64,000 nucleotides of DNA from an uncultured Gemmatimonadales bacterium (GTDB taxonomy: Bacteria > Gemmatimonadota > Gemmatimonadetes > Gemmatimonadales > Gemmatimonadaceae). The stretch is taken from positions 32,001 through 96,000 of the forward strand of contig CAWKNZ010000001.1 of NCBI GenBank assembly GCA_963851265.1, in the 5' to 3' direction. Position 1 is the first letter of the stretch; each line of letters begins with the position of its first letter. Of the stretch, positions 1 through 64,000 are shown piece after piece. A program made the translations under genes and the position numbers. Below the pieces are notes generated by a model. The model had not been told where the DNA came from, searched no databases, and worked only from the letters and a program-made list of their open reading frames with translations.

Positions 1-1140
1 GGTGGCACCCGGCAGACGCCTCCGGAGCAGGCGGGGCTCGAACCCTTCCTGCTGGAGGCGAGCGAGCAGGGCACGCTGAACTATCCGCGCGAACGGCTCC
101 GCAGCCAGATGGCCCGGCTCGGCACGAGCATCGGCGTGAGCGCGGACCACGACTGGAGCACGTTCGCCCTCCGCAGCACGCCCGCCACGCTCGATTCGAC
201 CTGGGCCGTCTTCGCCGACCGCCTGCTCCACCCGACCCTCGACTCCGCCGGCGTCGAACTCGTCCGCGCGCAGCTCCTCGGCGCCATCCGCCAGCGCCGC
301 GACGACCCCGACGCGTCGCTCGACTACCTCGCCGACAGCGTCGCGTACACGGGAACGTCGTACGCGCTCGCCCCCGTCGGCACTACCAGCTCGATCGCCG
401 GCCTGACCATCGCCGACCTGCGCCGGTACCAGCAGCAGCAGATGGTCACGTCGCGCATGCTCCTCGTCGTCGTCGGCGACGTCACGCGCGAGCACCTGCT
501 CCGGCTGGTGACCACGACGATCGGCCAGCTCCCGCGCGGCGATTACCGCTGGACGCCCCCCACGCTCCCGGGCTCCTGGAACAGCGCCCTCGCCGTCGAG
601 CGCCGCACCCTGCCCACCAACTACGTCCTGGGCTACTTCCCCGGTGCGGCCGCGACCGGTCCCGACTACGTCCCGCTCCGCATCGCGGCCGCCGTGCTCT
701 CGGGCCGCTTCTTCTCCGAGATTCGCTCCAAGCGCAACCTGAGCTACGCGGTCGACGCCCGCTTCCTCGAGCGCGCGAGTGGAGCGGCCGGGCTGTACGT
801 GACCACCGTCGACCCGCGCACCACGCTTCGCATCATGCGTGAGGAGCTGTCCAACCTGCAGGAAGGGTGGATCACCCCGCACGGCCTCGAACAGCTCACG
901 CAGCACTTCATCACCGAGTACTTCCTCGAGAACGAGACGAACAGCGATCAGGCCAACTTCCTGGCGCGCGCGCAGCTGTACCGCGGCGACTGGCACCGCG
1001 CGTCGCGGTTCGCGGACGAACTCCGCGCGGTGACGCCGGCCGACGTACGGCGGGTGTCGCGGCAGTACCTGCATGGGCTGCGGTTGGCCTACATCGGAGA
1101 TCCGAACAAGCTGGATCCGGGGATCGCGGGGGAGTTTTGA
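1..1140 (+). CDS. M16 (pitrilysin/insulinase) family peptidase subunit, 5'-truncated by window edge
   Basis: Frame open from base 1 (GGTRQTPPEQAGLEPFLLEASEQGT...). M16-like segments 'LSGRFFSEIRSKRNLSYAV' and 'LRAVTPADVRRV'. No HxxEH seen. Confidence 0.8.
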   Translation, partial: GGTRQTPPEQAGLEPFLLEASEQGTLNYPRERLRSQMARLGTSIGVSADHDWSTFALRSTPATLDSTWAVFADRLLHPTLDSAGVELVRAQLLGAIRQRRDDPDASLDYLADSVAYTGTSYALAPVGTTSSIAGLTIADLRRYQQQQMVTSRMLLVVVGDVTREHLLRLVTTTIGQLPRGDYRWTPPTLPGSWNSALAVERRTLPTNYVLGYFPGAAATGPDYVPLRIAAAVLSGRFFSEIRSKRNLSYAVDARFLERASGAAGLYVTTVDPRTTLRIMREELSNLQEGWITPHGLEQLTQHFITEYFLENETNSDQANFLARAQLYRGDWHRASRFADELRAVTPADVRRVSRQYLHGLRLAYIGDPNKLDPGIAGEF

Positions 1141-1320
1141 TGGAGGGAGCCGGGAGCGTTGGACTCGTCAGTCCGTGACCGGCCGGTTCATCCCCGGCCG
1201 GTCACGGACTGGCGCGACCCTACCCACCCCGCGCACCCAACACCCCCCACCCTGCACACCCGACCGTCGACGGCCTGCCCTTTGCCCGACCAGGGGTCCT
1301 TCCCAACCAGGACACCGCCC

Positions 1321-2037
1321 ATGCCGCCGCGCCTCCAAGAGCTTCACCCGTCGATCGTGCACTTCCCGATCGCCGTCCTCCCCATCGCCCTCGGCGCCGA
1401 CCTGCTCGGCCGTCTGACCGGCAGCCGCGCGCTGTCCGAAGTCGGTCGCGTGCTGATGCCGGTCGCCGCCGCGGGTGCGGCCGTGTCGGCCGCGACCGGC
1501 CTCATCGCGCAGCAGGAAGTCAACGCGGGCGGCGTGGCGGGTGACATTCTCGTCACCCATCGCAACCTCAACCTGTCGCTCACCGCGATCACGGCCCTCA
1601 TGGCCGCTCGTCGCTGGAGCGAGGACGAGGCCGGGGTCGGCTACCTCGCGCTCGGTCTCGCGGGGTTGGGCGCGTTGAGCTACAGCGCCTACCTGGGCGG
1701 CAAGATGGTGTACGAGCACGGGGTCGGTGTGAAGCCCGCCGACGGCCTCGCCCATGGCGACAGCCCCGCGCTGTCGCCGAGCGAGGCGCCGAGTGCGGCG
1801 CGTCGGGCGCTCAACGATCTGCGGGACGGAGCCGCCGTGGCCGTGGCCGATGTGAAAGCAGGCCGAATCGCCCCGGCGATCGGCGAGTCGCTCGAGAACC
1901 CGACCGGCGCCTCGCCGCGACGGAACGGGAACGGCCAGCACGCCGCGTCGAGCGCCGGCGCGGCACCTTCGAGCGCTGCCGGGGGTACGGACCGTCTCGC
2001 CGACCACGGCGCGGGGTCGCCCGAAACGCTGCCCTGA
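1321..2037 (+). CDS. DUF2231-type membrane protein
   Basis: N-terminal 'LHPSIVHFPIA' and 'YLGGKMVYEHGVGV' motifs, four hydrophobic segments. Start chosen at ATG 1321. Confidence 0.75.
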   Translation: MPPRLQELHPSIVHFPIAVLPIALGADLLGRLTGSRALSEVGRVLMPVAAAGAAVSAATGLIAQQEVNAGGVAGDILVTHRNLNLSLTAITALMAARRWSEDEAGVGYLALGLAGLGALSYSAYLGGKMVYEHGVGVKPADGLAHGDSPALSPSEAPSAARRALNDLRDGAAVAVADVKAGRIAPAIGESLENPTGASPRRNGNGQHAASSAGAAPSSAAGGTDRLADHGAGSPETLP

Positions 2038-2211
2038 CGTAGTGTGTGCTGCTCGCCGCGCACGCCCGACCGGCGCACGGCGAGCCCAATGCCCGTAGCG
2101 CCCCGCGCGGGCGCGTCCTGCACCCCGCGACGGCTCGCGGGGAACGGGCGCGTCCGCGGTGTGCTCGTTTCTCCGCCGTCCTCTCAGGCCTCTTACGCCG
2201 GAGCGCTCCAC

Positions 2212-3084
2212 ATGCCGACCCGTCCCAAGCCGTCCTCCAAGTCCGTGCCCGTAACCAAGGGGAGCGCGAAGACCACCGCCAAGCGTGCGAGTTCGTCGGC
2301 CAAGCCGGCGTCACGCGCCGCGGTGAAGACGACGGTGAAGGCCGCGTCGACCAAGGCCGGCGCGAAGGCCGCCCCCAAGGCGGCCGCGCCCGCGAAGAAG
2401 GCCGCCACCAAGACGGCCACCGCGGCCAAGCGCCCGGCGGCGAAGGTCGCCAGCCCCGTCAGCCGTGCGAAGGCGACGACCGCTGCGGCCCCGGCGGCCG
2501 CGCCGGTCAAGCGCAGGCCGGCTCCGAAGGGCGCCCCCGCCGCACCGCCGGCCGTAACGGCCACGTTGCCCGACGTCGAGGTCGAGGCGCGGCAGCCCGT
2601 CCTCGTGGCGGAGCCGGTCGCGGCCAACGCGGTGGTCGAGGCGGCGCCGGTCGCGCCCGCGACGGCCGCTCCGGTCGCTGCGGCCCCCGACGTGCCGGAG
2701 GCGCCGACCGGCGAGGAGGCCGTCATCGCGGACGCCGACGTCGCGGCCGCGACGCCCACCGCGCCGCGCCAGGTCATGGTCACCGTCATCCCGAGCGAGC
2801 CGCCGGCGTCGTCCCGTCCCCCGCGCGAGCCCTCGGACGAACCGCATCCGGAGCTTGGCGCCGAGCAGTGGTATCAGCGCGAGAAGGCGCGCCGTACGAA
2901 GCCGCTCACCAACGACCTCATGGCCGAAGCGCGTGAGCTGCTGCTGCAGGCGGTGGCCGAAGCCGGACCACGGCGCGGCCGCCCGGTGCGCGTGGGTGCA
3001 GCGGCGAAGCCGAAGCCCAAGACGCGCGCCGCCGACGACTTCGATCTCGACGAGTACCGCCCGGGCGAGAAGAAGACGACGTAA
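2212..3084 (+). CDS. Lys/Ala/Pro-rich low-complexity protein (histone H1-like N-terminus)
   Basis: AAKK/KAAP repeats, acidic Ala/Pro linker, short charged C-terminal region. Codon usage looks coding. Confidence 0.6.
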   Translation: MPTRPKPSSKSVPVTKGSAKTTAKRASSSAKPASRAAVKTTVKAASTKAGAKAAPKAAAPAKKAATKTATAAKRPAAKVASPVSRAKATTAAAPAAAPVKRRPAPKGAPAAPPAVTATLPDVEVEARQPVLVAEPVAANAVVEAAPVAPATAAPVAAAPDVPEAPTGEEAVIADADVAAATPTAPRQVMVTVIPSEPPASSRPPREPSDEPHPELGAEQWYQREKARRTKPLTNDLMAEARELLLQAVAEAGPRRGRPVRVGAAAKPKPKTRAADDFDLDEYRPGEKKTT

Positions 3085-3102
3085 GCGGGCCGGCCGGGCG
3101 GC

Positions 3103-3723
3103 CTAGCCCGCCCGCGCGGCCAGGACGCGCCGCACGTCGTCGAGCGAGACGCCGACGGCGCGCAGCGCGACGAGGGCGTGGTACACGAGGTCCGCGCCCT
3201 CTTCGGCGGCGCGCCCCGGATCGCCGTCCGCGCAGGCGGTGACCAGTTCGGCGCTTTCCTCGCCGATCTTCTTCAACCGCAGGTTGCGGTCGGCGAGCAG
3301 GCGCTGCGTGTAGCTCGGCCGGTCGGCCGTGGTGGCCCCGGCGGCGGCCGACGCGCGGAGGGCGATCGTCGCGTCGAGGGCGGAGAGCGCGTCCGCGGCC
3401 GGCGGTGGGCCGTCCTGCGCGAAGCAGCTGACCGCCCCCGTGTGGCACGCCGGCCCGGCCGGCGCCACGCGCGCCAGCACCGCGTCGCGGTCGCAGTCGG
3501 CCGCGAGCGCGACCACGCGCTGCACGTTCCCGCTCGTCGCGCCCTTGTGCCACAGGCCGCGGCTGCGCGACCGGTAGTGCATCTCGCCCGTGGACAGCGT
3601 CAGCTGCAGCGCCTCGCGGTCGGCGTGCGCCACCATCAGCACGGCCCCCGTGACGGCGTCCTGCGCGACCACGGTGACGAGGCCGTTCCCCTTCTGAAAG
3701 TCGAGCGTGTCGAGATCGAGCAT
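3103..3723 (-). CDS. hisIE: Bifunctional phosphoribosyl-AMP cyclohydrolase / phosphoribosyl-ATP pyrophosphatase
   Basis: 'WHKGATSGN', 'DCDRD', 'PACHTG', 'KKIGEE', 'ADLVYH' motifs. Confidence 0.95.
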
Positions 3724-3930
3724 CCGCGCAAGCTAGAGCCAATCACGGGGGGGTGCAGCAGGCGCGGGCGTGCCGGCGGTATTGCCGATGCGGGCCGTCG
3801 TGGGCGCATCTCGGAGCAGCGGTGATGACCGGGCCTACTCGCAGCACCTGCGCGACCGCGTGTGCGCCGCGGCGCACGCGGAGCTGGCCGACGGACCGGG
3901 CGGTCGTGCGGCGTCTTCGTGGAGCACCCC

Positions 3931-3959
3931 CGCGCCGGCCTACTCGGATAGGCAGTAAG
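3931..3959. repeat. Direct repeat, copy 1 (left flank of two-gene cassette)
   Basis: cgcgccggcctactcggataggcagtaag; 25/29 identical to 6194-6222. Confidence 0.75.
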
Positions 3960-4098
3960 TGATCGACTACGCGCACGGATACGGTACGCCTCCTTGCCCG
4001 ACAGTCGTCGGGAACGCGACGCGCCGGCCCCGGACAACGGTCGGCGCGCGCGCACATGGCCACCCCGCACACCCGGGGCGGAGCGGAGGGCGGGCGCG

Positions 4099-5004
4099 AT
4101 GCGCAGACCGACGTTCTACCGACCGATGAACCTGCGCGAAGCGTCGTACGCGTACGACGTGTTCCGCGGGACCCTGCCGCGCACCGACCAGATCGGGGTT
4201 GGCGACGGCCTCGGGTTCGGCGACCGGCCCTGGACCGACGAGGGCTTCGACGCGGGCGCGCGCATGCCCGCCATGCGGTACCAGATGAACGTCGGCGACA
4301 TGGCCAGCATGGACCTGACATCGACGCAATACTTCGGCGGCTTCGGGCGCGTCTGCGACACGTTCATCCACGAACTCACGCACGTATGGCAGTACGCCCA
4401 CGGCGACTTCGTCAAGAGCAGTTCAGTCGCCGCCCAGGCGTGGGAATTTCTCACGAGCGAGGTCGACTACTCGAGCCGCGGGGCGCGGGTAGTCGTCGTA
4501 CACGACGCGTACGAGTATGCACCGCTCGACCACGACAAGGCGTGGGACGATTACAACGCGGAGCAACAGGCACACATCGTCGAAGACTGGAATCTGCACG
4601 GGCGCAGTCAGAGCGACGACCTGTTCCCGTTCATCTCCGAGGTGATCCGCAGTCACGGCGACCCACGGGCGCGTGGGCAGTCGCTCGCCGAGCTGCGGCG
4701 ACAGCTCTACATCCCGACCCCGGTCACATCCTTCCAACTCGAGTCGCCCGACCCCGTCCTCCTGCCGCTGCTCGCGCCGCGCTACGCGGCCACCGACGTG
4801 GCGGGATTCGGCGGACGCGTGCGGCGATTGGAGGACGCCTTCCGGGCGCTCGATCCGTTGCAGGCGCGCGCGCTCCTCGGCCGGCTCACGTCACGTCGGC
4901 ATGGAGACACGTTGTCCGTGTACTTCCACGACCACTTGAGCACCGCCACACGGGTCGCGCTGCTCGGCACGCTGCGCCGTACGGCAACGCTACCAATGCT
5001 GTAA
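4099..5004 (+). CDS. Hypothetical zinc-metallopeptidase-like protein (HExxH)
   Basis: 'FIHELTHVWQY' plus downstream 'YNAEQQAHIVED'. GGAGG upstream of ATG 4099. Confidence 0.65.
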   Translation: MRRPTFYRPMNLREASYAYDVFRGTLPRTDQIGVGDGLGFGDRPWTDEGFDAGARMPAMRYQMNVGDMASMDLTSTQYFGGFGRVCDTFIHELTHVWQYAHGDFVKSSSVAAQAWEFLTSEVDYSSRGARVVVVHDAYEYAPLDHDKAWDDYNAEQQAHIVEDWNLHGRSQSDDLFPFISEVIRSHGDPRARGQSLAELRRQLYIPTPVTSFQLESPDPVLLPLLAPRYAATDVAGFGGRVRRLEDAFRALDPLQARALLGRLTSRRHGDTLSVYFHDHLSTATRVALLGTLRRTATLPML

Positions 5005-5222
5005 CGCAGTCACGGTACCCCCCCGGCCTGTTCGCACACGCGCTCTTGCCGCGGCTCGGCACCACCAACGAGGGCGGTGTCACGTGAGCGGTCGCGCGCG
5101 AGTCGCGTGGCGGCAGTGCTCCCGATTTACCCGCGCCGGCAGCATCTCCTGCGGGACCGCCGCATCGCCGGGCAGCACGCCGCCGGGCATCCCAGAACGC
5201 TACCGATACGAGAACACCACGG

Positions 5223-5990
5223 ATGACGGAGACGAACGACCCCACGCGAGTGCTGGATTGGGCATACGCGGATCGGGCCAACTTCACGGCGCGCTGGAAT
5301 CGCGCCAACGTCCTCAATCTGCTGCGACCTTCGAACGGATTCGAGGAGTACCGGACGATCGGACAACGCGCCGAGTTCTACAACTGGTTCGACCAGATCC
5401 GCGAAGCCCAGGGTCACGAGACCCTCTGGCCCGCGGCCGCCATGATCGTGGCGACTCAGATGCGAAGCCTCGAGGACCCGTTCCGGACGCTCGCGATGAC
5501 GCTGCGCCGGGCCGTCAGCTTGCGGTTCGAGACGAGCGAAGCGCTGATCGCATTTGGCGAGCGCGGTAACAAGATGATTTTCGACGACGTGTTCCCGAAG
5601 TTAGGTGACCTGTACCGCCAGGGGCTTGCAGGAAACCCGCTCAAGGGCGAGGCGGCGGCGAGCTGGGACCGGGCGACGCTGCACCACGAACAGTTCGACG
5701 TCGTGCAGCCCATCTACGTGCAAGCCGTGCACGCGAACCCCGAGTTGAGGGACGAGCTAGAAGACATGGCCGCGGGGCACGACGTGTTCTGGCTCGGCGG
5801 CGTCGCGATCGGATCCAGACTCGACTTCACAGGCGACATTCTGAGCGCGCAAGACAGGTACAACCACGGCATGAACGTCGTCGTCCCGTTCTATAAACAG
5901 TTCAAGGCTGCGCTCGACAGCGGGCGGCGGCGGTCCCAAGTCGCGAAACCGGATCCGGCGGCCGGCGGGATGGTATCGATCCACACGTGA
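5223..5990 (+). CDS. Hypothetical protein
   Basis: 255-aa ORF with complex, protein-like composition. Function not recognised with confidence. Confidence 0.7.
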   Translation: MTETNDPTRVLDWAYADRANFTARWNRANVLNLLRPSNGFEEYRTIGQRAEFYNWFDQIREAQGHETLWPAAAMIVATQMRSLEDPFRTLAMTLRRAVSLRFETSEALIAFGERGNKMIFDDVFPKLGDLYRQGLAGNPLKGEAAASWDRATLHHEQFDVVQPIYVQAVHANPELRDELEDMAAGHDVFWLGGVAIGSRLDFTGDILSAQDRYNHGMNVVVPFYKQFKAALDSGRRRSQVAKPDPAAGGMVSIHT

Positions 5991-6193
5991 GCGCGGGCGC
6001 CAGCCATCGCGCGGTATCACCCGCAACGGAACGACGCCGGCTCCCGAACTCACGCGGCACGCACCGCTGCGCGCCGCGCACGCCACGCTCGGTCCCCAGC
6101 GTCCCGTCGGTCATCCACGCGCGGGTTGTGGCAGTGGAGCGGGTGCGCCTTGCGCGAAGGTAGAAGCGCGTCGCATCGGAAGCCCGCACATCG

Positions 6194-6222
6194 CGCGCCG
6201 GCCTACCGGGATAGGCTGTTAG
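6194..6222. repeat. Direct repeat, copy 2 (overlaps hisN stop codon)
   Basis: cgcgccggcctaccgggataggctgttag; matches 3931-3959. Confidence 0.75.
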
Positions 6223-7061
6223 CCGCGTCCGGACCGGGTGTGTCCGCCGTCCAGCACGCGCCGCACCGAGCCCGCGAGCGCGCCGTTGGTGGCGACCGCC
6301 GACCCGCCGAACGCCGTGCGCACGCCCTCCCACGAGGTGAACGTACCGCCCGCCTCCTCGATCACCGGGAGCAGGGCGGCCACGTCCCAGTCGCCGACCA
6401 CCGCGTCGACCATCGCCTCCGCGCGCCCGGTCGCGACCAGCAGATAGCCGTAGCAGTCCCCCCACGACCGGGCCAGGGCCGCCGACGCTTCGAGCCGCCC
6501 CCACGCGTCGCGCCGGTCGGGGCGGTGCGAGAACTTCGGATCGGTGGTGCACACGGCGGCCGCGGCCAGCTGGTCGACCCCCGACACGCGCGCGCGCGCG
6601 CCGTTCCACCAACACCCTTCGCCGGGCGCAGCGGCCACCAGCTCGCCCACCGCCGGGAAGTACGCGGCACCGGCGAGCACCTCGCCCAGGGCCCCATCCG
6701 TGCCCTGCTCGACGCACGCGACGAGCGTGCCCCACAGCGGCACGCCGCGCACGTAGGTCTTCGTGCCGTCGATCGGGTCGAGCACCCAGCACCGTGACGC
6801 GCCGTGCCCCGAGCGGCCGAACTCCTCGCCGAGGATCGCGTCGTCCGGGTATCGCTCGGCGAGCCATGCGCGGGCCGCCGTCTCCGCCGACCGGTCGGCG
6901 ACCGTGACCGGCGATCCGTCTCCCTTGGTCTCGACGTCGAGCGCGCCCCCGGCCGGGCCGGCGCGGAAGTGCCGGAGGGCCACGTCGCCGGCCATCCGGG
7001 CGACGTCGGCGGCCGCGTGGAGGAGCAGGGCGGGCGTATCGGGAGCGCGGCGATCGGGCAT
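6219..7061 (-). CDS. hisN: Histidinol-phosphatase, inositol monophosphatase family
   Basis: 'ILGEE', 'DPIDGTKTYVRGVPLWGTL', 'WGDCYGY', 'WDVAA' motifs; his context. Confidence 0.88.
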   Translation of the reverse strand: MPDRRAPDTPALLLHAAADVARMAGDVALRHFRAGPAGGALDVETKGDGSPVTVADRSAETAARAWLAERYPDDAILGEEFGRSGHGASRCWVLDPIDGTKTYVRGVPLWGTLVACVEQGTDGALGEVLAGAAYFPAVGELVAAAPGEGCWWNGARARVSGVDQLAAAAVCTTDPKFSHRPDRRDAWGRLEASAALARSWGDCYGYLLVATGRAEAMVDAVVGDWDVAALLPVIEEAGGTFTSWEGVRTAFGGSAVATNGALAGSVRRVLDGGHTRSGRG

Positions 7062-7163
7062 GCGGCAAGTATGAGTGTGGTCGGCGTCTTGCGCAGCGGT
7101 GTGCGCCGACGATCTTCGGCCGATCATCTCGTCCGCACGGTCTCTCTCGTCCGCTTTTCTCGC

Positions 7164-8030
7164 ATGCGCATCCTCGTCCTCGATGTCGGTGGCACCCACG
7201 TCAAGGCGCTCGTTCTCAGCGGTCCAGACGCTGACGGCCCGATCGGGGATCCGGAGGTCCAGCAATCGGCCAGCCGTCACGCGCCGCCCGAGACGGCCGA
7301 GGCCGCGTCGGGGCAGTTCCAGGCGGCCGGCGAGAATGACGCCGATCCGACCAACGGCGCCTCGTCGGTCCCCACGCCCGCCCGCATCGATTCCGGCCCC
7401 ACGCTCACGGCGGCCGACATGGTGGTCGGGGTGAAGGCCGCCACGGCGGGATGGACGTTCGATGCGGTCTCGATCGGCTACCCCGGCCCGGTGGTCGACG
7501 GCCGCCCGGCGGTCGAGCCGCACAACCTCGGCACGGGGTGGGTGGGCTTCGACTTCGCCGGCGCGTTCGGCCGCCCGGTGCGCGTCATCAACGACGCCGC
7601 CATGCAGGCGCTCGGCGGCTACCGCGGGGGGCGCATGCTCTTCCTCGGCCTCGGCACCGGGCTCGGCTCCGCGCTCGTGATCTCGGGGCATCTGCAGCCG
7701 CTCGAGCTCGCGCACCTGCCCTACAAGCGCGGCCGCACCTTCGAGGAGTACGTCGGCGAGCCGGCCCGCGAGCGCGACGGCACGCACCGCTGGCGCCGCA
7801 ACGTGACGGACGTGATCTCCCGCCTGCACGTCGCGATGCAGGTCGACACGGTGCTGCTCGGCGGCGGCAACGCGCGCCGCATGGAGAAGGTGCTCGGCAA
7901 GCTGCCGCCCTTCACCCGCCTCGGCTCCAACGCCGACGCCCTCCGCGGCGGCGTCCGCCTGTGGGTGGGGCCGAGCGAGCGCGCGGGGGTGGAGCTGGCG
8001 ATGGGGGCGGAGGAGGCCGCGGCGCGGTAG
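7164..8030 (+). CDS. ROK family sugar kinase (polyphosphate glucokinase-like)
   Basis: 'VLDVGGTHVK', 'SIGYPGPV', 'INDAAMQALG', 'GLGTGLGSA', 'LELAHLPY'. Confidence 0.85.
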   Translation: MRILVLDVGGTHVKALVLSGPDADGPIGDPEVQQSASRHAPPETAEAASGQFQAAGENDADPTNGASSVPTPARIDSGPTLTAADMVVGVKAATAGWTFDAVSIGYPGPVVDGRPAVEPHNLGTGWVGFDFAGAFGRPVRVINDAAMQALGGYRGGRMLFLGLGTGLGSALVISGHLQPLELAHLPYKRGRTFEEYVGEPARERDGTHRWRRNVTDVISRLHVAMQVDTVLLGGGNARRMEKVLGKLPPFTRLGSNADALRGGVRLWVGPSERAGVELAMGAEEAAAR

Positions 8031-8039
8031 GCGCCGCGG

Positions 8040-8798
8040 CTACCGGACGGCCAGCCCCGCCCCGCGCATGGCCCCCTTGAGCGCGGCCACCGTGGTCACG
8101 CCGTCGTGCAGGATCCCCGCGACGAGCGCCGCGTCCGCCCCGCCCGCCGCGATCGCCTCCGCCACGTGCGCCGCCTCGCCCGCCCCGCCCGAGGCGATCA
8201 CGGGCACGTCCACCGCCGCGGCGACGGCGCGCGTGAGCGGCAGGTCGTAGCCCGTGCGCGCGCCGTCGCGGTCGATGCTCGTGAGCAGCACCTCCCCAGC
8301 GCCGCGCTCGACGCACGCGCGCGCCCACGCGACCGCGTCGAGCGCGGTCGGCTCGCGCCCGCCCTTCACGTACACGCGGAAGATGCCGGCCGCGGGGTCC
8401 CACTTGGCGTCGATGCTCGCCACCACGCACTGCGCGCCGTAGCGCCACGCGCTCTCGGTGAGCACCTCCGGGCGCGTGACCGCGGCGGAGTTGATGCTGA
8501 CCTTGTCGGCCCCCGCCCGCAGCGCGCGCCCGACGTCGTCCGCGGTGCGCACCCCGCCGCCCACCGTGAGCGGCACGAACAGCCGCTCCGCCGTGCGCGC
8601 CACCACGTCGAGCAGCGTCGCGCGCTCCTCCGCGCTCGCCGAGATGTCGAGGAAGGTGATCTCGTCGGCCCCTTCGGCTTCGTAGCGTTCGGCGAGTAAT
8701 ACGGGGTCGCCCACGTCGCGCAGCGCGACGAACTGCGTGCCCTTCACCACGCGCCCGCCGCGCACGTCGAGGCAGACGATCAGCCGGCGGGTGAGCAC
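8040..8798 (-). CDS. hisF: Imidazole glycerol phosphate synthase cyclase subunit
   Basis: 'LIVCLDV', '[10 protein letters not shown]', 'LLTSIDRDG', 'IASGGAG'. GTG start overlaps hisB stop. Confidence 0.95.
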
Positions 8799-9361
8799 TA
8801 CGGCGCCCCGCCCGGGTTCGCGGCGCCGTCGACGACGGTGCTCACGGCCCCCTTGGTCGAGAACACCGCCCCCGTGTCGGCGAGCGCGTCGCGCAGCGCG
8901 AGGCCCAGCGCCTTGAACGCCGCCTCGACGACGTGGTGCCGGTCGCGCCCGCGCAGCACGCGCAGGTGCAGCGTGGCGCGCGCGTTGAAGGCGAACGACT
9001 GCATCCAGTGGTCGTAGAGCCGCGCCGGCAGCGGCCCCTCGTACCACGCGCGCCCGCCGAGGTCGATCGAGGCGTGGACGAGCGCGTCGTCCATCGGGAT
9101 CGTGCGGTCGCCGTAGCGCGCCGCGGTCGCGGGGGCGAACGCGCGCAGCGCCTCGCCCATCGCGATGCCCACGTCCTCGATGAGGTGATGCTTGAGGTCG
9201 CCGCGCGCGTGTACCGCGAGGTCGAGCCCCGAATAGCGCGCGAGCGCGACGAGCATGTGGTCGAGGAACGGCTCCGACGTGTCGACGTCGGCCTGGCCGG
9301 TACCGCGGCTGATGGTCACGCGAATCTGCGTCTCGCGCGTCTCGCGAACGACGACGGTCAT
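8798..9361 (-). CDS. hisB: Imidazoleglycerol-phosphate dehydratase
   Basis: 'RETRET', 'FLDHML', 'HHLIED', 'PMDDAL', 'HHVVEAAFK', 'STKG'. Confidence 0.95.
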
Positions 9362-10077
9362 GCGCCTCCGAACTCTTCGGCCACCGCGCGCGCGTCGAGC
9401 GCGCCCGTGTACAACGCCATCCCCACCACCGCGCCCGCCGCCCCACACTCCGCGAGCACGCGAAGATCCTCCACCGACCCCACGCCGCCGGAGGCCAGCA
9501 CCGGCACCGTGGCCACCTCGACCACGTCCTCGATGAGTCGGCGGTCGACGCCCTGCATCTGCCCCTCCTTGTGCACCGCCGTGACGAGGAGTCCGGCCAG
9601 CGGCACGCCCGCCAGCTCCTCGACGAGGTCGGTGACGCGCTTCGTGAGCGTGCGTTCCCACCCGCGCGTCACGACCAGCCGCTCGCGCACGTCGGCCGCG
9701 AGGACGAGCGCGCCGGGAAAGCGGTCCGCCGTCTCGGCGAGCCAGTCCGGGTCCTCGACGCCCCGCGTCCCGACCACCACGGCGGCCGCGCCTAACGCGA
9801 GCACCCGGTCGACGGCGTCGGCGTCGCGCACGCCGCCGCCCACCTGCACCGCGTCGAAGCCGCCGTGCCGGACGAGCTCCTCCACCACGCCCGCGTTGGA
9901 GCCGCGCCCGGTGGCCGCGTCGAGGTCGACCACGTGCAGGCGGTGGAAGCCGAGCCGCGCCCACTCGCGCGCGGCGGCGAGCGGGTCGTCGAGGCGGACG
10001 CGCTCGTCGGCGTACGCGCCGCCGACGAGCTGCACGCACGCGCCCTCGCGCAGGTCGACCGCTGGAAGGACGATCAT
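9358..10077 (-). CDS. hisA: ProFAR isomerase
   Basis: '[13 protein letters not shown]', 'LHVVDLD', 'QVGGGVR', 'ASGGV'. Confidence 0.95.
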
Positions 10078-10706
10078 GGGTGCAGGCTGGTGAGGGACGC
10101 CACCCAGGCGGCCACGAACGCCACCCCCGGCGCGCTCGACTTCTCGGGGTGGAACTGCACGCCGACCGTCCCGCCCGCGCGCACCGCGGCCGGGAACCGG
10201 TCGCCCTCGTGCGCGCTCCACGCCGTCACGCACGCGGCGGGGTCGTCCGGCCGGCAGACGAAGCTGTTCGCGTAGTACGCCGTCTCGAGCCCCGACGCGG
10301 TGACGAGCGCGTCCGGCGCCGCGGCGTCGGCCGGCTCGACCGCGTTCCAGCCGATCTGCGGCACGCGCCGCGCCCGGATGCGCGTCACGCGCCCCGGCAG
10401 CAGCCCGAGGCCGGCGCCCGGCCCCTCGTCGCTGTCGTCGAAGAGGAGCTGCATGCCGAGGCAGATGCCTAACGACGGCAGCCCGCCGGCGAGCGCCGCG
10501 CGCATCGCGTCGCGCCCCGGCGCGAGCCGTTCGGCCGCCGCGGCGAAGGCGCCCACGCCCGGGAGCACGAGCGCGTCGGTGTGCTCGACGGCCGCGGCGG
10601 GGTCGGTCTCGACCCGCACCGTGGCGCCCGCGCGCTCGACCGCCTTGGCGAGCGAGTGCAGGTTGCCCGCGCCGTAGTCGAAGAGGGTGATCGTGGGCGG
10701 CGTCAT
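10074..10706 (-). CDS. hisH: Imidazole glycerol phosphate synthase glutaminase subunit
   Basis: 'DYGAGNL', 'LPGVGAF', 'GICLGMQ', 'QFHPEKS'. Confidence 0.95.
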   Translation of the reverse strand: MTPPTITLFDYGAGNLHSLAKAVERAGATVRVETDPAAAVEHTDALVLPGVGAFAAAAERLAPGRDAMRAALAGGLPSLGICLGMQLLFDDSDEGPGAGLGLLPGRVTRIRARRVPQIGWNAVEPADAAAPDALVTASGLETAYYANSFVCRPDDPAACVTAWSAHEGDRFPAAVRAGGTVGVQFHPEKSSAPGVAFVAAWVASLTSLHP

Positions 10707-11838
10707 CGGGTCAGCTCCGCCGTGAGCGCGTCGAGCACGCGCCGCTGCACGTCGTCGGGCCCCACGTTGAGCCGGAACGCCGAGCCCCCGCTCGCCGCGA
10801 GCGCGGGCACCGCGCGGGGCCGCGTCGTGGGCAGGCCGTCGAACACCCGCACGCCCACGCCGTGCCGCGCGCGCAGGCGGGCCGCGACCGCGCGCGCCTC
10901 GGGCACGGGCACGAAGACGAAGTGCGCCGCGGCCGGCGCGGGCTCGAGGCCCAGCGCACGCAGCGCCGCCACGAGCGCGTCGCGCTGCGCGACCGCGCGC
11001 CGCGCGTGCGTGCGCACCCACCCGAGCGCGCCCTCGCCCGGGCCGAGCGCGGCGCGCACCGCTGCCTCGGCGGGGAAGGTGACCTTGAACGGCCCGCGCG
11101 CCTTCTCCACCGCGCGCACCACGTCCGGGTGCCCCACCCCGTAGCCCACGCGCAGCCCCGCCAGCCCGAACGCCTTGCTCAGCGTGCGCGTCGCGAGCAC
11201 GCGCCCCCACCCCGGCGCCTCGGCCGTGAACACCTCCGCCGAGGCGCGTGCGTCGGCCCGCACGTACTCCGCGTACGCCTCGTCGAGGATCACGAGCCCG
11301 CGCGCGCCCGCGACCACCCGCTCGACGAGCGCGCGCGCGAGCGGCGTCGACGTCGGGTTGTTGGGCGAGCAGAGGTAGATCACCGCCGCGTCGGTGGCGA
11401 GTAGCGCCTCGGCATCGGCCTCGTAGTCGTCGCCCGCGAGCGGGACGCCGACCGGGGTCATCCCGTTGGCCCGCGCGTACGCGGGCACCATCGAGAACGT
11501 CGGCGCCGCGTGCGCGACCACGCCGCCGGGCTCGGCGAACGCGCGCAGCGCGCAGTCGATCACGTCGTCCGAGCCGCAGCCGGTCATCAGCGCGTCGGCG
11601 TCCACCCCCGCGTACGCGGCGAGCGGCGCCTTGAGCGCGTTGTTGTAGAGCGCGGGGTAGGTCGAGAGCATGGCCGCCGTGGCCGCGCTCCCCATCGCCG
11701 CGATCGCGTCGGGCGGCGCGCCCCACAGATTGATGGTGTCGCTCGCGTCGGCCACGCACGGCGACTCCGCCTCGCCCCCGGTCGCCGGCGCGTAGAGCGG
11801 GATCGCGTCGTAGCCCGCGCGGGGGGTGGCCGTCCCAC

Positions 11839-11842
<4 letters not shown>
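10703..11842 (-). CDS. hisC: Histidinol-phosphate aminotransferase
   Basis: 'GSDD', 'CSPNNPT', 'DEAY', 'RTLSKAFGLAGLRVGY'. Confidence 0.93.
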
Positions 11843-13379
<1,537 letters not shown>

Positions 13380-13383
<4 letters not shown>

Positions 13384-14267
13384 GGCATCAACCGTTCGAT
13401 GCGCGTCACGAGGATGCCCTCGGCGCCTAACGACTTCAGCTGCGCGATGGTGCGGTAGATCGTCGACGCGGCGGCCACGGCGTGCACGGCCACGTGCGCG
13501 CCGCCGTCGAGGATGTCGATCACGGTGGGGCCGTTGAGGCCGGGGAGCACGCGCTTGACCTCGTCGAGCGCGGCGCGCGGCACGTTGGCCATCACGTAGC
13601 GCTTGTCGCGCGCGCGGAGCACCGAGGCGAGCGCGGTGACGAGTTCTTCCATGGCGTGCTGCTTGGGCGAGGGCGCCGCGCCCGCGGCGGCGAGGGCGCC
13701 CGGCGCGGCGACGAGGCGCGCGCTGGACTCGAGCACCGTGGCCACCTCCCGCAGCCCGTTCATCTTGAGCGTCGACCCGGTGGAGGTGAGGTCGACGATC
13801 ACGTCGGCGATGCCGAGGTGCGGGGCGACCTCGACCGCGCCCGACATCGGCACTACGTCGAAGGCGCGGCCGGCCTCGGCGAAGTGGCGCGCGGTGAGGC
13901 GCGGAAAGACCGTGGCGACGCGCACCGGCGGCGCGGCGCCGGCGTCGCGGTGCCAGTCGTCGTGGCGGCCGTCGTCCTTGACCGCGACGACGATGCGGCA
14001 GCGGCCGAAGCCGAGGTCGAGGAGGGCGTCGAGGGTGCGGCCGCTCTCGCAGACGAGGTCCCAGCCCGTCACGCCCGCGTCGGCCGCGCCGTCGGCGACG
14101 AACTCGGGGATGTCGGCCGCGCGGACGAAGATGGCCTCGAACTCGCCGCCTAACGACGCGGTGAGGGCGCGGTCGCCGCGCACGCGCGCGGGCAGCCCGG
14201 CGTCGGCGAACAGTTCGCGCGCGTCGTCGGCGAGGCGGCCTTTGTTGGGGAGGGCGATGCGGAGCAT
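13380..14267 (-). CDS. hisG: ATP phosphoribosyltransferase, long form
   Basis: 'RIALPNKGRL', 'DLTSTGSTL', C-terminal regulatory domain 'LPGLNGPTV'. Confidence 0.95.
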
Positions 14268-14422
14268 CCGCGCAAGAAAGCGAAACGGGCGGCCCGGGTG
14301 CTAGCGGCCGCGCGCCGCGGTCGCGGCGCGGCCCGCCCTTGCGAAAGCCCGGACCGGCGGCAAGACTGCCGCGCCCCATGCTGGTCCGTTCACCCCTCTC
14401 TCCATCGGCACGACTCCCGTCC

Positions 14423-14731
14423 ATGAACAAATCGGAACTCATCCAGCACGTGGCCGACGAGGCCGAGCTGCCGCGCGCGCAGGCGGCGCGCATCGTGAAC
14501 ATGCTGTTCGACCCGTCGGTCGGGGTGATCGCGAAGGCGATCAAGAAGGGCGAGACGGTGTCGATCACGGGGTTCGGCAACTTCGAACAGCGGCAGCGCG
14601 GCGCGCGCACGTTCCGGAACCCGAGGACGGGAGACCCCGTTAAGTCCAAGGCGATGAAGGTGCCCGCGTTCCGCGCGGGGGCCACGCTCAAGGCGACGAT
14701 CAAGGGTGGGAAGAAGGTCGCCAAGTCTTGA
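14423..14731 (+). CDS. hup: HU family DNA-binding protein
   Basis: 'MNKSELI', 'ITGFGNF', 'RNPRTG', 'VPAFRAG'. Confidence 0.92.
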   Translation: MNKSELIQHVADEAELPRAQAARIVNMLFDPSVGVIAKAIKKGETVSITGFGNFEQRQRGARTFRNPRTGDPVKSKAMKVPAFRAGATLKATIKGGKKVAKS

Positions 14732-14841
14732 AGCAGCATTCGCTTGTGAATAGATTCACAAGCTCGCCGGGGACGCCCGGCGGGTGCGGCTCGCGCACAC
14801 GGCGCGCCCGCACGACCGAACGGCACTGGAGAGATTTTTAC

Positions 14842-15375
14842 ATGCGTTTTTCTGCGATGACGCTCGCGGCCAGCGTGCTCCTGCTCGGGGCGTGCGGCGG
14901 CGGGGATAAGAAGGCGACGGCGGATACGGCGGCGGCTTCGGCCGACGCGAGCGCGGCGACCGCGGCTCCGGCCGGCGGCGCGGCGGCGGGTGCGGCGGGC
15001 GGCGCGGCCGCGGGCGGTGTCGCGGCCAAGCCGGCGACCGGCGCGACCCACGAGGTCAAGATGTACGGCGACGACAAGGGCTACCGCTTCGAGCCCGCCA
15101 ACCTCACGGTCAAGCAGGGCGACGCGGTCAAGTTCACCATGGTCAACGGCGGCCCGCACAACGTCGCGTTCGACCCGGCCGGCATCCCGTCGGGCGCCGC
15201 GGCGCAGCTGAACGCCAACATGTCGCCGGCGTCCACCGACGAGTCGAGCCCGATGCTCATGAACCCGAACGACGCGGTCACCGTCTCGTTCGCGGGCGTG
15301 CCGGCCGGTGCGTACAACTACCACTGCACGCCGCACCTCGCCATGAACATGAAGGGCGTCATCACGGTCCAGTAA
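14842..15375 (+). CDS. Plastocyanin/azurin-family blue copper lipoprotein
   Basis: Lipobox LLGAC, Ala-rich linker, type-1 copper ligands 'PHNV' and 'YHCTPHLAMNM'. Confidence 0.9.
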   Translation: MRFSAMTLAASVLLLGACGGGDKKATADTAAASADASAATAAPAGGAAAGAAGGAAAGGVAAKPATGATHEVKMYGDDKGYRFEPANLTVKQGDAVKFTMVNGGPHNVAFDPAGIPSGAAAQLNANMSPASTDESSPMLMNPNDAVTVSFAGVPAGAYNYHCTPHLAMNMKGVITVQ

Positions 15376-15398
15376 GGCCGTTCTCGCAGGGGCAGTAC

Positions 15399-15437
15399 CG
15401 AGCGCGCCGGACATCCCGTCCGGCGCGCTCGTTCTTT
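15399..15437 (+). terminator. Intrinsic terminator
   Basis: 14-bp stem cgagcgcgccggac/gtccggcgcgctcg followed by ttcttt. Confidence 0.75.
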
Positions 15438-15452
15438 GCTAGTATCGCGGCC

Positions 15453-16403
15453 ATGATCCGCTGGGGCCTCTGCTGCCAGTTCGTCGACGCCGCCATCAAG
15501 TTCCGGACGGCCACGCACCGCTACGTCTCGGGGCTGGAGCCCGGCGCGCGTCGCGACTACCTCGCCGCCATCGCGCGCGACAACGCCGCCGCCCTCGCCA
15601 GCGCGGTCGAGTTCTGCCACGTGCTCGGCATCGGCGCGTTCCGCATCAACAGCCAGATCCTTCCGCTGGCGACGCACCCCGTCACCGGCTACACGCTCGG
15701 CGCGCTGGACGAAGCCGCCGATCTCGCGGGCGAATTCGCCGCGGTCCGGCCGCTCGCGGCGTCGCTCGGCGTGCGCCTCTCGTTCCACCCCGACCAGTTC
15801 GTCGTGCTCAACTCCGAGCGCGAACGCGTGCGCGACGCCTCGCGCCAGGAACTCGAGATGCAGGCGTACCTCGCCGAGCTCGTCGGCGCCGACCTGCTCA
15901 CGCTCCACGTCGGCGGCGCGACCGGCGGCGTCGACGCGGCCATCGAACGCCTCGAACGCTCCCTCGACGCGCTCTCCCCACGCGTCCGCGACCGTCTCGG
16001 CTTCGAGAACGATGACCGCCTGTTCTCACCCGCCGACCTGCTGCCACTCTGCGCGCGCACGGGTGTCGCCCTGGTGTACGATTCGCACCATCACCGCTGC
16101 CACCCCGACGCGCTCACGGCGGACGAGGCGTCGCGGCGCGCTGCCGAGACGTGGGCGGGGCGCGACCCGTCGCTCGGGTTCGCGGCGCGCGAGCCCTACT
16201 TCCACGTCTCGTCGCCGCGCGACGGCTGGGACGCGAAGAACCCGCGCCCGCACGCCGACTACGTCGACCCCGCCGACGTCCCGGCCGTCTGGCGCGAGAT
16301 GGACGTCACGGTCGACGTCGAGGCCAAGGAGAAGGAACGGGCCGTGCTCGCGATCAAGGCCGCGGTCGAGGGGGCGCCCACCGCGCTGGAGCTGGCCGCC
16401 TGA
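15453..16403 (+). CDS. uvsE: UV DNA damage endonuclease
   Basis: 'FRINS', 'RLSFHPDQFVVLNS', 'FENDD', 'YDSHHH', 'HADY', 'VEAKEKE'. Confidence 0.92.
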   Translation: MIRWGLCCQFVDAAIKFRTATHRYVSGLEPGARRDYLAAIARDNAAALASAVEFCHVLGIGAFRINSQILPLATHPVTGYTLGALDEAADLAGEFAAVRPLAASLGVRLSFHPDQFVVLNSERERVRDASRQELEMQAYLAELVGADLLTLHVGGATGGVDAAIERLERSLDALSPRVRDRLGFENDDRLFSPADLLPLCARTGVALVYDSHHHRCHPDALTADEASRRAAETWAGRDPSLGFAAREPYFHVSSPRDGWDAKNPRPHADYVDPADVPAVWREMDVTVDVEAKEKERAVLAIKAAVEGAPTALELAA

Positions 16404-18346
16404 CCGCGCCCGCGACCCCGGCCGCGGCGCCCGCGTCCAGCCCGGCGCCCGCGCTCTCGCCCGGCCTGCGCATCCGCGCGGTGTGGGCCCATGCGCGGGC
16501 GCGCAACGCGCTGCGCCGTCGCCGGATCATCACCGGCGTGGGGCTGGTCGCGTTCGGCAGCACGCTCGCCGCGCTCATCCTCGTCCCGCGCGAGGCCATC
16601 CGCGAGGCGCGCAACGCGGCCCCACTGCCGGGCGAGAAGGTCGACAGCATCCCCCTGGTGGCCGCGCTCGCGGCCGTTCAGGAGGAGTACCGCACCGCCA
16701 ACGGCGCGGTCGCCGCCAAGCGCGCGGCGGCCGCCCGCGCGACGGCGGCGCTCGTCGCCGCCCGCCAGCGCGCCCTGGCCGCCGCCCTGGCCGCCGCGCG
16801 TCCCGTGGGGAACCGGGACTCGCTGCGGGCCGCGTCCGCGGAACTCGGGCGACTGATCGACCGCGCGCGCACCTCGCCGCTGCCCAGCTCGTACCGCGCG
16901 CTGGCCGAAGCGCCCGGCGTGCGCGGCGATCCGCGGGTGCGCGCCCTCGTCGATTCGCTCGACGACGTGGAGCGTGAGCGCGAGTCGTACGGCGTGGGCG
17001 GCGTCGATCCCGTCTACGTCTCGCTCACCAACCGCGCCACGCAACTCGGCCGCGCGGTCGAGGCCATCGCGGAACGCCGGCGCGCCGCCCTCGAAGATCA
17101 GCTCAACGCACCCGATGTGCCCCCGCCGGTCGCCCCGGCGCCGCCCGTGCCCGCACCGGTCGCCGCCGCCCCTGCCGCGACGGCGTCTGGTACGACGGCG
17201 TCTGGTACGACGGCGCCTGCAGTGCGCGACAGCACGGGCGAGCCCGTGCGCGCCGCGGTGCGGGTCGCGCCGCGCGCGGTGGTGGCCGACACCGCCGTCG
17301 AAGCCGGGCAGCGGGCGGTCGTCGCCACGCGGCTCGCCCAGGCGCAGCGTGCGCTCGCCGCGGCGCGGATACGCGACGTCGCCGCCGACCGGCGCGTCGA
17401 AGCCGCACGCGCCCGCGCCGGATTCGACACGCCGCCGCTCGCGATCGCCGCCGCGGCGCTCATCCTCGGCGCCGCCCTCGGCTTCGGCGTGGCGTTCCTG
17501 ACCGAGGTGCGGCGCCCGCGTGTGGCCGACGCCGAGGAGGCGGAGCGCGTGACGCGCTCGCGCGTGCTGGCCGTGGTGCGGCCGAGCGCGGGCGTGACGC
17601 CCGAACGCGGCCGGCGACTCGTCGACGAGCGGTTGGACGGCGCCGGGGCGGGCGTGCGGATACCGGCCCTCGTCGACCCCGCCGTCGAGGGCTACCGCCT
17701 GCTCTATCTCGGCCTCGCGCCGATCGGGGCGGCGGTGCCGCGCATGGCGATCACCGCGGCCGAGCCCGCGGTCGCCGCGGCGGTCGCGCTCAACCTCGCC
17801 GCGGCCGCGGCGGAGGACGGGCGGAGCACGCTGATCGTGGACGCCGACCCACGATCGGCGGTGCTCTCCGCCGCGTTGGGCGTCCGCGACCGCATCGGGC
17901 TGGTGGACCTCGCGCGTGCGGGCTTCGCGCCGCGCGAGGCCGTGGTGCCGGTGGCCGTCGGCCGCGACGTGTCGGTCGACGTGCTGCCGGCGGGGCTCAC
18001 CGCGATCGCGTCGGGCGGCCGTCCGCCTGCGCCCGCCGCGGTGCCCGAGGAGGACGACCCGCGGGCGGTGCTCGCGCGGCTCGCGCGCGCGTACGACGTC
18101 ACGGTGACCAGCATCCCGCCCGCGCCCGCGCCGGGCGGCCAGTCGGCCGCCGCGGTGGCCACGCCGCAGGCGGCGGCCGAATCGCTCGCGCGCGAGGTGC
18201 TGGCGCGCGAGGTGATCGTCTGCGCGCGCGCGGGGCACACGCCGCTCGCGTCGCTCACGCGCGAGATCGCGCGGCTCAACGCGGCGGGGGCGCGCGTGCG
18301 GGGGCTGGTGGTGTGGGACGACGCGCTGCCGGCGGTGCGGGGGTAA
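16400..18346 (+). CDS. Wzc/polysaccharide co-polymerase-like membrane protein with degenerate kinase-like domain (start uncertain)
   Basis: Two TM segments flanking a coiled-coil region. C-terminal 'NLAAAAAEDGRSTLIVDAD...VDVLPAG...GARVRGLVV' resembles CpsD/CapB. Confidence 0.6.
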   Translation: MTAPATPAAAPASSPAPALSPGLRIRAVWAHARARNALRRRRIITGVGLVAFGSTLAALILVPREAIREARNAAPLPGEKVDSIPLVAALAAVQEEYRTANGAVAAKRAAAARATAALVAARQRALAAALAAARPVGNRDSLRAASAELGRLIDRARTSPLPSSYRALAEAPGVRGDPRVRALVDSLDDVERERESYGVGGVDPVYVSLTNRATQLGRAVEAIAERRRAALEDQLNAPDVPPPVAPAPPVPAPVAAAPAATASGTTASGTTAPAVRDSTGEPVRAAVRVAPRAVVADTAVEAGQRAVVATRLAQAQRALAAARIRDVAADRRVEAARARAGFDTPPLAIAAAALILGAALGFGVAFLTEVRRPRVADAEEAERVTRSRVLAVVRPSAGVTPERGRRLVDERLDGAGAGVRIPALVDPAVEGYRLLYLGLAPIGAAVPRMAITAAEPAVAAAVALNLAAAAAEDGRSTLIVDADPRSAVLSAALGVRDRIGLVDLARAGFAPREAVVPVAVGRDVSVDVLPAGLTAIASGGRPPAPAAVPEEDDPRAVLARLARAYDVTVTSIPPAPAPGGQSAAAVATPQAAAESLAREVLAREVIVCARAGHTPLASLTREIARLNAAGARVRGLVVWDDALPAVRG

Positions 18347-18354
18347 CGTCGCGC

Positions 18355-20457
<2,103 letters not shown>

Positions 20458-20573
20458 GAGGCAAAGCTCTCCGTGCACGTTCGCCGCCGGCAACCCCTTG
20501 GCACACCGGCGCGCCGCGCGCAACCGCGACGACGTGCCCCCCGGGCCCGCGCTCCCCGCGGTAAGGCCCGACG

Positions 20574-21872
20574 TTACCCGGCGGCCGGCACCGGCAGTGG
20601 CCGCCCCGCCCGCGCGGCCTCGTAGATGAGTTCCATGATCTGGATGTCGCGCAGGCCCATCTCGCCCGGGGTCCGCGGCGCGCGGTGCTCGCGCACCGCG
20701 CTCACGAACTCGTCGAGCATCCCCGTGAACTGCTGCTCCGACTCCCCGACCTGCGGCGTGCGCTCGGTCCCGTGGGTGCGCACGCGCAGCGCGTTCCCCG
20801 TGTAGCCGGTGGCCGGCGAGAGTTCGAGCGACCCCGAGTCGCCGAGCACCTGCAGCCGGTTCATCTCGGCGTCGTAGGCCGAGGCCGCCGTCGCGACCGC
20901 GCCGCTCGGGAAGCGCGCCGACCAGTCGACGCCCATCTCCACGTCCACCGGGTGCCCGCGCACCTGCTGCGGCGGCGGGCGGCGCAGCGTCGCGCGGATC
21001 TCGACCGGGTCCTCGCCGGCGAACCAGCGCAGCCCGTTGAGCGAGTAGATCCCGATGTCCCACAGCGAGCCGCCGCCGGCGAGTGAGCGCTGCACGCGCC
21101 ACTCGCCGTGCGGGGTGGTCGGGTCGACGGGCCCGCCGTGCTGGCCGATCATCTGGCGCACGGTCCCCAACTCGCCGGCGCGGATGAGCCGTTCGGCCTC
21201 GACGTTGTGCGGCTCCCAGTGCACGCGGTAGCCGATCATGAGCCGGCGGTCGGCCGCGCGGCACGCGTCGACCATCTGCCGGCACTCCGCGGCGGTGGGC
21301 GCCATCGGCTTCTCGCAGAGCACGTGCTTGCCCAGCCGTGCCGCGCGCACCGTGTACTCGGCGTGGAGCGCGACCGGGAGGACGACGTAGACCGCGTCGA
21401 CGGCGGCGTCGTCGCGCAGGCGGTCGAACGTGTCATACGTGTAGAGGCTGCGTTCGGGCACGCCGTAGGCGGCGGCAACGGCGCGGGCCTTGGCCGGGTC
21501 GCCGCTCACGAGGCCCGTGAGGCGGAGGTGCTGCGTGCGCGCGATGCGCGGCAGGATCTGGCCGAGCGCGTAATTGCCGAGCCCGACGACGGCGATGCCG
21601 AGTCGCTGCGCCGGCGGATCGCCGAGGTTGGCGGAGGCCGGCATCGGGCGGCCGACGGCACGCGGCGGCACGGGAGCGGCCGCCGATCCCGGGTCCGTGG
21701 CGTCCGCGCCGGCCGTGCCCGCGTCGGGAGTGCCCGCGTGGGGCACCGCGCGTTCGGCCACGGCCGCGGCGCCGGCGAGGGGGAGCGCGGCCAGGCCGAC
21801 GCCGGCCGCGGTGACGAAGGCGCGGCGCGTGACGGGGCGCCCGGTCGGGGCTGGCGTGCGGTCGTGCTGCAT
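20574..21872 (-). CDS. Gfo/Idh/MocA oxidoreductase (glucose-fructose oxidoreductase-like), Tat-exported
   Basis: 'TRRAFV' Tat signal, 'VGLGNYA', 'HVLCEKPMA', 'GGGSLWDIGIY'. Confidence 0.88.
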   Translation of the reverse strand: MQHDRTPAPTGRPVTRRAFVTAAGVGLAALPLAGAAAVAERAVPHAGTPDAGTAGADATDPGSAAAPVPPRAVGRPMPASANLGDPPAQRLGIAVVGLGNYALGQILPRIARTQHLRLTGLVSGDPAKARAVAAAYGVPERSLYTYDTFDRLRDDAAVDAVYVVLPVALHAEYTVRAARLGKHVLCEKPMAPTAAECRQMVDACRAADRRLMIGYRVHWEPHNVEAERLIRAGELGTVRQMIGQHGGPVDPTTPHGEWRVQRSLAGGGSLWDIGIYSLNGLRWFAGEDPVEIRATLRRPPPQQVRGHPVDVEMGVDWSARFPSGAVATAASAYDAEMNRLQVLGDSGSLELSPATGYTGNALRVRTHGTERTPQVGESEQQFTGMLDEFVSAVREHRAPRTPGEMGLRDIQIMELIYEAARAGRPLPVPAAG

Positions 21873-22096
21873 CGGTCCGGGGGTGCGGGGGCGGTGCGCC
21901 TAACGTGCTGCGGCCGGCGCGCGGTGCGCCCGACCACGGCCGCAAGGCCCGTTCCCCGCCGGACCCCGCGCCGGCCGGCGCACCGGGCGCGCCACGCCCC
22001 CGTGGCCCGTCGTATGCCCCGCCCTCCGGTCCGCCTCGCGACGCGCGCCCGCGTCCGCGGCCGTCCGCGTGCGCCTCCCTGTACGCCCCTCCCGTC

Positions 22097-22846
22097 ATGC
22101 ACACCTTCAACGCGAGACCCGGCACCGAATCGGGGGAATCGCTCTCCGCCGCGGTCCGCCGCGAGTACATCGGCCAGACGGTGGTGGCGGGCGACGCGTC
22201 GGACGTCGCGTCCAGCCTGGCCGTGCTGCAGGCCGCCGCGGCGGCCCCCGACGCGCCCGCCGAGCGCCCGCGCGAGGTCGAGGTGCGGCTGCGCGTGAAC
22301 GGGCGCGAGACGGCGGTCGTGGTCGACACGCGCACGAGCCTGCTCGACGCGCTGCGCGAACGGTTGCAGCTGACGGGGAGCAAGAAGGGGTGCGACCACG
22401 GCCAGTGTGGCGCGTGCACCGTGCTGCTGAACGGGCGGCGCGTGAACAGCTGCCTCACGCTCGCCGTCGCGGTCGGGGGTGACGAGGTCGTGACCATCGA
22501 GGGGCTCGCCGGGGAGGGCGCCGACGGAGGCGACGCGCTCCACCCCATGCAGCAGGCGTTCATCACGCACGACGGCTTTCAGTGCGGCTACTGCACGCCC
22601 GGGCAGATCTGCTCCGCGGTCGCGATGCTCGACGAGGTGCGCGCGGGATGGCCGAGCTACGTCACGCCCGACGTCGCGGCCACGGTCGCGCTCGAGACGT
22701 TGGGCGACGAGGAGCTGCGCGAGCGTATGAGCGGCAACCTGTGCCGCTGCGGCGCGTACGCGGGGATCCTCGCCGCGGTGCGCGAGGCGGGCGGGATCGG
22801 CGCCGCGCCCCCGCGTCCCGTCGCCGCGCCCCCCGCCGCCGCATGA
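22097..22846 (+). CDS. Aldehyde oxidoreductase 2Fe-2S subunit (PaoA/YagT-like), set 1
   Basis: 'KKGCDHGQCGACT', 'QCGYCTPGQI', 'GNLCRCGAY'. Confidence 0.9.
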   Translation: MHTFNARPGTESGESLSAAVRREYIGQTVVAGDASDVASSLAVLQAAAAAPDAPAERPREVEVRLRVNGRETAVVVDTRTSLLDALRERLQLTGSKKGCDHGQCGACTVLLNGRRVNSCLTLAVAVGGDEVVTIEGLAGEGADGGDALHPMQQAFITHDGFQCGYCTPGQICSAVAMLDEVRAGWPSYVTPDVAATVALETLGDEELRERMSGNLCRCGAYAGILAAVREAGGIGAAPPRPVAAPPAAA

Positions 22847-22853
22847 ACCCCGC

Positions 22854-23876
22854 ATGAACCCCTTCGACTACGAGCGCGCGACGAGCGTGGCGGGCGCGGT
22901 GGAGGCGCTCGTCGCCGACCCGCACGCGCACATCCTCGCCGGCGGCACCAACCTCGTCGACCTCATGAAGGCCGGCGTCGAACGGCCGCGCCGGCTGATC
23001 GACATCACGCGGCTGCCGGCGTTGGGCACGATCGATGAGCTGCCCGACGGCGGGCTCCGCGTGGGCGCGCTCGTGCTCAACAGCGACCTCGCGGCCGACC
23101 GGCGCGTGCGGGAGCGCTACCCGCTGCTGGCCGAGGCGCTGCTCGCGGCGGCCTCGCCCCAGCTGCGCAACCGCGCGACCACGGCGGGCAACATGCTGCA
23201 GCGCACGCGGTGCTCGTGGTTCTACGACCCGTCCACGCCGTGCAACAAGCGCCAGCCGGGCTCGGGTTGCTCGGCCATCGGCGGCGGGTACAACCGCTAC
23301 CACGCCGTGCTCGGCTGGAGCGAGCACTGCATCGCGGTGAACGCGTCGGACATGGCCGTAGCGCTGGCCGCGCTCGACGCGACCGTGGTGGCGGTGGGGC
23401 CGGGCGGCGAGCGGCGGATTCCGTTCGTCGAGTTCCACACGCTGCCGGGCGACCACCCCGAGCGCGACCACGTCCTGGAGCGCGGAGAGGTGATCACCGC
23501 GGTCGAGCTGCCCGCCGCGGCCGCCGGGCGGCGCGCGCGCTACGTGAAGGTCCGCGACCGCGCGTCGTACGCGTTCGCGGTGGTGTCGGTGGCCGCGGAG
23601 CTGGAGCTGGACGGCGACCCCGCGGCCGGCGGCACGGTGCGGCGCGCGCGCGTCGCGTTGGGCGGCGTGGCGCACAGGCCGTGGCGCGCGGCGCGCGCGG
23701 AGTCGGTGCTGGCCGGTGCGCCGGCCACGCGCGCGGTGTTCGAGCGGGCCGCCGACGCCGAGCTGGCGGACGCGCGGCCGGGCGGCGACAACGCGTTCAA
23801 GATCCCGCTCGCGCGCCGGACGCTCGTGCGCGCGCTCGCCGACCTGGCGGCGGACCCGGGCGCGCCGCGGAGCTGA
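22854..23876 (+). CDS. Aldehyde oxidoreductase FAD subunit (PaoB/YagS-like), set 1
   Basis: 'AGGTNLVDLMK', 'QLRNRAT', Cys cluster 'RC..CNKR.PGSGC', 'KVRDRASYAFA'. Confidence 0.9.
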   Translation: MNPFDYERATSVAGAVEALVADPHAHILAGGTNLVDLMKAGVERPRRLIDITRLPALGTIDELPDGGLRVGALVLNSDLAADRRVRERYPLLAEALLAAASPQLRNRATTAGNMLQRTRCSWFYDPSTPCNKRQPGSGCSAIGGGYNRYHAVLGWSEHCIAVNASDMAVALAALDATVVAVGPGGERRIPFVEFHTLPGDHPERDHVLERGEVITAVELPAAAAGRRARYVKVRDRASYAFAVVSVAAELELDGDPAAGGTVRRARVALGGVAHRPWRAARAESVLAGAPATRAVFERAADAELADARPGGDNAFKIPLARRTLVRALADLAADPGAPRS

Positions 23877-23878
23877 CG

Positions 23879-26245
23879 GTGCCGCCCAACGACATCCGCC
23901 TCACGCCCCGCGCGCACGACGCGGCCGTCGACGCGCCCGCCGGCGCGGCCGTCGGCGCGCCCGCGGACCGCGTCGACGGCCGCGACAAGGTGACCGGCGC
24001 CGCGCGCTACTCCGCCGAGTTCCCGTTCGACGGCCTGCTCTACGGCGTGACCGTGGAGAGCAAGATCGCGCGGGGCCGGCTGGCCGCGGTGGACGCGTCG
24101 GCGGCGGAGCGCGCGCCGGGCGTGGTGCGCGTGTTCACCCACGAGAACGCGCGCACGATGCACCGCACCGAGCCCGACCCGTCGGAGCAGCGCTACAAGC
24201 GCCCGGTGCCGGCGCTGCAGGACGACGGCGTCCCGTTCAACGGCGCGTACGTCGCGCTCGTCGTCGCGCGCACGTTCGAGGAGGCGCGGCACGCGGCTGA
24301 CCTCGTCGCGGTCCGCTACGAAGCGGAGGCGCCGCACCTCGACTTCCGCGGCTCGCTCGGCGAGGCCAAGACGCCCGAGTCGATGCTCGGCGAGCCCCCG
24401 AAGCCCGACACGTCCAAAGGGCACTTCGCGTCGGCGTTCGAGGCGGCGCCGGTCAGGGTCGACGCGAACTACGAGACGCCCTACGAGCACAACAACCCGA
24501 TCGAGCCGCACGCGACCATCGCCGTGTGGAGCGACGACGAGCGCCTCACGCTCTACGACGCGACGCAGAGCGCGGACAACGCGCGCACCGCCGTGGCCCA
24601 AACGTTCGGGCTGCAGGAGGAGCAGGTGCGCGTCGTCTGCAAGTTCATCGGCGGCGGGTTCGGGTCGAAGGGCCAGACGTGGGGGCACGCCACGCTCGCC
24701 GCGATGGCGGCGATGGAGCTGAAGCGGCCGGTCAAGGTGGTCGTCGGGCGGCGCGAGATGTTCATGACCACGGGGCACCGCCCGGGCACGATCCAGCGTG
24801 TGCGGCTGGGCGCCGAGCCCGACGGCCGCCTCACGGCCATCGCGCACGACAGCTTCCTGCAGAACTCCGCGATCGACGAGTACTGCGAGGCGGTGGGCTC
24901 GACGACGCGCGTGATGTACGCCGCGGACCACCGCCAGACGACGCACCGCGTGGTGCCGCTCGACCTGCCCACGCCCAACATCATGCGCGCGCCGGGCGAG
25001 GCGCCGGGGAGCTTCGCGCTCGAGAGCGCGATGGACGAGCTGGCCGTCGCGTTAGGCATGGACCCGATCGCGCTGCGCGTCCGCAACGAGCCCGAGACCG
25101 ACCCCGAGAGCGGGCACCCGTTCTCGAGCCGGTCGCTCGTCGTGTGCCTGCGCGAGGGCGCCGAGCGCTTCGGGTGGGCGCGGCGCGACCCGCGGCCGCG
25201 GTCGATGCGCGACGGGCGAACGCTCGTCGGCTACGGCGTGGCCGCGTCCACCTACCCCGCGCGCACGCAGCCCTCCGAGGCCACGGTCACCGTGGACGCC
25301 GGCGGGCGCGCGCACGTGCGCACGGCGGCCACCGACATCGGCACGGGGACGTGGACGGTGCTGGCGCAGGTCGCGGCCGACGCGCTGGGCTTCCCGCTCG
25401 ACCGGGTGACGATCGAGATCGGCGACTCCGACCTGCCGAAGAGCGCGGGCTCCGGCGGCTCGCGCGCGGCGTCGAGCAACGGGTCGGCGGTGCACGACGC
25501 GTGCACCGCGATGCGCGCGCAGCTCGCCGCGCTGGCGCGGCACGACGCGCGCTCCCCGCTGCACCACGAGCCGCTGGACCGCATCCGGTTCCGCGGCGGG
25601 CGCGTGGAACACGCCGACGATCCGGCACGCGGTGAGCCGGCGGCCGCGCTGTTCGCGCGCAACGCCGGCGCCTTTCCGCTCCAGGCGCACGGCGCGCTCG
25701 GGCGGCGGCTGTCGTCGCGCACGCACGCCATGCACGCCTTCGGCGCGCAGTTCGCGGAGGTGGCCGTGGACGAGGACACCGGCGTGGTGCGACTCCGGCG
25801 CATGCTCGGCGTGTTCGCCTGCGGGCGCATCCTCAACGCCAAGACGGCGCGCTCGCAGCTGTTGGGCGCGATGGTGATGGGCGCGGGGATGGCGCTCATG
25901 GAGGAGTCGTACGTCGACGCGCGGTTCGGGCACTTCGTGAACCACGACCTCGCGGACTACCACGTGCCCGTGCAACTCGACATCGCGGCGATCGACGCGG
26001 CGTTCCTGCCTGAGCACGACGACAAGGTGAACCCGCTGGGGACCAAGGGCGTCGGCGAGATCGGCATCGTCGGGCCGGCCGCGGCGATCGCGAACGCGGT
26101 GTACCACGCGACCGGCGTGCGCGTGCGCGACCTGCCGATCACGATGGACAAGGTGCTCACGGGCATGGGAGTCGCCGCGCCCGGGACGGCAGGCGCGCCG
26201 GGGCTGTACGCGTCGACCGCGGATGGGCTTCACTCACGAGACTGA
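23879..26245 (+). CDS. Molybdopterin-binding subunit (PaoC/YagR-like), set 1
   Basis: 'KVTGAARY', 'GGGFGSKG', 'MRAPGE', 'KGVGEIG', 'ANAVYHATG'. Confidence 0.92.
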   Translation: MPPNDIRLTPRAHDAAVDAPAGAAVGAPADRVDGRDKVTGAARYSAEFPFDGLLYGVTVESKIARGRLAAVDASAAERAPGVVRVFTHENARTMHRTEPDPSEQRYKRPVPALQDDGVPFNGAYVALVVARTFEEARHAADLVAVRYEAEAPHLDFRGSLGEAKTPESMLGEPPKPDTSKGHFASAFEAAPVRVDANYETPYEHNNPIEPHATIAVWSDDERLTLYDATQSADNARTAVAQTFGLQEEQVRVVCKFIGGGFGSKGQTWGHATLAAMAAMELKRPVKVVVGRREMFMTTGHRPGTIQRVRLGAEPDGRLTAIAHDSFLQNSAIDEYCEAVGSTTRVMYAADHRQTTHRVVPLDLPTPNIMRAPGEAPGSFALESAMDELAVALGMDPIALRVRNEPETDPESGHPFSSRSLVVCLREGAERFGWARRDPRPRSMRDGRTLVGYGVAASTYPARTQPSEATVTVDAGGRAHVRTAATDIGTGTWTVLAQVAADALGFPLDRVTIEIGDSDLPKSAGSGGSRAASSNGSAVHDACTAMRAQLAALARHDARSPLHHEPLDRIRFRGGRVEHADDPARGEPAAALFARNAGAFPLQAHGALGRRLSSRTHAMHAFGAQFAEVAVDEDTGVVRLRRMLGVFACGRILNAKTARSQLLGAMVMGAGMALMEESYVDARFGHFVNHDLADYHVPVQLDIAAIDAAFLPEHDDKVNPLGTKGVGEIGIVGPAAAIANAVYHATGVRVRDLPITMDKVLTGMGVAAPGTAGAPGLYASTADGLHSRD

Positions 26246-26259
26246 CGAGGAGCGTGGCG

Positions 26260-26856
26260 ATGTCGATGGACGGGGAGAAAGACGGGACAAAGGAGCTGCT
26301 CGCCCGGGGGCTGGAGGTGGTGGGGGCGCACCAGCGGGGCGCCGTTGTGGCGGCCGCGAACAGCGGGCCCGTGCGGGACGCGGTCGCCGCGCTGTTCGCC
26401 CGCGCGCTGCGGCGGCTGTACGCCGCGCACCGGCAGGGAGGCGCGCAGGCGGCCGAGAACCGCGACCTGGCGTCGAACCCGGAGCTGAAGGCCGCGCTCG
26501 CGAAAGGCGTCGAGGAGAACGACGCACAGGTCGAGCGGCTGGAGCGCGTGTTCCGGTTCGCCGACCACGCGGTCGAGGGCACGCCGGACAGGGCGATGCA
26601 GGGCCTCGTCGACGACAACAAGGCGGCCAACGCCGCCCTGACCGACCCGGTGGCGCGCGACCAGCAGCTGATCGCCTCCGCGCAGCTGGCGGCGCATTAC
26701 TACCTCGCGAGCTACGGCACGCTGCACAGCTACGCCCGCACGCTCGGCAACGCCGATGCGGCGGACCTCTTGCAAGACACGCTCGACGAAACGGTTCGTG
26801 TTGACGAACGATTTACCGTGTTGGCTCACCACCTGCTGGTCGCGGCGGCGGGCTGA
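26260..26856 (+). CDS. Ferritin-like DUF892 (YciE/YciF-like) protein
   Basis: 'QVERLERVF', 'AMQGLV', 'RDQQLIASAQ..HYYLASYGTL', 'LLQDTLDE'. Confidence 0.75.
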   Translation: MSMDGEKDGTKELLARGLEVVGAHQRGAVVAAANSGPVRDAVAALFARALRRLYAAHRQGGAQAAENRDLASNPELKAALAKGVEENDAQVERLERVFRFADHAVEGTPDRAMQGLVDDNKAANAALTDPVARDQQLIASAQLAAHYYLASYGTLHSYARTLGNADAADLLQDTLDETVRVDERFTVLAHHLLVAAAG

Positions 26857-26884
26857 GGCTCCCCATTTTGTTCTGCGAGTGGCC

Positions 26885-28150
26885 ATGAACATCCCTGCAC
26901 CGTCCGTCGGCGGCGGTCGTCCGATCGGCGTCGGCGAGCCCGCCCCCGACTTTGCGCTCGCCGACGCGGCGGGGCACGCGCGCCGGCTGTCCGACCTGCG
27001 CGGGTCGCCGGTGGTGCTCGCGTTCCCCGCGCGCGCGGCCGAACCGTGGGACCCCGCGCGGGCCGAGTACGTCGACGCCTACAACCGGCTCGTCGCGCGG
27101 ATGCCGGGGGGCGCCGGGGCCCGACTGCTGCGGGTGGGCGGCGGGGGCGACGCGTGGCGCGAGCTGACGTTCGCCGGCGATGGGGACGGCGGCGCGAGCG
27201 CGGTGTCGATCCCCGTCGTCGCGCAGGACGACGCCGCGGTCGCGGCGGCGTACGGCGTCGCCGGCGGCGCGGCGGTGTTCGTGCTCGACGAGGCGGGCAC
27301 GGTGCGCTGGCGCTCGGGCGACCCGGCGGCCGACGCGTTGGGCGGCACGCTGCCGCACCCCGACGAGGTGGCCGCGGCCCTCGCCGCACTCGCGCCGAAG
27401 GAGGACGCGGCGGCGGGCGCGGCGGAGACCGCAGATCGCGAGTCGGCCGGATGGAGCCGGCGCGCGTTCGTCGCGACGCTGTTCGGCGCGAGCGTCGCGC
27501 TCGTGCTGGTGCCGGGTCGGGCGCGGGCGGCGGCGCCGGGTGCGGCGCGCGATGCCGCCGCGGACCGCGCGATGGACCGTGCCGTCGGCACCGCGATGCC
27601 GGTCACGCTGCACGTGAACGGGCGCGACCTCGCGCTGCAGCTGGAGCCGCGCGTGACGCTGCTCGACGCGCTCCGCGAGTACGCCGGCCTCACGGGTACC
27701 AAGAAGGGGTGCGGGCACGGCCAGTGCGGCGCGTGCACCGTCCACGTCGAGGGGCGGCGCGTGCTCTCGTGCATGTCGCTCGCGGTGATGCAGCAGGGCA
27801 AGGCGATCACGACGATCGAGGGGCTCGCGCCGGTGGCGCTCGCCGAGGCCGCCGCGCCCAAGCCCGAGGCGGGGCAGAGTCCGGGCGTGCTGCACCCCAT
27901 GCAGCAGGCCTTCCTGACGCACGACGGCTACCAGTGCGGCTACTGCACGTCGGGGCAGATCATGTCGGCGGTCGCGGTCCTGCGCGAGCCCTGGGGACCG
28001 GGCGACGACGACGTGCGCGAGGCGATGAGCGGCAACATCTGTCGGTGCGGGGCGTACCCGGGCATCGTCGCCGCCATTCAGGAGGTGCGCGGGCACACGG
28101 CGATGCGCACGAGTTCGAACGCGAGCCCGATGCAGCCCTTCGACGCATGA
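26885..28150 (+). CDS. Fusion: redoxin (AhpC/TSA-like) domain + internal Tat-like segment + PaoA-like 2Fe-2S domain, set 2
   Basis: 'GEPAPDFAL...LSDLRGSPVVLAF', 'AVFVLDEAGTVRW', then 'SRRAFV..ARA', then 'KKGCGHGQCGAC', 'QCGYC', 'NICRC'. Confidence 0.8.
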   Translation: MNIPAPSVGGGRPIGVGEPAPDFALADAAGHARRLSDLRGSPVVLAFPARAAEPWDPARAEYVDAYNRLVARMPGGAGARLLRVGGGGDAWRELTFAGDGDGGASAVSIPVVAQDDAAVAAAYGVAGGAAVFVLDEAGTVRWRSGDPAADALGGTLPHPDEVAAALAALAPKEDAAAGAAETADRESAGWSRRAFVATLFGASVALVLVPGRARAAAPGAARDAAADRAMDRAVGTAMPVTLHVNGRDLALQLEPRVTLLDALREYAGLTGTKKGCGHGQCGACTVHVEGRRVLSCMSLAVMQQGKAITTIEGLAPVALAEAAAPKPEAGQSPGVLHPMQQAFLTHDGYQCGYCTSGQIMSAVAVLREPWGPGDDDVREAMSGNICRCGAYPGIVAAIQEVRGHTAMRTSSNASPMQPFDA

Positions 28151-29142
28151 ACAACTTCGACTACGTGGTCGCCGCCGACCTGGACGCCGCCACCCGCGCG
28201 GGCGCGGTGCAGGGCACGCGCTTCATCGCCGGCGGCACCAACCTCGTCGACCTGATGCAGCTCGGCGTCGAGGCGCCGGCGCACGTGGTCGACGTGAACG
28301 CCCTCGCGGCGCGCGACCCGTCGCTCGCGGCGATCACGATCCTGCCCGACGGCGGCATGCGCCTCGGCGCGCTCGCCCGGATGAGCGACACGGGATGGGA
28401 CGCGCGCGTGCGCGAGCGCTACCCCGCGGTGAGCGAGGCACTGCTGCTGGCCGCGTCGGGGCAGATCCGCAACATGGCGACGTTGGGCGGCAACGTGCTG
28501 CAGCGCACGCGCTGCCCGTACTTCCGCGACACGGGCACGCCATGCAACAAGCGCGAGCCCGGCTCCGGCTGCCCGTCGATTCCGGGGCACAACCGCGAGA
28601 ACGCCGTGCTCGGCACGAGCAAGCACTGCATCGCGACGTACGCCTCGGACTTCGCCATCGCCCTGGCGGCGTTCGACGCGACCGTGCACGTGCGGACGCC
28701 CGAGGGCACCGACCGCACGATCGCCTTCACCGAGTTCCACCTCACGCCCGGTGACCACCCCGAGCGCGAGCACGTGTTGCGGCCGGGCGAGTTGATCACC
28801 GCGTACGACCTGCCGCCCCTCACCGCCGCGCGGCGTTCGACGTACCGCAAGGTGCGCGACCGCGCGAGCTACGCCTACGCGCTCGTGTCGACCGCGGTCG
28901 CGCTCGACGTGCAGGGCGGCACCGTCCGCGACGCGCGCATCGCCCTGGGCGGGCTGGCCACCAAACCCTGGCGTGCGCGCGACGCGGAGCGGGCACTGGT
29001 GGGCCGCCCCGCGACCGAGGCGAGCTACCGCGCCGCGGCCGAGGTGGCGCTCAAGGGCGCGGTGCCCCAGAGCGAAAACGCGTTCAAGATCGAGCTGGCC
29101 AAGCGCACCATCGTGCGCGCGCTGACGGAGGTGTCGGCATGA
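28147..29142 (+). CDS. FAD subunit (PaoB/YagS-like), set 2
   Basis: 'AGGTNLVDLM', 'QIRNMAT', 'CNKREPGSGC', 'KVRDRASY'. ATGA overlap with upstream gene. Confidence 0.9.
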   Translation: MNNFDYVVAADLDAATRAGAVQGTRFIAGGTNLVDLMQLGVEAPAHVVDVNALAARDPSLAAITILPDGGMRLGALARMSDTGWDARVRERYPAVSEALLLAASGQIRNMATLGGNVLQRTRCPYFRDTGTPCNKREPGSGCPSIPGHNRENAVLGTSKHCIATYASDFAIALAAFDATVHVRTPEGTDRTIAFTEFHLTPGDHPEREHVLRPGELITAYDLPPLTAARRSTYRKVRDRASYAYALVSTAVALDVQGGTVRDARIALGGLATKPWRARDAERALVGRPATEASYRAAAEVALKGAVPQSENAFKIELAKRTIVRALTEVSA

Positions 29143-31370
29143 AGAAGGGAGCCCCGGAGGGGCCGAGCATCGGCGCACCGATCGACCGCGTCGACGGCCA
29201 CCTCAAGGTCACGGGCGGCGCACGCTACTCGGCCGAGATGCCCGTCGAACACGTCGCGTACGCGGTGATGGTGACCAGCACCATCGCGCGCGGCCGCGTG
29301 CGGAGCGCGGATACCGCCGCGGCCGAGCGCGCCCAGGGCGTGCTCGCCGTCTACACGCCGGCCAACGCGCCCAAGCTGCCCACGTCGGACAAGGCACTGC
29401 TCAAGCCGCCCGAGGGACGCAAGCTCACGACGCTGCAGGACGACCGGGTCTACTACAACGGGCAGCCGGTCGGGCTCGTCGTGGCCGACACGCTCGAGCA
29501 CGCGATGGCCGCGGCCGAGCTCGTGCGCTTCACGTACGACGCCGAGCGCCCGGAGCTGGACATGGCGACCGCGCCGCGCGGCCAGACGAACAACGGCCGG
29601 CCGGGCGGCAACGAGCCACCATCGTCCAACCGCGGCGACGTCGACGCGGGGCTCGCGGCCGCGGCCGTGCGCCTCGACCACACGTACACGACGCCCATCG
29701 AGCAGCACAACCCGATGGAGCTGCACGCGACGCTGTCGGTGTGGAACGGCGACCACCTCACGCTCTACGACGCGACGCAGGGCATCTTCGGCGTGCGCAA
29801 CACGGTCGCCAAGGCGTTCCAACTGCCGCCCGAGAACGTGCGCGTGGTGTCGTACTTCGTCGGCGGCGGCTTCGGTTCCAAGGGCTCGGCGTGGTCGCAC
29901 GTGCTGCTCTCGGCGCTCGCCGCCAAACAGCTCGACCGGCCGGTGAAGCTGGTCGTCTCGCGGAAGCAGATGTTCGGCCCCGTGGGCGCGCGGCCGCGCA
30001 CCGTACAGCGCGTCCAGCTGGGCGCGATGCGTGACGGACAGCTGACGGCGCTGCGGCACGTGAGCACGTCCAACACGTCGATGCTCGAGGACTGGCTCGA
30101 GCCCTCGGCGGTGTCGACGCGCATCCTGTACGCGGTGCCCAACTGCCAGACCGACCACGTGCTGGCCCGCCTCAACGTGGGGACGCCCACGTTCATGCGC
30201 GCGCCCGGCGAGGCGAGCGGCACGTTCGCCGTCGAGAGCGCGATGGACGAGCTGTCGTACGCGCTGCAGATGGACCCGGTCGCGCTCCGGCTCCGCAACT
30301 ACGCCGAGCAGGACCCCGAGAGCCACAAGCCGTGGTCGAGCAAGTCGCTGCGGCAGTGTTACCACGAGGGGATGGAGCGCTTCGGCTGGTCGCGGCGCAC
30401 GCCGCAGCCGCGCTCGATGACCGACGGACGGTGGCTCGTCGGCTACGGCATGGCCACGGCCACGTACCCGGCGCGGCGCGGCAAGGCACAGGCGCTCGCG
30501 CGCATCTTCCCCGACGGGCGCGGCTGGGTGCTGGCCGGCTCGCAGGACATCGGCACCGGCACGTACACGGTGATGACGCAGATCGCCGCCGACGGGCTGG
30601 GCCTCCCGCCCGAGCGCGTGCGCTTCGAACTCGGCGACACCACCATGCCCGAGAACCCCGGGTCGGGCGGCTCGCGCACGGCGGCGTCCACCGGGTCGGC
30701 GGTGCAGGCGGCGGCGCAGGGCGCGCGACGCGCGGCGGTCCGCATGGCGATCAACGACGCGGCGTCGCCGCTGCACGCCGCCAGGGAGGACGACGTGCGC
30801 GTGACCGACGGGCGCATGCACCTCGCCTCCAACCCGAGCGTGGGCGAGACGTACGCCCAGCTCATCGCCCGCAACGGCAACCAGCCGATCGAGGCGCTCG
30901 AGACCGCACAGCCGGGCGACGAGACCAAGCAGTACTCGATGCACTCGTTCGGCGCGGTGTTCACCGAGGTGCGCGTCGACCGCGACCTCGGCGAGATCCG
31001 CATCCCGCGCGTGGTGGGCGTGTACGGCGTGGGCAACCGCCTGAACGCGAAGACGGCGCAGAGCCAGCTCATCGGCGGCATCGTCTTCGGCATCGGGATG
31101 GCGCTCATGGAGGAGGTGCACGTCGACCCGCACTCGGGTCGCTACGTGAACTCCGACCTCGCCAACTACCACGTGCCGGTGAACGCCGACGTGCACGCGA
31201 TCGACGTGCACTTCGTCGACGAACAGGACCCATACGTGAACCCGTTAGGCATCAAGGGGATCGGCGAGATCGGCATCACCGGGCTGTCGGCGGCGATCGC
31301 CAACGCCGTGTACCACGCCACGGGCAGGCGGATCCGCGACCTGCCGCTGACGCCCGACAAGCTGATCTAG
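29139..31370 (+). CDS. Molybdopterin-binding subunit (PaoC/YagR-like), set 2
   Basis: 'KVTGGARY', 'GGGFGSKG', 'MRAPGE', 'KGIGEIG'. Confidence 0.92.
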   Translation: MKKGAPEGPSIGAPIDRVDGHLKVTGGARYSAEMPVEHVAYAVMVTSTIARGRVRSADTAAAERAQGVLAVYTPANAPKLPTSDKALLKPPEGRKLTTLQDDRVYYNGQPVGLVVADTLEHAMAAAELVRFTYDAERPELDMATAPRGQTNNGRPGGNEPPSSNRGDVDAGLAAAAVRLDHTYTTPIEQHNPMELHATLSVWNGDHLTLYDATQGIFGVRNTVAKAFQLPPENVRVVSYFVGGGFGSKGSAWSHVLLSALAAKQLDRPVKLVVSRKQMFGPVGARPRTVQRVQLGAMRDGQLTALRHVSTSNTSMLEDWLEPSAVSTRILYAVPNCQTDHVLARLNVGTPTFMRAPGEASGTFAVESAMDELSYALQMDPVALRLRNYAEQDPESHKPWSSKSLRQCYHEGMERFGWSRRTPQPRSMTDGRWLVGYGMATATYPARRGKAQALARIFPDGRGWVLAGSQDIGTGTYTVMTQIAADGLGLPPERVRFELGDTTMPENPGSGGSRTAASTGSAVQAAAQGARRAAVRMAINDAASPLHAAREDDVRVTDGRMHLASNPSVGETYAQLIARNGNQPIEALETAQPGDETKQYSMHSFGAVFTEVRVDRDLGEIRIPRVVGVYGVGNRLNAKTAQSQLIGGIVFGIGMALMEEVHVDPHSGRYVNSDLANYHVPVNADVHAIDVHFVDEQDPYVNPLGIKGIGEIGITGLSAAIANAVYHATGRRIRDLPLTPDKLI

Positions 31371-31397
31371 CGCGGCGGCCCGCCCGCGTGACCGACC

Positions 31398-32531
31398 GTG
31401 AGTGACCAACGCAGGGTGGTCGCCGAGCTGGCCGAGCTGGCCGAGCGCGGCGACCCGGTGGTGCTGGCGAGCGTGGTGCGCGTGGTCGGCGCCGCCTACC
31501 GCGGCGTGGGCGCGCGCATGCTCGTCCGCGCCGACGGCAGCACGGTCGGCATGGTGAGCGCGGGGTGCCTCGAGGCCGACCTCGTCGCGCACGCCGCGCG
31601 CGTGCGGGCGGCGGGCGAGGCCGCGCTCGTCACCTACAACAACGACGCGGGCGAGGACGTGGTCTGGGGCCTCGGGCTCGGCTGTGACGGCACGGTCGAG
31701 GTGCTGCTGGAGCCGCTCGCCCCCGCGCGCGCCGCCTCGCTCGCCGCGCTGCTCGAACGCGCGCTCGCCGGCGACGAGCCGGCCCCGCTCGCCACGGTGG
31801 TGCGCACGTCGCGCTCCGATCCGCCCGACGGCGCCTCGGCCGACGGCGCGCCGGAGGTCGGGGCGCGCGTGCTCGTCACGCCCGACGGCCCGCGCTGCGA
31901 CGGCGCGTGGGGCGACGGCGCGGTGCTCGCGCGCGTGCTCGCCGACGTGAGCGCGTCCCCGACCACGCTCGACGTGGGCGGCGTGCGGATCGCGGTCGAG
32001 CGGATCGCCCCGCCCGTGCGCCTCGTCGTCTGCGGAAGCGGGCCCGATGCGGCGCCCGTCGTGCGACTCGCGGCCGGGTTGGGGTGGGACGTGACCGTGG
32101 TCGCGCCGCACGCGGCGTCGGCGGGGCGCGGCGATCGCTTCCCGGGTGCGCGCATGGTCGCCTGCGCCGACCCCGCGCAGCTGGCCGACGCCGTTCCCAT
32201 CGCCGCGCGCACGGCCGCGGTGGTCATGTCCCACGACTACGCGCGCGACCGCGCCTACCTCGGCGCCCTGCTCGACTCCGACGCAGGCTACGTGGGCGTG
32301 ATGGGCCCGCGGCGGCGTACCGAGCGCATGCTGGCCGACCTCGCCGCGGCGGGGCGCACCTGGCTCGACGCGCGCCACGCCCACGTCTACGCCCCGGTCG
32401 GTCTCGACGTGGGCGGCGACGGGCCCGAGGCGATCGCGCTCGCGATCGTGGCCGAGGTGAGCGCGACCGCAGGCGGCCGGGCCGGCGGCCACCTGCGCAC
32501 CCGGCGCGCACCCATCCACGCCGACGTCTGA
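31398..32531 (+). CDS. xdhC: XdhC/CoxI (PaoD-like) molybdoenzyme maturation factor
   Basis: 'GARMLV', 'SAGCLE', 'GLGCDG', 'MSHDY', 'GPRRR', 'PVGLDVG..PEAIALAI'. Confidence 0.88.
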   Translation: MSDQRRVVAELAELAERGDPVVLASVVRVVGAAYRGVGARMLVRADGSTVGMVSAGCLEADLVAHAARVRAAGEAALVTYNNDAGEDVVWGLGLGCDGTVEVLLEPLAPARAASLAALLERALAGDEPAPLATVVRTSRSDPPDGASADGAPEVGARVLVTPDGPRCDGAWGDGAVLARVLADVSASPTTLDVGGVRIAVERIAPPVRLVVCGSGPDAAPVVRLAAGLGWDVTVVAPHAASAGRGDRFPGARMVACADPAQLADAVPIAARTAAVVMSHDYARDRAYLGALLDSDAGYVGVMGPRRRTERMLADLAAAGRTWLDARHAHVYAPVGLDVGGDGPEAIALAIVAEVSATAGGRAGGHLRTRRAPIHADV

Positions 32532-32536
32532 CACTG

Positions 32537-33127
32537 GTGCGCGTCGGCGCCGTCGTCCTGGCCGCGGGCGGGTCGACCCGGCTCGGGCGTCCGAAGCAAC
32601 TGGTGCGCTACGCCGGCGAGCCGCTCGTGCGGCGCGCGGCCCGCGCGGTGATCGACGCCGGGGCGCGGCCGGTAGTCGTCGTGCTCGGCGCGCGCGCGCA
32701 CGACGTCGCCCCCGCGCTCGACGGCGTGCCGGCGCTCACCGTCGTCACGCACGCGCGTTGGGCGGACGGGCTCGGCGCCTCGCTGGCGGCGGGACTGCGC
32801 GCGCTCGACGCGCTCGATCCGGACACCCCCCCGGACGGCGTGCTGCTGACCGTGTGCGACCAGCCGCTCGTCGACGCGGCTGCGTTAGGCGCGTTGCTGG
32901 AGGCGTTCACCGGGCCCGGGTGTGCCGCGGCGGCGGAGTATGCCGGGACGCTCGGGGTGCCGGCGGTGATCGGGCGCGACCATCTGGACGCGCTGCGTGC
33001 CGCGACCGGGGACGCGGGAGCCGGTAGGTGGCTGCGCGCGCACACCGCACTCGTCACGCGGGTGCCGCTCGCGGCGGCCGCGTTCGACGTCGACACCGAG
33101 GCCGACGTCGCGCGGTTCACCGAATAG
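32537..33127 (+). CDS. mocA: Molybdenum cofactor cytidylyltransferase (MocA-like)
   Basis: 'VLAAGGSTRLGRPKQL', 'CDQP', 'GDAGA', 'DVDT'. Confidence 0.82.
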   Translation: MRVGAVVLAAGGSTRLGRPKQLVRYAGEPLVRRAARAVIDAGARPVVVVLGARAHDVAPALDGVPALTVVTHARWADGLGASLAAGLRALDALDPDTPPDGVLLTVCDQPLVDAAALGALLEAFTGPGCAAAAEYAGTLGVPAVIGRDHLDALRAATGDAGAGRWLRAHTALVTRVPLAAAAFDVDTEADVARFTE

Positions 33128-33273
33128 CCGGGGCGCGTGTCGCCACCGTCCGCCCGCCCGCCCGCCCTCGCCCGCGGCGCCGTGCGGGCCGTGCGTCGCG
33201 GAGTGAGCGGGGCGCCCCGCGCCGCGTGGAGCGGCGGCGCGGGGTGCTTCCTGCCTTACGTGGGCCGTTCCGC

Positions 33274-33657
33274 TCAGCGCGCCGGCGGGCGGCCCGGCGC
33301 CGTGCTACCCGGTGTGGTGCTACCCGGCGTCGTCGTGCTACCGGGCGTCGTCGTGCTACCTGGCGTGCCCGTGCTGCCCGGCGTCGTGCTGCCCGGCGTG
33401 GTCGTACCGCCCGGCGTGCCCGTGCTACCCGGCGTCGTCGTACCGCCCGGCAGACTCGTACCGCCCGTGGTTGCGCCGCCGGTCGTACCGCCGGTGGTCG
33501 CGCCGCCAGCCGTCGCGCCACCCGGCGCGGTGGCCGGCGACGGCGAGGAACCGGCCGACGACTGCGACGACGGGGTGCAGCGCGCGCTGGCGACGGCGAG
33601 ACCGGCGACGAGCACGCCCTGCGCGATCCGGCGGGTCATGGCATGAGAACTCGACAT
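33274..33657 (-). CDS. Small putative lipoprotein with Gly/Thr/Pro tandem repeats
   Basis: AGGAG RBS, signal peptide ending ASARC, repeats of PGSTT(T)/GGTT. Confidence 0.6.
   Translation of the reverse strand: MSSSHAMTRRIAQGVLVAGLAVASARCTPSSQSSAGSSPSPATAPGGATAGGATTGGTTGGATTGGTSLPGGTTTPGSTGTPGGTTTPGSTTPGSTGTPGSTTTPGSTTTPGSTTPGSTAPGRPPAR
33296..33450. repeat. Imperfect 15-18 bp coding tandem repeat (cccggcgtcgtcgtgcta-like)
   Basis: About 9 units visible; they encode the PGSTT(T) repeats. Confidence 0.75.
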
Positions 33658-33929
33658 GGGACACTCCTGGAAAAGTTGGGAAGTGCGTGGCCGGCCCAAC
33701 GGGCTGCAGCCGGCCTCGTGTGTCCGCGCGTCAGCGGCGGTCACCGTGTTGCGACACCTCGCGAGGCGGTCACGCAAAACGGCTTCCGCCGCGCCGCCGA
33801 TATCGCGACTTCTTGCGCCACGCGTGCCAATTTGTATGCGAGTGTGTGATTAACGGCACGAGCCGCGGCACGGTCGCGTCGCACGTGCGCTACACGGCGC
33901 GCGGCCCGCGCATTGCCCCACTTCGGCGC

Positions 33930-36131
33930 ATGATGAAACTCTCTGTCGAGGGAACGTCGCTCGACCGTGTCGAGGGTGCGGCCAAGGTCACGGGACGGGC
34001 GCACTACACGGCGGACCTGACGCCGCCCGGGCTCGCCCACGCGGTCGCAGTGCAGAGCCCGGTCGCGCACGGCCGAATCGCCGAGATCGACACGGCCCCT
34101 GCCCTGCGCGCGCCGGGCGTGCTCGCCGTGATCACGCACCACGACGCGCCGCGCCTGTCGCCGTCCATCGTCGCCATGGACACCACCGGCGAGCGCGGCG
34201 GTGCCGGCACGCAGCACCTCCCACTGCAGGACGACGTCATCCACCACTGGGGGCAGCACGTGGCCGTGGTCGTGGCGGAGTCGTTCGAGCAGGCCCGCCA
34301 CGCCGCCGCGCTCGTGCGCGCGCGCTACGACGCCGAACGACCGGTGCTCGACATGGACGGGCCCGATGCGGCCCCGTTCACACCCACCAAGGTGTGGGGC
34401 GCCGCACCCGAGACGAAGCACGGCGACGTCGCCGCCGGGCTCGCCGCCGCCGACGTGCGCGTCGACGCGACGTACGTCACGCAGGTGCAGCACCACAACT
34501 CGATGGAGTTGCACTCGACGGTGGCGGCGTGGGACGGCGACGCCCTCACGCTCTACGAACCGTCGACGTGGGTGTACGGCGTGCGGAAGACGGTGGCCGG
34601 GTGGTTCGGACTGTTCGAGCACCAGGTGCGCGTGGTCCAACACCACATCGGAGGGTCGTTCGGGCACAAGGGGCCGACGTGGCCGCACGTCGCACTCGCG
34701 GTCATGGCGGCGCGTCGCGTGGGCCGCCCGGTGCGCCTCACGCTCACGCGCCCGCAGGAGTTCACCTCGGTCGGCTACCGCCCGCGCATCCGCCACCGCG
34801 TCCGGCTCGGCGCCACGCGCGACGGACGGCTCACCGCGCTGTCGCACGAGGCCCTCGCGCAGACCGCCCCGTTCGACACGCGCGTCGTCGCGCCGGTCAC
34901 GGCCACCACGCGCAAGCTCTACGCGTGCGACAACGTCGAGACCTCCTACCGCCTCGTCCACCTCAACCGCAACGGGCCGTTCACGATGCGCGGGCCCGGC
35001 GAGACGCCGGGGCTGTTCGCCGTCGAGAGCGCGATGGACGAGCTGGCCTGCGCGTTAGGCATCGACCCGCTCGAGCTGCGCCTCCGCAACCACGCCGACG
35101 CCGACCCCGAGTCGGGCCGCCCGTGGTCGAGCAAGCGGCTGCGCGCGTGCTACGCCGAGGCCGCCGCGCGCTTCGGGTGGGCCGCGCGCGACCCGCGACC
35201 GCGGTCGATGCGCGCGCGCGACGGCGGCGCGCGCGTCGGCTGGGGGATGGCCACCGCGGCCTACCACGCCAAGGCCGAGAAGACCGCGGCCCGCGCGCGC
35301 CTCGCGCCCGACGGCGCGGGCGGTCACCTCGTCACGGTCGAGAGCGCGACCGCGGACCCGGGCACCGGCGCCCGCACCGTGATGACGCAGGTCGCCGCCG
35401 ACGCGCTCGGCGTCCCGCCCGAGCGCGTGCGCTTCCACCTCGGCGACACGCACCTGCCCGAGGCGCCCATAGCGGCGGGCTCGCAGACGACCGCGAGCGT
35501 GGGCCCCGCGGTGCGCGCCGCGTGCCTCGCGCTCCGCGACAAGCTCCGCGCGCTCGCCGCGGCGCAGGGCCACCCGTTAGGCGACGGCGGCGACGCGCTC
35601 GCCGGCTACGCCGCGGCGCTCGCCCGCGCCGGCCTCGACGCCGTCGACGCCGACGCCGCGGTGGCCCCGCCCGAGGCGGCCACCGCGGAGTACACGCGCT
35701 ACTCGTTCGGCGCGCACTTCTGCGAGGTGCTCGTCGCGCCCGCGACGGGCGCGGTACGCGTCGCCCGCCACGTCGCGGCGTTCGACGTCGGACGCGTGCT
35801 CAACCCGCGGACCACCGTCAGCCAGCTCCGGGGCGGGCTGATCTGGGGGATCGGGCAGGCGCTCACCGAAGGCACGCACTACGACCCGCACACGGGCAAG
35901 GTGGTCAACGACAACCTCGCCGACTACCACGTGCCCGTGAACGCCGACGTCCCCGACCTCGACGCGTTCTTCGTCGACGCGGACGACCCGCGCGAGCTCA
36001 ACCCGTTAGGCACCAAGGCCGTGGGCGAGATCGCGACCGTCGGCGCGGCCGCGGCCGTCGCCAACGCGGTCTACCACGCCACCGGCGTGCGCGTGCGCGA
36101 CCTGCCCATCACGCCCGACCGCCTGCTCTGA
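33930..36131 (+). CDS. Third xanthine dehydrogenase-family molybdopterin-binding subunit (stand-alone)
   Basis: 'KVTGRAHY', 'GGSFGHKG', 'MRGPGE', 'KAVGEI', 'ANAVYHATG'. Confidence 0.9.
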   Translation: MMKLSVEGTSLDRVEGAAKVTGRAHYTADLTPPGLAHAVAVQSPVAHGRIAEIDTAPALRAPGVLAVITHHDAPRLSPSIVAMDTTGERGGAGTQHLPLQDDVIHHWGQHVAVVVAESFEQARHAAALVRARYDAERPVLDMDGPDAAPFTPTKVWGAAPETKHGDVAAGLAAADVRVDATYVTQVQHHNSMELHSTVAAWDGDALTLYEPSTWVYGVRKTVAGWFGLFEHQVRVVQHHIGGSFGHKGPTWPHVALAVMAARRVGRPVRLTLTRPQEFTSVGYRPRIRHRVRLGATRDGRLTALSHEALAQTAPFDTRVVAPVTATTRKLYACDNVETSYRLVHLNRNGPFTMRGPGETPGLFAVESAMDELACALGIDPLELRLRNHADADPESGRPWSSKRLRACYAEAAARFGWAARDPRPRSMRARDGGARVGWGMATAAYHAKAEKTAARARLAPDGAGGHLVTVESATADPGTGARTVMTQVAADALGVPPERVRFHLGDTHLPEAPIAAGSQTTASVGPAVRAACLALRDKLRALAAAQGHPLGDGGDALAGYAAALARAGLDAVDADAAVAPPEAATAEYTRYSFGAHFCEVLVAPATGAVRVARHVAAFDVGRVLNPRTTVSQLRGGLIWGIGQALTEGTHYDPHTGKVVNDNLADYHVPVNADVPDLDAFFVDADDPRELNPLGTKAVGEIATVGAAAAVANAVYHATGVRVRDLPITPDRLL

Positions 36132-36150
36132 ACGGCTCCTCCGAACGGCG

Positions 36151-37899
36151 TCAGCCACCCTCCCCCGCGAGCGCGCGCACCGCGGCGAGCGTGTCGGCCT
36201 CCGCGGCCGGCTTGTCGTCGCGCACGCGCAGGATGCGCGGGAAGCGCAGCGCGTAGCCGGCCTTGTGCCGCGCGCTCTTCTGCACGACGTCGAACGTGAC
36301 CTCCAGCACCACCTCCGGCCGCACCTGCTGGAAGCGCCCGAACTTCTGCACCGTCAGCGCCTGCAGCCGCTCGGTGAGCGCGGCGACCTCGACGTCCGTG
36401 AGGCCGTTGTACGCCTTGCCCACGGTGAGCAGCGCGGGGTCGTCCTCCGACGCGCGCACGGCGAAGGTGTAGTCCGAGAGATACTTGGCGCGCCGCCCGT
36501 GCCCCCACTCCGCGCCGACGATCACCACGTCGAGCGTGGCGAGCGCCTTCTTCAGCTTGATCCACAGCTTGCCGCGGCGCCCGGGCGTGTAGGGCGAGTC
36601 GAGCGCCTTCGCGATGATCCCCTCGTTGCCCGCCGCGCGCGCCGCCGCGAACGCGGCCTCCACCGCCTCGGCCGTCGACGCCAGCTCGTGCGGCGTGAGG
36701 CGCGCGTACGGCTCGCCGCCGGCCGCCTCCGGCCAGGCGAGCGTGGCGAGGCGCGCCCGGCGCGCGGTGTACGGCTCGTCGATCACCAGCGCGCCGTCCC
36801 AGGCGAGCGCGTCGTAGGCGACGAACTGCACCGGCACCTCCGCGCGCAGCGCCGCGTCGGGCGCCTTGCGCCCCAGCCGCCGCTGCATCGCCGTGAACGG
36901 CAGCGCGCGCCGCGGGTCGGCGGGGTCGTAGGCGAGCAGCTCGCCGTCGAGGATCACCCCGTCGCCCGCGGTCTCGCCCAACGACGCGAGCGCGCCCGCC
37001 ACCTCGGGGTACCCGTGCGTGATCTCGTCGAGGGTGCGCGAGTACAGCGCGACGCGCACGGCGCCGTCCGCGCCACGCCCCACGTGCGCCTGCGCGCGGA
37101 TGCCGTCGTACTTGTCCTCCACGGCGAACGGCGCCGGCAGCGCGGCCGCGATCTCCTCCGCCGTGTCGAGCGGCTGCGCGAGCATGAACCCCATCGGGTG
37201 AAAGAGCGCGAGCCGCGCGTCGCCCAGCCGCCCGCCCCGCGCGAGCACCGCGACCTCGCCCACGTCGCCGCGCAGCAGGTTGGCGTGGCGCACCGCGCCT
37301 AACGTCGCGCCGAACGCCTTCGCGAGCGCCTCCTCCACCTGCGCCTCCTTCAGGCCGATGCGCAGCTCGCCGCCGCCCAGCAGCAGCTTCGCCGCGTACT
37401 GCGCCTCCGCCGGGCCCAGCGCGGCGAGCAGCGCGCGCACGCGGTCGCGCTTGGCGTGCGCCCCCCGCGTGGCGGCCAGCGCGTCGAACTCGGCCGCCAC
37501 GTCGCCGAGCGACCACCCGCTCGCCGGCGGCGGCGGATCGCGCTCCTCGAGCAGCAGGCGGGCCACGTCGCCGAGGTCGCCCACCGCGACCACGCGCGCG
37601 TGCAGCGCCTCGCGCGTGGCGCCGGTGACGGTCGAGATCGCGTCGCTCACCGCCGCGCCACCCACGCTCGTGGTGCGCTGGTCGTGGCGCGGGAACGGCA
37701 GCCCCGAGAAGAACCGCGCGGCGACCGCGAGCGCGCCGTCGTCGAGCGTCGGGAAGTAGGCCTCCAGCGCGGCGCCCTTTTCGAGGCGCTTGGTCGTGGC
37801 GCGCACCGCGTCGGCCGTGTCGCACCAGCGCTGGAAGGCGTCGGCCCGCAGCGCGTCGGCGGCAGGCGTGGGGGAACTCGGCGTGTCGGTCACGCCCAC
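36151..37899 (-). CDS. ATP-dependent DNA ligase
   Basis: 'EDKYDGIRAQ', 'LDGE', 'EGIIAK', 'WIKLK', 'LRFPR'. Confidence 0.92.
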   Translation of the reverse strand: MGVTDTPSSPTPAADALRADAFQRWCDTADAVRATTKRLEKGAALEAYFPTLDDGALAVAARFFSGLPFPRHDQRTTSVGGAAVSDAISTVTGATREALHARVVAVGDLGDVARLLLEERDPPPPASGWSLGDVAAEFDALAATRGAHAKRDRVRALLAALGPAEAQYAAKLLLGGGELRIGLKEAQVEEALAKAFGATLGAVRHANLLRGDVGEVAVLARGGRLGDARLALFHPMGFMLAQPLDTAEEIAAALPAPFAVEDKYDGIRAQAHVGRGADGAVRVALYSRTLDEITHGYPEVAGALASLGETAGDGVILDGELLAYDPADPRRALPFTAMQRRLGRKAPDAALRAEVPVQFVAYDALAWDGALVIDEPYTARRARLATLAWPEAAGGEPYARLTPHELASTAEAVEAAFAAARAAGNEGIIAKALDSPYTPGRRGKLWIKLKKALATLDVVIVGAEWGHGRRAKYLSDYTFAVRASEDDPALLTVGKAYNGLTDVEVAALTERLQALTVQKFGRFQQVRPEVVLEVTFDVVQKSARHKAGYALRFPRILRVRDDKPAAEADTLAAVRALAGEGG

Positions 37900-37902
37900 G
37901 CC

Positions 37903-40021
37903 TCAAGGCACGTCGTGCACCACGCCGCCCACGGGTTCGACGGGCTGTGCGCCGGCGCGGTACCAGTACCCCACGCCGAGCAGGAACCCGCCCACCAGCA
38001 GGTAGCTCCCCACGCGCAACGCGACCGAGTCGAGCTGTGACACCTCCACGATCGCCTTGAGCGCGGCGTAGAGCGCGAGGGCGAGCCCGGCCTGCCGCGC
38101 CGCGGCCACCCGCCGCGCGCGCCCGACGGCGAGCGCGCCCACGCCGGCCACGGCGAAGTACCCGACCAGCAGAAACGTCGCTACGTCGGGCGCGAACGCG
38201 TGCGCGAGCTCCTCGCGCCCCCAGAGCAGCGCCACCGCGGCCGCGACCGCGACGACGGCGGCGCGCTCGGTGCGCGGCAGCAGGTCGTCGCCCGCGTGCC
38301 AGACGGCGCCCGCGCACACCGCCCACCCCCCGACGACCACGGCCACCGCGGCCGACGGGCCCGTCAGGAACGGCACGTAGCCGAACGCGGGGCGCGCGGC
38401 CAGCTGCACCGCACCCCACACCGCCGCCGCGGCCAGCACGCCCAGCGGTGCCGCGAGCGCGAGCAGCGGGCGACCGTCGCGACCGCCGCCCCTGCCGGGC
38501 GCGCGGGCGAACACCGCCGCGGCGAGCGCGCCGTGCGCCCCGAGCAGCGCGAGACGCGGCACGTCGTACGCCCGCGTCCAGTCGACCAGGGCGATCGCGC
38601 TCGCGAACCCCGCCGCCGCGAGTTGCGGGCCGAGGCGCGGGTCCGCACCCGCGCGCGCCTCCCCCGCCGTGCGCCGCGTGCCGCGCCACACGGCCGCGAC
38701 CCCCGCCGCCGACAGCGCGCTCCACAGCGCGGCCACGCCGGCCGCCATCGGCGTGCCCGCGCGGCCGAGCGCCACGAGCGCGGCGCCGAGCGTCGCGAGC
38801 GGCAGCGCGAGCCCGGCGAGCGCGAACTCGGCGGCGGTCACCGCGGCGGGGAGGGCCGCGCCGAGTACCGCGGTGATCAGCTGCGTTCCCGCCATCGCCG
38901 CGAGCGCATACCCGACGAGCGACGGCGTCGACCGCACGCTCGCCCCGGCCGCGGCCCACAGCACCACGGCCGCGGTCGACAGCTCGGCCAGCGCCAGCCG
39001 CGCCAGCAGCGCGCTGGTCGCGTCGCCGCGGGCCGACGGACCAGCGCCGCCCCGCACGCGCCGGAACAGAATGGCGAGCGGCCCGGCCGCGCAGGCGAGC
39101 GTGAACGCGGACGCCACCTCGTGGTCGTGAAGGAGGTCCCCGAGCAACAGACCGCTCGGCGCGCCCGCCGCGGTGCGGGCGCTCACACCCGGGTCGAGCT
39201 GCGCGAACGCGTACATCGCCGTGCCCGCGCCCAACAGGCGCGCGGCGCCGCGCCACGGGCGGCGCGCGTCCGTGCCGCGCACGAGCGCCGCGAGCCCGGC
39301 GGTGAGCACGAGCCAGCCGTACACGGGGCGCACGAGCGGGTGCACGTCGGCCACGCCACTCACGAACGGCGCGAGCAACGCGCCACCCACGCCGACCACG
39401 AACAGCGACTGCTGCCGCGTGCGCCAGGCGAGCGCCGTGAGCGCGCCCGACGCGGCCGCCGCGACCGCGAGTGCCCACTCCGCATTCACCACGTGCAGGT
39501 ACGGGCCCGCGGCCCACGCGTCCACGTGCACCACGGCGAGCGCGAGGGCGAGCAGCACCTCGCCGAACCGCTGCGCGCCGTCGCGGTGCCGCAACCGTTC
39601 GCCGAGCGCGGCGAGGGCCGCGGCCCCCAGCGCGCCGAGGGCCACGCGGGCCGCCGGGGCGAGCGTGAAGTTCTCGACCGCCCACGTGAGAAACGCGCCG
39701 ACGCCCATCAGCAGGACGAGTGCGCCCACCGCCACCGCCGCGTAGCGCCCGACGAGCGTCTCGAGTCCGGCGCGGTCGGCGGGAAACTCGGGAACGCCCA
39801 GCCCGGTCACCCAGTCGCGGGCGGCGAGGCGAAGCCGGGCGGCCGGGAGGCGGGCCGCCCGAGGAGCGCGGGGCTTGAAGGGCATCCGTCGTTTCCGATT
39901 CCGCGGCCGGTGTCGCGCCGCCACGGGCCGCGCGCAGCTCGGCGACCTCCTGGCGCAGGACCGCCACCTCACGTTCGAGCGCCGCGAGGCGGGCGTCGGG
40001 ATCGGGACGTGGCGCGGTCAC
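37903..40021 (-). CDS. DUF2339-like polytopic membrane protein, apparent frameshift near 39820
   Basis: N-terminal coiled coil 'RLAALEREVAVLRQEV' is in one frame. 'LETLVGRY...LLMGVGAFL' and the many TM helices ending 'SYLLVGGFLLGVGYWY' are in another. Confidence 0.7.
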
Positions 40022-40081
40022 GCCGGAACATGGCGCCGGGCGCGCGGCACGCGCCAGAACGGCCGCGGCCCCCGGATCAGC

Positions 40082-41221
40082 TCACAGCTCCAACCCGAAC
40101 TGCGGCGTGTCGTCCGACCGGTCCGCCTCGGGCGCGAGCGCGGGCGTCGGCTTGCGTGCCGACTTGCGTGCCGCCGGGCGCGGCGCCGGGCGCGGCGCGT
40201 TCGCCGCGCTCGGCGCCCGCGCCGGGGCGCCCCCATCCTCGTCGGGCGTGCCCGCGCTTTGCGGGTGCTCCGCGAGCTGCTCCGCGTCGATGCCACGCGC
40301 GCGCAGCTCCGCAGCGAACGACGCGGGCCCGTGCACCGTCCACACCTTGCGCGCGCCGCTCTCGACCGCGGTCCGCACGAGTTCGTCGAAGTCGGCGTGG
40401 TCCGAGAGGGGAAGGACGAGGTCGCAGTCGCGATACATGTTGTGCGCCCCGGGGTGCAGCGCCCACCCGGTGAGATGACACACTCGCTTCCGCTCCAGCC
40501 CCTGCACCATCGCCGTCTTACGCGTTCCCGGCGTCGTGAGGAGCACGCGCCGCCCCACCTTGCCGCGCTCGTACCGCCCCCACGCGCCGGGACCGGGAAA
40601 GTCGTGCCCCAGCCGCACGTGCAGGTCGCACAGGTTGGCGATCGCGCCGTGCAGCACCACGTCGTACCCGTGGCGCGTCAGGTGCCAGAGCACCTCCTGC
40701 CCCTTGCCTAACGCATAGGCGAGCAGCACGGGCGTCGCCCCGTCCGCCAGCGCGTCGTCGACGAACGCGAACAGCCGGTCGAGCAGCTCGGCCTCGGCGG
40801 GAAACCGGTAGCGCGGATCGCCGAACGTGCACTCCATCACCAGCTCGTCCACGCGCGGAATTGTCACCGCGGGCGAGAAGGGGTTGGGCCGCAGCTTGTA
40901 GTCGCCCGTGTAGGCGAGGCGCCCCTCCGCCGACTCCGCGACCAGCATCGCGGAGCCGAGCGCGTGCCCGGCCGGGATGAGCGTGACGGCGGCGTCGGCG
41001 AACCGGGCGGTCTCGCCGAAGCGGAGCGTGACCGCATCGCGCGCGCCTCGACGGGCGTCGTGCAGGGCAGCCGTCTCGGCGGTGCAGAGGATGCGGGCCG
41101 CGCGCGAGCAGTGGTCGCTGTGGGCGTGCGAGACGAAGACGGTGCCCGGTGCGTCGCGCGCGTCGAGGTGAAGGTCGGACGGTGGGGAGTAGAGGCCCGA
41201 CGGGGTGAGGCGGAGCAGCAT
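40082..41221 (-). CDS. Ligase-associated metallo-beta-lactamase/beta-CASP nuclease
   Basis: 'SHAHSDH', 'AGHALGSA', 'YTGDYK', 'MECTFG', 'YALGKGQE', 'SDHADF', 'VHG'. Confidence 0.88.
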   Translation of the reverse strand: MLLRLTPSGLYSPPSDLHLDARDAPGTVFVSHAHSDHCSRAARILCTAETAALHDARRGARDAVTLRFGETARFADAAVTLIPAGHALGSAMLVAESAEGRLAYTGDYKLRPNPFSPAVTIPRVDELVMECTFGDPRYRFPAEAELLDRLFAFVDDALADGATPVLLAYALGKGQEVLWHLTRHGYDVVLHGAIANLCDLHVRLGHDFPGPGAWGRYERGKVGRRVLLTTPGTRKTAMVQGLERKRVCHLTGWALHPGAHNMYRDCDLVLPLSDHADFDELVRTAVESGARKVWTVHGPASFAAELRARGIDAEQLAEHPQSAGTPDEDGGAPARAPSAANAPRPAPRPAARKSARKPTPALAPEADRSDDTPQFGLEL

Positions 41222-41240
41222 CGTGTCTACTATACCCCCG
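41222..41240. promoter_or_regulatory. Overlapping bidirectional -10 elements for two divergent, probably leaderless genes
   Basis: TACTAT (+, 41228-41233) and TATAGT (-, 41234-41229), each exactly 7 nt before an ATG. Confidence 0.6.
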
Positions 41241-41681
41241 ATGTTCGCCGACACCCTCCTCCAGCTCGAACGCGCCCACCTCCTCCGCCTGCTCATCTGG
41301 GGCGCCGGGAGCACCCTTGCCGGCACACTCCTGCTCGCCCTGCAGGCGCTCCAACGTACCGCCGGCCCCACCCCCCTCCTCCGCCACTTCGGCATCCAGA
41401 CCGCCGCGTGGGGCCTCATCGACCTCGCCCTCGCGCTCTGGGCCCAGCGTGGCCTCGCCCTTCGCGATTATTCCGCCGCCCGCCAGCTCGATCGCGTGCT
41501 CTGGCTCAACCTCGGCCTCGACGCCGGCTACGTCGGCGTCGGCGTGACGCTCGCCCTCTGCGGATGGCTGTTCGGCCGCCGGTACGCCCCGGTCGGCGCG
41601 GGCATCGGGGTGGCAATCCAGGGAATCGCGCTGTTTCTGCTCGATTTACTGTTCGTCCGACAGTTGCAGGCGAGCGTGTAA
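41241..41681 (+). CDS. Small integral membrane protein, four predicted helices
   Basis: 'FGIQTAAWGLIDLALA', 'LWLNLGLDAGYVGVG', 'IQGIALFLLD'. Confidence 0.7.
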   Translation: MFADTLLQLERAHLLRLLIWGAGSTLAGTLLLALQALQRTAGPTPLLRHFGIQTAAWGLIDLALALWAQRGLALRDYSAARQLDRVLWLNLGLDAGYVGVGVTLALCGWLFGRRYAPVGAGIGVAIQGIALFLLDLLFVRQLQASV

Positions 41682-41732
41682 CACCCCTCCCGACCCGGCT
41701 CAGCCCCACCCTGCCCCACCCTGCCCCGCGCG

Positions 41733-44039
41733 ATGCCGCCGTCCGCTGATCGCCCCGTCGGCAACCCCGCGGTCGTGTCTGGTCACTCGGGACTGAGGGT
41801 CTACCGGGCGCTCCCCGCCGCCGCCGGGCTCGCCGCGCTCGCGATCGGCACGCTGGTGCTCGTCGGCTGGACCACCAGGCTGGTCGTCCTCACCCGCGGG
41901 CTTTGGGCGACCACCGCCACGATGCCCGACACCGCGGTCGCCATCGTGCTGCTCGGCGTGTCGCTCTGGCTCCTCCGCCCGCGCGACGGCCGCGCACCGG
42001 CCGCCGGCACGCCCGCCGTCGGCATCGGACGCCTGTGCGCCGCCACGGCCTGCGTGCTCGCGCTGCTCATGGGTTTCGAGTGGGTCTCCGGGCGCGACCT
42101 CGGCATCGATCGCCTGCTGTTCTCGAGCGCGTTGACCGACGCCGTGCGGAACGGCGTCAGCGCGACGCCCGGGCGCATGGCGGGCAACACCACGCTCGCC
42201 GTGTTCCTGCTCGGCGCCGCCCTCCTCCTGCTCGACGCGCCCGCCCTCGAGGGCCGCGGTGCGGGCGCGCGCCTCGGACGCATCGCGCGGTGGGCGTGCA
42301 ACGGACTCGGCATCCTGCTGCCGTACTTCGCGGTCGTCGGGTACCTGTTCGGAGTGCGGCGGCTGTACAACCCGTCCGGGTTGCTCGCCGGTATGGCCCT
42401 CACCACCGCGTGCGCACTCACCTGCGTGGCCGTCGGGACCTCGCTCGCGCGCCCCGCCCGGGGCGTCGCGCGGCTGCTCACCGGCGAGGACGCGGGCGCC
42501 CACCTGCTGCGGCGTTCGCTACCGGTGACCGCGTTCGTGCCGGTGCTGCTCGGCTGGCTGCGCATCCGTGGCGAGGAACTCGGCTTCTTCACACCGCGCG
42601 TGGGCGTGGCGGCTATCGTCCTCGCGTTCACGGTCGTGATGGTCACGACCCTCACCCGGGCGGGCGCCGCCGCGTACAAGCTCGCCGCCGACCGCGCCCG
42701 CATCCTCGGCGAACGCGAGGCGGCGCGCGAAGCCGCACGCGAGGCGCTGGAGCGCGGCGAGGCCGAGTTCCGGGAACTGGCCGACAACCTTCCGCAGCTC
42801 GCGTGGATGGCCGACGCCACCGGCTCGATCTTCTGGTACAACCGGCGCTGGTACGACTACACCGGAAGCACGCCTGACCAGATGCTCGGCTCGGGCTGGC
42901 GTGTGGTCCAGCACCCCGACCACCTCCAACGCGTCGAGAACGGCTACCGGACCGCCGTCGCGCGGGGCACGCCGTGGGAAGACACCTTCCCGCTGCGCTC
43001 GGCCGACGGCGAGTGGCGCTGGTTCCTCTCGCGCGCCAACCCGATGCAGGCGTCGAGCGGAGGGACGGTTCGCTGGTTCGGTACCAACACCGACGTCACC
43101 GCGCAACGCGCCCTCGAGGCCGAGCGCGAGCGCCTGCTCGCCGCCGAACGCCTCGCGCGCGCCGACGCGGAGCGCGCGAGCGCGGAAGCCGCTGCGGCGA
43201 GTCGCGCCAAGAGCCAGTTCCTGGCGACGATGAGCCACGAATTGCGCACCCCGCTCAACGCGATCTCGGGTCACGTGCAACTCGTCGAACTCGGCCTGCA
43301 CGGGCCCGTCACCCCCGAGCAGCGTGACGCGCTCAACCGCGCCCAGCGCGCCCAGCGCCACCTGCTCGGCCTCATCAACGACGTGCTCAACCTCGCGAAG
43401 ATCGAGGCCGGGCGCGCCGACTACCGCATGGACGAGGTCGTCGTCGCCGAGCTCGCCGCAGACGTCACGTCGCTCGTCGCCCCGCAGCTCGCGGCCAAGG
43501 GCGTCACCTTCGCCGTCGACGTGCCCGACGAGCACGCGGCCGTCGCGTGGGCCGACCGCGAGAAGACATCACAGGTGCTGCTCAACCTGTTGAGCAACGC
43601 GATCAAGTTCACCGACGCCGGCGGACACGTCACCCTCGAGGCGCGCGCCGAGGACGGCGGCGCCGGACCCGTCGTGGTCTTCCGCGTGCGCGACACCGGG
43701 CGCGGAATTCCGTTCGAAGACCGCGACCGCATCTTCGAGCCGTTCGTGCAGCTCGACGCCGGGTACGCGCGGCAGCAGGAGGGTACGGGACTCGGGCTCG
43801 CGATCAGTCGCGACCTCGCGCGCGGCATGGGCGGCGACCTCACGCTCGTGACGAGCAGTGAGGACCACGGGTCGGTGTTCGCGCTTACGCTCCCCCGCGT
43901 GCTGCCGTCTGGCCCCGACGCCGACCGCCGAACCGGCGAGGAGCGACGCGACGGTCAACGCCGCGAAACCGCCGACCGGCGCACCGGCGAGGAGCGGCGC
44001 GACGAGCTGCTGGACCCGAACATCACGTTCGACAACTGA
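41733..44039 (+). CDS. Membrane-bound PAS sensor histidine kinase with Arg-rich C-terminal tail
   Basis: About 8 TM helices, PAS 'WYNRRWYDYTG...WRWFLSRA', H-box 'MSHELRTPLN', G-boxes. Confidence 0.9.
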   Translation: MPPSADRPVGNPAVVSGHSGLRVYRALPAAAGLAALAIGTLVLVGWTTRLVVLTRGLWATTATMPDTAVAIVLLGVSLWLLRPRDGRAPAAGTPAVGIGRLCAATACVLALLMGFEWVSGRDLGIDRLLFSSALTDAVRNGVSATPGRMAGNTTLAVFLLGAALLLLDAPALEGRGAGARLGRIARWACNGLGILLPYFAVVGYLFGVRRLYNPSGLLAGMALTTACALTCVAVGTSLARPARGVARLLTGEDAGAHLLRRSLPVTAFVPVLLGWLRIRGEELGFFTPRVGVAAIVLAFTVVMVTTLTRAGAAAYKLAADRARILGEREAAREAAREALERGEAEFRELADNLPQLAWMADATGSIFWYNRRWYDYTGSTPDQMLGSGWRVVQHPDHLQRVENGYRTAVARGTPWEDTFPLRSADGEWRWFLSRANPMQASSGGTVRWFGTNTDVTAQRALEAERERLLAAERLARADAERASAEAAAASRAKSQFLATMSHELRTPLNAISGHVQLVELGLHGPVTPEQRDALNRAQRAQRHLLGLINDVLNLAKIEAGRADYRMDEVVVAELAADVTSLVAPQLAAKGVTFAVDVPDEHAAVAWADREKTSQVLLNLLSNAIKFTDAGGHVTLEARAEDGGAGPVVVFRVRDTGRGIPFEDRDRIFEPFVQLDAGYARQQEGTGLGLAISRDLARGMGGDLTLVTSSEDHGSVFALTLPRVLPSGPDADRRTGEERRDGQRRETADRRTGEERRDELLDPNITFDN

Positions 44040-44042
44040 CCC

Positions 44043-44537
44043 GTGGCCGAAACCACACTCGACCTGCGACACCTCCCCAAGCACGACGCCTACGCCCAGC
44101 TCGACGCGCATGTGCGCGCGGTGCTCGCCGGCGTCGACGACCCTATTGCCGGGATGGCGACCGTGAGCTGCCTCGTGCACCACGCCTTCGGCCACCTGTG
44201 GACCGGGTTCTACCGCGTCGTCGACCCCGGCCGGCTGCTGCGTGTGGGCCCGTACCAGGGCACGCTCGGCTGCCTCGACATCGCGTTCGGCCGCGGCGTG
44301 TGCGGCACCGCGGCGGCCGACGGGCGGACGGTGGTGGTCGAGGACGTCGAAGCGTTTCCGGGCCACATCGCATGCGACGCGCGGTCGCGCAGCGAGATCG
44401 TGGTGCCGGTGTGGGACCGCGACGGCGCGCTCCTGGCCGTGCTGGACGTGGACAGTGAGCGCGTGGGCGCGTTCGACGCCGACGACGCCGCGGGGCTGGC
44501 GCGGATCGTCGCACGCTTCGCCGAACCGCCGGCGTAA
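44043..44537 (+). CDS. msrC: GAF-domain protein, free methionine-R-sulfoxide reductase-like
   Basis: 'WTGFY', 'GPYQG..GC', 'GRGVCG', 'GHIACD..SRSEIVVP', 'LDVDS'. Confidence 0.8.
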   Translation: MAETTLDLRHLPKHDAYAQLDAHVRAVLAGVDDPIAGMATVSCLVHHAFGHLWTGFYRVVDPGRLLRVGPYQGTLGCLDIAFGRGVCGTAAADGRTVVVEDVEAFPGHIACDARSRSEIVVPVWDRDGALLAVLDVDSERVGAFDADDAAGLARIVARFAEPPA

Positions 44538-44610
44538 CGGACCGCCTCGCACCGCCCCGCCGCACGACCGGCCCCACGCTCCGGCCCGCCCGGTATTACA
44601 ATCCCCCCCG

Positions 44611-45234
44611 ATGGCCGTCCCCGGATACTCCGACCGCGTCAACCACGCGCTCGCCTTCGCCGCGAAGCACCACGACCGCGAGGTGCGCAAGGGCACGCGG
44701 GCGCCCTACTTCACCGCGCCGGCCAACGTGGCCGTGATCCTCACGCGCTACGATTGCGACGAGGACACCGTCGTGGCCGGGGTGCTGCGCCACGCGGTCG
44801 AGGACATGCTGCGCGACGGGGCGAGCGAGGACGGCGTGCACGAGCGCCTGGCCGACAAGTTCGGCCCCGACGCGGTGGAGGCGGTGCTGCACGTGGCCCG
44901 CCGCCGCTTCGACGACGACGGCGTCGAGCTGTCGCACGAGGAGCAGAAGCACGACACGCTCGACCGCCTCGCCAGCGCGTCGGACGCGGCGCGGTGGGCC
45001 TTCGCCGCACACGAGGTGCACGACGCGGCCACCCTCCTCGCCGACCTGCGGCGCACGAGCTTTCCCGACTCGGTATGGCAGCGCGTCGCCGAAGGGCCGG
45101 TCGGGCGAGTCCGCTGGTACCACGACGCCGCGGCACGCCTCGCCGCCGTCGGATTCCACGCCGGCATCATCGACGAGTTGCGCGGCGCCGCCGCAGCCCT
45201 CGACGGCAGCGCGCCCGCGTCGATGGCCCGATAG
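44611..45234 (+). CDS. Small alarmone-hydrolase-like HD protein with degenerate metal motif
   Basis: 'ALAFAAKHH..VRKG..APY' and 'VAGVLRHAVED...KFG' match the RelA/SpoT HD fold. Confidence 0.7.
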   Translation: MAVPGYSDRVNHALAFAAKHHDREVRKGTRAPYFTAPANVAVILTRYDCDEDTVVAGVLRHAVEDMLRDGASEDGVHERLADKFGPDAVEAVLHVARRRFDDDGVELSHEEQKHDTLDRLASASDAARWAFAAHEVHDAATLLADLRRTSFPDSVWQRVAEGPVGRVRWYHDAAARLAAVGFHAGIIDELRGAAAALDGSAPASMAR

Positions 45235-45261
45235 CCGGGTCGACGCACGAAACACGAGAGG

Positions 45262-45287
45262 CGGGGGGCCCGGTGACGGGCCCCCCG
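45262..45287. terminator. GC-rich hairpin, probable terminator
   Basis: 11-bp stem cggggggcccg/cgggccccccg downstream of the HD gene. Confidence 0.55.
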
Positions 45288-45317
45288 TCGTGCGTCCGGG
45301 CTGGCAATCTCGACCAT

Positions 45318-45345
45318 TCAAGTCTGACTGCGGTCGTGCCGATAA
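45318..45345 (+). promoter_or_regulatory. sigma28 (FliA/WhiG)-like promoter
   Basis: TCAAG-N15-GCCGATAA; both boxes conserved in copy 2 while the spacer differs. Confidence 0.6.
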
Positions 45346-45476
45346 CGGAGCCCGAGGCGCTCGCCACCTCCGGCTCCGCACCTCGCTCCACTCCGCTTTC
45401 ACAGCAAAGACGCATATGTCGCCACGTCGCAACAGCAGCCCCCGGCTGCCGCGCGCGCGCCACATCGCCCGCGTCG
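45318..45476 (+). repeat. Duplicated leader block, copy 1 (promoter + uORF start)
   Basis: Colinear with 51257-51415; both have 98 nt from TCAAG to ATG. Confidence 0.85.
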
Positions 45477-45532
45477 GCCCGGCGCTCGGCCCCGCCGCCC
45501 GCGCCGGCACCCCCGCACCCCGGATCGGCTGA
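45416..45532 (+). CDS. Putative 38-aa leader peptide (uORF 1)
   Basis: MSPRRNSSPRLPRARHIARVGPALGPAARAGTPAPRIG; its TGA overlaps the next ATG. Confidence 0.45.
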   Translation: MSPRRNSSPRLPRARHIARVGPALGPAARAGTPAPRIG

Positions 45533-46221
45533 TGCCCCTCGCCTTAACCTCGTTCCGCCGCGGCCTGCGCGCCGCCACGCCCGCGATCGCCCTCGGCACC
45601 GCAGCCCTCACCGCGGCGCTCGCGGCCTGCTCCGACAGCAACAGCCCGACTGGCCCGGTCGTCGCGAGCGCCCGCACGCCGCAGCCCGTTGGGCCCGCGT
45701 ATGCGACCGCGAGCACGGCGGCCTCCCAGGTGCTCAGCCAGACCCAGAGCGGCGACACCACGGTCACGACCCTGCAGCTCGGCACGAGCACCGGCCAGCT
45801 GGTCGCGCAGATCGGGAACGCGAGCAAGATCGTCTTCCCGTACGCCGCCGCTTCGGTGTGTGACCCGGCGAGCTCGAGCTATGGCATCGGCACGTGGAAC
45901 AGCCCGTGTACCGCCGCCACGACCCCGATCCAGATCACGGCTAAGACGTGGGTCGACCCGGAGACCGGCAAGACCCGGAGCAGCTTCTCGCCGGCGCTCC
46001 GCTTCGTGCCCGGGCTCAAGAGCAGCGGTCACGCTCTACCTCCACGACCCGAACCAGCGTCGCGAGGCGACGCGATCTGGTACTGTCCCGACGGCGCGCT
46101 CACGTTGCGTGGACGAGGCGAGCGCGGACCCGAGCGTGGCCACCCAGTACGGCAGCAGTAGCCAGCGGGTCTACGCGCGGCCATCAAGCACTTCTCCGGC
46201 TACACCGTCGTCGTCAACTGA
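45532..46221 (+). pseudogene. HFSGY-terminated lipoprotein 1, multiply frameshifted (sequence error or decay)
   Basis: Lipobox LAAC. Similarity to 52089-52829 alternates between two frames over 46020-46185 and ends IKHFSGYTVVVN-stop. Confidence 0.7.
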
Positions 46222-46225
46222 CGGC

Positions 46226-46293
46226 GCGCGGACGGACGCGATCGGGGGCAGTCGGGCAGATGCCCGACTGCCCCCGATCGCGTCCGTCCGCGC
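46226..46293. repeat. Perfect 33-bp inverted repeat with 2-nt spacer
   Basis: gcgcggacggacgcgatcgggggcagtcgggca-ga-tgcccgactgcccccgatcgcgtccgtccgcgc. Confidence 0.9.
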
Positions 46294-46419
46294 CGCACGA
46301 AGCCCGTCTCGCCCCGCGGTGCCGGGCGATGTCACGCCCGGCCGACATACCCGTCCTATCGACGGCCACCGAGTGGCCTCTCGATTCGCACGCCCGTTCC
46401 CGCCGTCCCTGGTCCGCGC

Positions 46420-49400
46420 ATGTCCGCGCTCGCGCATCCCGCGCCCCGCCCCGCACACCTCCGCCTCGTGCCGGCTCACGCCGACGCGCTGCAGACGCGC
46501 GTCGCCGAACTGGTAGCGAGGGGGCAGGAGGCCGAGCGGCAGGGGCATCGGGCCGCCGCCCGCGCGAGCTTCGAACAGGCGCTGCACGCGCTCGACGACG
46601 CGGCGACGGCGCGCGAGCACGCGTCGGCCATCGTGCGCATGATCGCGCGCACCTGCCAGATGGATTCCGAGCCGGACGCCGCGCTCGACTGCCTCGAACT
46701 CGCGCTGGCGATCGCCGAAGCCTGGGCCGACGGAACGGGCATCGGCCACGCCATCAACGGGCAGGCGATCGTGAACTGGCAGACGGGGCGCCTCGATGAG
46801 GCGGAGCGCCTGTACCTGCTCGCGCGCACGCGCGCCCTGCAGAGCGGCGACGCGAAGCTCGCGGCGATGACCGCACAGAACCTCGGCGTCCTCGCGAACG
46901 CGCGCGGCGACTACGAGGTCGCCCAGCGCCACTACGAGCGGAGCCTCGCCGAGTACCGCGTGCTCGGCCTCACGCACGACGTGGCCGTCGCGCTCAACAA
47001 CCTGGGACGGCTGCACACCGCGCGCGGGCAGTGGAAGGCGGCGGAGCAGGTGCTCGTCGAGGCCGCCGAGATCTGCGACCTCGCGGGCGACGTTGCCACA
47101 CGCATCGCGGTCGACGCGAACGTGGCGGAGATGTGGGTCGCGCAGGGCGCGTTCGACCGCGCGCAGGCCGCGGTCACCCGCGCGATCGAAGGTGCGACGA
47201 ACGTCGGGGACACGTCGGTCCTGGGGCAGGCGGACAAACTGCTCGGGATCATCGCGCGCGAGGCGGGCGAGTTCGTGACCGCCGAACGGTATTTCGTACA
47301 TGCCGACGAGGTGGCGAGGGCGCGCCAGGACGTGCTGCTCCAGGCGGAGATCGCCCGCGAGCGCGGGGACCTGGCGCAGCGCGTCGGGAAGAACCGCGAC
47401 GTGCTGCAGCACCTCAATCGCTCGCACCGGCTGTTCACCGAGTTGCGCGCGGGCGCCGACGTGGCCGACATCGACCGGCGGCTCGGCGGGCTCGAGGCGC
47501 AGTTCCTCGAGGTCGCGCGCCGGTGGGGCGAGTCGATCGAGTCGAAGGACTGCTACACCCAGGGGCACTGCCAGCGCGTGGCCGACCTCGCGTGCCTCCT
47601 CGCCGAGCACGCGGGGGCCGACCACGGCTTCGACGCGCAGGCCATGTTCTGGTTCCGGATCGGGGCGCTGCTGCACGACGTCGGCAAGCTGATGATTCCG
47701 CCCGAGGTGCTCAACAAGCCGGGCAAGCTGACCGACGAAGAGTGGATCCTGATGCGGAGCCACACGACCGCGGGGGTGGCGATCCTCGCCGACATCGAAT
47801 TCCCCTGGGACGTCCGCCCGATCATCGAGTCGCACCACGAGCGGTGGGACGGGCGCGGATACCCGAACCGCCTCGTCGGCGAGGCCATCCCGCTCACCGC
47901 GCGCATTCTGTGCGTGGCCGACGTCTACGACGCGCTCACCTCGGTCCGGTCGTACAAGCGCGCCCTGACGCACGACGAGGCCGTGGGCATCATGCGCCGC
48001 GACGTCGGGACCATGTTCGACCCGCAGGTGTTTGCCTGGTTCGAGGAGATCGCCGCCGAGTGGGCGGGGCGCGTCGCCGCACCCGACGCGTCGCCGCCTG
48101 CCGCCGCCGCACCGGCGGTCGCGCCGCCCGCAGCGCCGGCGTCCGAAACCGGGACGTCGTCGGTGAGCGAGTCGGAAGCCCCCGCGCGCGCCGACGTGCC
48201 CGACGACCTCACCGGGCTGCCGCTCCGGCGAGCGTTCCGCGATACCGCCGAACGCATCCTCGCCGCGCGGCGGACCACCGGCCGGCCGGTGTCGCTGCTC
48301 GTCATCGACGTCGACCACTTCAAGCTCGTCAACGACACCTTCGGGCACCTGCAGGGCGACGACATCCTGCGGGCCGTGGCCGACCAGATCCGAGCCAGCA
48401 CCCGCCCGGTCGACTACCCGGCACGGTACGCGGGCGACGAGTTCGTGGTGCTCCTGCCCGGGACACGGCTCGACGAGGCACGGGCCGTGGCCGAGCGGAT
48501 CCGGTCGGCGGTCGCGCGTGCGACCTGTCCGCGGCGCGACGGACCGGGCGTGGTCTCGGTGACGCTGTCGATCGGTGTCGCGACCCTCCCGCAGCACGGC
48601 GAGACCCTCGAAGCCCTGTTCGCGGCGTCCGATGCGGCGCTCTACGACGCCAAGCGCGCCGGCCGGAATGCCGTGAGCGCGGGGTCGGCCGACGCCGACC
48701 GGCGCCGTGACCTGATGCTTGAGTGCTTCGTGGGGCGTGTGGCCGAGCGTGCCCACCTGCGCGAGCGCCTCGACGCGGCCGCCCAGGGCCGCCCGCACGT
48801 GGTCGCCGTGTGCGGCGAGGCGGGCGTCGGCAAGTCGACGCTGGTCAAGCAGCTCGCACCCGACGTCGGCATTCGCTCCGGCTCGCTCATCACCGGGCGG
48901 TGCGTCGACACCGACCTGCGCGCGCCGTACGCGCCCTGGGTGGACGCGGTGCTCGGCGTGCTCCGTGCCGGCATCGCCCCCCGGCATGCGTGGCGCGAGC
49001 TGACGCGCCTCGTCCCCGAGCTGGTCGGCGGTGCGGACGCGTCCCGTCGCGAGACGGGTTCGCCGCACGCGCTGCTCGAGGAACTCGACCTCTTCTTCCG
49101 CCTCGCGTCGGAGATCCGACCCATAGTCGTCGTGCTCGACGACATGCAGTGGGCGGACACTGCCAGCTGGAGCGCGCTCGAGTACCTCGTCGGCCGGTTC
49201 GACACGCAGCGGCTGCTGATCTGCCTCACCATCCGCGCCGAGGACCTCGACGATGCGGGCGACGCACGCCGCCGCCGGCTCTCGCGCGCCGACGTCTATA
49301 CCGAGATCTCGCTCCCCCGGCTCACCGAGGCGGACCTCGCGCTGTGGCTGCGGACGGCCCTCGGAGGCCAGGAGCCCGAGCCTGCGCTCCTCGCCTACCT

Positions 49401-51240
49401 CGTCGCGCAGAGCGAGGGGAACTCGTTCTTCGCGCTGCAGACGCTCCGCGCGCTCGCCGACGACGAGCGCCTGACGTTCGTCGACGGGCGCTGGACGTTC
49501 GATGCCGCGGCCGACGGCTCCATGCCGCGCGCGATCCACGATCTGCTCGCGCGCCGGGTCGCTCGGCTCGACCGACCCTGCCGCGACGCCCTCGCGGTCG
49601 CGGCCGTCCTCGGACGCGAGTTCGACCCGGAGACCCTGGTCGCGGCGTGCGAGGGGAACGAGGCCGGGGTACTCGACGCCCTCGATGCCGGGATGGAGGC
49701 CGCGGTGCTGGTCCCGTCCGAGATCTCGCCGACGGCCGTCGCGTTCGCGCACACGCTCCTCACGCGCGTGCTGCAGGACGGGATCAACCCGCTGCGCCTG
49801 CGTCGCATTCACGAGCGCGTGGGGCGTGCGCTGGAGTCGCGCGGCGGGCACGCGCCGGCCCAGGTCGCGCTGCACTTCGACCGCGCGGGGTGTGCCGAGG
49901 ACGCCTACCGGACGGCCATGAACGCCGGCGCGCGCGCGGCCGACCTGTACGCGTACGAGACGGCGGCGGACCTCTTCGAGATGGCACTCCGGCACGCGCG
50001 CACGCTGCGCGAGACGGCCGACGTCGAGTGGCGCACCGCGCAGATCGCCGAGATCCGCGGCCGCTACGCCGACGCGGAACGTGCGTGCGACGCCGTCCTC
50101 ACCACGTTCGCCAGCGGGGCGGCGGAGATCGGGATCCTGCGTGCGGCGCGCCGCATGCGCGAGCGACTCCGCCTTCAGCGAGGGGCGTCGGCGAGCCAGG
50201 TCGCCGAGACGTGTACCGAACTGCTCGCCGAGGCGCGCGCGGCCGGTGCCGACGAGGAGATCGTCCCGCTCCTGATCATGATCTCGACGGCGCACGGGCG
50301 GCGCGGCGACGGGTCCGAAGCGGCGCGAATCGCCCGCGACGCGAACGACGAGGCCGAGCGGCTCCGCAGCCTCCCGCTCCAGGCGGACGCCGCGATGCGG
50401 CTCGGGTCGACGGTCCTCGAGATCAGTCCCGCCGACGCCGTCCCGCACTACCGGCGGGCGCTCGACATCTTCACGCGCCTCGACAACCGGTACGGGCAGC
50501 TGCGCGCACAGATCAACATCGGCGTGGCCTGCGACCGGGCGGGGAACAGCCCGGGGGCGGAGGTCTCGTACGCGACCGCGCTGTCGATCGGGCGCGACAT
50601 CCGCGCGACGGACCTCACCGGCATCGCGTCGCTCAACCTCGGCGTGCTCCTGCTCAAGACTGGCCGGTTCGACGGCGCACGGGAGCGCTTCGAGGAGGCG
50701 CGACAGCTCTTCGTGACGATCGCGAACGAGCCGTACCGACTGGCCGCGCTGTACAACCTCGCGAACGTCGCCCGCGAGTGCGGCGACGCGGCCGGCGCGC
50801 TCGAGCTGTACGGCGCGGCCATCTCGCTCGCCGAGTCGTTGGGTCACGCCGACGTGCACGCCGGCGCCCTCGCCGGCGCCGGATTGGCCGAACTCGACCT
50901 CGGCGCGATGCGCGGCGCGCGCGTGCACCACGACGCCGTGCGCGCGCTCGTCGACGGGCGGACGGACGCGTGGTTCGAGGGGCGCGAGCTGTGCGAGGCG
51001 CTCGACGTCCGGCTCGCCGCGCAGGATGGGTCGGAGTCCGAGGCGGTCGCCCGACTGCTCGACGCGCTCGACCGCGCGGAGCTGCACAACCAGTACGCCG
51101 CCATCTGGCTCGGGGCCGAGTGCGCGGCCGTGCTCCGGAGCGCGGGACGCGTGGCCGAAGTCACGCTGCACCGGTTCCTCGTGCACGCGCGCGCCCTCGG
51201 CTACGACCCGCTCGTCACGCGACTGCGCGCGGACGGTTAG
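46420..51240 (+). CDS. TPR / HD-GYP / GGDEF / AAA (STAND-like) / TPR multidomain signalling protein
   Basis: TPR-like 'AQNLGVL','LNNLGRL'; 'LLHDVGK...HHERWDGRGYP'; 'DVDHFKLVNDTFGH..GD...RYAGDEF'; 'GEAGVGKS','VLDDMQWAD'; C-terminal TPR-like repeats. Confidence 0.92.
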   Translation: MSALAHPAPRPAHLRLVPAHADALQTRVAELVARGQEAERQGHRAAARASFEQALHALDDAATAREHASAIVRMIARTCQMDSEPDAALDCLELALAIAEAWADGTGIGHAINGQAIVNWQTGRLDEAERLYLLARTRALQSGDAKLAAMTAQNLGVLANARGDYEVAQRHYERSLAEYRVLGLTHDVAVALNNLGRLHTARGQWKAAEQVLVEAAEICDLAGDVATRIAVDANVAEMWVAQGAFDRAQAAVTRAIEGATNVGDTSVLGQADKLLGIIAREAGEFVTAERYFVHADEVARARQDVLLQAEIARERGDLAQRVGKNRDVLQHLNRSHRLFTELRAGADVADIDRRLGGLEAQFLEVARRWGESIESKDCYTQGHCQRVADLACLLAEHAGADHGFDAQAMFWFRIGALLHDVGKLMIPPEVLNKPGKLTDEEWILMRSHTTAGVAILADIEFPWDVRPIIESHHERWDGRGYPNRLVGEAIPLTARILCVADVYDALTSVRSYKRALTHDEAVGIMRRDVGTMFDPQVFAWFEEIAAEWAGRVAAPDASPPAAAAPAVAPPAAPASETGTSSVSESEAPARADVPDDLTGLPLRRAFRDTAERILAARRTTGRPVSLLVIDVDHFKLVNDTFGHLQGDDILRAVADQIRASTRPVDYPARYAGDEFVVLLPGTRLDEARAVAERIRSAVARATCPRRDGPGVVSVTLSIGVATLPQHGETLEALFAASDAALYDAKRAGRNAVSAGSADADRRRDLMLECFVGRVAERAHLRERLDAAAQGRPHVVAVCGEAGVGKSTLVKQLAPDVGIRSGSLITGRCVDTDLRAPYAPWVDAVLGVLRAGIAPRHAWRELTRLVPELVGGADASRRETGSPHALLEELDLFFRLASEIRPIVVVLDDMQWADTASWSALEYLVGRFDTQRLLICLTIRAEDLDDAGDARRRRLSRADVYTEISLPRLTEADLALWLRTALGGQEPEPALLAYLVAQSEGNSFFALQTLRALADDERLTFVDGRWTFDAAADGSMPRAIHDLLARRVARLDRPCRDALAVAAVLGREFDPETLVAACEGNEAGVLDALDAGMEAAVLVPSEISPTAVAFAHTLLTRVLQDGINPLRLRRIHERVGRALESRGGHAPAQVALHFDRAGCAEDAYRTAMNAGARAADLYAYETAADLFEMALRHARTLRETADVEWRTAQIAEIRGRYADAERACDAVLTTFASGAAEIGILRAARRMRERLRLQRGASASQVAETCTELLAEARAAGADEEIVPLLIMISTAHGRRGDGSEAARIARDANDEAERLRSLPLQADAAMRLGSTVLEISPADAVPHYRRALDIFTRLDNRYGQLRAQINIGVACDRAGNSPGAEVSYATALSIGRDIRATDLTGIASLNLGVLLLKTGRFDGARERFEEARQLFVTIANEPYRLAALYNLANVARECGDAAGALELYGAAISLAESLGHADVHAGALAGAGLAELDLGAMRGARVHHDAVRALVDGRTDAWFEGRELCEALDVRLAAQDGSESEAVARLLDALDRAELHNQYAAIWLGAECAAVLRSAGRVAEVTLHRFLVHARALGYDPLVTRLRADG

Positions 51241-51256
51241 GCGGTCAGGCGCGCGC

Positions 51257-51415
51257 TCAAGTCGCGCCGGGCTGTTGCCGATACTCCGGCCCGAGGGCGT
51301 CGCCACCTCCGGCGCCGCGCCTCGACCCACCCCGCTTCCACAGCAACGACGCATATGTCGCCACGCCGCAACAGCAGCCCCCGGCTGCCGCGCCTGCGCC
51401 ACATCGCCCGCGTCC
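51257..51415 (+). repeat. Duplicated leader block, copy 2 (sigma28-like promoter at 51257-51283 + uORF start)
   Basis: TCAAG-N15-GCCGATA, then a block nearly identical to 45350-45476. Confidence 0.85.
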
Positions 51416-51471
51416 CCTCGGCGGCAGGCCCCGCCGGTGGCGCGGTCTTCACGTTCACCTTGAGCATCTGA
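51355..51471 (+). CDS. Putative 38-aa leader peptide (uORF 2)
   Basis: MSPRRNSSPRLPRLRHIARVPSAAGPAGGAVFTFTLSI; stops 3 nt before the next ATG. Confidence 0.45.
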   Translation: MSPRRNSSPRLPRLRHIARVPSAAGPAGGAVFTFTLSI

Positions 51472-51474
51472 CTA

Positions 51475-52089
51475 ATGCGCCACCTCACATCATTCCGCCG
51501 CGCCGTGCACGTCGCGACGCCCGCGCTCGCCCTCGGCACGGCCGTCGTCACGGCCGCCCTCGCCGCCTGCTCCGACACCCCGACCGGGCCGGCCACTCCG
51601 AACGCGGCCGAAGCCGCGTTCCATCCGGGCCTGCACGCGAACGTGTCCTCGAGTCCGATGGCGGTCACGCCCGTCAAGCGGACGCAGCGTGTCGCGCAGG
51701 ACTCGGTCGTCACCTTCACCGTGCAGCCCGGCGGGACGACGTTCCGCGGCCCGGACGCCTCGATCAGCTTCCCGGCCGGGTTCGTGACCAAGCCGACGCA
51801 GTTCACGGCCACCCGCAAGGGTGGCAGCGCCCTCGCCTACGACTTCCAGCCCTCGGGCACCTTCACGAAGCCGGTGACGGTCACGTTCACGCTCGCAGGG
51901 GCGGCGATCCCGGCCGGCGCGAATCTCTCGGCGCTGCAGGGCGCCTACGTGCAGGATTGGAGTCAGGTCAGCGACTCCACGGCTGCGGTCAGCGAACTCG
52001 AGCCCACCACGGTCGACCCGAAGTCGGGCACGGTGACGATGACCCTCTCGCACTTCTCCGGCTACCTCGTCTCGTGGGGGCGGCGCTAA
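51475..52089 (+). CDS. HFSGY-terminated lipoprotein 2 (ZU5-like)
   Basis: Lipobox LAAC; 'GG...ISFPAG...FQPSGTFTKPVTVTF' is ZU5-like; ends LSHFSGYLVSWGRR. Confidence 0.8.
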   Translation: MRHLTSFRRAVHVATPALALGTAVVTAALAACSDTPTGPATPNAAEAAFHPGLHANVSSSPMAVTPVKRTQRVAQDSVVTFTVQPGGTTFRGPDASISFPAGFVTKPTQFTATRKGGSALAYDFQPSGTFTKPVTVTFTLAGAAIPAGANLSALQGAYVQDWSQVSDSTAAVSELEPTTVDPKSGTVTMTLSHFSGYLVSWGRR

Positions 52090-52829
52090 TGCGTAGCACG
52101 TTCGCCCCCCTGCGTTACGCCGTGCGCGCGGCCACGCCCGCGCTCGCCCTCGGCGTCGCCACGCTCACCGCGGTGCTGGCCGCGTGCTCCGATAGCTCCA
52201 CCGGCCCGACGCAGCCCAGCGCGCCGTCGGCGAGTCGTGCGGTCGCTCCGCCGCCCCCCGCGGCGATGCTCGCCGCGCTCTCGCAGGGCGTCCAGGGCGC
52301 GACCACCGGCCCGTCGTTCTCCCGCGTGGCCGAGCAGTCGGCGGTGGCGCACGGCGATACCGCCATCATCACGCTGACCTTCGACCCCACGGTCGCGCAC
52401 ACCGTCGCGTTCAACACGCGCACCAGCCAGAACGGCGTCGCCCTCGCCGCCAACTCGGTGTGCAACCCGGCGACGTCGGGCTACGGGCCACTCCTGTGGG
52501 ACGCGCCGTGCCAGGTGGCGACGAAGCCCTTCACCCTCACCGTCCGGGGCTGGATGGGAACCGATGGCCAGCCGAAGGTCGCGTTCTCGCCGGACATCCG
52601 GTTCGCGCCGTCGGCCACCAACTGGCTCTGGCTGGCGGGACCCGGCGCCGGGTCCGCGAAGGGCGTGATCGCGTGGTGCCCGACGGCCGGCGGCCTGTGC
52701 GTCAACGAGTCCGCGCTCGACGGAAGCGTGATGACCGGCACCGACAAGGGGATCTACTACCGGCGGATCAAGCACTTCTCCGGCTACACCGTGGTGGTGA
52801 ACCGGACCGGGGCGGTCGACGGTCTCTGA
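52089..52829 (+). CDS. HFSGY-terminated lipoprotein 3
   Basis: TAATG coupling to the upstream gene, lipobox LAAC, four further Cys, ends IKHFSGYTVVVNRTGAVDGL. Confidence 0.8.
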   Translation: MRSTFAPLRYAVRAATPALALGVATLTAVLAACSDSSTGPTQPSAPSASRAVAPPPPAAMLAALSQGVQGATTGPSFSRVAEQSAVAHGDTAIITLTFDPTVAHTVAFNTRTSQNGVALAANSVCNPATSGYGPLLWDAPCQVATKPFTLTVRGWMGTDGQPKVAFSPDIRFAPSATNWLWLAGPGAGSAKGVIAWCPTAGGLCVNESALDGSVMTGTDKGIYYRRIKHFSGYTVVVNRTGAVDGL

Positions 52830-52869
52830 CGGGGCGCTCGACCGCTGGGCCTCGATCGTCAGGCACCGA

Positions 52870-52932
52870 GCACGCGGAAACACACGGGGCCGCCGGGCGA
52901 CATGCCCGGCGGCCCCGTGTGTTTCCGCGTGC
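52870..52932. terminator. Perfect 29-bp inverted repeat between convergent genes (bidirectional terminator candidate)
   Basis: gcacgcggaaacacacggggccgccgggc-gacat-gcccggcggccccgtgtgtttccgcgtgc. Confidence 0.8.
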
Positions 52933-52937
52933 GAGCC

Positions 52938-54650
52938 TCAGCGTGTGGCCACCGTGCCGTGCGCGGCCTGCCCGGAATCGCCCGCGATGCCCCAGTCGGC
53001 GATTCCGGCCCACCAGGCGTCGGCGCGCATCGCGACCGGTCGCAGGTCCCGTCGCACGGCGGCGATGCTGCGCGGCTCGTATAGCCACACCGCGGGCGCG
53101 TCGTCGATGATCGTGGCGTAGGCGCGCCGAACGAGTGCCGTGCGGCGCTCCGGCTGGAACTCGGCGGAGGCGCTGTCGAGGAGCGCGTCGAAGGTCGCGT
53201 TCGTCCAGCGCCCGGAGTTGGCGCCGCCGTCCGCGCCGCGCGGCGTGCCCCAGTCGTGGCGCAGCGTGGTCGGATTCGGGTCGGTTCGCCACGAATTGAG
53301 CGCGACGTCGAAGTCGCCCGCGTGCAGGCGCTCGATGAAGCTTCCCGGGTCGACCGCGTCGATGTTCACGCGCACGCCGATCTGGGCCAGCTGGGCCTGC
53401 AGCAGCACCGCGAGACGCATGCGCGGCACGCTACTCGTGGGAACGAGGAGTGCGAGGTCGAGCGGCCGGCCGGCGCGCGCGCGCCGGCCCGACGTCGGGT
53501 CGAGCCGCCAGCCCAGGGCGTCGAAGCCGCGCGCCGCGGCGGCCGGATCGTAGGCGATCTGGCGGAGCGTCGTATCCGCCGTGGGTTGCGCGCGCGTGAA
53601 CGGTCCGAGGGCGACGCGGGCGCTGGGGCCGAGCGCGTTGCGCACCACCGCCGCGCGGTCGATCGCCTGGGTGAGCGCGACGCGTGCGGCGCGGTCGGCG
53701 AACGGCGCACCGATGCCGGCCCCGCGCGCGCCGGTGCGCGCCCGCTCGTTGAAGACGAGGAAGGCGTAATCCAGGCTGCCGTATTCGACGGTGCGCAGCC
53801 GGGGCGAGCGCGCCGCGCGGTCGATGGCCTCGCCGCGGACGGCTTCGAGCACGTCCGCCTGCCCCGACAGGACGCTGGCGAGCGCCGCGTTGGGGTCGCC
53901 GGTGACCGTCCAGACGACGCGGTCGAATCGCGGACGGCCGCGGTAGTTGGTCGTATCGGCGTTGAGGGTCAGCTGACGGTGGTGGTCCCAGGCGGCGAAC
54001 CGGTAGCGTCCGGAGCCGATCGGATGCGCGGCGAACGCGGACGTCGCGACGGCCGAACGCGGTACGCTGCCGAGCAGGTGCTCGGGCATCACGGCCAGGT
54101 TGTAAGCGACCTGGAAGAACTGCTCGGGGGAGCGGCGGTGCCACCACACGACGGCGGTGAGCGAGTCGCGCACGGCGACCGAGTCCATGCCCGCGAAATC
54201 GGAGGCGTGGACCGAAGCGCCCGTCGTGTCGGTGAACAGGGCGAACGAGAAGCGTACGTCGCGCGCGCGTACCGGCCGGCCGTCGTGCCAGCGTGCGCGC
54301 GGGTCCAGCTCGAAGGCGATCGAGAGCGAATCGGGGGCCCACGTCCAGCGCCGTGCGAGCTGCGGGCGGTAGCCGCCGTCGCCGTTGGTGGGGACCGAGT
54401 CGTCGGCGGTCGCGAGATGGTCGAAGACGAGGTCGACCGCCTGCTTGCCCTGGGTCGTGGCGACGAGCGGCGGGATCAGCTGGTCGGCGTCGGCCGGCGT
54501 CGCGATCACGAGGGCCTGGGCTCCGCGTCCCGACGGGGGGGTGCCGCGTCCGCAGGCCGCGACGGTGAGGGCCGCGAGCGCGGCGAGCGGGAGCGCGTGC
54601 GGGCTGGGGGCGTGCGGGCGGGGGGCGTGCGGGCGCGGCGACGGCGGCAT
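52938..54650 (-). CDS. Peptide/nickel ABC transporter substrate-binding lipoprotein (family 5)
   Basis: Lipobox VAAC, 'PQLARRW', 'RWHDGRPV.ARDVRFSF', 'PIGSGRYRF', 'ALTQAIDR'. Confidence 0.88.
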   Translation of the reverse strand: MPPSPRPHAPRPHAPSPHALPLAALAALTVAACGRGTPPSGRGAQALVIATPADADQLIPPLVATTQGKQAVDLVFDHLATADDSVPTNGDGGYRPQLARRWTWAPDSLSIAFELDPRARWHDGRPVRARDVRFSFALFTDTTGASVHASDFAGMDSVAVRDSLTAVVWWHRRSPEQFFQVAYNLAVMPEHLLGSVPRSAVATSAFAAHPIGSGRYRFAAWDHHRQLTLNADTTNYRGRPRFDRVVWTVTGDPNAALASVLSGQADVLEAVRGEAIDRAARSPRLRTVEYGSLDYAFLVFNERARTGARGAGIGAPFADRAARVALTQAIDRAAVVRNALGPSARVALGPFTRAQPTADTTLRQIAYDPAAAARGFDALGWRLDPTSGRRARAGRPLDLALLVPTSSVPRMRLAVLLQAQLAQIGVRVNIDAVDPGSFIERLHAGDFDVALNSWRTDPNPTTLRHDWGTPRGADGGANSGRWTNATFDALLDSASAEFQPERRTALVRRAYATIIDDAPAVWLYEPRSIAAVRRDLRPVAMRADAWWAGIADWGIAGDSGQAAHGTVATR

Positions 54651-54757
54651 GCGGCCGGGGAGTGTGGGGCGGCAGGATGGCGGGCGGGCCGCTCCTGCGG
54701 AGGGGGCGGCGCGGATCGGATGCGATCTGCACCGGGCGTCACCCCCTCAGACGCCCA

Positions 54758-56131
54758 TCACACGCCCGCGGGCACGCCCTGCGGCACGCCGGCCGGCACG
54801 CGCGCGTCGTCGGCGGCCGCGTCGGCCGCGGTCGGGTAGGTGCGCTCGACGTACTCCTCCAGGATACCGAGGAACTCCTCGACGATCCGGTCCCCCTTGA
54901 GCGTCGTCATCAGCCGCCCGTCCACGTAGACCGGCGCCTTGGGCTCCTCGAACGTTCCCGGCAGCGAGATCCCGATGTTCGCGTGCTTGCTCTCGCCCGG
55001 CCCGTTCACCACGCACCCCATCACGGCCACCTTCATGTCGACCACGCCCGGGTGCGAGCGCTTCCACACCGGCATCTGCTCGCGCAGGTACGTCTGGATG
55101 TCCTCGGCCATGTGCTGGAAGAACGTGCTCGTCGTGCGCCCGCACCCCGGGCAGGCCGTGACCTGCGGCGCGAAGCTGCGCATGCCTAACGACTGCAGCA
55201 CCTGCTGCGCGACGTAGACCTCCTCGGTGCGGTCGCCGCCGGGCTTGGGCGTGAGCGAGACGCGGATCGTGTCGCCGATGCCGTCGGCCAGCAGGATCGA
55301 CAGGCCGGCCGTCGAGGCGACGACCCCCTTGCTCCCCATCCCCGCCTCGGTGAGGCCGAGGTGCAGCGGGTAGTCGCAGCGCCGGCCGAGCCGGCGGTAC
55401 ACCTCGACGAGGTCGGGCACCACCGAGACTTTGGCCGAGATGATGATCCGGTCGTGCCCGAGCCCGACCTCCTCGGCCAGCGCGGCGGAGCGGAGCGCGC
55501 TCTCGAGCATCGCCTCCATGTAAACCTCCTTCGCGCCTAACGGGGCGGCGCTCGCGGCGTTGGCGTTCATCATCGCCGTGAGGAGGTCCTGGTCGAGCGA
55601 GCCCCAGTTGACGCCTATGCGCACGGGCTTGCCGTGGTCGATCGCGACGCGCACGATCTGCGCGAAGTTCTCGTCGCGCCGCTTGTTGCCGACGTTGCCC
55701 GGGTTGATGCGGTACTTGTCGAGCGCGGCGGCCGCGGCCGGGTACTTCGTCAGCAGCAGGTGCCCGTTGTAGTGGAAGTCGCCGACGAGCGGCACGTCCA
55801 GCCCGAGGTCGTCGAGCCGCGCGCGGATCTCGGGGACGGCGGCGGCGGCCTCCTCGTTGTTCACCGTCACGCGCACGATCTGCGAGCCGGCCCCGAACAG
55901 CGCGGCCACCTGCGCGACCGTGCCCGCGGCGTCGGCGGTGTCGGTGTTGGTCATCGACTGTACGACCACCGGGTGCGCCGACCCGACGGCGACGTTGCGG
56001 ACCCAGCTCGTCACCGTCGCGCGGCGGCGGGCGAAGGGGGACGGCTCGGCGGCGGTCGGACCCGCGGCGGGCGGGACGGCACTGCTCGCCTGCGTGGCGA
56101 GGTCGGCGACGGGAAGCGGCGAGGACGGCAT
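54758..56131 (-). CDS. ispG: 4-hydroxy-3-methylbut-2-enyl diphosphate synthase
   Basis: 'VQSMTNT', 'RINPGN', 'RIGVNWGSL', 'HLGLTEAG', 'CPGCGR', '[10 protein letters not shown]'. Confidence 0.95.
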
Positions 56132-56340
56132 GGGCTGGGAAGCTAGCAATCGAGGTGGTCACCGATGCTACCCCGCAGGCGCCGCCGCGGCGCGCGGTAC
56201 CGGGCGGCGGGAGCCCGTCGGCACGCATCGCGCGTGGTCGGGGCACGACCCCGCAGCGGGGTTCTCGTCTCGGTGCCTCGAACCGAGCGGCGCCTCGAAC
56301 CGAGCGGACGGCTCGGATCCATCCTCACTCCCGACACCTC

Positions 56341-56901
56341 GTGCCCAACGTTTCCGTGTCCGCCCATCGCCTCGCGGCCCTCGCCGCGTCCGCCGTCGTC
56401 GGCCTCGTGCTGCACGCCGCGCCCGCCCGCGCCCAGATCCCGGGCGTGCCCGGCATCAACCCGTTCAGCTTCGGCGTCGAGGCCGGGCCGGCGTTCCCGG
56501 TCGGACAGTTCGGCGACGTCGCCAAGACCGGCTTCACGGCGGACGCCCTGGTCGAGGCGCGGCTTCCGATTCTTCCAGTCGGGCTCCGGTTCGAGGGGGG
56601 GTACATGCAGTTCGGCGGCAAGCTGGGGCTCGGCAACCTGCACGCGATCTCGGGTTCGGCCGACGTCGTGCTCCGGACGAGCCCCGTCGCGCTGACCCTC
56701 GTACGTCCGTACCTGCTCGGAGGCCTCACCGTGGCCAACGTCAACCAGGGCGGCGGGACCAAGGTCGGCGTCAACGTCGGTGCTGGCCTGTCGGTGCCGC
56801 TCGCCGTGGTCACGGCGTTCGGCGACGTGCGCTACACCCACGTGGCCACGGCCGGAACGGGGCTCAGCGTGGTGCCGGTGCGCGTGGGGCTGCGGTTCTG
56901 A
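56341..56901 (+). CDS. Small outer-membrane beta-barrel protein
   Basis: Signal peptide ending ARA-Q, alternating beta-strand pattern, 'RPYLLGG', C-terminal 'VGLRF'. Confidence 0.75.
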   Translation: MPNVSVSAHRLAALAASAVVGLVLHAAPARAQIPGVPGINPFSFGVEAGPAFPVGQFGDVAKTGFTADALVEARLPILPVGLRFEGGYMQFGGKLGLGNLHAISGSADVVLRTSPVALTLVRPYLLGGLTVANVNQGGGTKVGVNVGAGLSVPLAVVTAFGDVRYTHVATAGTGLSVVPVRVGLRF

Positions 56902-57117
56902 GCGGGTTCTGATCGGGATTCGAACAAGGCGCGTGTAAAGCCGGCGTGCCCCCGCAAGGCGTGACTATTGTGTCAACTCCCCGGCGTTCGTATGTTGGCC
57001 CCGTTCCGGCGGACGCGCCGGACGGTCCACCGTGGGGGGCGCAGGTCCCGCGGACGTTTGTCGGGGTACGGGGTTCCGCTCCCTGGACAACACAACATCT
57101 CAGAGGAGTAGGATCGC

Positions 57118-57333
57118 ATGCGTACGACCGGCAAGGTGAAGTGGTTCAACGACGCCAAGGGCTTTGGGTTCATCACGCCCGACAACGGTACGAAGGACTG
57201 CTTCGTCCACTACAGCGCCATCCAGGGTCAGGGCTTCAAGACGCTGGCCGAGGGTGACCCGGTGGAGTTCGAGATCGTGCAGGGCCAGAAGGGGCCGGCG
57301 GCCGAGAACGTTTCGCGCGTCGGCGCCCGCTAA
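57118..57333 (+). CDS. csp: Cold-shock protein
   Basis: '[15 protein letters not shown]', 'FVHYSAI', '[10 protein letters not shown]'; GAGGAG RBS. Confidence 0.95.
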
Positions 57334-57385
57334 GCAGCTGTCGGGCGGCCCCCTGACGGCCGCTCGCGGCGGGTTCGGTACGAGG

Positions 57386-57420
57386 ACGGCGGGGGGCTGG
57401 ATCTTCCAGCCCCCCGCCGT
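57386..57420. terminator. Hairpin downstream of csp
   Basis: 16-bp stem acggcggggggctgga/tccagccccccgccgt. Confidence 0.6.
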
Positions 57421-57435
57421 GCGTTCGCCCACTTC

Positions 57436-58923
57436 ATGACCCTCGATCTGCAACACGCCGCGCCGCATGGTCGCCCGCTCGGCGACCTTCCGGTGGTCGT
57501 CGTCGGCGCGGGCGTCGCGGGGCTCACCTGCGCGCGCGCCCTGCACCGCGCGGGCCGCCGCGTACTCGTGCTCGAGCGCGAGCACGGGGCCGGCGGGCGC
57601 GCGCGCTCGCGTGCGGTCGACGGCTACACGATCGACCGCGGCTTCCAGGTGCTCTTCACCGCCTACCCGGTGTTAGGCGCGGCGCTCGGCTTCGTCTCGC
57701 CCGCGGGCGACGAGCGCGCGCCCGCGGCGCACCCGGACGACGCCGGGCTCGCGCTGCGCCGCTTCTCGCCCGCCGCGCGCGTCGTCACCGAGGGCAGCGC
57801 GTCGTACGTGGGCGACGCGCTGCGCGCGCCGCTCCGCGCGCCGCTCGACAGTCTGCGCATGCTCACGGGGACGGCGATCGCCCGCGCGCTCCCGCTCGCC
57901 GACAAGCTGCGCGTGCTCGCGCTCAAGCGGCTCGCGCTCTCGCTCTCGGTCGAGGAGTGCTTCGCCGAGCGCTACGACGCGACGACGGCGCGCGAGTTCC
58001 TCGCCGCGCGCGGCTTCACCCCGCACGCGATCGCGCGCTTCTTCGCGCCGTTCTACGGCGGCATCCTGCTCGACCCCGCGCTCGGCACGAGCGCGTCGGT
58101 GCTGCTCTTCACGTTCAAGATGCTCGCCGAGGGCGACGCGGTCCTGCCCGCGGCGGGTATCGGCGCGATCGCCCGGCGCCTCGCGGCGGAACTCCCGGCC
58201 GGCGCGCTGCGCACCGGCGTGACCGTGGCCTCGGTGCACGCCGAGGGCGGCCGCGCCTGCGGCGTGGTCACGGCCGACGGCGAACACCTCGACGCGGCTG
58301 CGGTGGTGCTCGCCGCCGAGTCGCCCGCCGCGGCCCGCCTCGCCGCGACCGCCGGCGTCACGCTCGACGTGCCACACGGCGCGCTCGGCTCCACCACGCT
58401 CTACTTCGCCGCGCGCGAGGCCCCGCTCCCCGGTCGCGCCATCTGGCTCAACGCCGCGGGGCACGAGCGCACGCACGAGCAGGGCAGCCAGGGCGTGGCC
58501 GCGCGCGGCAACGATCCGTGGCCCGCGGTGAGTCACGCGGTCACGCTCACCGAGGTCGCGCCCGAGTACGCCGCGGCCGACGCGGCGCACGGCCGCCACC
58601 TGCTCGCGGCCAGCGCGGTGGGTGCGGCCGCGGCGCTCGACGACGACGTGCTCGCCGCGCGCATGCTCGCCGAACTCGCGGGGATGCGCCACGCGGCCGG
58701 GCTGGGGCCTGTCCCGGCGCTCGCGCGCGTCGCGGTCGAGCGCGTGCCCTACGCGCAGTTTCCGCAGCCCCCCGGCACGCGCGCGCGGCGCACGCCCGCC
58801 GCCACCGTGCTGCCCGGACTGTGGCGCGCGAGCGAGACGGCGCACTCGAGCTCGTTCGAGGGCGCGGCGCGGGGCGGGACGATCGCCGCGGAGGCGGTGC
58901 TCGCCGCGGCCGCGATCGCCTAA
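57436..58923 (+). CDS. FAD-dependent oxidoreductase (amine oxidase/phytoene desaturase-like)
   Basis: 'VVGAGVAGL', 'GGRARS', 'DRGFQVLFTAYP', 'SSFEGA..GG'. Confidence 0.85.
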   Translation: MTLDLQHAAPHGRPLGDLPVVVVGAGVAGLTCARALHRAGRRVLVLEREHGAGGRARSRAVDGYTIDRGFQVLFTAYPVLGAALGFVSPAGDERAPAAHPDDAGLALRRFSPAARVVTEGSASYVGDALRAPLRAPLDSLRMLTGTAIARALPLADKLRVLALKRLALSLSVEECFAERYDATTAREFLAARGFTPHAIARFFAPFYGGILLDPALGTSASVLLFTFKMLAEGDAVLPAAGIGAIARRLAAELPAGALRTGVTVASVHAEGGRACGVVTADGEHLDAAAVVLAAESPAAARLAATAGVTLDVPHGALGSTTLYFAAREAPLPGRAIWLNAAGHERTHEQGSQGVAARGNDPWPAVSHAVTLTEVAPEYAAADAAHGRHLLAASAVGAAAALDDDVLAARMLAELAGMRHAAGLGPVPALARVAVERVPYAQFPQPPGTRARRTPAATVLPGLWRASETAHSSSFEGAARGGTIAAEAVLAAAAIA

Positions 58924-58956
58924 CGCCTCAGCCGGCGCGCCCCGCCGGAGCGCTAC

Positions 58957-59568
58957 CTAAGCAGCGTCGCCCGGGGGGCGCGCGACGCACAGCCCGCTCG
59001 TCAGCAGCGTCCACACGACGTCGTACGCCGCGTCGACGTCCGGGTCGGCCCACGCGCGCGCGTGCGCCGGATGGTGGAACCGGGCGGTGGCGAACAGCAC
59101 GGCCCGCGCGGTCGCCACCGGGTCGACCGGTCGGATCGTGCCCTCCTCCACGCCGGCGCGGACGACCGCCGCCGCCAACCCCACCAACTCGTCGAGGTGG
59201 GACCCGGCCACGGACTCGGCTTCGGTGGCCAGCGTTCGGTACGCGGCGAACAGCTCGGGGTCCTCGGTCGCGCGGCGGCGCTTGGCGGCGACGAGCGCGT
59301 CGAACAGCTGCCGCAACCGCTCGGGCGCCGGCCCGCCGCCGCGCGCGATGTCCCGCAGCGGAGGCATGATCGCCTCCACCCACCGGCCGACGACGAGGTC
59401 CCGCAATTCGGCCTTGCTCGCCACGTGCCGGTAGACGGCCGCATGACTCACGCCCAGCGCGCGGGCCACGTCGACGACGGTCGCCTTGGCCGGACCGAAG
59501 CGGCGAATCACGTCCTCGGCCGTGGCCAGCACCCGCTCGCGGGTGAGTGGGGCGTCAGCTGGTGCCAC
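58957..59568 (-). CDS. TetR family transcriptional regulator
   Basis: HTH 'ATVVDVARALGVSHAAVYRHVASK'. Confidence 0.9.
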   Translation of the reverse strand: MAPADAPLTRERVLATAEDVIRRFGPAKATVVDVARALGVSHAAVYRHVASKAELRDLVVGRWVEAIMPPLRDIARGGGPAPERLRQLFDALVAAKRRRATEDPELFAAYRTLATEAESVAGSHLDELVGLAAAVVRAGVEEGTIRPVDPVATARAVLFATARFHHPAHARAWADPDVDAAYDVVWTLLTSGLCVARPPGDAA

Positions 59569-59649
59569 GAGGATCCGGGCGCACGCCGGGCTCCGCTGCC
59601 GCGTCCGCTGCCACGCCGACGGGGGTGGGGCCCGGCGCGTTGGCCGGCA

Positions 59650-60549
59650 TCAGTGCGCCGCGGCCGGGGTGCTGGCCGCGATCCCGTCCAACTCGGCCAC
59701 GGCGTCGGGCGGCAGCGTCAACTGCGCGGCCGCGAGGTTCTCGCGGAGGTGCGCGACCGACGAGGTGCCGGGGATGAGCAGGATGTTAGGCGAGCGCTGC
59801 AGCAGCCACGCCAGCGCGACCTGCAACGGGGTGGCCCCCAGCCGGGCCGCGACGTCCGACAGCGTGGACGACTGGAGCGGCGTGAAGCCGCCGAGGGGAA
59901 AGAAGGGCACGTAGGCGATGCCCTGCCGTTCGAGGTCGTCGACGAGGGCGTCGTCCTCGCGGTGGGCCAGGTTGTATTCGTTCTGCACGCACACGACGTT
60001 CGTGATCGCCTGCGCCTCGGCCACCTGGGCCGCCGTGACGTTGCTCAGCCCGACGTGCCGGATCAACCCCTGACGCTGCAGGTCGGCCAGGACCGCCACG
60101 CGCTCGGCGATCGACCCCTCGCCGGGCCCATGGCCGGCTCCCATCCCCATCGCGCGGAAGTTGACGACGTCGATCGCGTCGATGCCGAGGTTGCGCAGGT
60201 TGTCGTGCACGGCCGCGGTGAGCTCCGCGGGCGACTGGGCCGGTTGCCACGACTGGTCGGCCGGCCGGCGTGCCCCGACCTTGGTCACGATCACCAGGTC
60301 CGCCGGGTACGGGTGCAGCGCCTGGCGGATGATCTGGTTCGTGACGTGCGGGCCGTAGAAGTCGGAGGTGTCGATGTGGTCGACGCCTGCCGCGACGGCC
60401 TCGCGGAGGACGGCGACGGCGGCGTCCGGATCTCTGGGCGGCCCGTACACGCCGGGTCCGGCCAGCTGCATCGCCCCGTATCCGAGCCGGTGGACCGTGC
60501 GGGAGGTGCCGGGAAAGGTGAACGAACCGCCGAGCATGGACGCACTCAT
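59650..60549 (-). CDS. Aldo/keto reductase (YdbC-like)
   Basis: 'LGYGAMQL', 'IDTSDFYG', 'VTKVG', 'GLSN', 'IPGTSSVAHLREN'. Confidence 0.9.
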   Translation of the reverse strand: MSASMLGGSFTFPGTSRTVHRLGYGAMQLAGPGVYGPPRDPDAAVAVLREAVAAGVDHIDTSDFYGPHVTNQIIRQALHPYPADLVIVTKVGARRPADQSWQPAQSPAELTAAVHDNLRNLGIDAIDVVNFRAMGMGAGHGPGEGSIAERVAVLADLQRQGLIRHVGLSNVTAAQVAEAQAITNVVCVQNEYNLAHREDDALVDDLERQGIAYVPFFPLGGFTPLQSSTLSDVAARLGATPLQVALAWLLQRSPNILLIPGTSSVAHLRENLAAAQLTLPPDAVAELDGIAASTPAAAH

Positions 60550-60617
60550 GGGTGCTGCTCCTCTTCAGGGATGGCCTACGCGAACCCGCGATGACGCGAG
60601 CAAGTGTAGCCTCCTCA

Positions 60618-60648
60618 GTTACAGAAATCTACATATGAAATCTGTAAC
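60618..60648. promoter_or_regulatory. Candidate TetR operator
   Basis: GTTACAGA-N15-TCTGTAAC in an AT-rich patch; TACACT -10 on the minus strand at 60608-60603. Confidence 0.6.
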
Positions 60649-60666
60649 GTCCGCGTCTCGACTCGT

Positions 60667-62088
60667 TCAGCGGCCGGGGAGCGGGGCGTCGCCGGTGCGC
60701 GCGGCCTCACGCCGCGCCGCGTCCAGCTGCGCCCGCACCGCCGCGGGCCCGGTCCCGCCGGGCAGGTCGCGGTGCGCCACGCTCGCCTCGGGCGCGAGCG
60801 CGGGACCCGCGCCGGCGAGCGCCGGGTGCGCGGCGGCGTAGCGCGCGTTGCCCAACGCATCCAGCTCCACCCCGCCCTCCTCGGCCTCGCGCACGAGGGC
60901 GCCGACCGCGCCGTGGGCCTCGCGGAACGTCGCCCCGCGCCGCACCATGTGGTCGGCGAGGTCGGTGGCCATCATCGCCGGCGTGACCGCGGCGCGCAGC
61001 CGCGCGGTGTCGAAGGTGAGCTCGGCGACCGTCCCGGCCGTCGCGGGGAGCACGACGAGCGCGAGGTCCACGGCGTCGAACAGCGCGCGCTTGTCGTCCT
61101 GCAGGTCCTTGTTGTACCCGCTCGGCAGCCCCTTGAGCGCGCCGAGCATCGCCACCAGGTCGCCTAACGAACGGGCCGCCGCGCCGCGCGCGAGCTCCAG
61201 CGCGTCGGGGTTCCGCTTCTGCGGCATCATGCTCGACCCCGTCGAGAACCCGTCGCCGAAGCGCACGAACCCGAACTCGCTCGAGCCGAAGAGGATGAGG
61301 TCCTCGGCGAGCCGCGACAGGTGCGCCCCCATGAGCGCGAGCGCGAACAGCACCTCGGCCACGAAGTCGCGGTCGCCCACGGCGTCGATGCTGTTCTCGC
61401 TCACCGCCTCGAAGCCGAGCGCGCGGCGCAGCGACTCGCGCGGGACCGGGAAGGCCGAGCCCGCGATGGCGCCGGAGCCTAACGGCATCGTCGACGCGCC
61501 GCGGGCGGCCCCGGCCAGCCGCCGGCGGTCGCGCGCGAGCGGCCACACGTGCGCCAGCAGCCAGTGCGCCGCCGAGACGGGCTGCGCGCGCTGCAGGTGC
61601 GTGTAGGCGGGCATGAGCGCGTCCTGCAGCCCCTCGGCGCGCCCGACGAGCACCGCCTGCAGCTCGCGCGCGGCCGCGTCCACCCGGCGGCAGGCGTCCA
61701 TCGCCCAGAGCCGGGTCGCGGTCGCCACCTGGTCGTTGCGGCTGCGCCCCGTGTGCAGCTTGCCCGCCGCGGGTGCGCCGTCCAACACCTCGTGGAGCAG
61801 CCGGTCGATGAACGTGTGCACGTCCTCGTCGGCCGCGGTCGTCGGCTCGCCGGCCGCGATCCGCTCGCCGACCCGGTCGAGTCCCGCGACGATCTGGTCG
61901 CGCTCCGCCGGGGTGAGCACGCCGCCCTCGGCCAGCGCGGCGGCCCACGCCTGCGACAGGCGGATGTCGTGCGGCCAGAGGCGGAGGTCGACGCCGATGC
62001 TGCGGTTGATCGCGTCGAGGAGGGGGGAGGGGCCGCCGGCAAAGCGGCCACCCCAGAGCTTGTGGCCGGGGGACGGGACGGAAGTCAT
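60667..62088 (-). CDS. argH: Argininosuccinate lyase
   Basis: 'KLWGGRF', 'LHTGRSRNDQ', 'YTHLQRAQP', 'GSSMMPQKRNPD', 'YNKDLQ'. Confidence 0.95.
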   Translation of the reverse strand: MTSVPSPGHKLWGGRFAGGPSPLLDAINRSIGVDLRLWPHDIRLSQAWAAALAEGGVLTPAERDQIVAGLDRVGERIAAGEPTTAADEDVHTFIDRLLHEVLDGAPAAGKLHTGRSRNDQVATATRLWAMDACRRVDAAARELQAVLVGRAEGLQDALMPAYTHLQRAQPVSAAHWLLAHVWPLARDRRRLAGAARGASTMPLGSGAIAGSAFPVPRESLRRALGFEAVSENSIDAVGDRDFVAEVLFALALMGAHLSRLAEDLILFGSSEFGFVRFGDGFSTGSSMMPQKRNPDALELARGAAARSLGDLVAMLGALKGLPSGYNKDLQDDKRALFDAVDLALVVLPATAGTVAELTFDTARLRAAVTPAMMATDLADHMVRRGATFREAHGAVGALVREAEEGGVELDALGNARYAAAHPALAGAGPALAPEASVAHRDLPGGTGPAAVRAQLDAARREAARTGDAPLPGR

Positions 62089-62170
62089 GCCGAAAGATGC
62101 GTCGCCCGCGCGCGGCGCGGTCGCGCGCCGCGCGCGGAACGACAGACGTGGGGCCGTCGTTCCGCCGCGC

Positions 62171-63544
62171 TCAGTCTCCCGCCAGCGCCGGCTCGCTCTG
62201 CTCCGCTTCGACGGTCGGGAACTTCGCATCGCCCGACGCGATCGGCGCGTCGGTGGACGCCTCGTTGGCGGGTACGGCGGCGAGCCGCGCGGGGGTCGCC
62301 GTCACCGCGCCCGACTGCTCCAGGTCCTTGAGCGCGCGCACCCGCTGCGACAGCCCGTACAGGCGGATGAAGCCGGCCGCATCGGACTGCTGGTAGACGT
62401 CGTCCTCGCCGAAGGTGACGAAGCGCTCGTCGTAGAGGGCGTGCGGGCTCTCGCGGCCCACCACGGCGGCCGAGCCCTTGAAGAGGCGCATCGTGACCGT
62501 GCCCGACACGCGCTCCTGCGTCACGTTCACGAACGCGTCGTAGGCCTCACGCTCGGTGGTCCACCAGCGGCCCTCGTAGACGAGGTCCGCGTAGCGCGGC
62601 GCGATCACGTCCTTGGCGGCGAGGGTGCGCCGGTCGAGGACGAGCTGCTCGAGCTCCGAGTGCGCGGCATACAGGATGGTGCCGCCCGGCGTCTCGTAGA
62701 CGCCGCGCGACTTCATTCCGATGAGGCGGTCCTCGACGAGGTCGATGCGGCCGACGCCGTGGCGGGAGCCCAACGAGTTGAGCCGCTCGAGGAGGGCGAC
62801 CGGGCCGAGCCGCTCGCCGTCGACGGCCACCGGGGTGCCCTGCTCGAAGGTGATCGTGACCTGCTCGGGCGCGTCGGGCGCGGCGGTGACGGGGTCGGCC
62901 GTGAGCTGGAACATGTCCTCGGCCGGCGCGACGGCCGGGTTCTCGAGCTGCCCGCCCTCGTGCGACAGGTGCCAGATGTTGGAGTCGCGCGAGTAGATCT
63001 TGGTCAGCGTCGCGGTCACGGGCACGCCCTTCTCGGCCGCGTAGCGCAGCGCGTCCTCGCGCGAGCGGATGTCCCACTCGCGCCACGGCGCGATCACGGG
63101 CAGCTCGGGGGCGAACGCCATGTAGGTCAGCTCGAAGCGGACTTGGTCGTTGCCCTTGCCGGTGCAGCCGTGCGCGAGCGCGTCGGCGCCGACCTGGCGC
63201 GCGACCTCGACCTGACGGCGCGCGATGAGCGGGCGCGCCATCGAGGTGCCGAGCAGGTACTTGCGGTCGTAGATGGCGCCGGCGCGGAGCGTCGGGAAGA
63301 TGAAGTCGCGGACGAACTCCTCGCGCAGGTCCTCGATGTAGCAGGCCTCGGCGCCCGACGCGATGGCCTTCTGCCGCACGCCGTCCAGCTCGTCGCCCTG
63401 CCCGATGTCGGCCGCCACGCAGATGACCTTCGCGCCCGGGTAGTGTTCCTTGAGCCACGGGACGATGATCGAGGTGTCGAGCCCGCCCGAGTAGGCGAGT
63501 GCGATGGTGCGGACGGCGGGGGTTAGCGGCGACGAGCGGGACAT
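62171..63544 (-). CDS. argG: Argininosuccinate synthase
   Basis: '[10 protein letters not shown]', '[13 protein letters not shown]', '[12 protein letters not shown]'. Confidence 0.96.
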
Positions 63545-63557
63545 GGGCGACTCCGGT

Positions 63558-63584
63558 TAGATATGCAGATTATCTGCATATCTA
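63558..63584. promoter_or_regulatory. Perfect 27-bp palindrome upstream of argG (operator candidate)
   Basis: TAGATATGCAGAT-T-ATCTGCATATCTA; TTGACA on the minus strand at 63606-63601. Confidence 0.7.
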
Positions 63585-63778
63585 GCCAATCCGGGGGGGA
63601 TGTCAACGAGATTGCGGGGCGCGCGCGCTGCGAGTTGGATGCCGGCGCCGGTCGCCGGGCTCGGGTGGACTGGCGCGCGCGTGGTACGCGCGCCACTCTC
63701 TAGGGCACGCCGGCGTGCGGCGCGCATTGCGAGTACGCGGAAGCAGACTCGGCGACGCCGAGGAGGGGGGAAGAGGAG

Positions 63779-64000
63779 ATGCGGACGAGCACTGGGGGCT
63801 GGCGGTGTGCGGTCGCGTGGGTGGTGGTGGCGGGTTGTGCGAGTGGGGGGAGCGGCGGCGCGACGCGTGGGGCGAACGATCCACGGCCCGTGGCTGTGCG
63901 GGGTGCGACGGACGGTTCGTCGCGGACGCGCCTGGACGACAGTGTCCAGGTGGGCTACGGAATGCAGCAGCGCCGTCAGATGACGGGGAGCGTGGCGAGC
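63779..64000 (+). CDS. Lipoprotein with start of a TonB-dependent receptor plug-like region, 3'-truncated
   Basis: Hand translation: MRTSTGG...VAGC...DSVQVGYGMQQRRQMTGSVAS (SusC-like VGYG...TGSV). GAGGAG directly upstream. Confidence 0.7.
   Translation, partial: MRTSTGGWRCAVAWVVVAGCASGGSGGATRGANDPRPVAVRGATDGSSRTRLDDSVQVGYGMQQRRQMTGSVAS

Follow-up and report, generated by a model that had tools for sequence, protein, structure and literature searches.

A lipoprotein-sensor-importer gene neighbourhood in many soil Gemmatimonadota suggests an undescribed peptide signalling circuit

In the RRNPP quorum sensing of Firmicutes, represented by Rap, NprR, PlcR and PrgX with Opp import, a cytoplasmic TPR receptor is encoded next to an exported precursor, and the peptide, once processed, returns to the cell via a family-5 binding protein and a permease. 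Bacterial ZU5 autopeptidases of polymorphic toxins and large surface proteins, in turn, are described in passages of Zhang et al. 2012 (PMC3482391) as N-terminal domains of giant RHS or adhesin proteins, coupled to TcdB/TcaC-type export. Here we describe a locus of an uncultured Gemmatimonadales bacterium (genome size 4.6 Mb) in which small lipoproteins of predicted ZU5/GAIN-like fold adjoin a TPR-bearing c-di-GMP enzyme, a pairing for which no description was found in the literature. The locus spans positions 45318..54650 of the window, i.e. the whole stretch of 64,000 nucleotides that was analysed, and is arranged as follows, a slash marking the putative cleavage position.

45260..45290, plus strand: 13-bp G+C hairpin 3' of the upstream HD_4 gene (RNA fold -35 kcal/mol)
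45318..45344, plus strand: promoter-like box, copy 1, TCAAGTC-N13-GCCGATA, retained in each of the four leaders of this genome and in leaders from the same genus
45416..45532, plus strand: uORF 1, 38 codons (MSPRRN...RHIARV...), its TGA overlapping the ATG of lipoprotein 1
45532..46221, plus strand: lipoprotein 1 (type A, ZU5/GAIN-like), disrupted in the assembly, with the end HFSGYTVVVN only after frame corrections
46226..46293, no strand assigned: perfect hairpin with 33-bp arms (folding energy -87 kcal/mol)
46420..51240, plus strand: cytoplasmic protein of 1606 aa (Pfam TPR_12, HD_5/HD, GGDEF, AAA_16, TPR/TPR_MalT; NCBIfam)
51257..51283, plus strand: promoter-like box, copy 2, the same box as copy 1
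51355..51471, plus strand: uORF 2, 38 codons, its stop 3 nt 5' of the ATG of lipoprotein 2
51475..52089, plus strand: lipoprotein 2 (type B, 204 aa), lipobox LAAC, end HF/SGYLVSWGRR (HFSGY plus 7 residues)
52089..52829, plus strand: lipoprotein 3 (type A, 246 aa), its ATG overlapping the TGA of lipoprotein 2, end HF/SGYTVVVNRTGAVDGL (HFSGY plus 13 residues)
52870..52932, no strand assigned: perfect hairpin with 29-bp arms between the convergent lipoprotein 3 and binding-protein genes (-76.5 kcal/mol)
52938..54650, minus strand: family-5 solute-binding lipoprotein, 570 aa (Pfam SBP_bac_5, E 4e-63), converging on the locus

The hairpin at 45260..45290 is likely a terminator marking the 5' border of the unit, and that at 46226-46293 likely a terminator or 3' stabiliser; no second copy of the latter sequence, or of the hairpin at 52870-52932, was found elsewhere in the genome. 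Each leader is one copy of a direct repeat of 187 nt (45318-45504 and 51257-51443, 81% identity) that opens with the TCAAGTC-N13-GCCGATA box, for which we infer a promoter function. The box does not resemble a sigma-70 promoter. The hairpins, repeated leader, 1606-aa multidomain protein and converging family-5 binding gene named in the preliminary description are all present, and the order it gave holds with a single exception, lipoprotein 1, which is disrupted. The uORFs had been counted as an element of their own; they end 0-3 nt upstream of the current lipoprotein start codon in seven of seven copies and, judged from sequence, are the vestigial N-terminus of the lipoprotein. The idea of the uORF as a regulatory novelty was rejected.

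Lipoprotein 1 stops in its own frame at an in-frame TAG (46159-46161), and four frame changes (frame 1 to 2 to 1 to 2 to 1) are needed to reach HFSGY plus 5 residues; relative to its ortholog in the same genus, the gene has insertions of 1, 2, 4 and 2 nt, i.e. four compensating indels. The earlier statement that all three lipoproteins end in HFSGY plus 5-13 residues is hence correct for lipoproteins 2 and 3, lipoprotein 1 being broken in the assembly. Across the six-frame translation of the genome, HF[STARC]GY occurs seven times, each time 5-13 residues before a stop, a placement that exceeds chance. A lipoprotein signal and lipobox cysteine are visible in the translations of six of these ORFs, while the seventh (265578, the second contig-C3 copy) has a similar N-terminal region and a start codon that is not fixed.

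The HFSGY lipoproteins form, according to profile comparison (hhalign 99.8%), two homologous families, type A and type B, to which no Pfam or NCBIfam model matched. The lipoprotein family is large, with 2547 clusters at 50% identity reaching E values up to 0.001, and among 251 family genomes type A is found in 81 and type B in 111. The proteins, as putative precursors, are folded lipoproteins of 190-250 aa, encoded in arrays of one to five genes per locus with diverging paralogs; additional cysteines are conserved in type A. Across 35 sequences of type A and 20 of type B, the H, F, G and Y of the motif are invariant and S is kept in at least 90%, being replaced by A, R or T in a few members (P0030, P0009, P0102, P0140). 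HFSGY itself accounts for 89 of 94 motif matches in 69 fetched loci, the search pattern limiting which variants were detectable, and the tail is highly variable in these loci, ranging from 7 to 185 residues (median 17).

The AF2 models of lipoprotein 2 (pLDDT 82, core above 90) and lipoprotein 3 (pLDDT 76) both have an ankyrin ZU5 domain as top match in an all-against-all structure search (Z 10.0, rmsd 2.5, 113 aligned residues, and Z 10.1, rmsd 2.9, 126 aligned residues, respectively; best three Z 10.0/9.7/9.1 and 10.1/9.0/8.6). These are followed by the GAIN domains of CD97, Gpr126, BAI3 and CELSR1 (Z 7.2-8.6), by UNC5b (Z 7.1-7.5), the FIIND of CARD8/NLRP1 (Z 5.4-6.3) and Nup98/Nup145 (Z 4.0-5.0), so that ZU5, GAIN, FIIND and Nup98 chains occupy the top of both lists, and the Foldseek result is concordant. 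A ZU5-superfamily beta-sandwich is thereby predicted, of which the C-terminal strand is an integral and confidently modelled part. Among solved structures, chains terminating at P1 of a scissile bond (NLRP1 1212, rat NLRP1 187, Nup98 863, GPR56 382, Gpr126 827 and GPR110 566, among others) align to model ranges ending at F194 in lipoprotein 2 and F230 in lipoprotein 3. Upon superposition H-F-S coincides with P1/P1' in at least eight structures of self-cleaved proteins, and in the lipoprotein 3 model the strand is broken by S231-G232, after HF and ahead of the last strand. Sequence and models thus agree on a predicted His-hydrophobic-Ser/Thr/Cys triad before the last strand. The H-F-S motif is, in the part of PMC3482391 that treats the ZU5 superfamily, that of the PIDD and Nup98 cleavage sites. 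Pfam ZU5 (PF00791) gave no match to lipoproteins 2 and 3 at E up to 0.1 and stayed below its gathering score on the members in this genome, including paralog P0014 (15.8 bits, cut-off 21); the relative P0019 has a precomputed PF00791 match, and a profile search of the PDB returned ZO-1 ZU5 at E 0.43 only. The preliminary description had taken HF/S for a self-cleavage site, which now gains independent, model-based support from the fold (Z up to 10) and the P1 alignment. Most likely, as far as the models indicate, the lipoproteins cut themselves between F and S.

The 1606-aa protein comprises an N-terminal TPR region, HD-GYP (aa 382-537; HD_5 E 5e-36), GGDEF (595-750; E 2e-43), an AAA_16 STAND NTPase (770-934) and a C-terminal MalT-like TPR array. 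Its translation contains HD...HHERWDGRGYP, RPVD-x5-AGDEF, i.e. an RxxD site five residues upstream of AGDEF, and GEAGVGKS; the catalytic motifs of HD-GYP and GGDEF c-di-GMP enzymes are present, and AGDEF variants can be active. Pfam detected no DNA-binding or c-di-GMP effector domain at the window locus. The TPR-HD-GYP N-terminal half occurs in 169 of 251 family genomes, and partner proteins carry HD-GYP, GGDEF and STAND, or a (degenerate) GGDEF with STAND, i.e. one sensor type with several outputs; at one locus the lipoprotein is separated from a TPR-HD-GYP gene by genes for a TPR protein and a sigma-54 activator.

The linkage between lipoprotein and sensor is conserved across many genera. 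In this genome, five of the seven HFSGY genes adjoin three of the four TPR-HD-GYP paralogs, and in related genomes lipoprotein genes adjoin GGDEF-STAND-TPR genes, mostly with a TPR-HD-GYP in front. The co-occurrence anticipated in the preliminary description was borne out by a neighbourhood survey of the 14 genomes with listed type-A places that were fetched, where 23 of 36 such places are linked and 13 have no STAND partner nearby, a count that leaves out one cut match in G331 and one unlisted match in G415. An AAA_16 gene lies within 4 kb of the motif in 40 of 56 type-A-centred loci, including 11 of the 27 loci picked for the absence of a partner match by coordinates. Among the matches listed, at least 75 of 150 type-B entries fall within 4 kb of a listed TPR-HD-GYP entry (hand count from coordinates). 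A TPR receptor-type gene beside that of an exported, precursor-like protein is thus a recurrent arrangement, as in RRNPP systems.

The closest solved relative of the binding protein in the window is the oligopeptide-binding AppA of B. subtilis (E 7e-31), and no permease gene accompanies it within the window. Family-5 binding proteins recur at lipoprotein-sensor loci in several arrangements, together with OppB/OppC-like permeases in seven fetched loci. Among the matches listed, 22 of 150 such proteins are encoded within about 3 kb of a TPR-HD-GYP gene, in at least six arrangements; of these loci 13 were fetched, nine with an HFSG[YW] lipoprotein and six with OppB/OppC-like genes, and locus L043 has the order SBP-OppB-OppC-lipoprotein-sensor on one strand. 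Their proposed place in the system is upheld in part: they recur, at some loci with OppB/OppC, but just 3 of the 56 loci selected by way of type-A lipoproteins contain one.

Taking the fold, motif position, motif conservation and gene linkage established here together, the neighbourhood is real and conserved, and probably a new peptide-type signalling module. We tentatively propose, at a confidence somewhat short of likely, that self-cleaving lipoproteins, an importer and a TPR-c-di-GMP sensor constitute a three-part envelope-to-cytoplasm module of one Gemmatimonadota family. From cleavage through release, uptake and TPR binding to the effect on the enzymes, we infer the following steps. One to five small lipoproteins, whose entire mature part would be a ZU5/GAIN-like beta-sandwich, would be cut between F and S of H-F-S-G-Y, leaving the last beta-strand (7-16 residues here) bound only non-covalently. 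Upon unfolding, pulling or degradation of the lipoprotein, the strand-peptide would be freed and, at a subset of loci, taken up by the family-5 binding protein, sometimes with OppB/OppC-like permeases. In the cytoplasm it would bind the TPR arrays joined to the HD-GYP phosphodiesterase or GGDEF cyclase, usually via the STAND NTPase switch, and shift the enzyme between making and breaking c-di-GMP. Such a circuit would necessarily include a transport step, given that export places the lipoprotein in another compartment than the cytoplasmic sensor. That the signal is specifically this last strand, imported by a dedicated SBP and permease and read by TPR arrays with interchangeable outputs (HD-GYP, GGDEF-STAND, possibly sigma-54 activators), as peptide-pheromone or envelope-state signalling in a diderm phylum, is possible though doubtful.

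By analogy to Nup98, GAIN and FIIND, the cleaved strand may simply stay bound. Self-cleavage would then be a maturation or structural step of envelope or surface proteins with roles in adhesion, matrix or envelope upkeep, and the c-di-GMP enzyme encoded next to them would control their production or function. The linkage would be that of regulator and target, with the binding protein independently reporting nutrient or cell-wall peptides. We regard this as unlikely, even though the strand remains in the sandwich in all solved relatives and is modelled here with high confidence, one to five lipoprotein genes per locus is as often seen with surface-protein paralogs, and most type-A loci are devoid of a binding protein. 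For such a scheme, Pfam detected at the window locus no DNA-binding or effector domain to link messenger to genes, and it leaves the repeated SBP and OppBC genes in their several arrangements unexplained; furthermore, the TPR arrays are constant while the output domain changes, and a shared input therefore fits better than a shared target.

It is quite improbable that HFSGY and the tail are only the conserved last strand of a ZU5-like domain of the ankyrin, UNC5 or ZO-1 kind, which would not undergo autoproteolysis. Ankyrin ZU5 domains, the best structural matches, do not self-cleave to our knowledge, and rare members have HFAGY or HFRGY, but H-F-S is (near-)invariant over the 55 aligned sequences, superposes on P1/P1' of the self-cleaved structures and equals the PIDD/Nup98 motif as given in that part of PMC3482391. 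Very unlikely, finally, is a guard-type defence or stress system, NLRP1/PIDD-like in trans, in which the ZU5 lipoproteins serve as envelope bait and the STAND NTPase as switch, and the pre-cut C-terminal fragment becomes the alarm once its N-terminal counterpart has been degraded by a protease of phage, predator or stress origin. A repeat-bearing STAND NTPase together with a ZU5-type autoproteolytic domain does recall NLRP1/CARD8, in line with the FIIND matches, the loci hold arrays of diverging paralogs, and ZU5 autopeptidases and STAND proteins recur in bacterial conflict systems according to portions of PMC3482391 and PMC8195603. The output here, however, is c-di-GMP turnover and no toxin or nuclease, and the locus is no mobile island, its chromosomal synteny with housekeeping genes (IspG, a histidine kinase) being conserved within the genus.

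If the proposed strand-peptide circuit is true, TPR-linked c-di-GMP enzymes, a large class that is uncharacterised, would have their first input signal, RRNPP-like peptide communication would reach beyond Firmicutes to an abundant soil phylum, and bacteria would use the ZU5/GAIN-type self-cleavage of animal receptors, inflammasomes and nuclear pores for small signalling peptides. Every step is open to simple biochemistry.

In comparison to known systems, the circuit would share the precursor-receptor-reimport logic of RRNPP. However, RRNPP precursors are pro-peptides of 40-60 aa cut by other proteases and their receptors act through HTH or phosphatase outputs, neither of which is found here: the precursor is a 200-250-aa lipoprotein predicted to cleave itself, the outputs are HD-GYP, GGDEF and STAND, and the host phylum, unlike Firmicutes, has an outer membrane. 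STAND NTPases with TPR sensors of the MalT and AfsR type have the same succession of AAA_16 and MalT-like TPR array, and an inducer-driven switch is the expected logic; they differ in having DNA-binding domains instead of c-di-GMP enzymes as effectors, and the present protein has a second, N-terminal TPR array. With the bacterial autopeptidases, as portrayed in the passages of PMC3482391, the lipoproteins have in common secretion and a (here predicted) ZU5-type self-processing domain; in the present case this domain makes up the entire protein, whose gene is linked to those for c-di-GMP signalling. The autoproteolytic domains of the ZU5 superfamily (PIDD1 ZU5, NLRP1/CARD8 FIIND, Nup98/Nup145 CTD, GAIN/GPS) exhibit the same beta-sandwich and, where the chain kinks ahead of the last strand, the same H-[FL]-[ST] triad; the final residue of their cleaved N-terminal fragments superposes on F194 and F230 of the two models. 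Unlike them, the window proteins are small stand-alone bacterial lipoproteins, with members of this genome below the Pfam ZU5 threshold and additional cysteines in type A, and where those have a receptor, death-fold or nucleoporin as C-terminal fragment, here it would be the strand alone, in some cases extended by a short tail. As in GAIN, the segment that follows the putative cut forms the final strand of the sandwich, and the proposed signal would correspond, in free form and in bacteria, to the tethered agonist of adhesion GPCRs.

We propose that the exported lipoproteins encoded at this locus operate in the following manner. They probably fold as ZU5/GAIN-like sandwiches that cut themselves at HF|S, and, because the neighbourhood is conserved, the module very likely acts together with the TPR-linked c-di-GMP enzyme encoded beside it. 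The signal would be the freed last strand, which a family-5 binding protein and a permease would import and a TPR array would read, steps that we regard as rather doubtful as yet. The chain as a whole is put forward tentatively, as the leading single account. Its chief weakness is that the cut strand is still bound in every solved relative, so that release would require an additional event, for instance force, unfolding, or breakdown of the N-terminal fragment. The features concerned are as follows.

Features of the lipoprotein locus
45260-45290, short hairpin
45318-45531, leader 1
45532-46221, lipoprotein 1
46226-46293, perfect hairpin of 33 bp
46420-51240, gene of the 1606-aa partner
51257-51474, leader 2
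51475-52089, lipoprotein 2
52089-52829, lipoprotein 3, its ATG overlapping the TGA of lipoprotein 2
52870-52932, perfect hairpin of 29 bp
52938-54650, family-5 binding-protein gene, convergent

AF2 models of lipoproteins 2 and 3, built on alignments of their respective types (A, lipoproteins 1 and 3 with homologs; B, lipoprotein 2 with homologs), have a confident core. Among 48,161 representative chains searched, ankyrin ZU5 ranks top for both, the best match reaching Z 10.0 for lipoprotein 2 (rmsd 2.5, 113 residues aligned) and Z 10.1 for lipoprotein 3 (rmsd 2.9, 126 aligned). It is followed by the GAIN domains of CD97, Gpr126, BAI3, CELSR1, GPR110, GPR56, GPR97 and latrophilin-3, together with UNC5b, the FIIND of CARD8 and NLRP1, ZO-1 ZU5 and Nup98/Nup145, and Foldseek is concordant with these matches. 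By the tool's own caveat a Z of 7-8 can reflect a common arrangement; here related families top both lists, with a best Z of 10, and a Nup98, PIDD or GAIN family absent from the top rows is not thereby excluded. Chains deposited as N-terminal cleavage fragments align to the models ending at F194 of lipoprotein 2 or F230 of lipoprotein 3 (NLRP1 1212, rat NLRP1 187, GPR56 382, Gpr126 827, GPR110 566, GPR97 249, latrophilin-3 854 and Nup98 863), and the end of the Nup145 chain, 606, pairs with model residue 231. For NLRP1, Nup98 and GPR56 we take the end residue to be P1 of the scissile bond, and the chain ends imply the same for the others. In the lipoprotein 3 model the strand is broken at S231-G232, between HF and the last strand.

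The lipoproteins carry no Pfam or NCBIfam name. A sequence search yielded 125 type-A proteins and a word-indexed search 22 of type B, the latter represented in the full representative library by 2547 clusters at E<=0.001, 923 at 1e-10 and 410 at 1e-30, nearly all 190-230 aa long. Source-given organism names are all Gemmatimonadota, save one 'Anaerolineae bacterium' label; type A is present in 10 of 301 sampled genomes of the phylum, all from one family (9 of 69 sampled plus the genome of the window), and in none of the 231 genomes searched from 11 other families. By hhalign, types A and B are homologs (probability 99.8%, E 9e-30, signal peptide included). The C-terminal motif has invariant H, F, G and Y, and its S is kept in at least 90%, the exceptions being HFRGY (homolog P0009), HFAGY (P0030) and HFTGY (P0102 and P0140). 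The six-frame translation of the genome holds seven pentapeptides of HFSGY type, all 5-13 residues before a stop. A C-terminal sorting signal of the sortase or exosortase type was ruled out, as the hydrophobic stretch after the motif spans just 4-5 residues. The signal peptides (45532-45630, 51475-51575 and 52089-52192) show a twin-arginine motif, FRR[AG][VL], ahead of the hydrophobic core and of the LAAC lipobox; judged from this sequence, the lipoproteins could be exported by Tat in a folded, possibly already cut, form.

In the 1606-aa partner, where a signal peptide was not seen, an N-terminal TPR array is followed by an HD-GYP domain that contains both HD and HHERWDGRGYP. Next come a GGDEF domain reading AGDEF, with an RxxD site five residues upstream, an AAA_16 STAND NTPase (GEAGVGKS) and a MalT-like TPR array. 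The survey of neighbourhoods upheld the linkage between lipoproteins and TPR-HD-GYP/GGDEF genes of the preliminary description. Within the family, type A occurs in 81 of 251 genomes (31 of 77 genera), type B in 111 (45 of 77 genera) and the TPR-HD-GYP N-terminal half (E<=1e-40) in 169, tallies that take in genomes flagged as unpublished (G320 for type A; G320, G321 and G390 for TPR-HD-GYP). Among 56 type-A-centred loci, 29 were picked with an adjoining TPR-HD-GYP match by coordinates and 27 without. The complete five-part gene adjoins the lipoprotein genes in all 29, and in 11 of the 27 the lipoproteins lie directly downstream of a gene of ~1000 aa that encodes a partly degenerate GGDEF, AAA_16 and the same C-terminal TPR array, an AAA_16 gene standing within 4 kb of the motif in 40 of the 56. 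In 14 genomes, 23 of the 36 listed and fetched type-A places are linked, a share biased upward since the genomes were chosen for at least one linked place; a cut match in genome G331 (contig C118) and an unlisted one in G415 are left out of this count. Counted by hand, no fewer than 75 of the 150 type-B matches listed lie within 4 kb of a TPR-HD-GYP match listed (150 of 303 listed).

In the genome of the window itself, five of seven HFSGY genes adjoin three of four TPR-HD-GYP paralogs, two of these paralogs being ~740-aa forms that lack the STAND part. A further leader with two type-A lipoproteins (contig C3 of this genome, 263935-265610) has a GMC-type oxidoreductase-like ORF upstream, and TPR, STAND and HD-GYP genes are absent nearby; the lipoproteins thus also occur unlinked. 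Across the partners, the TPR array is constant and the output domain variable. A locus of another genus (L081:2290-8458) runs from a type-B lipoprotein through a TPR protein (349 aa), a sigma-54 activator with HTH_8 (362 aa) and a TPR-HD-GYP protein (651 aa) to a family-5 binding protein, an order that suggests a transcriptional output besides c-di-GMP. For many type-B genes the distance to a short TPR-HD-GYP gene is a constant ~2.2-2.3 kb, and these may be further cases of this arrangement.

The converging family-5 binding-protein gene described earlier lies at 52938-54650. A homolog occurs in only 3 of the 56 type-A-centred loci, and the closest relative has none at its syntenic locus (L019). 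The reading of this gene as unlinked, which these numbers favoured, was dropped after a comparison centred on the binding protein: by hand count, with that of the window included, at least 22 of the 150 matches listed lie about 3 kb or less from a TPR-HD-GYP match, in six or more arrangements (convergent, divergent, upstream and downstream, with long and short partner forms). Thirteen such loci were fetched; a type-B HFSG[YW] lipoprotein is encoded in nine, and in six two permease genes of the BPD_transp_1 OppB/OppC kind adjoin the binding protein. One type-A locus (L043) carries binding protein, OppB, OppC, lipoprotein and sensor on a single strand. The copy in the window has no adjoining permease, and a paralogous SBP-OppB-OppC set is located on contig C2. 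Among solved structures, the binding protein of the window is nearest to AppA, which binds oligopeptides (E 7e-31); ligands of family 5 also include nickel, opines and sugars. At L079:10724-12326, the binding-protein gene gives two overlapping matches in different frames and may be frameshifted.

Counted from the S of the motif onwards, the fetched loci have 94 tails of 7-185 residues (median 17), 37 of them no longer than 10, and the shortest consist of the last strand alone (SGYNVWA). Some long type-A tails (loci L026-L029, L037 and L022) end in a second SGY-type strand (e.g. ...SFAGFLVGY, ...TGYMLAWA), which could rival the last strand for its groove after cleavage. In five loci of one genus (L053, L054, L057, L063 and L071), downstream of ~1000-aa GGDEF-STAND-TPR partners, a conserved disulfide-type loop, C-x-P-S-P-D-D-P-D-C, follows the last strand. 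For L063, complex prediction of the partner's C-terminal TPR array with the 34-aa C-terminal fragment of the lipoprotein from that locus, run without controls, scored 0.02 against a mark of 0.32, a result that bears on binding in neither direction.

Leaders 1 and 2 are 81% identical over 187 nt, and the genome has four full leader copies, each 5' of an HFSGY lipoprotein gene, with a fifth, weaker copy on contig C2, also 5' of one. The four full copies, like leaders of the same genus, share an upstream TCAAGTC-N13-GCCGATA box, which is unlike sigma-70 promoters; a sigma-70 scan found no promoter. Rfam gave 12 matches at E<=1 in 44000-56000, all far under gathering scores and mostly microRNA models on hairpins, and the leader is a member of no known RNA family. 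As to the uORF placed before the lipoproteins by the preliminary description, its frame is present and conserved: in all seven leaders compared (four of this genome, three from two same-genus genomes) a conserved ATG opens 36-40 codons, MS[PT]RRN...R.RHIARV..., whose stop falls directly at the lipoprotein start (TGATG in three, TGA-NNN-ATG in four). A role for it in regulation, be it as a leader or as an arrest peptide, was set aside. In three further related leaders the same start codon begins the lipoprotein itself, including signal peptide and lipobox, and relatives such as P0005 and P0007 have N-terminal words identical to those of the uORF; for these reasons the uORF is, on sequence grounds, a vestigial N-terminus of the lipoprotein gene, which has stayed open and remains coupled to the current start. 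The 33-bp and 29-bp hairpins (-87 and -76.5 kcal/mol) occur nowhere else in the genome, which has a G+C content of 73% in this region. Neither has a T-run, and a scan for canonical terminators found none at either; they would be of a high-G+C type and serve to terminate transcripts or to stabilise their 3' ends. Upstream, 41733-45234 encodes a 768-aa histidine kinase (PAS/HisKA/HATPase) whose tail repeats RRTGEERRD, together with a 164-aa GAF protein and a 207-aa HD_4 protein; the order HK-GAF-HD_4-lipoproteins-sensor-IspG recurs in the same-genus genome of L019, where neither lipoproteins 2 and 3 nor the binding protein are present.

That all three lipoproteins end in HFSGY, as had been described, holds for lipoproteins 2 and 3; lipoprotein 1 has a TAG stop in its own frame at 46159-46161, before the motif, which is reached only across frame changes. 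Its homology path runs through frames 1, 2, 1, 2, 1, and relative to the same-genus syntenic ortholog there are insertions of 1, 2, 4 and 2 nt that restore the frame pairwise. Read in the other frame, the shifted parts continue to resemble the family, and the breaks would therefore be either very recent or assembly errors. Among the public sequencing runs listed, one soil-metagenome DNA set and no RNA set contains words of the locus (share 0.12); its contigs span only 45300-45521 and 46182-46217, leaving the breaks uncovered.

In relation to known systems, Zhang et al. 2012 (PMC3482391) group ZU5, GPS and the Nup98 domain as one autopeptidase superfamily, whose bacterial members they report from polymorphic toxins and from large surface proteins. 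ZU5 autopeptidases are thus already known from bacteria; small lipoproteins of the present kind are not described in the portions of that paper drawn on here, and no description of the pairing with a TPR-c-di-GMP enzyme was found in the literature searched. What appears to be new is that the lipoprotein stands alone and that it is linked to TPR-c-di-GMP enzymes and to peptide importers. In some proteins type A is followed by type B, each domain with its own HFSGY (P0100 and L037:8278-9267), and these fusions recall the two ZU5 domains of PIDD.

Follow-up and report, generated by a model that had tools for sequence, protein, structure and literature searches.

The window, by which we mean the whole 64,000-nucleotide stretch of DNA analyzed here, contains a gene whose product joins five modules in the order eight TPR units, HD-GYP, GGDEF, AAA_16/STAND NTPase, and about 12 TPR units (Table 1). 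Its codon-position GC (0.77/0.50/0.93) is like that of the remaining genes in the window, which has a GC content of 73%. On the opposite strand lies a 1743-aa antisense open reading frame (46171-51402), Arg/Gly-rich, which reads as a shadow frame. The neighborhood holds lipoprotein genes of two types, both marked by an HFS motif, a solute-binding protein gene, and two perfect inverted repeats. A scan of the locus for promoters gave 0 promoter-like sites, and a scan for terminators was uninformative, with 3 terminator-like sites versus 1.2 expected.

Table 1. Features of the five-module locus, in window coordinates
Feature	Position (nt)	Strand	Residues and details	Basis
Type-B HFS lipoprotein copy, disrupted, 5' of the five-module gene	45532..46218	+		
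Perfect 33-bp inverted repeat, between disrupted lipoprotein gene and five-module gene	46226..46293	.		
Five-module gene	46420..51240	+	1606 aa; stop included	ORF call, Pfam
N-terminal TPR array	46477..47451	+	20-344; 16 helices, about 8 TPR	Pfam, AF2
Linker helix joining TPR to HD-GYP	47467..47544	+	350-375	AF2
HD-GYP domain	47545..48078	+	376-553 (AF2 model 383-553)	Pfam, alignment, AF2
HD-GYP sites	47833-47865 (HHERWDGRGYP)	+	HD 419-420; HHERWDGRGYP 472-482	
Ala/Pro-rich disordered linker	48082..48192	+	555-591	pLDDT under 50
GGDEF domain	48193..48687	+	592-756 (AF2 model 603-760)	Pfam, NCBIfam, PleD alignment
GGDEF sites	48403-48414 (RPVD); 48430-48444 (AGDEF)	+	RPVD 662-665; AGDEF 671-675	
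AAA_16/STAND NTPase with helical and winged-helix arm	48727..49779	+	770-1120	Pfam, AF2, Foldseek
NTPase sites	48814-48837 (Walker A); 49126-49143 (Walker B)	+	EGNSFF 999-1004	
C-terminal TPR, putative sensor	49789..51228	+	1124-1603; about 24 helices	Pfam, AF2
Type-A HFS lipoprotein	51475..52089	+	204 aa; lipobox Cys32; HFS 193-195	
Type-B HFS lipoprotein	52089..52829	+	246 aa; 16-residue tail	
Perfect 29-bp inverted repeat, in the gap where lipoprotein and SBP genes converge	52870..52932	.		
Family-5 solute-binding lipoprotein (peptide/nickel type), conserved neighbor	52938..54650	-		

An earlier note, made from the DNA letters, had described one protein of five modules with TPR-like arrays at both ends, and Pfam and AF2 agree with this description. 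Pfam finds TPR_12 in seven stretches (E 3e-31), HD_5 at 393-537 (4.8e-36) and HD at 382-505 (5.8e-21), GGDEF at 595-750 (1.8e-43; 148.6 bits against a cut-off of 23.8), and AAA_16 at 770-934 (4.8e-28); a TPR_MalT match at 1361-1587 stays under its cut-off (26.3 versus 45 bits), and an NCBIfam match to a NosR-type phosphodiesterase (PDE) covers residues 304-549. The two AF2 models, each of part of the protein, reach pLDDT values of 91.2 (NTPase/C-terminal TPR part) and 88.8. Because no 20-aa window exceeds 11 strongly hydrophobic residues, a transmembrane segment is absent, as had been noted, and this protein of a soil bacterium is predicted to be cytoplasmic.

The HD-GYP domain, which had been called intact-looking, carries LLHDVGK (417-423) as well as the HHERWDGRGYP motif in a sequence scan. 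Its HD-superfamily metal ligands are complete (H383, H419-D420, H448, H472-H473, and D501), align to those of V-cGAP3, and, together with E474, D477, G478, G480, and Y481, are invariant in an alignment of 25 sequences with 48-80% identity. In a motif census of the best 120 homologues, HHExxDGxGYP occurs in 115 and LLHD[VIL]GK in 119. The domain superposes (VIA) on 4mcw over 196 aa with a Z-score of 25.3 and an rmsd of 2.0, and shares its metal-ligand and GYP residues with the HD-GYP phosphodiesterases PmGH (4mcw), PA4781 (4r8z), V-cGAP3 (5z7c), and RpfG, whose regulatory domain is REC or GAF where the five-module protein has an eight-TPR array. Matches to PDB sequences range from E 1e-31 to 8e-42, and as the best of them is a 3'3'-cGAMP PDE, the choice of substrate is not fixed by sequence.

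The GGDEF domain superposes on solved GGDEF domains with Z-scores of 26-27 and rmsd values of 1.2-1.6 (VIA; 3ign, Z 27.1, rmsd 1.5; PleD, Z 26.8). The variant AGDEF A-site and the RPVD I-site read in the earlier note are both present, five residues apart, and align to GGEEF and RAID of PleD, respectively; the A-site thus departs from the canonical GG[DE]EF. Among the best 120 homologues, AGDEF is found in 108, GGDEF in 4, and AGDE[ML] in 5 (the motif was unread in 3), and RxxD is missing from 5 of the 112 with xGDEF. The 25-sequence alignment shows no variation at ten residues (D630, D632, N638, D647, D665, G672, D673, E674, K745, and R749). Six of these (D630, D632, N638, D647, K745, and R749) align to PleD positions that we take to be the Mg/GTP ligands and the transition-state Lys/Arg (D327, perhaps D329, N335, D344, K442, and R446), with N638 and D647 presumably falling on the ligands of the GTP base and D647 on the guanine-specificity position. 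In the cGAMP-making 'Hypr' GGDEFs, this position is a Ser; we ruled out this identity for the domain because D647 is an Asp, as in PleD. Overall, the conservation supports the view that the active-site residues of both the HD-GYP and the GGDEF domains have been kept under long-term selection. Two short paralogues that lack the AAA_16-TPR part have dead A-sites (SEREF and AAGEF) and have lost the Mg/GTP residues, with RGGD kept. In these two paralogues, A-site decay coincides exactly with loss of the STAND part, on which the A-site would therefore depend.

The replacement of the first Gly of the motif by Ala in 108 of the 120 homologues raises the alternative that the protein is a phosphodiesterase only. 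In this scenario, the AGDEF domain would make no c-di-GMP; it would bind GTP at the A-site and/or c-di-GMP at the I-site and tune the HD-GYP domain, while the STAND-TPR part would govern the assembly or localization of the PDE. Degenerate GGDEF domains tune their partner in some GGDEF-EAL enzymes. The 4.6-Mb window genome already encodes at least 13 GGDEF-EAL proteins, and the short paralogues retain RxxD after A-site loss, which suggests that I-site binding alone is useful beside an HD-GYP domain. In a census by Seshasayee et al. (2010), 74 of 1034 HD-GYP proteins are hybrids with GGDEF; GAU1030 of Gemmatimonas aurantiaca, which is probably the member of the five-module family in that species, is listed there as one of two such hybrids without an intact A-site (PMC2952852). 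The AGDEF of NbdA has been termed degenerate (bioRxiv 10.64898/2026.03.20.713172); that of VCA0965 from V. cholerae is reported to be catalytically active (PMC3974145), which speaks against the phosphodiesterase-only reading. So do the invariant Mg/GTP ligands and A-site Lys/Arg, the coincidence of A-site decay with STAND loss, and the fact that AGDEF is also common (32 of 71) in stand-alone GGDEF-AAA_16-TPR proteins, where there is no PDE domain for it to control. We consider this reading unlikely.

In the NTPase, GEAGVGKS (799-806, Walker A) and VVVLDD (903-908, Walker B) are in place, and G799, G802, G804, K805, and D908 are invariant in the 25 sequences. The AF2 model has the layout of a STAND protein, with the effector N-terminal and followed by the NTPase, an arm of helical and winged-helix parts, and an array of repeats. 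The best Foldseek match for this half is the STAND-TPR protein 6mfv (E 2.1e-14, 754 columns), with further matches to Avs3, Apaf-1, and MalT; differences in domain orientation keep the TM-scores low (0.2-0.36). Modeled fold and motifs together support the earlier note's reading of the NTPase as STAND-like. The Walker motifs and the combination of NTPase, helical arm, and TPR sensor are shared with MalT/PH0952-type STAND proteins, in which the effector is a DNA-binding domain rather than a pair of c-di-GMP enzymes. The N-terminal TPR array superposes (VIA) on the LGN TPR (Z 27.3, 236 aa, rmsd 3.4) and RapI (Z 24.6, 273 aa, rmsd 3.3), and the C-terminal array on LGN (Z 28), Rap with pheromone (8rsu, Z 25.9), MalT domain III (1hz4, Z 25.5, 330 aa, rmsd 4.5), and NprR-NprX (Z 21.4), but any TPR superhelix gives high scores of this kind, which do not indicate function.

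The earlier note had also called for a domain-architecture search. Judged by the homologues collected, the TPR-HD-GYP-GGDEF-AAA_16-TPR architecture is a lineage-wide family of Gemmatimonadota and not a one-off. The full five-module form turned up in no bacterial family other than that of the window, the organisms named by the sources are all Gemmatimonadota, and the window genome holds a second full-length copy. Among the matches listed in a profile search of genome contigs, one is a full-length relative, encoded by a Gemmatimonadetes MAG, and many are genes from other phyla with HD-GYP alone or HD-GYP-GGDEF. A candidate HD-GYP-GGDEF-AAA_16-TPR protein from a Terriglobia MAG (L072) proved to be two genes, and matches in the window genome that reach about residue 841-859 are GGDEF-EAL proteins and not more GGDEF-NTPase fusions.

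Both halves also exist as separate genes: stand-alone TPR-HD-GYP genes (query residues 25-545) are spread across the phylum, and stand-alone GGDEF-AAA_16-TPR genes (query residues about 600-1603) are present in the window's family. When residues 590-1189 were used as the query, 71 of the best 148 representatives (50% identity) were N-terminal-GGDEF-AAA_16 proteins, and GGDEF adjoins AAA_16 plus repeats in 20 of 25 scanned proteins. In the tree of the N-terminal half, 21 stand-alone rows are split from 17 fused and 2 short rows by one branch (support 99/93; seen in 98% of 200 bootstrap trees). In that of the C-terminal half, 14 fused rows are grouped on one side (SH-aLRT 98), beside stand-alone forms of the same family. 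Both trees fit one ancestral fusion of a TPR-HD-GYP gene with a GGDEF-AAA_16-TPR gene, of which the disordered linker is evidently the junction.

We regard it as probable that the protein is a bifunctional cytoplasmic c-di-GMP turnover enzyme with a STAND-assembled cyclase, which arose through a single end-to-end fusion of two sensor-enzymes, each complete in itself, in an ancestor within the window's own bacterial family. The anatomy, conservation, fusion history, and synteny are observed; catalysis by the AGDEF domain, ATP-driven assembly, and gating by the TPR arrays are what we infer. In this model, the first half would be a TPR-HD-GYP phosphodiesterase whose eight-TPR array is coupled to catalysis through a single signaling helix, so that binding of a ligand or partner at the array may set PDE activity. 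The second half would be a GGDEF-AAA_16-TPR cyclase of STAND-switch design: a ligand at the C-terminal TPR would lift autoinhibition, ADP would be exchanged for ATP in the NTPase, and the ensuing oligomerization would unite GGDEF domains, as a diguanylate cyclase requires, with the RxxD I-site presumably limiting output via product inhibition.

The linker between the halves is disordered and 37 residues long, so the two probably retain separate inputs. The two-input switch that had been proposed is supported at the level of modules, which occur as separate genes with their own lipoprotein types, while the gating by TPR arrays is still conjectural. A competing possibility is a reciprocal switch with one input, in which STAND oligomerization by a single ligand would activate the cyclase and reshape the geometry of the HD-GYP dimer; the N-terminal array would then not be a second sensor but would act as a scaffold or as a surface for self-association. 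The fusion has long been retained in many genera, which suggests a gain from physical coupling, and TPR-TPR contacts between partners have been reported for RcbA/RcbB (PMC12282931). However, the pLDDT of the linker separating the halves is under 50, both halves live on as independent genes that travel with different lipoprotein types, and an N-terminal TPR homologue also exists as a TPR-only protein adjoining a sigma-54 activator, which fits a portable sensor. We consider such a one-input switch quite improbable.

Among the closest known designs to the bifunctional, STAND-assembled enzyme that we favor are the class III cyclase-AAA_16-TPR proteins (mycobacterial Rv0386-type and the TOMM kinase/cyclase fusion TIGR03903), which have the same order of cyclase, AAA_16, and TPR; a Pkinase-GGDEF-AAA_16-TPR arrangement that we also found (P0239) mirrors the latter. 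GGDEF domains share a common ancestry with those of class III cyclases (Pei and Grishin 2001, cited in PMC7159879). In contrast to these proteins, the five-module protein has a GGDEF (c-di-GMP) instead of a cAMP/cGMP cyclase, lacks an HTH, and carries an additional TPR-HD-GYP part fused N-terminally. TIGR03903 matches only residues 770-1181, and with 110.3 bits against a cut-off of 705.75, the protein is not a member. In Vibrio vulnificus, a TPR domain represses the diguanylate cyclase RcbB, a TPR-GGDEF protein, and the partner RcbA relieves this repression (PMC12282931), a precedent for TPR control of a GGDEF domain; RcbB is not known to have a STAND NTPase or an HD-GYP domain, and it is paired with a TPR protein of the cytoplasm instead of an exported lipoprotein. 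The hybrids of the census likewise combine the opposing domains on one chain, whereas the census leaves aside STAND/TPR parts, fusion history, and neighborhood and counts AGDEF as not intact (PMC2952852).

The genes next to the five-module gene bear on what its TPR arrays may read. The stop codon of the type-A lipoprotein gene overlaps the start of the type-B gene (TAATG), and the type-A protein has a 10-residue tail beyond the F|S position. In the disrupted type-B copy upstream, about 25 pre-motif codons lie in another frame, an in-frame stop occurs at 46159-46161, and the ...KHFSGY... end resumes in the original frame. HFS is invariant in 28 type-A sequences with a mean identity of only 20%, and each of the 12 type-B sequences has HF[ST]; the neighboring lipoproteins thus carry an H-x-S/T motif of the cleavage type known from MAIN/GAIN-like domains. 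Of the 94 cases in which type A adjoins a TPR-HD-GYP gene, 86 have it immediately 5', with a median gap of 78 bp; type B lies directly 3' of GGDEF-AAA_16-TPR genes, and more than 100 operon pairs were found in all. Both types flank the fused gene, and genes for a family-5 binding protein of the peptide/nickel type and for ABC permeases are often close by; SBP_bac_5 and BPD_transp_1 genes were seen next to the loci. These data support a newly found link of each half of the fused protein to its own lipoprotein type. Five of the seven HFS lipoprotein copies of the window genome adjoin TPR-HD-GYP-bearing genes; at 5 of the 16 fused loci examined (L028-L032), among them the second full-length copy of this genome, no HFS lipoprotein was found within 7 kb. 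The same lipoprotein type also precedes TPR-only and sigma-54 activator genes, which makes the TPR, and not c-di-GMP, the shared denominator.

This synteny opens the way for a tentative hypothesis, which we hold to be rather doubtful, that the five-module enzyme is the receiver of an undescribed peptide-signaling system with the lipoprotein tail peptides as ligands. The exported lipoproteins would cut themselves at the HFS motif, and C-terminal tails of 7-16 residues would be freed, perhaps by mechanical or proteolytic envelope stress, and imported via the neighboring family-5 binding protein and ABC permeases. Matching cytoplasmic TPR arrays would then read them, type A acting on HD-GYP activity and type B on STAND assembly of the cyclase. 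As in RRNPP receptors (Rap, NprR, and PlcR) with Opp import, a cytoplasmic TPR protein is fused to an output domain, its gene adjoins one for a putative exported precursor, and genes for permeases or a binding protein of the Opp family are close at hand; Rap/NprR can be superposed on each of the two TPR arrays (Z 21-26), by way of resemblance only. Unlike in RRNPP systems, the precursor is a 200-250-aa lipoprotein with a self-cleavage-type HFS motif rather than a small pro-peptide, the host is a diderm outside the Firmicutes, and the outputs are c-di-GMP enzymes.

Alternatively, the lipoproteins and the solute-binding protein may be cargo under shared regulation with the c-di-GMP enzymes, such as proteins of the envelope or of adhesion, and not sources of ligands, with the TPR arrays sensing something else or binding cytoplasmic partners. 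The lipoproteins are predicted to be exported whereas the enzymes are cytoplasmic, and the solute-binding protein, whose scores reach none of the NCBIfam equivalog cut-offs, might have nickel or opines as its ligand. In the Bacillus MAIN domain, cleavage occurs between F and S; the products stay associated, and the preprint proposes surface-protein release, not signaling peptides (10.64898/2026.05.12.724683). Against cargo stand the type-specific and phylum-wide pairing (A with TPR-HD-GYP, B with GGDEF-AAA_16-TPR) at gaps of tens to hundreds of bp, the position of most lipoprotein copies of the genome beside TPR-HD-GYP-bearing genes, and the recurrence of the same lipoprotein type before TPR-only and sigma-54 activator genes. 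We see cargo as a serious possibility, although we lean against it.

The five-module architecture is so far uncharacterized, and our literature search found no characterized diguanylate cyclase under the control of a STAND NTPase, even though roughly one in two of the 148 best representative clusters consists of GGDEF-AAA_16-repeat proteins. If STAND assembly activates the GGDEF domain, this would be a general new mode of c-di-GMP activation that parallels induced proximity of the apoptosome type. The fusion offers a natural experiment in coupling synthesis and breakdown of one messenger. If the peptide hypothesis is true, an RRNPP-like circuit in a diderm phylum would be wired to c-di-GMP and would also reach transcription through the TPR-only and sigma-54 activator genes. 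The type-specific pairing of TPR enzymes and HFS lipoproteins across the phylum makes the ligands of bacterial TPR sensors directly testable and bears on what microbial GAIN-like domains serve. As for a GAIN/ZU5-like beta-sandwich fold of the lipoproteins, there are weak leads to ZU5: a Pfam match in one homologue (E 6e-4) and the nearest Atlas clusters, in which 38-51% of members carry ZU5.

Our analysis established the anatomy of the five-module enzyme and the modular history of both its halves. We also observed a conserved partnership of this enzyme with lipoproteins of a self-cleaving type, which is the surprising part and merits bench work. The gene is one ORF of 1606 codons, and its third-position GC of 0.93 is the coding signature of a window with 73% GC; the translation of a longer antisense ORF (46171-51402) is Arg/Gly-rich, as is typical of a shadow frame. 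Pfam places the modules in the order TPR_12 repeats, HD_5/HD (residues 382-537), GGDEF (595-750), AAA_16 (770-934), and TPR again. NCBIfam adds a GGDEF match, a match of residues 304-549 to a NosR-type HD-GYP regulator, and a sub-threshold match of residues 770-1181 to a TOMM kinase/cyclase fusion, the last of which corresponds to the AAA_16 and TPR part common to the enzyme and cyclase-STAND proteins. All motifs named in the earlier note are present, and the sequence holds no TM-like stretch, as it had claimed.

Two AF2 models built from family alignments (pLDDT 91.2 and 88.8) predict 16 helices forming eight TPRs at residues 20-344, a single long linker helix (350-375), the HD-GYP domain (383-553), an Ala/Pro-rich disordered linker (555-591), the GGDEF domain (603-760), and a P-loop domain with a helical and winged-helix arm, followed by about 24 TPR helices up to the C terminus. 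In fold searches, the modeled GGDEF domain superposed on PleD and others (Z 26-27, rmsd 1.2-1.6) and the HD-GYP domain on PmGH (Z 25.3, rmsd 2.0, 196 residues) and PA4781 (Z 25.2); for the C-terminal half, Foldseek ranked 6mfv, a STAND-TPR protein of solved structure, first (E 2.1e-14), and it also listed Avs3, Apaf-1, and MalT. The fold searches agree with the sequence-based domain calls. The C-terminal TPRs superposed on MalT domain III (Z 25.5), Rap-pheromone complexes (Z 25.9), and LGN (Z 28), values commonly reached by long TPR superhelices, which indicate shape rather than function.

A word-indexed homolog search with the enzyme gave 1223 matches, the best 120 of which are 1210-1675 aa long, share 48-80% identity with it, and all carry HD_5, GGDEF, and AAA_16 in precomputed Pfam annotation. 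Of these 120, 115 carry the HD-GYP signature, 119 the HD motif, and 117 one of the ten most frequent Walker A forms. The HD-GYP metal and GYP residues, the Mg, GTP, and transition-state residues of GGDEF, and the Walker residues are invariant in a 25-sequence alignment; the P-loop and the two active sites are under purifying selection. Since the GGDEF motif reads AGDEF in 108 of the best 120 homologs (GGDEF in 4, AGDE[ML] in 5, the remaining 3 unassigned), Ala at its first position is the norm of the family and no lesion of the window copy. RxxD is missing in 5 of the 112 xGDEF-bearing homologs in this set. Aligned with PleD, RPVD falls on the I-site and N638 and D647 on the guanine ligands; Ser-bearing "Hypr" GGDEFs are promiscuous for ATP and GTP, and Asp at 647 argues for GTP over such promiscuity. 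The literature on AGDEF activity is split. A bioRxiv preprint on NbdA reportedly calls its AGDEF degenerate. The AGDEF enzyme VCA0965 of V. cholerae makes c-di-GMP in vivo and in vitro (PMC3974145). A 2010 census counted two HD-GYP/GGDEF hybrids whose site is not intact, GAU1030 of Gemmatimonas aurantiaca among them (PMC2952852); GAU1030 is probably our homolog P0077, a member of the enzyme's family, by a match made without locus tags.

All organism names given in the sources for full-length relatives belong to the Gemmatimonadota (Gemmatimonas, Gemmatirosa, Roseisolibacter, and MAGs). Among 301 genomes of the phylum, full-length matches were confined to the window's own family, in a search with a stricter first look whose counts are lower bounds. 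Elsewhere each half has a gene of its own: TPR-HD-GYP genes (query 25-545, about 550-650 aa long) are spread across families and classes, and GGDEF-AAA_16-TPR genes (residues about 600-1603 of the query, about 1015-1130 aa long) are present in several genera within the window's family. In that family, with each genus represented by one genome, 36 of 71 genomes had a match to the C-half query. A profile-free search with residues 590-1189 returned 4853 representatives at E<=1e-30, and 71 of the best 148 of them have a GGDEF motif in their first 200 residues (37 GGDEF, 32 AGDEF), followed by Walker A. GGDEF adjoins AAA_16 plus repeats in 20 of 25 representatives scanned with Pfam, with TPR sensors in 18, HEAT in 2, and HD-GYP also present in 3. 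The three-module cyclase thus has a widespread, unstudied architecture. Individual representatives vary: by Pfam, P0239 from a Blastocatellia MAG carries a Ser/Thr kinase in front (Pkinase-GGDEF-AAA_16-TPR), P0178 and P0268 have GGDEF-AAA_16 with HEAT-repeat sensors instead of TPR, P0145 (1274 aa) has seven GGDEF stretches, and P0139 (3225 aa) combines three AAA_16 stretches with a kinase and a class III cyclase.

A careful IQ-TREE analysis of the N-half (40 rows; a quick version was also made) separates 21 stand-alone TPR-HD-GYP rows from 17 fused and 2 short ones (split 99/93; 98% of 200 bootstrap trees). A quick one of the C-half (32 rows, excluding the near-copies L020, L022, and L023 and the partial L060, L063, and L064) groups 14 fused rows (SH-aLRT 98) beside stand-alone forms of the window's family. 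Because both trees are unrooted, a single origin of the fusion is the simplest reading, not proof. Besides the window copy, its genome holds another full-length one (59% identity) and two short ones of the form TPR-HD-GYP-GGDEF, which nest within the fused clade, as well as at least 13 GGDEF-EAL proteins. In the short copies, which are without the STAND part, the Mg/GTP residues are gone (A-site SEREF and AAGEF) and RGGD is kept. The A-site is thus retained only together with the STAND part.

HD-GYP domains hydrolyze c-di-GMP, GGDEF activity requires two domains brought together, STAND NTPases assemble upon ligand binding and ATP, and RxxD confers product inhibition. From this family knowledge, the enzyme is best read as a phosphodiesterase, whose HD-GYP half would hydrolyze c-di-GMP under the N-terminal TPR, tethered to a cyclase that STAND assembly upon ligand and ATP would turn on and that RxxD would subject to product inhibition. 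The two-input switch proposed in the earlier note is a hypothesis that fits the modular evidence of two halves; the observation behind it was confirmed and its interpretation is partly supported. In a search with most subscription journals outside its reach, we found no published description of GGDEF-STAND/AAA_16-TPR or HD-GYP-GGDEF-TPR proteins, no paper on a diguanylate cyclase together with a STAND NTPase, and, for Gemmatimonas and c-di-GMP, only a one-line census mention. The enzyme is assembled from known kinds of module in a new arrangement.

Features at the enzyme locus (window positions)
Feature	Position	Strand	Remark
PAS histidine kinase and stand-alone GAF genes	41733-44537	+	768 aa and, 4 bp on, 164 aa; upstream of locus
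HD_4 gene (RelA/SpoT-type hydrolase-like)	44611-45234	+	207 aa; E 1.7e-11; between GAF and disrupted lipoprotein genes
Type-B lipoprotein copy, disrupted	45532-46218	+	directly upstream of enzyme gene
Perfect hairpin, 33-bp stem	46226-46293		no T-run
Five-module enzyme gene	46420-51240	+	
Type-A lipoprotein gene	51475-52089	+	
Type-B lipoprotein gene	52089-52829	+	start overlaps stop of type-A gene
Perfect hairpin, 29-bp stem	52870-52932		no T-run
Family-5 solute-binding lipoprotein gene	52938-54650		convergent with type-B gene

The window contains three lipoprotein paralogs of two types, A and B; all have the lipobox Cys and, C-terminally, HFSGY. The two hairpins flank the stretch from the enzyme to the intact type-B gene, and no such hairpin lies between the enzyme and type-A genes. 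Strong members of the family number only seven in the 4.6-Mb genome: these three, one beside each short paralog, and an orphan pair. Across 28 type-A sequences sharing only 20% identity, neither HFS nor the lipobox Cys varies, and 12 type-B sequences all keep HF[ST], the lipobox Cys, and two more Cys. A 2026 preprint shows that microbial GAIN-like autoproteolytic (MAIN) domains cleave an HFS motif between its F and S, the products staying associated, and its accessible portion makes no mention of lipoproteins, TPR, c-di-GMP, or Gemmatimonadota (10.64898/2026.05.12.724683). The Gemmatimonadota HFS lipoproteins have an N-terminal anchor and just 7-16 residues, mostly the last strand, past the predicted cut site.

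By family profile, 11 of 16 fused loci have members no more than 7 kb away, and members adjoin 15 of 18 stand-alone TPR-HD-GYP loci (with a weak case at another and none at two) and 7 of 14 GGDEF-AAA_16-TPR loci, all these loci being chosen from the top of the 301-genome match list, not at random. Comparison with the two intact window copies separated the types cleanly: copies beside stand-alone TPR-HD-GYP are all type A, except a split fragment in locus L045 scoring to neither, typed copies beside stand-alone GGDEF-AAA_16-TPR are all type B, and fused genes are accompanied by A, B, or both. The type-A profile matched 134 of the 301 genomes, at 150 places among the matches listed and 93 further. 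Within the matches listed, 106 of the 150 places are within 5 kb of a listed enzyme relative (94 beside stand-alone TPR-HD-GYP, 11 beside fused genes, 1 beside TPR-HD-GYP-GGDEF), type A lies upstream on the same strand in 86 of the 94 (median gap, 78 bp), and, conversely, 85 of 115 stand-alone TPR-HD-GYP genes have a listed type-A copy nearby. With one genome per genus, type B matched 22 of 71 genomes, and 28 of its 48 places are within 1.6 kb of a GGDEF-AAA_16-TPR-bearing gene, 12 beside fused and 16 beside three-module genes, directly downstream of the latter on the same strand in 14 cases (gaps, 20-394 bp). The lipoproteins are thus syntenic with the enzyme halves in a type-matched manner. 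We give counts rather than P-values because kin are not independent; the tallies contain a handful of rows from genomes flagged unpublished (G057, G182; G320), and the result is independent of them.

In the boldest of the surviving readings, the lipoprotein tails would be the two ligands, imported by the neighboring transporter. The solute-binding protein (SBP_bac_5) recurs in 16 loci and two ABC permease genes in 8; in L018, L021, L022, and L023, a divergent type-A gene is followed by those for the solute-binding protein, both permeases, and the fused enzyme on one strand. Against this reading, cleaved strands normally stay bound, the solute-binding protein could bind nickel or opines, and 5 of the 16 fused loci are without lipoproteins nearby.

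In the disrupted type-B copy, some 25 codons of the homologous reading lie out of frame and an in-frame stop intervenes before the frame is regained for the HFSGY end; either a pseudogene or an assembly error could explain this. The start of its tail is identical in the intact type-B gene and in an orphan gene on contig C3. The orphan tandem pair there (G000 C3:263821-265607; L065 6822-8608) has no TPR enzyme nearby, its neighbors being a GMC oxidoreductase, a BNR-repeat protein, NamZ, and a PAS-GAF histidine kinase. The PAS kinase and GAF genes upstream of the enzyme were rejected as conserved neighbors, the tblastn matches near some orthologs being partial and confined to the histidine-kinase domain, and the HD_4 gene was not found near enzyme orthologs.

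A sigma-54 activator occurs in 11 loci. By Pfam, the activator of L033 and L037 has no receiver domain, and before it comes a TPR-only protein with homology to the N-terminal TPR; the same sensor module seems wired to transcription in such operons. Their order in these other Gemmatimonadota (L033 7590-10497, L037 7563-14904) is type-A lipoprotein(s), TPR-only protein, activator, and TPR-HD-GYP, sometimes duplicated and with SBP_bac_5 after it. In a Terriglobia MAG (L072 580-9784), a Mutator-family transposase is followed by an HD-GYP-GAF-GGDEF gene and then by a 1653-aa Pkinase-AAA_16-TPR-Sigma54_activat protein, a STAND protein with a sigma-54 AAA+ output.

Follow-up and report, generated by a model that had tools for sequence, protein, structure and literature searches.

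Tandem lipoproteins of a Gemmatimonadales bacterium with a predicted ZU5/GAIN-B-like domain and a candidate self-cleavage site before the last strand

Results

Two adjacent genes in a 64,000-nucleotide stretch of DNA from an uncultured Gemmatimonadales bacterium (the window) encode exported lipoproteins, here called lipoproteins 2 and 3, that very probably fold as ZU5/GAIN-B-like beta-sandwiches of the MAIN/ZU5/GAIN-B autoproteolytic superfamily, as judged from structural models. The models support the placement of a conserved His-Phe-Ser (H-F-S) motif in the turn that precedes the last strand, matching the register of the GPS and FIIND cleavage site, and by analogy with characterized domains we give a rough probability of 0.6 that the two proteins actually cleave themselves there. 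MAIN (Microbial Autoproteolysis INducing) domains are GAIN-like and are found, for example, in Bacillus subtilis YfkN (Brogan & Rudner, bioRxiv 10.64898/2026.05.12.724683).

Table 1. Features of the lipoprotein loci, with positions in the window
Feature	Position	Strand	Description
Leader copy 1	45337..45497	+	85% identity over 161 nt to copy 2 (blastn)
38-codon upstream ORF, copy 1	45416..45532	+	TGA overlaps the ATG of lipoprotein 1 (TGATG)
Lipoprotein 1	45532..46221	+	lipoprotein-3 type, broken; signal peptide and lipobox; HFSGYTVVVN and stop at 46189-46221
G+C-rich long hairpin after lipoprotein 1	46228..46291	+	terminator-like without a T run; only sub-threshold hairpin-type Rfam matches
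TPR/HD-GYP/GGDEF protein (P0141, 1606 aa)	46420..51240	+	cytoplasmic; domain order TPR, HD-GYP (HD_5), GGDEF, AAA_16 ATPase, TPR
Leader copy 2	51276..51436	+	conserved leader ahead of lipoprotein 2
38-codon upstream ORF, copy 2	51355..51471	+	stop TGA and one codon, CTA, ahead of the in-frame ATG of lipoprotein 2
Lipoprotein 2 (P0001, 204 aa)	51475..52089	+	lipobox LAAC with Cys32; disordered linker to about residue 60; predicted ZU5-like beta-sandwich, 61-204
His193-Phe194-Ser195, lipoprotein 2	52051..52059	+	predicted scissile bond between Phe194 and Ser195
Lipoprotein 3 (P0002, 246 aa)	52089..52829	+	lipobox LAAC with Cys33; linker; predicted GAIN-B/ZU5-like beta-sandwich, about 80-240
His229-Phe230-Ser231, lipoprotein 3	52773..52781	+	predicted scissile bond between Phe230 and Ser231
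Hairpin after lipoprotein 3	52856..52933	+	between convergent genes; sub-threshold hairpin-type Rfam matches
Family-5 (peptide/nickel type) ABC substrate-binding protein	52938..54650	-	Pfam SBP_bac_5 4.4e-63; convergent with lipoprotein 3

Lipoproteins 2 and 3 and a decayed copy, lipoprotein 1, are paralogous exported lipoproteins (Table 1). A lipobox signal peptide, the feature that marks substrates of signal peptidase II, was found in both intact proteins (LAAC; pattern check L-[AS]-[GA]-C). Its cysteine is kept in 19 of 19 members of the lipoprotein-2 family and in 119 of 120 of the lipoprotein-3 family, and a lipobox-like pattern is present in 124 of 147 further relatives; the 'FRRA' of the signal peptides could be read as a twin-arginine (Tat) motif, but no signal-peptide model of Pfam or NCBIfam matched. 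The start codon of lipoprotein 3 overlaps the stop codon of lipoprotein 2 (TAATG). An earlier, sequence-only reading had pointed to a shared signal peptide and a near-terminal HFSGY, and the motif was indeed read in all three copies: the His codons lie at 46189, 52051 and 52773 as it had them, each is CAC, and TTC TCC GGC TAC comes next in every case. From the Ser onward the tails are SGYTVVVN (8 aa) in lipoprotein 1, SGYLVSWGRR (10 aa) in lipoprotein 2 and SGYTVVVNRTGAVDGL (16 aa) in lipoprotein 3. No hydrophobic segment lies downstream of HFSGY in any of the three, in agreement with the earlier statement that no TM helix follows. Lipoproteins 2 and 3 each show an N-terminal lipobox, one domain and no other, with 10 or 16 anchor-free residues past the predicted site. 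The mature domain of lipoprotein 2 has no Cys; lipoprotein 3 has four, at 125, 141, 197 and 204, which may form disulphides.

Three paralogues had been counted, and although the motif is present in all of them, the first copy is not intact. An in-frame TAG stands at 46159-46161, and the frame switches four times between about 46020 and 46185 (tblastn with the paralogues P0022 and P0023; three-frame translation). Reads from a small share of one soil run cover only 45300-45508 (the leader) and 46182-46217 of this region, with none over the frameshifted part.

A six-frame scan of the 4.6-Mb genome yielded seven occurrences of HFSG[YFW], where composition would predict 0.63; each belongs to a lipobox protein and has its Ser 8-16 residues ahead of the stop. 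The bodies of lipoproteins 2 and 3 had been called dissimilar, which holds for BLASTP, where the alignment is confined to the signal peptide (residues 7-44 vs 8-45, 25/38 identical); they are nevertheless not unrelated, since profile-profile comparison (hhalign; probability 99.4%, E 4.9e-21, 187 columns) shows them, at the level of family profiles, to be remote homologues. All 19 sequences of the lipoprotein-2 family keep H, F, G and Y, and 18 keep S; among the 120 of the lipoprotein-3 family H and F are each kept in 120, and the third position is S in 115, T in 4 and A in 1. His and Phe are thus invariant in 139 of 139 aligned relatives, whose overall identity is below 40%. The few relatives without a nucleophile include P0010 (HFRGY) and P0030 (HFAGY). 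HFS falls within the last 45 residues in 146 of 147 further representatives (50% identity level); throughout the relatives the motif sits 7-40 residues from the C-terminus, the tails beyond it vary, and an aromatic residue closes many of those in the lipoprotein-3 family. The family comprises about 2,400 clusters at 50% identity. A search of 8000 candidates for longer, fused forms of lipoprotein 2 gave none at E<=0.001, a negative of little weight.

The domain is difficult to see with profile libraries. P0001 and P0002 matched nothing above threshold in Pfam or NCBIfam, and Pfam ZU5 (PF00791, curated cut-off 21 bits) gave no match to them at E<=10. The same profile gave no match at E<=0.01 over the bacterium's own genome, a search that is uninformative because 14 control genomes likewise gave none. 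In its source genome the HFS-lipoprotein family is invisible to Pfam. Ten of the 19 lipoprotein-2 relatives touch Pfam ZU5 at E<=1, and three of seven HFS-domain proteins scanned pass the curated cut-off (P0020, 25.8 bits; P0100, 24.8; P0019, 22.1), with matches that span only profile positions 1-35 of 97; in the lipoprotein-3 family 0 of 120 match. A profile search of PDB sequences gave only E 0.16, to the ZO-1 ZU5 domain.

The AlphaFold2 model of P0001 averages a pLDDT of 80.6; across residues 61-200 the means of 10-residue blocks run from 88 to 97, mostly 93-97, and residues 186-201 lie within the sheet at pLDDT >90. The model of P0002 averages 79.0. Both are nearly all beta, with a single short helix in P0002. 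Foldseek gave four matches to P0001 at E<=0.001, the best being ankyrin ZU5 (4d8o, E 7e-5), and none to P0002 at that threshold. With VIA-align, P0001 matched ankyrin ZU5 (6m3q_E; Z 10.5, rmsd 2.5, 113 aligned), CD97 GAIN (Z 8.4), UNC5b (Z 7.5) and ZO-1 ZU5 (Z 6.6), and P0002 matched ankyrin ZU5 (4d8o, Z 10.7), BAI2 GAIN (Z 9.9), BAI3 GAIN (Z 9.5) and the rat NLRP1 FIIND (Z 6.8). The fold search against ZU5 and GAIN that had been suggested thus returned both for both proteins (Z 6.6-10.7, including UNC5b and FIIND), and the proposed ZU5-like character of lipoprotein 2 is supported by the fold search and by its ZU5-touching relatives. Structures of Nup98 and PIDD are not among the matches listed by Foldseek or VIA-align, which excludes nothing. 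When residues 58-204 of lipoprotein 2 and 78-246 of lipoprotein 3 were modelled together as a complex, both runs gave no answer (score 0.00).

The ends of these structural alignments coincide with the motif. For P0001, five of the five listed N-terminal chains of cleaved GAIN domains end at Phe194 (4dlq_A at 837, 5kvm_A at 382, 8hc0_A at 566, 7qu8_A at 249 and 8vti_A at 854), and for P0002 five of the five listed (4dlq_A, 5kvm_A, 8hc0_A, 7qu8_A and 6v55_A) end at Phe230; the register is read from the first and last aligned residues only, rather than from residue-level alignments or coordinates. CL1 is cut between L837 and T838 and the P1 residue of BAI3 is L856 (PMC3321182), GPR56 is cut between 382 and 383 (PMC10607210), and rat NLRP1 is cut between F968 and S969 (PMC8081665), a bond that matches the predicted F-S site of the lipoproteins. 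Given a gap-free alignment of the last strand, Ser231 corresponds to BAI3 S857 and rat NLRP1 S969.

The genes upstream of lipoprotein 2 include the large protein P0141, which has a TPR domain at residues 1-370 and whose domains are recognized by Pfam with E values of 1.8e-43 (GGDEF), 4.8e-36 (HD_5), 3e-31 (TPR_12) and 4.8e-28 (AAA_16). It has no membrane-like segment (highest 19-residue hydropathy 1.34), and its TPR part resembles kinesin-light-chain-type TPRs by sequence (best E 4.9e-10), with no RRNPP receptor among 31 matches. A TPR/HD-GYP/GGDEF/AAA_16 gene adjoins an HFS lipoprotein in 11 of 15 loci; next to a fourth TPR-HD-GYP paralogue (C2:0.91 Mb, L019) tblastn found no lipoprotein. A gene of the same family as the substrate-binding protein downstream of lipoprotein 3, itself only a possible member of the lipoprotein system, adjoins the orthologous locus L004 and none of the other loci.

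A conserved leader occurs in four genomic copies, each in front of an HFS-lipoprotein locus; copy 1 is 80-84% identical to the copies at C1:155.6k and C3:264.0k (blastn). All four contain an ORF of exactly 38 codons, the first 20 residues of which are nearly invariant. Around homologues elsewhere (12 loci of other genomes and metagenome bins; L001-L007, L009-L012), neither blastn nor tblastn gave a significant match to the leader or the short ORF. The part of the leader ahead of the short ORF gave a weak consensus fold (-11.7 kcal/mol, with 3 covarying pairs among 4 sequences), and no riboswitch was found, Rfam giving only sub-threshold hairpin matches over 45000-53000. The sigma-54 consensus with <=2 mismatches matched twice in the window, below the number in shuffles and nowhere near the lipoprotein genes, and over 45100-53000 there were 0 sigma-70 promoter-like sites.

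Discussion

We propose that each lipoprotein would consist of a lipid-anchored N-terminus, a flexible linker and a single ZU5/GAIN-B ('MAIN') beta-sandwich. The His would activate the Ser hydroxyl, the Ser would attack the Phe carbonyl in an N-to-O acyl shift, and hydrolysis of the ester would then leave a lipid-anchored fragment with a Phe end and a Ser-started peptide of 10 or 16 residues. This peptide would itself form the final strand of the sandwich and would therefore be held there non-covalently for as long as the domain is neither unfolded nor degraded. The sequence-only reading had cleavage free the tail peptides; the position of residues 186-201 in the modelled sheet and the behaviour of related domains make it likelier that the cut peptide is docked rather than freed at once. 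Cleaved GAIN and FIIND fragments are reported to remain associated. In MAIN domains with HFS the cut falls between F and S (Edman), an S-to-A change abolishes it, and the fragments again remain associated (bioRxiv 10.64898/2026.05.12.724683).

The likeness is one of fold, without proof of catalysis, and we know of no report of cleavage for the ankyrin and ZO-1 ZU5 domains, the best fold matches. The lipoproteins could be structural or binding sandwiches like these, never cut, in which HFSGY packs the last hairpin with its Phe in a hydrophobic pocket. The rank of ankyrin ZU5 as best structural match, the Ser-less variants P0010 and P0030 and the absence of anything downstream to release all fit this; since no domain or anchor lies beyond the cut, cleavage could not serve its usual end of releasing a large ectodomain. 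Some near-canonical GAIN sites are also left uncut, as in BAI3, which keeps L-S yet is reported to be non-cleavable (PMC10607210). We nonetheless consider such a non-cleaving role, structural or binding, rather unlikely. Packing needs neither a His nor a hydroxyl, whereas the His persists in every aligned relative at low overall identity, Ser is exchanged almost only for Thr, another possible nucleophile, and the same H-F-S is catalytic in bacterial MAIN domains.

It is far less probable that the motif serves another machine (a C-terminal processing protease or a surface-export pathway, for instance) as a signal for sorting, anchoring or degradation. Its constant nearness to the C-terminus, the variable tails and their frequent aromatic ends would suit such a signal, but the models put the motif and the residues after it into the core sheet at pLDDT >90, where they match the final strand of the ZU5 and GAIN structures. 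Tails of 7-8 residues, the shortest, amount to the strand alone, and no hydrophobic helix or known sorting motif follows. That HFSGY is a chance match or a translation artefact, for which only the G+C content of about 74% with its many spurious ORFs would speak, is refuted by the genome motif count, with every occurrence in a lipobox ORF near its stop, and by conservation in hundreds of homologues.

Self-cleavage, our preferred reading, would place the lipoproteins beside MAIN domains, with which we compare them by published description. It was not until 2026 that self-cleaving domains of the GAIN/ZU5 type were shown to work in bacteria, where they release large surface proteins (bioRxiv 10.64898/2026.05.12.724683). 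Like the HFS lipoproteins, MAIN domains as described there are bacterial and exported, with a GAIN-B-like sandwich and H-F-S in the turn before the last strand. MAIN proteins, however, have a large N-terminal ectodomain and an envelope-anchored C-terminal fragment, whereas the HFS lipoproteins have an N-terminal lipid anchor, no ectodomain and a predicted free C-terminal peptide of 8-16 residues. The main text of the preprint does not contain the words 'lipoprotein', 'Gemmatimonad', 'standalone' or 'ZU5' and links MAIN to no signalling mechanism, whereas HFS lipoprotein genes adjoin those of cyclic-di-GMP enzymes.

The wider ZU5 superfamily (PIDD, Nup98, the FIIND of NLRP1 and CARD8, toxin ZU5) shares the fold class, and relatives of the lipoproteins match Pfam ZU5. 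PIDD and Nup98 also have the His at P2, as lipoproteins 2 and 3 do, whereas NLRP1 uses a distant His (H942). In eukaryotic ZU5 autopeptidases UPA, death or CARD modules follow the domain; in lipoproteins 2 and 3 nothing does. A 2012 paper united ZU5, GPS and Nup98 and predicted bacterial autopeptidases (Zhang et al., PMC3482391), and the ZU5 domains of bacterial polymorphic toxins it describes occupy the N-terminal end of very large RHS or surface proteins. Adhesion-GPCR GAIN domains share the GAIN-B-like sandwich (Z 8-10), the H-hydrophobic-S/T motif and a P1 residue at the same structural place, and their cleaved strand is likewise an integral beta-strand (Arac et al. 2012, PMC3321182). They differ in their helical GAIN-A subdomain, absent from lipoproteins 2 and 3, in the Cys-x-Cys disulphide pair of the GPS, also absent (lipoprotein 2 being Cys-free in its mature domain and lipoprotein 3 having its Cys at other positions), and in the 7TM that follows the site where the lipoproteins simply end. 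The suggested parallel with the GPS tethered peptide therefore stands as a structural one only, because no receptor is attached to the tail.

Since the lipoprotein genes are kept beside those of cytoplasmic TPR/HD-GYP/GGDEF proteins, the module probably has some input to cyclic-di-GMP signalling. A more specific and quite speculative idea, which we think unlikely as a whole, is that the lipoproteins are self-processing precursors of peptide signals: a pre-cut SGY... peptide would be trapped in the sandwich and let go when the lipid-anchored domain unfolds or is degraded in the envelope, uptake would perhaps run through the family-5 binding protein, and the TPR domain of the adjacent HD-GYP/GGDEF enzyme would read it and reset cyclic-di-GMP. 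Such release would resemble the activation of NLRP1 by degradation of its N-terminal fragment. In RRNPP-type signalling (Rap/Phr, PlcR/PapR, NprR/NprX) a pro-peptide of 40-60 aa is cut by secreted proteases and sensed by a cytoplasmic TPR receptor. Here, too, an exported precursor with a possible C-terminal signal is encoded next to a cytoplasmic TPR protein, with an Opp/Dpp-type binding-protein gene next door; the difference is that the precursor is a folded 200-aa lipoprotein, predicted to process itself, and that the putative output is cyclic-di-GMP turnover.

The architecture of these lipoproteins is new in being inverted and minimal, with an N-terminal lipid anchor, one domain and nothing past the last strand, and the size of the family and its adjacency to TPR/HD-GYP/GGDEF genes are new as well. 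The catalytic module is reduced to its minimum and turned round, and its own last strand is therefore the only thing it could shed. We know of no signalling role for bacterial self-cleaving domains of the GAIN/ZU5 type. If cleavage is confirmed, the proteins would offer a very small, tractable model of GAIN-type autoproteolysis, and whether the 'tethered peptide' idea predates animals would become directly testable. If the peptide-signal reading is true, the family would give Gram-negative bacteria a self-cleaving analogue of RRNPP quorum or stress sensing, and a microbial GAIN-like domain its first signalling role.

Two overlapping lipoprotein genes and a broken upstream copy

Lipoproteins 2 and 3 (P0001 and P0002) are encoded by adjacent genes in which the stop codon of the first is overlapped by the ATG of the second (TAATG). 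At the N-terminus of each protein, a basic n-region leads into a hydrophobic stretch and a lipobox, LAAC (Cys32 in lipoprotein 2, Cys33 in lipoprotein 3); a Pro/Thr/Ala-rich linker follows, and the chain ends in HFSGY and a short tail. The sequence confirmed the signal peptides, the HFSGY motif and the three His codons that the sequence-only reading had reported. The n-regions of P0001, P0002 and their relatives carry a conserved [ST][FLV]RRA[VIL] ahead of the hydrophobic core, which has a loose likeness to the twin-arginine (Tat) motif; no model of a Tat signal matched these peptides. If export did proceed by Tat, the domain would fold, and could cut itself, before its exit from the cytoplasm.

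Lipoprotein 1, a copy of the lipoprotein-3 type, contains an in-frame TAG at 46159 and, by comparison with its paralogues, four compensating frame switches within ~170 nt (about 46020-46185); the leader can still be read, as can the signal peptide and the codons for the terminal HFSGYTVVVN. The copy is a pseudogene or else reflects an error of local assembly. Lipoproteins 1 and 3 are each followed directly by a long, almost perfect G+C-rich hairpin; the sole matches of the two hairpins were to microRNA-type hairpin models, below threshold. These hairpins are probably transcription stops or stabilisers.

Features of the lipoprotein locus and copies of the conserved leader (window positions, or contig C1 or C3 of the window's own genome, G000)
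Feature	Position	Strand	Remarks
PAS/histidine-kinase gene	41733-44039		upstream of locus
GAF-domain protein	44043-44537		upstream of locus
HD_4-domain protein	about 44596-45231		upstream of locus
Conserved leader	45337-45532
Lipoprotein 1, broken	45532..46221		comparison with paralogues; His codon 46189; tail SGYTVVVN
G+C-rich hairpin	46228-46291		3' of lipoprotein 1; without T run
P0141	46420-51240	+	1606 aa
Conserved leader	51276-51471
Lipoprotein 2 (P0001)	51475..52089	+	from sequence; 204 aa; His codon 52051; tail from Ser SGYLVSWGRR
Lipoprotein 3 (P0002)	52089..52829	+	from sequence; 246 aa; His codon 52773; tail from Ser SGYTVVVNRTGAVDGL
G+C-rich hairpin	52856-52933		3' of lipoprotein 3; without T run
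Conserved leader	C1:155535-155693	-
Conserved leader	C3:263936-264165

HFSGY in two remotely homologous families

A six-frame scan of the whole 4.6-Mb genome found seven HFSG[YFW] motifs, against 0.63 expected from composition; each of the seven is in a lipobox ORF that runs for 8-16 residues, counted from the Ser, before its stop. The bodies of lipoproteins 2 and 3 had been described as dissimilar, and indeed BLASTP aligned P0001 with P0002 over the signal peptide alone (25/38 identical); however, hhalign revealed remote homology between the families along the full length of the proteins (probability 99.4%, E 4.9e-21, 187 columns).

For lipoprotein 2, a word-indexed search returned 22 relatives at E<=0.001 and an exhaustive profile search 2439 cluster representatives at that threshold, 418 of them at E<=1e-30. 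An alignment of 19 sequences shows no variation at the His, Phe, Gly and Tyr positions of the motif; its Ser occurs in 18, and one relative has Arg instead. Motif, tail and lipobox were counted in the 147 representatives newly listed from the exhaustive search: HFS falls within the last 45 residues in 146 (HFSGY in 142), the tail is 7-40 residues long (median 12) and a lipobox-like pattern occurs in 124. Nearly all of these proteins are 190-230 aa long, and the lipoprotein-2 family is therefore one of small stand-alone proteins.

Lipoprotein 3 has 125 relatives at E<=0.001. Across 120 aligned sequences His and Phe are invariant, the Ser position holds Ser (115), Thr (4) or Ala (1), and position 207 is always acidic. 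Relatives with a named source belong to the Gemmatimonadota (Gemmatimonadetes bacterium T265, Roseisolibacter, Gemmatimonadaceae, Longimicrobiaceae and Gemmatimonas). Of 201 genomes sampled from the phylum, five (G000, G076, G077, G131 and G171) match the lipoprotein-3 profile over its full length (E 6.7e-54 or better), and all five are in the window's own family; the other 60 genomes with a match, in a tally that takes in the unpublished genome G097, from which no conclusion is drawn, match mainly in the signal-peptide part.

Predicted fold and position of the motif

Neither P0001 nor P0002 matched a Pfam or NCBIfam family at threshold, and Pfam ZU5 had no match in the window's own genome. 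Among relatives, 10 of 19 in the lipoprotein-2 family matched Pfam ZU5 at E<=1 and none of 120 lipoprotein-3 family members matched it; of seven HFS-domain proteins scanned singly, three exceeded its curated cut-off of 21 bits, with matches confined to the first third of the model. The AlphaFold2 models have a mean pLDDT of 80.6 for P0001 (10-residue block means of 88-97 over residues 61-200) and 79.0 for P0002. The top Foldseek match in the PDB was ankyrin ZU5 (4d8o, E 7e-5) for P0001 and the BAI3 GAIN domain for P0002 (E 1.3e-3, with none at E<=0.001). VIA-align matched P0001 to ankyrin ZU5 (6m3q_E, Z 10.5, rmsd 2.5, 113 aligned), CD97 (GAIN, Z 8.4), UNC5b (Z 7.5) and ZO-1 ZU5 (Z 6.6), and P0002 to ankyrin ZU5 (4d8o, Z 10.7), the GAIN domains of BAI2 (Z 9.9) and BAI3 (Z 9.5), and the rat NLRP1 FIIND (Z 6.8). 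Since unrelated sandwiches such as glycosidase domains score Z of about 5-6, the ZU5 and GAIN matches are clear of background. On these models, we assign lipoproteins 2 and 3 to the ZU5/GAIN fold and family with a probability of about 0.9.

The register of the motif was taken from the first and last aligned residues given by the fold tools. Cleaved GAIN domains solved by crystallography have an N-terminal chain whose last residue is P1, immediately before the cut. All five cleaved-GAIN rows listed by VIA-align end at Phe194 in the model of lipoprotein 2 (4dlq_A at 837, 5kvm_A at 382, 8hc0_A at 566, 7qu8_A at 249 and 8vti_A at 854), and all five end at Phe230 in that of lipoprotein 3; HFS therefore sits at the self-cut position of the superfamily. 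With chains that run through the site, Ser231 would fall on BAI3 S857 and rat NLRP1 S969 if the last strand is gap-free. Reported cuts are L837|T838 in latrophilin CL1, with H836 as the proposed base (PMC3321182), between 382 and 383 in GPR56 (PMC10607210) and F968|S969 in rat NLRP1 (PMC8081665), and P1 of BAI3 is L856 (paper on the BAI3 site). Together, predicted fold and motif placement support the ZU5/GPS-like reading first made from sequence.

Predicted self-cleavage and the fate of the last strand

In MAIN domains, which are bacterial GAIN-like domains, HFS is cleaved between Phe and Ser as determined by Edman, cleavage is abolished by Ser-to-Ala and restored by Thr, and the fragments remain together (Brogan & Rudner preprint, bioRxiv 10.64898/2026.05.12.724683). 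From the conservation of the motif and this 2026 bacterial precedent we infer catalysis at HFS, and we lean towards real self-cleavage of lipoproteins 2 and 3. Because these proteins have an N-terminal anchor, no passenger and a stop 8-16 residues past the site, cleavage could shed only their own last strand, which lies inside the sheet in the model. The idea that cleavage would free the terminal peptides is probably an oversimplification: the model and the analogy with GAIN, FIIND and MAIN both point to a cut peptide that would remain docked for as long as the sandwich is neither unfolded nor degraded.

Seventeen of 121 lipoprotein-3 relatives, all from metagenomes (P0038, P0040, P0048, P0049, P0051, P0054, P0056, P0058, P0060, P0065, P0066, P0069, P0071, P0077, P0091, P0095 and P0121), continue past the HFSGY strand through a 25-65-residue linker to another strand-like copy at or near the C-terminal end, made up of [AS]G[YFH], a short run of hydrophobic residues and Gly (as in SGYILASG); in P0069 it is a full HFSGY. 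This arrangement suggests strand swapping or donor-strand exchange between molecules. P0100 (metagenome, 388 aa) is a single lipoprotein that joins a lipoprotein-3 domain and a lipoprotein-2 domain, and HFSGY occurs in both; this one sequence, from a 1.3-kb contig and possibly an assembly artefact, supports a functional link of the two neighbouring genes. The fusion and the second copies hint that the last strand matters.

A conserved leader with a 38-codon ORF

Four of the five HFS-lipoprotein loci in G000, whose mature proteins are <40% identical, share an upstream leader of about 160-200 nt with 80-85% identity among its copies; the fifth, on contig C2, has nothing more than a 41-nt weak match elsewhere on the contig. 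The leader matched no Rfam family and no promoter consensus, and it showed no clear RNA structure. All four copies contain an ORF of exactly 38 codons, with the first 20 residues Arg-rich and nearly invariant and a stop that overlaps the lipoprotein start or lies 3 nt ahead of it. Three relatives from metagenomes (P0006, P0008 and P0009) have a similar peptide joined in frame to the signal peptide. Judged by its sequence, the ORF may be a leader peptide with translational coupling.

Association with c-di-GMP signalling proteins

Between lipoproteins 1 and 2, domain search identified P0141 as a TPR, HD-GYP, GGDEF, AAA_16, TPR protein, that is, one with an HD-GYP phosphodiesterase, a GGDEF cyclase, an AAA_16 (STAND-like) ATPase and a MalT-like C-terminal TPR; its sequence lacks membrane-like segments, as expected of a cytoplasmic protein. 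Related genomes retain orthologues of 1605-1629 aa, and shorter forms also adjoin lipoproteins, at about 730-750 aa for TPR-HD-GYP-GGDEF and about 1000-1100 aa for GGDEF-AAA_16-TPR. A TPR/HD-GYP/GGDEF/AAA_16 gene directly adjoins the HFS lipoprotein at 11 of the 15 loci examined, which belong to 7 related genomes and lack independence (present in the window, L001, L004, L016, L017 and L020 to L025; absent from L002, L003, which ends at a contig end, L005, a 6.7-kb contig, and L018). L022 has the window's order of lipoprotein, large protein and lipoprotein, with gaps of <=15 nt by longest-ORF calls. The pairing outlasts deep divergence, since it is present at L001, from a Longimicrobiaceae bin, where the lipoprotein has only 35% identity. 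Three of four TPR-HD-GYP paralogues in the window's own genome have a lipoprotein neighbour. The PAS/histidine-kinase, GAF and HD_4 genes make the region upstream (41733-45231) dense in signalling genes. A family-5 substrate-binding protein adjoins the locus in the window and at L004 and is absent beside the other loci. Peptide signalling by the lipoproteins is a hypothesis to which we give a low probability.

Relation to known self-cleaving domains

The ZU5, GPS and Nup98 domains were already united in one superfamily by Zhang et al. 2012 (PMC3482391), who also predicted that bacterial polymorphic toxins and large surface proteins contain autopeptidases of the ZU5 type. That paper alone was relevant among the matches listed from full-text literature on ZU5 with lipoprotein or Gemmatimonadetes, and the terms 'lipoprotein', 'Gemmatimonad', 'standalone' and 'ZU5' are absent from the main text of the Brogan & Rudner preprint. 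The window lipoproteins share with MAIN proteins a GAIN-like domain with HFS, predicted in the former. However, in MAIN proteins the domain is flanked by a large ectodomain on its N-terminal side and an envelope anchor on its C-terminal side, whereas the window lipoproteins carry an N-terminal lipid anchor, lack a passenger domain and stop 8-16 residues past the cut site. The kind is already known. New to the literature and libraries searched is the variant, in which the domain is minimal, inverted and lipid-anchored and has a conserved c-di-GMP signalling partner.
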